In this document: positions 1 to 64,000 of the stretch, piece by piece
How positions within the stretch are numbered: position 1 is the first letter of the stretch
Layout: each line of letters opens with the position of its first letter
Origin: Eledone cirrhosa
Taxonomy: Eukaryota
NCBI GenBank assembly: GCA_964016885.1
Contig: OZ024753.1
Span: forward strand, 15,500,001-15,564,000
Direction of reading: 5' to 3'
Length of the DNA stretch: 64,000 nt
Translations under genes and position numbers: made by a program
The notes under the pieces: model-generated
Told to the model about the DNA's origin: nothing
What the model saw: the letters and a program-made list of their open reading frames with translations, nothing else
Database searches by the model: none

Positions 1-228
1 CGACCCCCAACGGGCTTACTTTCAACAAACTAACGATAATTGATATTTCTACAAGAGATGTTTATTAAATAGGATTGGTTACAATCAGGTGTTGTTCTTT
101 TTGTACTTATTATTCATAGTTCTGTGTTTGTTCCTTTGACGACAATTAATATAGAATACGTAATTTTTTTAATGGTGCATTCAACTGCGCTTTTGTAAAG
201 TTGTGACTAAGTGCTGAAGACTTAATGC

Positions 229-1183
<955 letters not shown>

Positions 1184-1690
1184 ATAAATGGAATAGAATG
1201 AAACGAAATTTCATTTCTCACTCTTAGTACGGGACTTACTTAAATGTATGTATGTATGTATGTATACGTACATACATATATGTATACAGACGTACAGTAG
1301 TATGTATATATATACATACATGCACACATATATATATGCACGTATCGGTTTACCGAACATATATTATAATGCTCGGTTTGTTTGTTTGTAAACAAACAAA
1401 CAGCCAGAATTACGCCGTACAGCGTTTAGGCAACCACGTCACATTTTTGTTCAACACTGACACAGGAACGATGTACTAGTTTCAAGCTTATTAGCTATCG
1501 TCAGCATCGTATACCTTCCTGCCAGATGGTTGAACGTCTGAAAGTATATACTTTCCTTATGCATATTAACGGCCGAGCAGCCCAATTTGCACACCGAGTG
1601 AGTTCAGTCGGCCGGGCGCACCGAAAATGATAAATGCAATAGAATGAAACGAAATTTCATTTCTCACTCTTAGTACGGCACTTTACTAAT
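1184..1690 (-). mobile_element. HHR-bearing repeat unit (~446 bp plus a partial second copy), diverged relative of the 468-bp array
   Basis: ATAAATG.AATAGAATGAAACGAAATTTCATTTCTCACTCTTAGTACGG occurs at 1184 and 1630. It shares motifs with the 60.5-64 kb unit (GCAG.C.AATTTGCA...GTGAGT, TGTAAACA.ACA, GAAACGAAATT) and carries an HHR. Confidence 0.7.
1468..1510 (-). ncRNA. Minimal type-I hammerhead ribozyme
   Basis: Minus strand reads ACGATG-CTGACGA-TAGCTAATAAGCTT-GAAA-CTAG-TA^-CATCGT: 6-bp stem I, palindromic ACTAGT stem III, GUA cleavage triplet. Confidence 0.85.
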
Positions 1691-1930
1691 TTCACGTTAC
1701 TCCAGTTCACTCGGCTGTAGAAATGAGTTGCGATGTCACTTGTGCCAAGCTGTATCGGACATTGCCTTTCCTTTGGACAACATCGGTGGCGTGGAGAGGG
1801 AAGGCTGGTATACATGGGCGACTGCTGGTCTTCCACAAAACAAACCTTGCCCAGGCTTGTGCCTCGGAGGGAAACTTTCTAGGTGCAAAACCCTGGTCAT
1901 TCGTGACCGACTGGGGCCAAAGAAGAAAAA

Positions 1931-1989
<59 letters not shown>

Positions 1990-2074
1990 ACATGTATATG
2001 TATATATATGTATACACACACGTATATATACACATGTATATATATATACGCATATATATATATATATATATATA

Positions 2075-2223
2075 GACACACTGGAAGAGGAGGACCAAGG
2101 TTAACGTATGTTGATGCCCTAAAGACAGACACTGGTCTGTTCGAGACGCAGGACATGGCAGCGATAATGAGGGACAGAGACCTCTGGAGAGAACTCGTCC
2201 ATGGATCTCGGGAATTTTACCCG

Positions 2224-2227
<4 letters not shown>
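2075..2227 (+). mobile_element. RTE-type LINE 3' fragment
   Basis: Translates to [18 protein letters not shown]...[11 protein letters not shown], a typical RTE ORF C-terminus; flanked by (TA)n. Confidence 0.7.
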
Positions 2228-2270
<43 letters not shown>

Positions 2271-2666
2271 TATATAAATACACACATGTACATATGTAGA
2301 ATCAAGACGTATCTAAGGACCTTGCTAATTTCAGAGTCAGGTTCGATCATCACATCGATCGTATTTCGAGCTGGTCGCCAGAGAAACGATTGGAATATGT
2401 CCAATAAATTCCATTCGTCGCAACACTGATTCTCTTTATTTCTGTGATATCATACTCTGCTCTTTAAGCATCCAACACCAATTATATATATATAGTTGTG
2501 TATAGTAGTAGCTATGGTGCTTCCATAGGCGGTATGCCAAAATTAGCGCTCGATAGAGTGTAGATATTATAAAGGAAACGAAAAATCAGTGATTCATCTG
2601 GACTTAGTTTATTTGGTGTTACAAATGTTTCGCAAGTCCAGATGCATCACTGATTTTTCGTTTCCT

Positions 2667-2727
<61 letters not shown>

Positions 2728-2732
<5 letters not shown>

Positions 2733-2920
2733 GAAGGAAATGTGGTAAGGAACCAGGTGGACCATAACGCACCAAAGTACTCAATACTTAGGGTAGTAGA
2801 GTGGGTAATAGGAACGAGTAGGACCCCGACGGCTGAGCTCAAGCCGTTTCGACGGCTAATTCTGGACAGAATTAGCCGTCGAAACGGCTTGAGCTCAGCC
2901 GTCGGGGTCCTACTCGTTCA
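2728..2920. mobile_element. Short fold-back element in (TA)n (family A)
   Basis: GAACGAGTAGGACCCCGACGGCTGAGCTCAAGCCGTTTCGACGGCTAATTCT is followed by its reverse complement. Other copies lie at 27752-28535, 33040-33180 and 56161-56366. Confidence 0.8.
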
Positions 2921-3271
2921 TATATAAATATAGAGAGAGAGAGGGGGAGAGAGAGAGAGGGAGAGTGAGAGAGAACATCTTATAGAAAACTAGTGAGGAG
3001 TAAATCCCAATGAAGTACCCTAAAAGAAACCCTTCCCAAGTATCTTTCCCTAGGGATTAGTTTATGTCTCTGAATGAGATTTTTTAGCGATCTCTTTTCA
3101 TAGACATGGTAGGTATATTCCTGACAAAATTACTGATGTATAATACATATAAATAACTATACATTATATTTATGTATAATCTTAACTATAATAAAGAAAG
3201 GAGTGCGGGACTGCATCCAGAATATAATTTGTTCCCCGTTTGTAAAATAAGTTGGATTACTTTGAATAAAT

Positions 3272-3460
3272 AATTGTTTCTACTTTTGGCACAAGGCCAG
3301 CAATTTACCAGTGCATTACTGGTACTTTATTTTATCGACCCCGTAAGGATGAAAGGCAAAGTGGACCTCGGCGGGATTTGAACTCAGATCGTAAAGGGAC
3401 GTAACTATGCTGGAAAGCATGGCGTCCGACCCTCTACCGATACTGCCAATCCATCACCCT
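3272..3460 (-). mobile_element. tRNA-derived SINE (Meta-domain-like core)
   Basis: Reverse strand has A-box-like TGGCAGTATCGGT, B-box GAGTTCAAATCC and core CTTTGCCTTTCATCCTTACGGGGTCGATAAAATAAAGTACCAG; multicopy in the window. Confidence 0.85.
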
Positions 3461-4683
3461 TTGAATAAATAATGAATGAATATTACATAACTTATCAGCT
3501 AAATTTCGTAGCTTTTGATTAAATATATTTTATTGCTTATTTAAAGATTCACTTCTTTACAATCTTCAAATGTCAACACTTCCGGTTAGCGATCGGTTAA
3601 ATAAACATTCATATATTTCTGTCACTAATTATCTCCTAATGCAGTTTATATATAATATCGTCTTTTTTTAATGTATCATGGATTACGTTACTGATTACAT
3701 AAGACAGTGTAACGCAGTCTTCATTCAATTTCTGTGTATATTGTCAATTACGATTTTATTTGATGTATCATATCTACATGTATATATACTTGCGTATAAT
3801 ATCAATATACACACTACACATGCTAGTAGAAAACTACCGGAAGGGTGGTTTTTCTGCTAATACATACAAATATACATATAAATAACTATACATTATACTT
3901 ATGTATAATACATATGAATATATGACACACTTCTGAACAGCTTTGACCCACTTGTCTGAATCTGCTGTTGGTTAGTGCCAAAGTTCTGGGGATGAATCTT
4001 TGTTTCTATTTCTAAATCAACTTGAGAGATGATCTCAAGTTTTTAGACATGACATTTAACAGGACTTTGAGGAAAGAATTGATTAGCGCGTAGTTGTAGG
4101 AAAGACAATATCGGTGTAAATTGAAGAAGATAAATGATGAGATATTGGAAATAAAAAGAGATACACAGCTGTAATAAAAAAATAAACTATGCTAAATATG
4201 GACAGTATGAGTAGGATGAAGTCAAACTGACCTGACTGCTTTCAGACTGTGACAACACGTCCAACAATTGCCAGTGTGAAAAGTAGACATAAAATGTTAA
4301 TGGTGATGTAATGTGTATTTTACCACTACATGGTTAACTTAACTCGTCTTATCTGGCAGTGGATAAAGTAAACAAAATGATTTTTTTTCACAAAATAAAC
4401 ACACAAACAAAAGGCAAGGCCAGATTAAAAACAAACAAAACGGAAATCCAAAATGAAGCCAGAAAAACTAAACATTGATTGATCTGACGTGTATAGATAC
4501 AATAGTACTGGCAGGGATTGTGTTGTTGTATTTAGTTGATTCAATTTATGTTTGTACTTATTCTTAGCTTTTTATCGGGATTCACAAACAATTGGTCTAA
4601 TTGCTACTACATTGATATGGTTATCATTTGAAAACTAAGGCGAATATATTCATAACAAACATGGAAGTGATAAGGATAGCTTG

Positions 4684-4728
<45 letters not shown>

Positions 4729-4846
4729 CATGTGTATAAATTTACGTATACATATGTATATATATATACATGTGTATAAATTTACGTATATATATGTATC
4801 TATATATATTCATGTGTATAAATTTATGTACGTATATACATAAATT

Positions 4847-4945
<99 letters not shown>

Positions 4946-5075
4946 GAGAAAAACTATAGACCCTCCATTTCATTTTTGAAAAGCAGAAAAACTGCGAAAC
5001 CGGTAAAGGAACCAAATAAATATATATATTTAAAAAAAAAAAACTCCAGTTGCATTTTCGATTTCATCTTTTTTC

Positions 5076-5131
<56 letters not shown>

Positions 5132-5369
5132 CCTCTTGTAAAAAAATCGAATAAGTGAAAGGTCAAAACATAGAAAATGGGAAGTAGTAGGTTGTAGTTC
5201 AGCAAACTTTGATATTTCGGTTTCTAGAGAAGTTTAAACATATACACAATTACACATGGACCTATATATATATATGTATATATATATAAAGCACTGAAAC
5301 AACGTCGAGATGTAACTGTTTGTATTCGTTCATTTTCTTATAAATACATATATACATATATATATATCA

Positions 5370-6390
<1,021 letters not shown>

Positions 6391-6396
<6 letters not shown>

Positions 6397-7305
6397 GAAA
6401 GGTATAGAAAACACTGCAGCGAAAAGCGAACGGCATTCCATAGTATATAAGTGACTATAGCGTCAAAATGGGAAAAATAGTTAACGTAAGATGTGGGAAA
6501 AATAATTTAAACTCATCTTAAAGAGAATCAGGATATAAATTCATCCACAGAATTTAGTGAAATCCAGGGAAAAATCAATAGAGCCTTAACTCGTGATAAA
6601 ATAAAGTTCAAAATACCTATCCTTCAATTTGGAAAAACTTCAAATGCTCTGTACAGTCGTAAGACTATTTCATGAAAACTTTCAGCGGAGATGGTCACGG
6701 TTGCAACTCATCATCAGCAGAGCTCAACTCGATAACCAGGATTCTCGCAGATTAATATACCAAAAAGGGAATTCTAAAGCTGGCCAGTCCAACATCATGC
6801 GTGATCACGAAAAACGCACACGAGGAAAAAATGGCTATTGACGTCAGAATGAGACGAAAGTTTGTTTACAGGAAACAACAGTCAAAAACATTTCGAAAAA
6901 AACTCTACAGTAAGGAGTTCAGCAAAATGCAATATTATCGCAGTTTTTTATAAAAAAAAAACGGGATTAGTCACAAATAATTTAAGCACTCGAGGAAAAA
7001 TCCGAGAGTAAATATATAAATGAAAGGTATAGAAAACACTGCAGCGAAAAGCCAACAGTATTCCATAGTATATATATAAGTGACTATAGCGTCAAAATGG
7101 GAAAAATAGTTAACGTAAGATGTGGGAAAAATAATTTAAACTCATCTTAAAGAGAATAAGGATATAAATTCATCCACAGAATTTAGTGAAATGCAGGGAA
7201 AAATCAATAGAGCCTTAACTCATGATAAAATAAAGTTCAAGATACGTATCCTTCAATTTGGAAAAACTTCAAATGCTCTGTATAGTCGTAAGACTATTTC
7301 ATGAA
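6391..7305 (-). mobile_element. Partial tandem repeat (period ~625 bp) carrying an HHR
   Basis: ATAAATGAAAGGTATAGAAAACACTGCAGCG occurs at 6391 and 7016; the second copy stops at ~7305, inside the ribozyme motif; (TA)n on both sides. Confidence 0.75.
6646..6723 (-). ncRNA. Type-I hammerhead ribozyme motif
   Basis: Minus strand reads GCTCTG-CTGATGA-(39 nt, imperfect stem II)-GAAA-TAGTC-TTAC-GACTG-TA^-CAGAGC. Confidence 0.7.
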
Positions 7306-7381
7306 ATATATATTTCATATATATATATATACAGATATATATATTTATATAGTCACATACACATATATGTATATTATACAA

Positions 7382-7556
7382 ATAATTGTTTCTATTTTTG
7401 GCACAAGGCCAGCAATTACCCAGTGCATTACTGGTACTTTATTTTATCGACCCCGTAAGGATGAAAGGCAAAGTCAACCTCGGCGGGATTTGAACTCAGA
7501 TCATTAAGGGGCGTAACTATGCTGGAAAGCATGGCGTCCAACCCTCTACCGATACT
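7382..7556 (-). mobile_element. tRNA-derived SINE
   Basis: Same family as 3272-3460. Confidence 0.85.
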
Positions 7557-7680
7557 AAATAATACAGGTATGTATATATCCACAGATGCAGACGTTTAAT
7601 TGTACGTAGATACTGAGCTCTATGGGGAACGTGGTCCATCATTGAGTATAATATAACAATTAAGAATATAAATCAGAAGG

Positions 7681-7731
<51 letters not shown>

Positions 7732-7914
7732 AATGATTTCTTTATTGGCCACAAGGGCTGACATCAATAAAAACATTACAGACGGCACAGGACGGTCCGA
7801 TGAGGGTTTTGTGCGTGTAAATATTTTTATTATTTATATAAGAAAAGAAAAAAATACATAGAAACATATATATATATATATAAACAATAAAAATGAAAAT
7901 TGAAACAATGATAA

Positions 7915-8101
7915 TAATTGTTTCTACTTTTGGCACAAGGCCAGCAATTACCCAGTGCATTACTGGTACTTTATTTTATCGACCACGTAAGGATGAAAGG
8001 CAAAGTAAACCTCGGCGGGATTTGAACTCATAATAGCAAGGACCGTAACTCTATGCGTCAAAGCATGGCGTCCGACCCTCTACCGATACTGCCAATCCAC
8101 C
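7915..8101 (-). mobile_element. tRNA-derived SINE
   Basis: Same family as 3272-3460. Confidence 0.85.
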
Positions 8102-8214
8102 GAAACAATGATAATAATAATAATAAATATTATTAATAATAATTTCATTCTTAAGCCACGCAATGTTCACATTAAGGAACCACTCATGATAATAACAATT
8201 TAAAAAACAACAAC

Positions 8215-11200
8215 AAAAGAAAACCCCGTGACCAAGAAATACCGGGATGGCGGCTGGCGGAAAATAGCCGTGTCTCTCGGGGAGGACGACTCCTCTAGTC
8301 TTGGGTGACACTCGTCCTAGAAGTGGTAACACGAAATGATTACCCCTTGGCGGTTAAGGATAAAACGCGACAAAATAAAGTAAATGTCAAATGATAAAAT
8401 CTCAAACCGGATCGGCCGTCACCCGGGTCAAAAAGTGCCGCGTCCCTCAGAGAGGAACCAGACTGGGGTCGAAAAATCAGCTAATGGTTCAAACCTTCCC
8501 ATCACTTCGGAGCTGGAGACCTCCCATAACTGAAATACTCCTACTGTTAGCCGTCCATGCTCACCACCAAGAAATCCAAAGAAAGAGAGAGAAAAATGGT
8601 CAAGGGAAGACAATAAAGAAGTCCTTGAGGCTTTCTACACTGCCATGTACTGCCCATCAAATACATCGAATACAGAACAGACATATATCAACTGGAAAAA
8701 GAAACATCCCGAAAACAGAGGCTATATTGACAGTAACAAACTAGTCAATATACGAAGAAATATTGTTAAAAAGAAGTTACTAACTGATATAGAAATTGAT
8801 CAGATCAAGCTATTAGCACAAAGTCAGCGAAGGGAAAATGAAACATGTGTCAGTGAAAACGAGACATATTGTAACACTTCGAATCCCAGGGTTGGGGCGG
8901 AATCACTGACAACAAAACAAATTAAAGAAAGGATCGAAAAAGTGGAGGGAGTGCATGCTCAAGATGAAACTCAAAATGGAAACAATGAGATCATAAATGA
9001 TAAAGAAATGAATGAGAATGAACTTGCCAACTTGAAGGATGAAATTATGATCGAATGGATGAAAATGAAAGAATCTGACATGGGGGAATGAGACACTCTC
9101 CCTAAGAACCAGAACTCCAAACAGAACCAAAAGATAATACACAAGACTAACATAATTCTCAAAAACATTATCATCACAAACAAGCTAAACATTACTGATC
9201 TAAATCATCTCTATTATACATCGGCTAAAGTCACCACTCACTTATGTGGAGTGAAAATGAAAAAACAAAGGAATTTCTACAAGAAATCTACTTGGCAAGA
9301 GAACATCAATCGCCAAATAAACCTTCTCCGATCTGATATAGAAATTTTAACAAACTACAAAGTAGGTGAACATGTTAAACAAACTAAAATACAGTATAAA
9401 ATCAACAAGTGACATAGACGTGCTGATAGAGATAATCAAGTGTCGGCCAAAGCTGCTCGTATAAGGCGCTTTGAAAAACGATCTAGATTCTATAAGGACA
9501 ATAATATGTTCAAAAACAACCAAAGAAACTTCTACAGAAAAATTGGCAAGTCAACAATAACTGCTAAATCCAAGGAAGAAGTGCAAGAATTCTGGGAAAA
9601 GATTTGGGCCGAAGAAAAAGTTCATAATATACATGCCCCATGGATAGACAGACAAACGAAAGATACAGCTCACCTTGAGGAACAAACATGGGAAAATATA
9701 ACAGTTGAACAGTTGCGTTTGGCTCTAAGAAAAACCAGCAAATGGAAATCCCCAGGAAAAGACAAAATACCAAAGTTTTGGATAAATGCCTTCACAGAGT
9801 CTCATGAGCTGTTAGCCCAAATTTACAATGAAATAGTTAAGGGGCCAGAAAAGATACCATCATGGCTAGTTAACGGCATTACATTCCTACTTCCGAAGAA
9901 TGATGAAACAAACAATCCCAAAAATTATAGACCGAAAACTTGCTTGACCACAGTGTATAAAATTTTAACATTAGTCCTAACTAAATATGCATATCACCAC
10001 CTGATAACAACTGATATATTTCCCAATGAGCAGAAAGGGTGTAAACGAGGCTCATATGGCTGTAAAGATCAGCTTTTGGTTAACAAATTGATACTGGAAG
10101 ATTGTCATAATAGACACAAAAATCTATCAATTGCTTTGATAGATTATAAAAAAGCATTCGATAGTTTGCCAGACAGTTGGATTGAAAAATGTTTAGAGAT
10201 TTTCAAAATATATCCCGTTGTTAGGAGGTTCTTGTCATTCAGTATGAAGACATGGAAAACGACACTCCTTTTGAATAGTGAAAAAAAAATCACTGGAAGC
10301 TGGAGAAGTTAATATTAATTGTGGAATTTTTCAGGGTGACTCTTTATCACCGCTTTTATTCTGCATCGCACTTATACCATTAAGTAAAATGCTCAATGAA
10401 ACAAAACATGGATATAAAGTCTATGAGAAAACCATTAATCACTTGTTCTACATGGATGACCTGAAACTATTTGCAAAAAATCATGAACAATTGCAAGGGG
10501 TATTATCCACTTTGAAGCAGTTCAGTGATGACATTGAAATGGAGTTTTGACTAGATAAATGCGCCAAAGCAACGTTCACCAGAGGAAAGCTGCTGAAAAG
10601 TTCAGACATTAATCTTGATCGGGGGAATGTGATAAGAGAACTTGATCAAGAGGAAACTTACAAATATCTAGGTGTTTGTGAAGGAGACGGAATCAAGAAC
10701 TCGACAATGAGGGAAAGGATAAGGAAGGAATGTTACCACAGAGTAAGAGCAATTTTAAGAACGGAATTTAATGCAAGGAATAGGATCGATGCCATAAACA
10801 CGCTTGCCATACCAATAGTAACCTACAGTTACAATGTCATCAACTGGTCAAGCACAGAGATCCGTAGGCTCGATACAAAAATTAGAAAATTCTTAACCAT
10901 ATACAGAATGCATCATCCTAAGGCAGATAGAGATAGAATATATCTCCCTAGGAAAGAAGGTGGACGTGGGTTAATCCAGTTAGATATTGCGTCGAAAACT
11001 GCAAAAATTGGATTATCTACATATCTAATGGAATCACATGATTGGATGATCAAACTCGTTTTGAAACACGAAAGCATCAAAAGATCATACTCCATTACAA
11101 AAGATGCACAAAGATAGAGTAATGGACTACAAATTTCAGAAGTTTCATATACTGCTGAAATGGAAAACACAGAAAAAGCAAAGCAGGTAAAAGTAACTGC

Positions 11201-12145
11201 AAAGAAAGAACTGCTACAGAAACTGGCTAAGAAATGGCAAGAAAAGCCTCTGTATGGAAAATACCCAGAAAGAGCTAACAATCCTGATGTTGACAAAACT
11301 TTAACCCATCAGTGGTTGGCATCCTCTGGACTGAAATCGGAGACTGAAGGACTGATTATATCAGCACAAGATCAGTGTCTGTCAACAAAAAATGACCAAG
11401 CCAACATAATAAAAAATGGATGCAACCCATTATGCCGTGTATGTAAAAAGCAACCAAAGACCATTGATCATATAATTTCAATGTGCAGTCCTATAGCTCC
11501 AACCGAATACCTAAACATGCACGACAGAGCTGCACAATACATACATTGGATAATGTGTAAGCATTTTGACCTGCCCCATCAACAGAATTTGTGGGAGCAT
11601 CAACCACCTCCCATACTTGAAAAAGTTCACATCTCAATCTTGTGGAACTTTAGCATCCAAACAGACCGAAAAATAGATGCAAATAGACCTGATTTTAATA
11701 CTGAAGGATTTTAAAAAGAGGGTATGTCTGCTAATTGATATGTCCGTTCCAATAGACGAGAATGTATCTATAAAAACATTTGAAAAATTGAGCAAGTATA
11801 AGGACCACGAGATAGAAATTGGAAAAATGTGGAAATTGAGAACTAAAACAATACCAGTGGTTGTAGGCGCTCTGGGAATGATACCTAAGGGATCTAATGA
11901 TTACTTATCGCAAATCCCAGGAAACCAGCGGTATAGGAGAAATACAAAAGATAGTACTAATGGGAACTGCCCATATACTAAGGAAGATTCTGTCAATATA
12001 AGTACATCACAAGTCTAAACACCTAAAGATGCATGTGTGTGTATGTATGTTCTTTCTTGAACATGGTGGACCTTGTTGTCTCTTTAGGTCACTGGTTGTG
12101 ACTTGGTGATAACTCGTATGAACATAAAGCAAGATAAATGCAACT

Positions 12146-12183
<38 letters not shown>
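8215..12183 (+). mobile_element. R4/Dong-clade non-LTR retrotransposon (RT + restriction-like endonuclease), near full length, decayed
   Basis: N-terminal KWSREDNKEV motif; RT motifs KSPGKD, NYRP, EQKG, IDYKKAFDS, GIFQGDSLSPLLF, YMDD, YKYLG; CCHC knuckle CRVC...HIISMC; RLE motifs RPD and K..KY; ends in (AAT)n. The 5' boundary is approximate. Confidence 0.92.
8575..12000 (+). pseudogene. Dong/R4 single ORF broken by several stops and frameshifts
   Basis: Consecutive ORF fragments 8645-9091, 9440-10312, 10278-10550, 10629-11117, 11160-11714 and 11677-12018 reconstruct one RT-RLE protein. Confidence 0.9.
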
Positions 12184-12184
<1 letters not shown>

Positions 12185-12635
12185 TTTTCTTTATTAACCA
12201 CAAGGGTTTACATAAAGTAGACATTAAGGACAGTACAGGACAATACAGGACAATACAGGACGGTACAAATGGGCATTTCTGCGTGTAAAAAAAACAGAGG
12301 ATGAAATAAAATAACAAAGAAAAATTCCCCAATAGAGGGGAGACTTCCGAGGGACATTTGTCGAGAAAGCCCATCAAAAGACCACAGTGGCCCTGACCAC
12401 CAGGGCAAGTGCCCTCTCCCAGTTTTCCACTTTTAATTTACAGACACATACTCAGAGTAGGCCCATTCATTCGGGCCATACTTGCTTCTCTCACCCATCT
12501 TTCAACAAAATGCTGGGAAGAGAGCACTTCCCTCTCTACCCTGATTTTCCTTTTCAGATGAAATTTGAAAAAGTTAATCAGGGCATCACCGAAGAGGTAA
12601 GTGCTCGTCTTCAGCCCTTTCAAACGTGTCCACCA
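12184..12635 (-). mobile_element. Tx1/L1-like LINE 3' end fragment
   Basis: Minus strand reads WWTRLKGL...FFKFHLKRKIRVERE...FVERW, then a 3' UTR. A related 3' UTR piece lies at 7738-7860. Both abut (AAT)n. Confidence 0.55.
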
Positions 12636-12859
12636 TAATAATAATAATAATAATAATAATAGTAGAATAATAAGAATAATAAAGAAGTCCTTGTATGCTT
12701 AGTTCTTCTTCCCGTGCGCCCAATGTATTTTGCATTCCCACTTCACAATGGAGTCAACATTAGGGGATATTTTGGCAAATGAGTGCCATGGAGATCAGAG
12801 AATCACTCCAGGTAGAGCCGCTGCTTCTCCGGATTGAGAGATCACAGTTCTGATACTAT

Positions 12860-13120
12860 AGGCACATGGTTATAATTTCTCAGGTAAGAATCACTGGACA
12901 AATTTTACGGGGAAACCAGCCGGCAGGAGACCCAGGAGTAGATGCCAAGAAAAATGGTTGGATAACATCCACGAGCTTGGCTGGTCTCGCTTGGAGATCC
13001 AGGTGGATCAGTTGGAGATGGTTCCTTCTGACAGGACCTGCTGGAAGGAGTGTTTGAGGACCTTGACCCCGACGACCCTCTCAGGAATAAGTGGGAGAAG
13101 AATAAGAATAAGAAGAAGAT
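12860..13120 (+). mobile_element. RTE-type LINE 3' fragment
   Basis: GRRPRSRCQEKWLDNI...DRTCWKECL followed by a short (AAGAAT)n tail. Confidence 0.55.
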
Positions 13121-13261
13121 GACCCTATGCCATAAAATCGGGGCATTCCTTCGTTAATGCAGCATAACTAGAAGTTACTTGCCCTTCCTTCAAATTCACA
13201 CGAGTCTTTCCAATCATTCGCACGTTTCAGAATTCTTCGTTATAACATCGATATATTTACA

Positions 13262-13334
<73 letters not shown>

Positions 13335-13503
13335 TATCCAGTTGATGAAAGTTGGTTGATTATTTGATCAACCAACTTTTTCATAGACAGACATAAAGCA
13401 CTCAATTTGTATTCCTTAGGAATTTCTCTGTAAGGTATCAGCCGGAATTTTTAACTAATAACTAAGAGAGACGGTTTTATTCGTACATCTTTATTTTATT
13501 ACA

Positions 13504-13582
13504 TCATTCTATTACACGTATTTCGAAGATGCCAGAGTGGTTACATAATAAGCGCCTGGCATGTTTTCATCAGATGGAGTAA
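13504..13582 (-). ncRNA. Hammerhead motif with degenerate stem I
   Basis: Minus strand reads TACTCCAT-CTGATGA-AAACATGCCAG...CTGGCATCTTC-GAAA-TACGTG-TA-ATAGAATG. Confidence 0.55.
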
Positions 13583-13812
13583 GAGGTATTTCCCTATCCA
13601 TTGATATGTTTCTTGTTTCACGTGGTGTTTACATCGCTGGCCAGAAGGATTTTACAATTTAGGCTATACATCTAGGTCTATATATGGACACAGACTATAG
13701 GAAATGTTTCATAACATTTCAAACAACTCGATGTACAACTATTCCGAAACATGTGTAAGGAAATACATATGGATTTTAAAATGAGAGAAGTTTATTTTTC
13801 CATCGATATATT

Positions 13813-13931
13813 TGTGCGCGCGTGTGTGTGTGTGAGGGGTGTGTATATTTATGTATATGTGTGTCTGTGTGGGCGGGTGTATGTGTGTATGTGTGGGCGG
13901 GTGTATGTGTGTCTGTGTGGGCGGGTGTATA

Positions 13932-14014
<83 letters not shown>

Positions 14015-15135
14015 TGTCGTATTAGCACTGACTTAGTTAAAAGAATGGTTATCATACATAAACATTATATATGCATCCATCTATTACCCTATATGTGTAT
14101 GTGTGTGTGCATGCGTGTGTGTATGTGGGTGGGCGTGCGTGTGCGTATGTGTGTCTGTGGGTGTGTGTGGATATGTACGTGTGTGCGTGTATATGTGTGT
14201 ATGTATCCTTGTTTATGTGTGTATCTGTGTCTGTGTGTGTATGTATAAGTATGTATGTATGTGTGTATGTATAAGTATGTGTGTGTGTGTCTGTGTGTGT
14301 GTGTCTGTGTGTCTGTGTGTGTATGTGTGTGTATGTTTGTGTGTATGTCTGTGTGTCTGTCTGTGTGTGTGTGTATGTGTCTGTCTCTGTGTGTGTATGT
14401 GTGTGTGTGTCTGTGTGTGTTTGTGTGTGTGTGTATGTGTGTAATTATATGTGTCTGTGTGTGTGTGTGTGTATGAGTGTATGAGTATGTGTGTGTGTGT
14501 GCGTGTATGAGTGTGTATGAGTATGTGTATGTGCGTATATATGAGTATGTGTGTGTGTCTCTATGAATATGTGTGTCTGTCTGTGTGTGTGTGTCTATGT
14601 GTGTGTGTGTGTATGTATGCATGAGTATGTGTGTGTATGAGTGTGTATTTCTAAGTATGTGTGTGTGTCTGTATGAGTATGTGTATGTGTGTATGTATGA
14701 GTATGTGTATGTGTGTGTGTGTCTGTGTATGTATAAGTATGTGTGTGTGTGTCTGCATGAGTATGTGTATGTATGAGTATGTGTATGTGTATGTGTATGT
14801 GTGTCTGTGTATATATAAGTATGTGTGTGTGTGTCTGCATGAGTATGTGTATGTGTGTATGTATGAGTATGTGTGTGTGTGTCTCTGTGTATGTATAAGT
14901 ATGTGTGTGTGTGTCTGCATGAGTATGTGTGTGTCTACATGAGTATGTGTATGTGTGTATGTATGTGTATGTGTATGTGTGCCTCTACACTTAATCATAT
15001 ACTTCAGTAAGAAATACGAACGATTCTTTACAATTACCTGGTAACGAGAGTTTTGAAACATTGCAAGAAAAATATATATTTCTGCTTGTCTTTCAGCTCG
15101 CTTACATAACAATGCCCCTCCATTGTTCTACACAC

Positions 15136-15175
<40 letters not shown>

Positions 15176-15600
15176 TAATGTGTGTGTGTGTGTGTATATA
15201 TACATATTCATATACATACGTGTATATTTGTATATATGTGTATGTGTGCGTGTTTGTGTATACATGTTCATATATATAGATACATGTATGTATATATATA
15301 TACATGTATGTATATATACATGTATGTATATATATATATATATACATGTATGAATATATATATATATATATATAAATATATATATATATATGTGTGTGTG
15401 TGCCTGTGTGCGTATCCATATTCATATATATACACACATATATATATATATATTCGTGTGTGTGTGTGTATTTGTGTGTATGTGTATCCATATTCATTCA
15501 TATATATATATATATGAATGAATACGGATACGCATACACACAAATACACACACGAATATATATATTCGTGTGTGTGTCCCCGGCTCTGTATCTCTGTATG
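13813..15600. repeat. Compound (TG)n/(TA)n low-complexity region
   Basis: Direct reading. Confidence 0.95.
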
Positions 15601-15954
15601 TAGGTGTTGTCATACACTTATCTTAGCTTTACTCAATGATACTGAAGTTGCGTCAGTCACCATGAAAAGATTTAATAATAACAAAAGTAAGTTGAAAGAC
15701 GGATAAGAAGTTGGTTTATTTCCTAAGAAGCTTGAAAATGCTTTATTGCCTTTCAATGGAACGATTCTAATATTTCGGTGGCATGGCAGAGAAACATATA
15801 TCAAGAAATAATCTATTCTTGCAGTCAGTGCTTCAGTACGACTAGCGAAACCACTCTATCAATTTGCCAAGGAGAGTCTAGATATTGTTTTTCTTTATAA
15901 GATATTATATCCTACTTGTGTTTCCGTTTCTCTCGATGGTACTGTTGTAAATTA

Positions 15955-17240
15955 TCATCAGTGAAGACGTGGCTTAATGTTTACAGTGTTCAGTTCACCA
16001 CCGAAAGTCGTGAGTTCAATTCCCAGCTGCGGGGTGTGAGTCCTTCTGTATGACACTTTATTTTGGTGAAGGTTTGTGGTTAAGAGCTTACAGTGGTCAG
16101 TTCACCACCGAAGGTCGGGAGTTCAATTCCCAGCTGCGGGATGTGAGACCTTCTGTATGAAACTTTATTTTGGTGAAGGTTTGTGGTTAAGAGCTTACAG
16201 TGTTCATTTCACCACTGAAGGTCGGGAGTTCAGTTCCCAGCTGCGGGATGTGAGTCCTTCTGTATGACACTTTATTTTGGTGAAGGTTTGTGGTTAAGAG
16301 CTTACAGTGTTCATTTCACCACTGAAGGTCGGGAGTTCAGTTCCCAGCTGCGGGGTGTGAGTCCTTCTGTATGACACTTTATTTTGGTGAAGGTTTGTGG
16401 TTAAGAGCTTACAGTGTTCATTTCACCACTGAAGGTCGGGAGTTCAGTTCCCAGCTGCGGGATGTGAGTCCTTCTGTATGACACTTTATTTTGGTGAAGG
16501 TTTGTGGTTAAGAGCTTACAGTGGTCAGTTCACCACTGAAGGTCGGGAGTTCAGTTCCCAGCTGCGGGGTGTGAGTCCTTCTGTATGACACTTTATTTTG
16601 GTGAAGGTTTGTGGTTAAGAGCTTACAGTGTTCATTTCACCACTGAAGGTCGGGAGTTCAGTTCCCAGCTGCGGGGTGTGAGTCCTTCTGTATGAAACTT
16701 TATTTTGGTGAAGGTTTGTGGTTAAGAGCTTACAGTGGTCAGTTCACCACTGAAGGTCGGGAGTTCAGTTCCCAGCTGCGGGGTGTGAGTCCTTCTGTAT
16801 GACACTTTATTTTGGTGAAGGTTTGTGGTTAAGAGCTTACAGTGTTCAGTTCACCACTGAAGGTCGGGAGTTCAGTTCCCAGCTGCGGGGTGTGAGTCCT
16901 TCTGTATGACACTTTATTTTGGTGAAGGTTTGTGGTTAAGAGCTTACAGTGTTCAGTTCACCACTGAAGGTCGGGAGTTCAGTTCCCAGCTGCGGGGTGT
17001 GAGTCCTTCTGTATGACACTTTATTTTGGTGAAGGTTTGTGGTTAAGAGCTTACAGTGGTCAGTTCACCACCGAAAGTCGTGAGTTCAATTCCCAGCTGC
17101 GGGGTGTGAGTCTTTATTTTGGTGAAGGTGTGTGGCTTAGAGCTTAGTGTTCAGTTCACCATTATAAGATCGTGAGATCAATTCCTAGCTGCGGATTGTA
17201 TGCCCTTGAGCAAGACATTTTAATTCACTGAAGGTAGATG
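15955..17240 (+). repeat. 107-bp tandem satellite (~12 units) derived from a tRNA-SINE head
   Basis: TTTTGGTGAAGG recurs at 16061, 16168, 16275 ... 17024. Each unit has A-box-like TGTGGTTAAGAG and B-box-like GGGAGTTCA(A/G)TTCCC. Confidence 0.92.
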
Positions 17241-17248
17241 GTTTAATG

Positions 17249-17607
17249 CAGGGGCGCGCAACAAGCGGCCCATGGGTCACAATCCGGCCCGTCAGACCAG
17301 TCAGAGTGGCCTGCGACGACCGTTTTTAATTTTTACCTTGTAAGCTTATTTAGAATTTTTTTCGTAACCGTAATACAATTTTCTGTTAGTTGACCTATAC
17401 TAAAGGGCTTCACTGATAGGGTTATATGTGTTATAATTTCCCAGTCCCATGTTATTTGTCTTTATTGTTTAAAAAATGTATTCACAATGTATTTATGACT
17501 CAATTCACTGGTTTTCATTAGATTCCATATTTTTGACAGTGACTGGCCCTAATAGTTGGTCCAATATTCAAAAGTCACCCATCAATGGAATACGTTGCAC
17601 ACCTCTG
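17249..17607. mobile_element. hAT-type MITE
   Basis: Imperfect TIRs CAGGGGCGCGCAAC / GTTGCACACCTCTG; 8-bp TSD GTTTAATG / GCTTAATG with one mismatch. Confidence 0.8.
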
Positions 17608-17807
17608 GCTTAATGGATAGGGTGTTCAGCTCACAATTGAACGGTCTTCAGTTAGGTTCCCAGAAACGGACTGTACCTTTGAGCAAGACATTTCAATTCA
17701 CTAAAGGTACATGGTTTAGTTAGGGTATTTAGCTCACAATCGTGAGTCCAATCCTCAAGGGTGCATTGTGACGTTGAATTTATCATCGAAATTATTATTA
17801 TTATTAT

Positions 17808-17842
<35 letters not shown>

Positions 17843-17845
17843 ATT

Positions 17846-17902
<57 letters not shown>

Positions 17903-17906
17903 TCCG

Positions 17907-18230
17907 CTAAGGGAGGTGAATTGGCAATATCGGTTGAGGGTCAGACACCCTACTTTGCAGTATAGAGCTACGGCGCATTGCGGCCTGAGTTCAAATCACG
18001 CAGGGGTTAACTTTGCCTTTCATCCTTACGAGGGTCGATAAAATAAAGTACCAGTAATGCACTGGGGTAATTACTGGCCTTGTGACAAAAGTAGAAACAG
18101 TTATTATTATCCGCTTTGATTGGGGGGGGGGGGGCAGTATCGGTAGAGTGTCGGACACCATGCTTTGTGGCATTAAGTTATGGCCCTTTACGTTCTGAGT
18201 TCAAATCCTGCCAAGGTTAGCTTACTGGGT
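17907..18230 (+). mobile_element. tRNA-derived SINE plus a second partial copy
   Basis: Same family; follows an (ATT)n(AGT)n tract. Confidence 0.75.
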
Positions 18231-18983
18231 CGATGAAATGATGAAAGGCAAAGCTGACATCGATGAGATTTGAACAAGGAACGTAAGCAGACGTAACTAA
18301 TGGCTACAGCACATTCTCTCGGATCCTCGATTGATTCCACCAATCCCAACACCTTAAATATCATGTGTGCCGCTAGTGTCGCTAGTGTAGCTAATCAATG
18401 GGAGGTAATCGACTTAGCTGTGCTTCTGGGCAAGTAATGCGTATGTGTGAAAGTGTGTGTGTGCATGTGAGCGTGTGTGAGTGCGTATGTAAACTGGAAA
18501 CTTCACACACGTATCACTCTTTCTCTCTCTCTTTCTCTCATCCCCCATCTCTCTTTTTCTCTCAGCTTCTCTCTCTCTCTTTCTCTTCCATCCTCTCTCT
18601 TTCTCACACCCTCTCTCCCTCCCTCCCCTCATCAAACCAAGAGATATTACAATCTACAGGAAATATACCTCAACATTATTTTATCTCAGTTTGTAAACAT
18701 CTCTGGCAAACTATTATATATAAACCAATGTGAAATAATAAGGAAAGATCGATCATTTCAGATACAATGCCTTCTGATTGATTTATCAATTCACCCGGAT
18801 CACTTTCAACTTAAATAAAAACACTGGGAATGTGTTTTTTATGTAAATATGATACTTTGGTGAAACTAAATCTAGATTGCTGCCAATCTACATAAAAACA
18901 AAACGGTTACTCAGATAAGTATGTGGATGGGGATGTGTACATATGTATTTATATAAATGTGTGTATATATGTAAATATATGTA

Positions 18984-19044
<61 letters not shown>

Positions 19045-19069
19045 ATATATATATATTCATATATTATAT

Positions 19070-19111
<42 letters not shown>

Positions 19112-19167
19112 TTATAGTGACGAAACATAAGTCAATTGCATGAACTCATATTTTGAACTCATTATTT

Positions 19168-19223
19168 ACTGCTATATATATTTCGATGATAACCATTGAA
19201 TGGCTATGACCTCATCAGGCAGT
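19168..19223 (-). ncRNA. Type-I hammerhead ribozyme
   Basis: Minus strand reads ACTGC-CTGATGA-GGTCATAGCCATTCAATGGTTATCATC-GAAA-TATATA-TA^-GCAGT, with a long stem II and palindromic stem III. Confidence 0.82.
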
Positions 19224-19549
19224 TAGTCAGTTCTTAGATATGCCAGCTCTGTGTTTCTAGTGTTGATGGTATCAGAGCCTTAGGACATATGAGCTTGTTA
19301 GGAATAATTTAATGTTGTCAGCAGGAATAGTCTTAATTCTCATTGGTCAGCTTGTAGATGCTAGTAGGGTTAGTATTTGAGCTCAAAGAGGCAGGTGATG
19401 TTGTAAAGTTCAAACCGACAGGCAAGATGACAATAGTTCCATAGGACTGATTTTCACAAAAAGCATTCCTGGTCAGATATATATTCAATTAAGTATGAAA
19501 TAGATACTACAGGTCATTCTTAAATTGAGGATATATTTATTTATATATA

Positions 19550-19960
19550 TATTAACAATATTAATAAATGGAAAATATCTTTACAAAATCATATTTATTT
19601 TATATTATACGTATTTCAAGGGTACACATTTTTAAGTACGCTTTCGTCAGATAAAATATAATATTTGGTGTTAAGATAGTGACATATCTTCATGTGAACT
19701 TAATGGTATAAGCGCAGTGAAGATTGGGCTTATATAATTAAGTTCACACCAAACATTATATTTTATTTGACGAAAGCGTTCTTAAATATTAGTACCCTTG
19801 AAATACGTATCATAAAATAAATATGGTTTTGTAAAGATATTTTCCATTTATTAATATTGTTAATATTAATGATACTCCAGAAAATCTTTAGAGTGCTTCT
19901 AATCTGTTGTAAAATTAACTTTGTTGAATAATCAACAAACCATATAACTCATTGTTTATA
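19550..19960. mobile_element. Fold-back element (family B) with HHR motifs on both arms: ~19598-19658 (-) and 19759-19819 (+)
   Basis: Inverted arms of ~150 bp; cores CTGACGA and TTGACGA, then GAAA-TACGTA-TH-ATAAAATA. Confidence 0.8.
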
Positions 19961-19974
19961 TATATATATATATA

Positions 19975-20377
19975 TATGCAAAAGTTATATTTAATTTGTT
20001 GGGATTCAACAAGCTTAACATTTTATAACTGATATGAAGCACTCAACAGTTTACTGGAGTAAATATTCAATATATTAATAAATGGAAACTATATTTATAA
20101 AACCATAATTATTTTATTATATATATTTCAAGAGCAACCAAGGTAAATTTTGGTGCGCTTTCATCAGATAAAATACAAAATTTGTTTTATAAATGTTGAC
20201 ATACCCGCGGAAAAACAATCTTGACGGTTAAATGTTCTCTGGATCTGTCAACATTTATAAAACAAATTTTGTATTTTATCTGATGAAAGCGCACCAAAAT
20301 TTGCCTTGGTTGCCCTTGAAATATATATAATAAAATAATTATGGTTTTATAAATATAGTTTCTATTCATTAATATAT

Positions 20378-20378
<1 letters not shown>
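19975..20378. mobile_element. Fold-back element (family B) with intact HHRs at 20110-20175 (-) and 20272-20337 (+)
   Basis: TATTTTAT-CTGATGA-AAGCGCACCAA...TTGGTTGCCCTT-GAAA-TATATA-TA^-ATAAAATA on both inverted arms. Confidence 0.85.
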
Positions 20379-20417
<39 letters not shown>

Positions 20418-22457
20418 CAAACCCATATACGTGTATATATATATTTATTATAAATTTATTATAATAAATTGAAGTGAAAGCAACTGGTGCGTGTGTTTCT
20501 TATTGGCAACATGACCCTCCCAAAGTATAACAATATATATATATATATATATTCATACAAACCCATATACGTGCATATATATATATTTGAATCTCTCACA
20601 AGGCATTGTGAAAATTTGTAAATTAGAAACTATGTTTGCTTTTTGAAAATTCGCCACATGGCTGATAACTATAAATAATAGTGGGGTGGGGCGACATTTA
20701 ATCGACTTTCCCCTCCCCAAATTGCTGGCCTTGTGCCTAATTCAGAAACCATTTAATTGATGTCTTCCCTTTTGCTATGATCGTTAATGGATCTTCTGTA
20801 AAGATACAGGAGTATTTATAATACTATACAACCTCAGTAACTCTTTTCTTCTATAGTCTTTGGAGACGGTGGCTTGAGCAATGGCTTGTGAGGGGAATTT
20901 GGGAAACGGAAACTGCGTGAATACCTTCTATATTTAGATCTTGGGATGCCCGGGGCTCTTCAGTTTTTGGGGGGAGCCCTCATACACAACAAATTACAAT
21001 ATACAGCTAACCCTCCAATCTTACATATCGAAGTTAGCATAAATAAATTGCTATGGCTGTCGCTAGTGGGGTCTCCCACAGAAGGTGGTCTCGGGCAATT
21101 GACGCCCCCCCCCCTCCCCAATAAATCCAGCCCTGAACCAAGATGAGGATGAGAGTGAGTCTATCTTTGTGACCATGATTGTGTCACTGTTTATGTTATG
21201 TAACCAAGTGGTTCAACGAAAAAAAAAAGAATTCGATAAAATCAGTACTGGTTTCGATATGATCGACTAAAACTTCTTAACGTTGGTGCTTCAGTATGGC
21301 CGCAGTCTAATAACTGGAACCAGTAAAGGAATGTAAAAGAAAGTATCTATACCAATGGTTGACAGTTGTTCACATTTGTTTTTCTCAATGAAATCATGAC
21401 AGAAAAATGGAAGGAAAGTTTGTGAGAAGGCAAGAGTCTAAAGTAGAGATACATTACGTTGTACGTGATGGGGTGTGTAATGGTTCTTTAATTTCTACAT
21501 GACAATCTCTAATGTAATAGTTTCTCAGTTTGCTGATGATGGCGTCTGTAGTGATTTCTGAGTTTGTTGATGACGGTGTGTATAATAGTTTATTAGTTTG
21601 GTATACTTTCTAACAAGACAGGAGAAACGAGACAATGTAGTTCTAGATATACGAAATATAAAGTTGGACGACCATGACTGGAAAGCCTTTTAACCATTGG
21701 GATATCTGCTTAATCCAGAACGACTTACGGCTGAGCAGTAGTAACTATAACAACAACAACAACAACAACAACCACCACCACCACAACAACAATTACATGA
21801 ATAGTCCGGTACTAATGCATTTGCTATAAATTGATCTAGCATATTTAGAAGGTCTGTCTGATATTGGGAGTACTAAACATTTTGCAAAGTGACGGCAACA
21901 GTAAGAGATAAGTATGTTATGTCAGTCCACAGTCTATTATTTCTTATTTCGTTCCACTGAAATATCATAGAGAGAAAAACATGTCTCGCATATTATTGAT
22001 TTCAAAATATACTTATGAAGGGTATTGATCTCAAATATAGCACACAATATACATGTTTCATAACGAGTGGCGGAATTATCGATTAAATCGATCCCAGTAA
22101 TTGACTGGTACTTTATTTTATTGGTAATGGGAGCATGAAAGGCATAACATATGAATCAAGGAAACCTAAAAGTGTGGTATATTTGGGGGAAAATGCAGTT
22201 AAAATGTTAAAATAGTCATGAAATATATCATGATTTAAAAAACAATTAAAATGACATCCATTTAATTTACAAGTTACAATAATTTAATTAAAGTGAGAAT
22301 ACTAAATATATTTTCTAAAAATTAATTAATTAAGAATATATTTCGATAAACATTTACAAAGATTCTCTCTATATATATGTCATGTATCTGCACGAGTATA
22401 TATGTGTGATGTAAGAGGATGTAGAGAAAATAGCAATTATGTATATATATATATCTG

Positions 22458-22535
<78 letters not shown>

Positions 22536-22536
<1 letters not shown>

Positions 22537-22730
22537 CTTTTCCTACCGTAGTTAACAAAGAACTTATTAGATCTAATATTATAAAATTAAATCAAATTGT
22601 TTAGAACTACAAGTGAAGTCATTCTTTTCCTTCTTTTTAAATATATATATATATATATATATAAACAATTTGATTTAATTTTATAATATTAGATCTAATA
22701 AGTTCTTTGTTAACTACGGTAGGAAAAGAT
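22536..22730. repeat. Short inverted repeat (~67-bp arms) in (TA)n
   Basis: TCTTTTCCTACCGTAGTTAACAAAGAAC...TTGTTT and its reverse complement. Confidence 0.85.
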
Positions 22731-22744
22731 ATATATATATATAT

Positions 22745-23502
22745 ATGGTCTGAGCAAGGACAGTGGTACGACCTTGCCTACGATACAATAAGGTTTATAG
22801 TATGTTGAAGGTTTTTGATATTTTGGTGTTTCCCCGCATCCGAGACTGTATATCATACAGATGTATGAGAATAAATGACTTAATAATTCAGCCTACATAA
22901 TAAGATCGATTGCCTGCTTCAACTGCCTGACCCTGCAAATATCATTCTGACGCACTCTAATCATGTATGAATAAGACACGCGTGCATGCTACACGGGAGA
23001 TTGTTTCATACACTGACTACTCTAAGCTTTCCTCTTGCTTTATCTTCATAGACTGCCAACGCTTCATGTTTATCTTTATTTTCACTCTTATTTTCTCTCT
23101 TGTTTTTATTTTATTTTTATCCTGTAACCTTTATATGTAAATTGCCATGCTATATCATTTGATGAATGTCACCCCACTGTTGATCAATATGCGCATATGT
23201 TTTATGTGGCTCTTGGGTTGAAGAGGAGGTCAAGTATGTTATAAATAGTTGCTCCGAAGAATCCAAACCTCGGTTTGGAGGAAACAATTGTAAGCAAATA
23301 AATGACTTAAACTGAACTTTGATTACTGTAATCTCTATATAACTGCTCTGTAAAACAACTGATGTTATTACATTGAGCTATTTACCTTACTGGTAATAGG
23401 ATAGTAATTAATGACTATCTCTCACTATTTAGGGTTTGTGTATATATAATATATTACCATTAAAGGTTTTATTGCATACATAACCATAAATAGTACCCTT
23501 AA

Positions 23503-23510
<8 letters not shown>
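22745..23510 (+). mobile_element. HHR-bearing element (family C), HHR at 23249-23297
   Basis: TTGCT-CCGAAGA-ATCCAAACCTCGGTTTGGAG-GAAA-CAATTG-TA^-AGCAA; homologous to 43525-44592; termini GGTTTATAGTA/TACTATA are inverted remnants; TA flanks. Confidence 0.7.
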
Positions 23511-23548
<38 letters not shown>

Positions 23549-24317
23549 GACATTATCAACATCCTGCAGCTTCAGACGAAATAGTTACAACGACAGATCG
23601 CCATGAAGGTTTAACAGTCATTGTATTATCTAGATTATGTTACCAGTGTCTATGACTAACACTTGGATAAGAGAGCTTGTGACCTCTTTCGGTTTTGACA
23701 GATGTTACTTTCTAAAGCTTTGATCTGAGTTCAGAGACACTGCAGATGTCTTATACGGCATGTATCATTAAAAGATACTTGGTAGATGATACAACTCTCC
23801 AATCAATTATTTTTCATTGGATCAGAAGGAACTTCCTTTGATACTCAAAGACAGAAAATATCCTTAAAAGAGATAATCCTGTCATCAGAGCCTAGGTTGG
23901 AAATCTTGGACGTCAGAATTTCTGTTACAACATTTTTTCCATTAAAATGTAATCGATTTTGGCTCTATTTCAATAGGGAAATAAAAGTCAAGGATTGTGA
24001 CTTCTTGAAGTTGTTAGAAGTGAAAGGGTTAAACTCACCTCACATCCCCTGTACCATTCACCGTTATTATTAATTATATTGTATTTTATATTATATCTTT
24101 ATGATGTTATATTACATTATCTTTACGGTCTGAGTTCAAATACCGCCGAGGTTAACTTTGCTTTTCATCCTTACGAGGTCGAGAAAATAAAGCACCAGTA
24201 ATGTACTGGGGTAATTGCTGGCCTTGTGCCAGAAGTAAAAGCAATTATATTATATTTCATATAATATTTCTGCGCATGTATGTAAGTTTACTAATATGTG
24301 TATATATATATATGTGT

Positions 24318-24363
<46 letters not shown>

Positions 24364-24629
24364 TAAATATAAATATTTATATATATATATATATATATCC
24401 AAAATTAAGATAAATCAAATGAATTTAATCTAAATCAAAATTATGGGTGTCATGCCAGAAAGACATGCGCCATACCAGGGAAGATTAATCATATGATAAG
24501 GTATTTATTTTTGAAGTTCTGGTCAACTTTATGTAGATACCCACCTAGCTATGTGTGGTTACACACTTGTAAAAATTATCTCCTGTGATTATTCATCTTT
24601 ATTTATATGTTAATCAATTTCTAGTTATA

Positions 24630-25590
<961 letters not shown>

Positions 25591-26164
25591 TTAGATAAGA
25601 TTTCTATGCGTGTATGTATGCAAGTACACACATATATGTGTGCGTGTGAGTGTGTGCCTTTATAGATACGTGTGTCGTGAACAGCAACCCGTTAATAAAT
25701 GTATAAGAATCATATGGAACATCTATGAACAACATAACTTGCTATGTTTACAGAAGCTAACCTAGCTGTATCAAATCTTCAGATTTTAAATGTCACGATT
25801 GCACATATAAAATTATAGAGGAATTCCGGAAACAGAATCTGAGCTGAACATTCTTTTTTTTTTTTTCTTTTTTTTTTAAATATATATTATAAAATTTCTT
25901 TTTTTCTCTGCATCATTGTTTTCATTTGTTTAAACAAAACAAAATTATTGTCAAGTACAAAATAATATCATTCTGTGTGGAATCTTCTAGAAAATGTTGA
26001 TTTAGATTTTTGCTGTTTTTTAACACATCTAAACATCATGATCTCGATTCAAAATTTCTTCGTTGAATTACCACTATAATAATAATTATTTGCTATATAG
26101 CATTCAAGGTTACGGATATATTTACTTATTTGTGTGTTCCTTTATTCATCTATCTATTATTATT

Positions 26165-26822
26165 GGTGGATTGGCAGTATCGCTAGAGAGTCAGACGCCA
26201 TGCTTTACATCATAGAGTTACGGCTCTTTATGATCTGGGCTCAAATCCTGCCGAGGTTAACTTTGTCTTTCATCCTTACGGGGTCGATAAAATAAAGTAC
26301 CACTGGGGTAGATTTAATCGACTTTCCTCTCCCCCAAAATTGCTGGCCTTGTGCCTATATAAGAAACCATTATTATTATTATTATAAGGGCAGTGGATTG
26401 GTAGTAATGGTAGAGGGTCGGACGCCCTGCTTTGACGCAGAGTTACGGCCCTTGCCATTCTGAGTTCAAATCCCATCGAGGTTAACTTTGCCTTTCATCC
26501 TTACGAGGTCGATAGAATAAAATAGCAGTAATATACTGGGATAATTGCTGGCCTTGTGCCAAACGTAGAAACAATTATTATTATTATTATTATTATTGGA
26601 TTGGGCGGTGGATTGGCAGTATCGGTAGATGATCGGGCGCCATGCTTTGCAGCATAGAGTTACGGCCCTTTATGATCTGAGTTCAAATCCCGCCGAGGTT
26701 AGCTTTGCCTTTCATCCTTACGGATTCGATAAAATAAAGTACCAGTAATGCACTGGGCTCGATTTAATCGAATTTTCCCTCCCCCAAAATTGCTGGCCTT
26801 GTGCCTATATAAGAAACCATTA
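26165..26822 (+). mobile_element. Three head-to-tail tRNA-derived SINEs separated by (ATT)n
   Basis: Copies at ~26165-26372, 26388-26580 and 26603-26822. Confidence 0.88.
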
Positions 26823-27056
26823 AATGTTCACCATGATCATCATTATTTTTATTATTTTGCACGTTATCACTGCATGACAGAGTGCAGCTCTCTGCACCTT
26901 GGCTATGTGCAGCGTGGTTTTTGGTAATGTTGTTTCTATTGTATTGAGAATACTATTTGTAATAGGTATATGATCCTAGTAATACTATTATCTGTATGTT
27001 GTATATATTTGTAAGTCCTGGAGTTACGTATCTGGTTATGTATCTGTCTGTGTATT

Positions 27057-27304
27057 TAAGCCACGTATGGTCCCTCAAAGACTCGGGTATAGACTACTCC
27101 ATTCAATGGAAAGCCATCACTAAGTCAAGCAAGGGTCAATCCGTCTTGTGGACTCTGTATTGAAGAAAGGATAAATATTCTAAGGAGTTTACGCAATAGC
27201 GATTGCCTAAATTCAAGAAATGAAATCTTCTCACGTTATCCACACGTCTGGAAACACCTCTTGCATAACTACAAAGCTCCGGATAGAATAACAGCAACAT
27301 TCTA
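27057..27304 (+). pseudogene. Penelope-like element GIY-YIG endonuclease C-terminal remnant
   Basis: Manual translation gives LSHVWSLKDSGIDYSIQWKAITKS, a frameshift, then CGLCIEERINIL...LNSRNEIFSRYPHVWKHLL, matching the C-terminus of the 48964-49368 ORF. Confidence 0.75.
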
Positions 27305-27587
27305 ATATTTTAATCAACTCGAACAATTTGTGCCGGACATTCGCAGTTATCTCCCTTATACCTTTCGCCCGCATGCATGAGGTAAGATTTATAAAATGAA
27401 TAAATCAAGCATATTTCATACAGAATGTTAAAGCATGATAAAAATGTTTAAAATGGCATGTATTATGGTAGAAAATATGTTGTGATAAAATGAATAAATG
27501 TTGTGTAATGCAAAAAACGTAAATAAATGAGATAGGTAATTGTCATTCAAGAATCTTTATATTGGAGTTCGTGTATAAATGTATATG

Positions 27588-27657
<70 letters not shown>

Positions 27658-27686
27658 CGTGTATACGTACATATATACATATATAC

Positions 27687-27751
<65 letters not shown>

Positions 27752-27754
<3 letters not shown>

Positions 27755-28531
27755 CGAATGAAATGTGGTAAAGAACCAGGTGGACCATAACGCACCAAAG
27801 TACTCAATACTTAGGGTAGTAGAGTGGGTAATAGGAACGAGTAGGACCCCCACGGCTGAGCTCAAGCCGTTTCGACGGCTAATTCTGGACTAAATGATTT
27901 AGGCATATTTCGTATTAGTTTCGGATCTCTGAATTATTATTTCGTGGTAGTTTCTTTAGTATTTTGGCCCCCCACTTGTTGACCTGTCACCGTAAGATAA
28001 ACTCGGTTGATTACAACTAACTCTTAAAATGGTCTCTTTACAATTCCGTCCCACCTAGTAAACTTTTCTATAGTCTAGCAGTACCAGTGAGAGACTTGAT
28101 GACTGTCGTTAGGGAATAGTAACCAGAAATTGTTTTTTTATATTTTTTACATTATTGGTATTCTTCTATATATTTACTCCATATTGATTTACTTATTGTT
28201 TCGACTTCCTCCCCCTCCCCTCCCTAGTATACTTGCTTGACCTCCTGCCCTGCTGTAGTTGACACTATCAACGCACGACTGGGTTTCTTCCACTCCCTCT
28301 CCCTCTTTCTTCTACTGGCAGGTTCAGCTATTCCTTCCTCCCACAAATTGCCATGATAGAATTATGTGTCTCAACAACAAACTTTTGACCAATCCTTGTG
28401 AGAATCACTTTTACCATATATGGAATTACCCCCTGAGAAACTCAGCTATTCATATACCAGTATCAAAATGTTCATTTGGTCCAGAAGTAGCCGTCGAAAC
28501 GGCTTGAGCTCAGCCGTCGGGGTCCTACTCG

Positions 28532-28535
<4 letters not shown>
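27752..28535. mobile_element. Long copy of fold-back family A (~780 bp) in (TA)n
   Basis: Arm 27836-27895 is inverted at 28475-28535, with ~580 bp of unique spacer. Confidence 0.8.
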
Positions 28536-28591
<56 letters not shown>

Positions 28592-28592
28592 C

Positions 28593-28629
<37 letters not shown>

Positions 28630-28675
28630 CATACATATATATATATATACACATATATATACATACATATATATA

Positions 28676-29280
28676 TTGTGGCTGCCAACATGTTTTCGAG
28701 TACGGCCACTACTTTATATCCATGTAGGGGAACCCCTACCGATGCGCTGAACGAGTGTGACTTTTTAGTCCAGCCAGCGACTTGAAAACTCTGGTACAAA
28801 CAATACACTTGTGACAATTATTGACACATAGTGCTGGGCCCATGGTACCATGTAACGACAAGTGCAGTGAGATCTCTAGATATAAAGCAATGCCTGTGCT
28901 GTGAAGCTTTTATAGTGAGCAAAGGCACTGCACAAAGCCAGTCCCACTCTTTTAACAAAGATGATATTTACCAAAAAGAAGAACAAGTCATTGGATACCA
29001 TCAGGGTTGCAGGTGTTATATCAGAGTTTTCCTTCTACTAGAATTCTGCCTTGACAAAGACTAAGGGGTCATCTCTCCCGGTGAATTTGGATGGCCATTG
29101 ACTCTTAAGAGCTCCTTTGCCCTTTGACAGGTTTTGTTTTTAGTGCTGCAGGATGTCCAAAGTGACCCTCCTCACCAAGAAACCTTGGTGGGGTTGCCAG
29201 TTTAGTCGCCAACGACCCGACCATGAGACAGGTTGTACTGGGATACATGTTACCAGTTGCACCAACTGGTGTCCTGACAT
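28676..29280 (-). mobile_element. LINE-derived repeat with a C2H2-like terminus (RTE-like), copy 1
   Basis: Nearly identical to 29640-30240; the minus strand encodes [19 protein letters not shown]. Confidence 0.65.
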
Positions 29281-29551
29281 ATACATAAATATACATACAT
29301 ATATATACATATATATATAAATATACATACATATATATATGTATACATAAATATACATACATATATATATATATACATATATATACATATATATACATAT
29401 ATATATATACATATATATACATATATATATATACATATATATATATACATATATATATATACATATATATATATACATATATATATATACATATATATAC
29501 ATACACATATATATACATATATATACATACATATATATACATACAAATATA

Positions 29552-29582
<31 letters not shown>

Positions 29583-29639
29583 GTATATATATACATATAT
29601 ATACATATTATACATACATATATATATATACATATATAT

Positions 29640-63500: not shown

Positions 63501-64000
63501 GTGGCCAGCTATTCCGTATGTAAACACACAGACAAACCGGTTTTTAGAGTCATACTGGTTTTTGAGGAAACACCTTTCCTCTATTCTCCAGAAAGCCAGA
63601 CAAGGAATATTGAACTAGTTTCGTTGTTGTTACAACTCATCAGCAATATTTACCTATCTTCCGGCCTCTCTAGAGAATCGTAAAAGCACATAGCGTTATA
63701 TGCTTTTTCTATGAAAATTAGTAGTGGGCAGACTAATTTGCATAGAGTGTGAGTAAGTACCGGTTCAACGGAGACGATAAAAACAAATAACGAAACGAAA
63801 TTAAATTTCGTTTCGTTTGTAACTCACTTTTGTATGACTGACGCTTAAACAATTAAGTTAAAGATGTACATCCATATATGTATACTGAAATACTAGTATG
63901 TATATGAATACACACACGTATACATATGTAGATGTACCAAGTTTTTTTCACTGGTCACTTTACTGTGAGTGGCCAGCTATTCCGTATGTAAACACACAGA
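60501..64000 (-). repeat. 468-bp tandem array (~7.5 apparently identical units, runs off the window), retrozyme-like
   Basis: Units start at 60501, 60969, 61437 and so on; the ORF track repeats with period 468; one HHR per complete unit. Confidence 0.97.
60798..60842 (-). ncRNA. Type-I minimal hammerhead ribozyme (repeated at 61266, 61734, 62202, 62670, 63138, 63606)
   Basis: Minus strand reads AATATTG-CTGATGA-GTTGT-AACA-ACAAC-GAAA-CTAG-TT^-CAATATT: perfect core, 7-bp stem I, 5-bp stem II, palindromic ACTAGT stem III. Confidence 0.92.

Follow-up and report, generated by a model that had tools for sequence, protein, structure and literature searches.

The window (the whole 64,000-nucleotide stretch of Eledone cirrhosa DNA analyzed here, positions 15,500,001 to 15,564,000 of contig OZ024753.1) contains two adjoining fold-back elements of the repeats called family B, E1 (19549-19957) and E2 (19978-20379), whose B ends are linked tail to tail by a (TA)n run at 19958-19977. 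As the original prediction had stated, there are two of them side by side, each with a short arm paired with an inverted arm about 90 nt longer; both are about 400 bp in length, AT-rich and flanked by (TA)n runs. The outer end of the short arm is termed A and that of the long arm B, and arm positions are counted from X, a 5' stop described below. In E2 the paired arms (20068-20206 and 20241-20379, 139 nt) are 96% complementary. The long arm (19978-20244, minus strand) includes the B-to-A tail at 19978-20067, has its 5' end at X+4 and carries a hammerhead motif at 20110-20175 (minus, core at 20167), while the short arm (20246-20379, plus strand) has its 5' end at X+47, carries a hammerhead at 20272-20337 (plus, core 20280, predicted cut after 20329) and terminates at site A, past which lies a (TG)n/(TA)n flank (20380-20414). 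The arms of E1 are paired in two blocks, 19549-19603 with 19812-19866 and 19593-19686 with 19731-19824. Its short arm (19549-19686, minus) ends at site A beside a short TA run and has a hammerhead (19594-19655, minus) with a 2-nt insertion adjoining the cut site; the unpaired center (19687-19730), 44 nt between the arms, holds the junction of both 5' ends; and the long arm (19731-19957, plus) has site A at 19866, an A-to-B tail at 19867-19957 and a hammerhead (19759-19820, plus) in which U3 replaces C3. On the arms of both elements the hammerheads read outwards from the center.

A strict scan for type I hammerheads detected 13 cores in the window, seven of them in a separate 468-bp tandem, versus a mean of 0.07 cores in 30 Markov shuffles. 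In an alignment of 18 motifs, 95.4% of the cells are base-paired and both sides vary in 15 of the 21 pairs, which none of 500 shuffles matched (the statistic ignores kinship, and the structure was drawn from the same sequences). Covariation is seen in all three stems, and the conserved core of a type I hammerhead is present, as had been noted at first. Stem III is a 6-nt palindrome, stem I has 8 bp, pair 10.1-11.1 is mostly A-U, and stem II, correctly described earlier as mostly paired but wrongly as unrelated between sites, keeps one layout throughout (3 bp followed by a C.C or C.U mismatch and a longer stem). The shared CTGANGA/GAAA core is damaged in several motifs (U3 in the E1 plus arm, the 2-nt insertion in the E1 minus arm, C9 at 5486, A8 at 31053). 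There was no hammerhead match on family B among the Rfam matches listed (150 of 235); the HH9 matches among them (37.7 bits, gathering threshold 52) sit on the 468-bp tandem, and most of those listed are microRNA models on (TA)n.

The calculated cost of folding the hammerhead is +2.4 kcal/mol for the motif alone, +7.1 in the parent repeat and +84 to +86 in the whole palindrome, on either strand. The antisense arm precedes the ribozyme in a read-through RNA and would pair with it, making self-cleavage of such transcripts unlikely; the arm duplex is predicted to be favored over the hammerhead fold by about 85 kcal/mol, and the likely outcome is dsRNA. In published tests the minimal hammerheads of Penelope-like elements showed no activity as monomers and little as dimers, the type with a 6-nt palindromic stem III required dimers or protein, and a protein-assisted ribozyme was reported for the anole Penelope-like element (PMC11167929). 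The cut site lies 50 nt before A, and X, A and B are all away from it. Taken together, these results give no support to the view that transcripts would be cleaved from either strand.

A hammerhead on each arm, initially proposed for all seven sites in the window, was confirmed at three of them: E1, E2 and a related A+B palindrome at 30500-30958 (hammerheads 30627-30692, minus, and 30844-30909, plus). The other four have one each. A related copy at 5378-5666 (plus) combines a long arm, whose single hammerhead (5478-5538) has C at position 9, with a short inverted piece that carries none. In a related subfamily at 30951-31190 (ends approximate) the hammerhead is on the A arm only (30991-31061, minus, A at position 8), the B arm beginning downstream of it, and at 40455-40710 (plus, ends approximate), also a related subfamily, an A arm with a hammerhead at 40602-40668 is accompanied by a short inverted tail piece. 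The motif at 13504-13582 (minus) is a relative as supposed, but a more distant one: it is a lone hammerhead of another Penelope-like family, with flanks that by eye resemble those of locus L092 and not E2. A coding but truncated element of a different Penelope-like family lies at 48366-50034 (plus). It has a GIY-YIG ORF (48802-49368), a hammerhead of U3-A8 core at 49756 and the layout of family B: after a (TA)n run come a short inverted A arm, the body, the B end and again (TA)n. It was rejected as the partner of family B because its terminus differs. Elements often lie end to end with one common TA run (E1/E2, 30500-31190, L003, L176, L082), as if each insertion supplied the target for the next one.

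When the genome (3.0 Gb) was searched with E2, 2174 candidates were obtained, of which 40 were scored and 23 fetched. All 23 copies have end A on one side and end B 90 nt further on the other, with (TA)n beyond, i.e., the outer ends are paired A+B in 23/23 E2-type palindromes (21 by script; L002 and L018 resolved by hand), and the query had stopped at A on both sides without the tail. Under a model in which the ends are freely chosen with equal odds, the chance of this result is about 1e-7. Inverted pairs of the other family, that of the coding element at 48366-50034, are likewise A+B in 11/11 cases (33 loci). The insertion in (TA)n noticed at first is confirmed: a (TA) run is found within 6 nt of the long end in 23/23 copies and of the short end in 18 of the 21 copies that a script could place (one of the three misses, L001, was mis-picked), and the (TA)n on both sides masks any target-site duplication.

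The central junctions fall into 26 types in 31 copies (18 overlaps, 12 insertions and one blunt joint), and three of the four recurring junctions swap which arm is long. The junction insert duplicates adjacent sequence in L193 and L196, L181 restarts part of one arm, and head-on X-to-X joints with small inserts are found in L193, L195 and L196. One junction is common to L002 and L003 and has the same orientation in both, as would also be expected if a palindrome were copied whole. The variable junctions and the one-sided tail of 90 nt bear out the absence of fixed terminal inverted repeats that had been anticipated. The distance between arms is 2.0% within a copy and 3.7% between copies (0/20,000 permutations, with the interrupted L018 left out); mirrored variants are present in 20/27 copies, 12 of the variants being private to one copy, and no alignment column separates A arms from B arms. 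The closeness of the arms of one copy and their mirrored variants thus indicate that both arms came from one template or were homogenized later, and gene conversion between the arms after insertion could be an alternative source of the mirrored variants. The A arm extends further 5' in 17/22 copies (p=0.017). A motif scan of 390 kb sampled at even steps found 24 arms, compared with none in three shuffles: 3 arms in 140 kb of the four largest contigs and 21 in 250 kb of the others, which extrapolates to roughly 100,000 arms genome-wide. E2-type long copies also occur every ~50 kb along G000:C1:217328286-217712298, suggesting a large segmental tandem.

The 5' stop was examined in 20 loci obtained with an exact E2 motif, a non-random sample (15 consecutive unpaired matches plus 5 pairs, from the first 100 of 135). 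Five loci pass X by more than 110 nt and continue into a pyrimidine-rich UTR. The other 15 end at X or downstream of it, 11 of them within -2 to +5 of X; no locus of the 20 ends between -110 and -3. Five of the 15 short copies have no inverted partner in the 700 bp fetched and are solo arms, and in L183, L189 and L192 the solo arm begins at X beside (TA)n. Exact-motif counts were 198 for the endonuclease, 606 for X-50, 2521 for X+17 and 8625 for the hammerhead, a threefold rise over 1.5 kb (198 to 606) followed by a fourfold rise over the 70 nt across X (606 to 2521), in counts that mix subfamilies and with motifs that match long copies at unequal rates (18, 26, 15 and 23 of 30). An earlier upstream motif (94 matches) was found in 2/30 long copies of the larger subfamily and was replaced. 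Within one subgroup 64 arms reach X+8 and 12 reach X-45, a few arms being missed where the upstream word of 10 bases has mutated; in the long-UTR set one arm of L150 ends at X-48. The sequence at X, CCACT, is similar to TCACT, an initiator-like word in a rotifer repeat (PMC3846280), and transcription of Drosophila Penelope begins inside the repeat, from an internal promoter in the pseudo-LTR (PMC2377424). We infer from the sequence that X may be the transcript start of the parent RNA, although it could instead be a pause site of the reverse transcriptase (RT). In long copies (L143-L172, L182-L199) a ATTTGCAT word, which we take to be the octamer motif, is kept about 50 nt upstream of X; if this word belongs to the promoter, the short copies are without it.

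The parent element was traced through L085, a locus found by sampling 39 stretches of 10 kb, in which a GIY-YIG remnant is followed by 1.35 kb of UTR and the family B terminus; its protein gave at least 150 scored matches with 90-100% identity. Among the longer loci 5/5 carry the family B terminus (86-88% identical to E2), and 4/5 have RT/GIY-YIG frames of 362-622 aa with a YRDD-type RT motif and a C-terminal nuclease; 21 of 30 GIY-YIG loci extend to the UTR beside X within the flank. The 135 matches of the exact E2 motif include the tandem pair L198/L199, an E2-type tandem of 4.1 kb containing a full-span but decayed RT and GIY-YIG element (covered here except for 1.2 kb in the middle). The E2 arms are 95-96% identical to the pseudo-LTRs of this tandem (long arm versus the 5' pseudo-LTR L198, 248/262; short arm versus the 3' pseudo-LTR L199, 134/139), and the E1 long arm is identical to L198 at 177 of 218 aligned bases, which places E1 in another subfamily. 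Both L198/L199 and L173 have the order repeat-ORF-repeat, a partial tandem with the hammerhead inside the pseudo-LTRs. In the parent, X is followed by the hammerhead (X+81), site A (X+180), site B (X+270) and an ATG 55 nt later; next come the RT and GIY-YIG domains, a 3' UTR of ~1.3 kb and a second copy of the repeat. Since the parent runs 55 nt past B to the ATG, A and B are internal to the 5' UTR, and both are located at AT-rich words that resemble the (TA)n target. Long parents were found for all three subgroups tested.

The proteins contain, as read by eye, CNCRNKSNC, one Cys between the tyrosine motifs, CSLC, CKH and RWR; RWK and DKT are in frame in L054, and the DKT of the parent was read from the DNA of a frameshifted copy. 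Atlas neighbors had RVT_1, GIY-YIG and HTH_animal at 0.94-0.98, and a Pfam search of two proteins of related families gave no RT or GIY-YIG family match. By these motifs, the parent is classified in the Hydra clade of Penelope-like elements (PLEs), which in PMC8557442 is described with a C-terminal GIY-YIG, a CxCX5C linker, no CCHH between GIY and YIG, CxxC and CxH near the C end, RWK/RWR and DKT motifs, a hammerhead, (TA)n targets, an inverted truncated copy and a tail on one end only. Coding elements sharing the terminus, as a Penelope-like origin would have it, are represented by L085, the five longer loci and L198/L199. The unit here is 4.1 kb, compared with <3 kb in the published description, its tail is ~90 nt (130 nt in the other family) compared with 30-40 bp given for PLEs, and most copies are repeat-only stubs (PMC8557442).

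We propose that family B consists of paired short cDNA copies of the pseudo-LTR of this Hydra-clade element, made anew at each insertion, a reading that we consider probable. The endonuclease would cut both strands of a (TA)n target, and the two DNA ends would prime at different sites, A for one and B for the other, probably on a single uncleaved RNA. With priming in the 5' repeat both cDNAs would be limited by the RNA 5' end at X, or stop earlier, and so be comparable to retroviral strong-stop DNA, a short cDNA terminated by the 5' end of its RNA template. The rarer long copies would come from priming in the 3' repeat. The A-primed cDNA would lead, which fits the longer reach of the A arm (17/22), and the two cDNAs would be joined head to head via microhomology or short insertions. 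The hammerhead would be inherited cargo, locked in a 139-bp duplex within the palindrome, and read-through transcripts should therefore form dsRNA and not cleave themselves. The palindrome itself does not look like the spreading unit, because the junctions differ from copy to copy, the arms are renewed together and the three subgroups tested have long parents. In vitro the anole element has two internal RT starts, extends both target strands and uses uncleaved RNA as template, and the start site of its protein is the same for both strands (PMC11167929), so that the strict A+B pairing is left unexplained by that system. More tentatively, and at somewhat less than even chances, the stubs may be fossils of Penelope integration itself, in which one RNA with two fixed internal priming sites, one per target strand, yields mostly strong-stop pairs. 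If this is true, the one-sided tail, the inverted head-to-head arrangement and the pairs of hammerheads on opposite strands would all follow from a single rule.

The leading alternative, which we consider unlikely though it can coexist with the two-cDNA model, is a self-propagating non-autonomous family, in which short copies starting at X would retain an internal promoter and be transcribed, acting as templates in trans. It would be in keeping with the Drosophila Penelope promoter lying inside the pseudo-LTR (PMC2377424), with the description of non-autonomous Penelope-like elements (PMC8557442; bioRxiv 10.64898/2026.07.22.740005), with an excess of short arms over long ones of about 4 to 1 or more, and with the 12 private mirrored variants in 27 copies, which imply many source templates. 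Yet 3/3 of the tested subgroups have long parents, the junctions are mostly not inherited, and the transcript of a short copy would be inseparable by sequence from that of its parent. The term non-autonomous derivative, used in the original prediction, is apt insofar as the pieces have no coding content, but a distinct lineage that copies itself was not found.

Self-priming or fold-back on an antisense template, in place of two target-primed cDNAs, is a rather improbable source of the inversion. Fold-back was proposed for the head-to-head inversions with junction palindromes of rotifer Penelope elements (PMC3846280), it would likewise give arms from one template, and 18/31 junctions overlap, several of them at an internal hairpin. 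An A-primed strand folding back, however, has no template for the A-to-B tail, and from a B-primed strand an A arm reaching further 5' would be impossible, although that is the case in 17/22; the X-to-X head-on joints with small inserts (L193, L195, L196) are a further difficulty. Fold-back alone would not account for the tail and the longer A arm together. Perfect palindromes have an unstable center, and the junction microhomology is consistent with repair, so that longer perfect palindromes might have been inserted and later lost their centers, gene conversion keeping the arms alike; this would predict neither the pile-up at X, nor solo arms from X beside (TA)n (L183, L189, L192), nor the A-arm bias, and it is very improbable. 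A DNA MITE with long terminal inverted repeats, for which a length of ~400 bp, AT-richness, a palindromic form and TA flanks would speak, can practically be dismissed, the 90-nt tail at one end having no inverted mate, the real termini not being inverted repeats, the center being variable (26 junction types in 31) and the sequence being the end repeat of an RT and GIY-YIG element whose coding parent has the whole terminus; the predicted Penelope-like origin is supported accordingly. A tandem non-LTR retrozyme was also rejected, since the arms are inverted and the ribozymes lie on opposite strands and not head to tail on the same strand.

Two paired cDNAs, the reading preferred here, have partial counterparts in known systems. 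In LINE-1 twin priming two primers are used on one RNA and the products are joined by microhomology; LINE-1 inversions copy non-overlapping parts of the RNA, whereas the two cDNAs of family B would start at two fixed sites and cover one and the same stretch. Poseidon of Anolis, PAc (Frangieh et al. 2024, PMC11167929), is alike in that two internal RT starts define the tail, both target strands are extended and uncleaved RNA is the template; its start sites are in the ORF, whereas those of the family B parent are AT-rich words of the 5' UTR, and the accessible text of that paper reports no A+B pairing rule or 5' strong stop. The minimal hammerheads of PLEs (Cervera and De la Pena 2014, PMC4209133) have a long helix II, a small palindromic helix III and much covariation, as here, and in Schistosoma occur as opposite-strand pairs 100-700 bp apart; family B differs in the mostly A-U pair 10.1-11.1, the 8-bp stem I and the fixed C.C mismatch after 3 bp of stem II, and ends and junctions of such pairs, which the portion of PMC4209133 available to us does not map, are mapped here. 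Animal non-LTR retrozymes (bioRxiv 10.64898/2026.07.22.740005) are similarly short, non-coding, pseudo-LTR-derived and equipped with a type I hammerhead, but are arranged head to tail with same-strand ribozymes, unlike the head-to-head, opposite-strand arrangement of family B. Inverted truncated copies, one-sided tails and (TA)n targets were already described for PLEs, the origin of their tandem and inverted structures being named there as open (PMC8557442).

The counted A+B rule and the 5' stop were not found in the literature searched, which lay outside Repbase, most subscription journals and supplements, and none of the Penelope papers listed contains the word strong-stop. These two points may be what is novel, and relatives may already be among the Hydra families of the PMC8557442 supplements. 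The products of family B are short, countable and number in the thousands; with their two fixed starts and single stop, they open the A+B rule and the 5' stop to tests in the available in vitro system and to 5' end mapping. In genome annotation such repeats would be mislabeled as MITEs. If the proposed origin is true, insertion by this route has seeded the genome with ~100,000 arms, many of which could form dsRNA hairpins for ADAR editing or small-RNA silencing; in the frog palindromic repeats drive hyper-editing, and in the octopus hairpin-forming loci make up an unusually large fraction (PMC5625713). The repeat landscape of the genome studied here gives an octopod-like impression.

Several other elements were seen in the window and related loci. 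A further hammerhead family adjoins E1 at 19110-19490 (core 19218, minus; also L108:4870-5300). It has the same C.C mismatch and consists of a lone arm, ~380 nt long, with a TA run on either side. At 43500-44590 there is a 1.1-kb A+B inverted pair of another Penelope-like family (cores 43607, minus, and 44343, plus). The families of 48366-50034 and L024-L063 are abundant and of the Hydra type (60,913 candidates, of which 150 were scored); their hammerheads have a U3-A8 core and a very long stem II, and frames reach 801 aa in L054 and 766 aa in L055. A 1076-aa endonuclease-RT frame at 51837-55067 is putatively of the LINE type, and a fragmented RT at 8534-11714 probably of another non-LTR type. 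The 468-bp head-to-tail hammerhead tandem, which is retrozyme-like, occupies 60501-64000 (and L067/L068) next to a 4-kb (TA)n run; it continues for 7 more copies past the window, flips near L067:3100 and is followed by 23 copies on the opposite strand, forming a head-to-head array.
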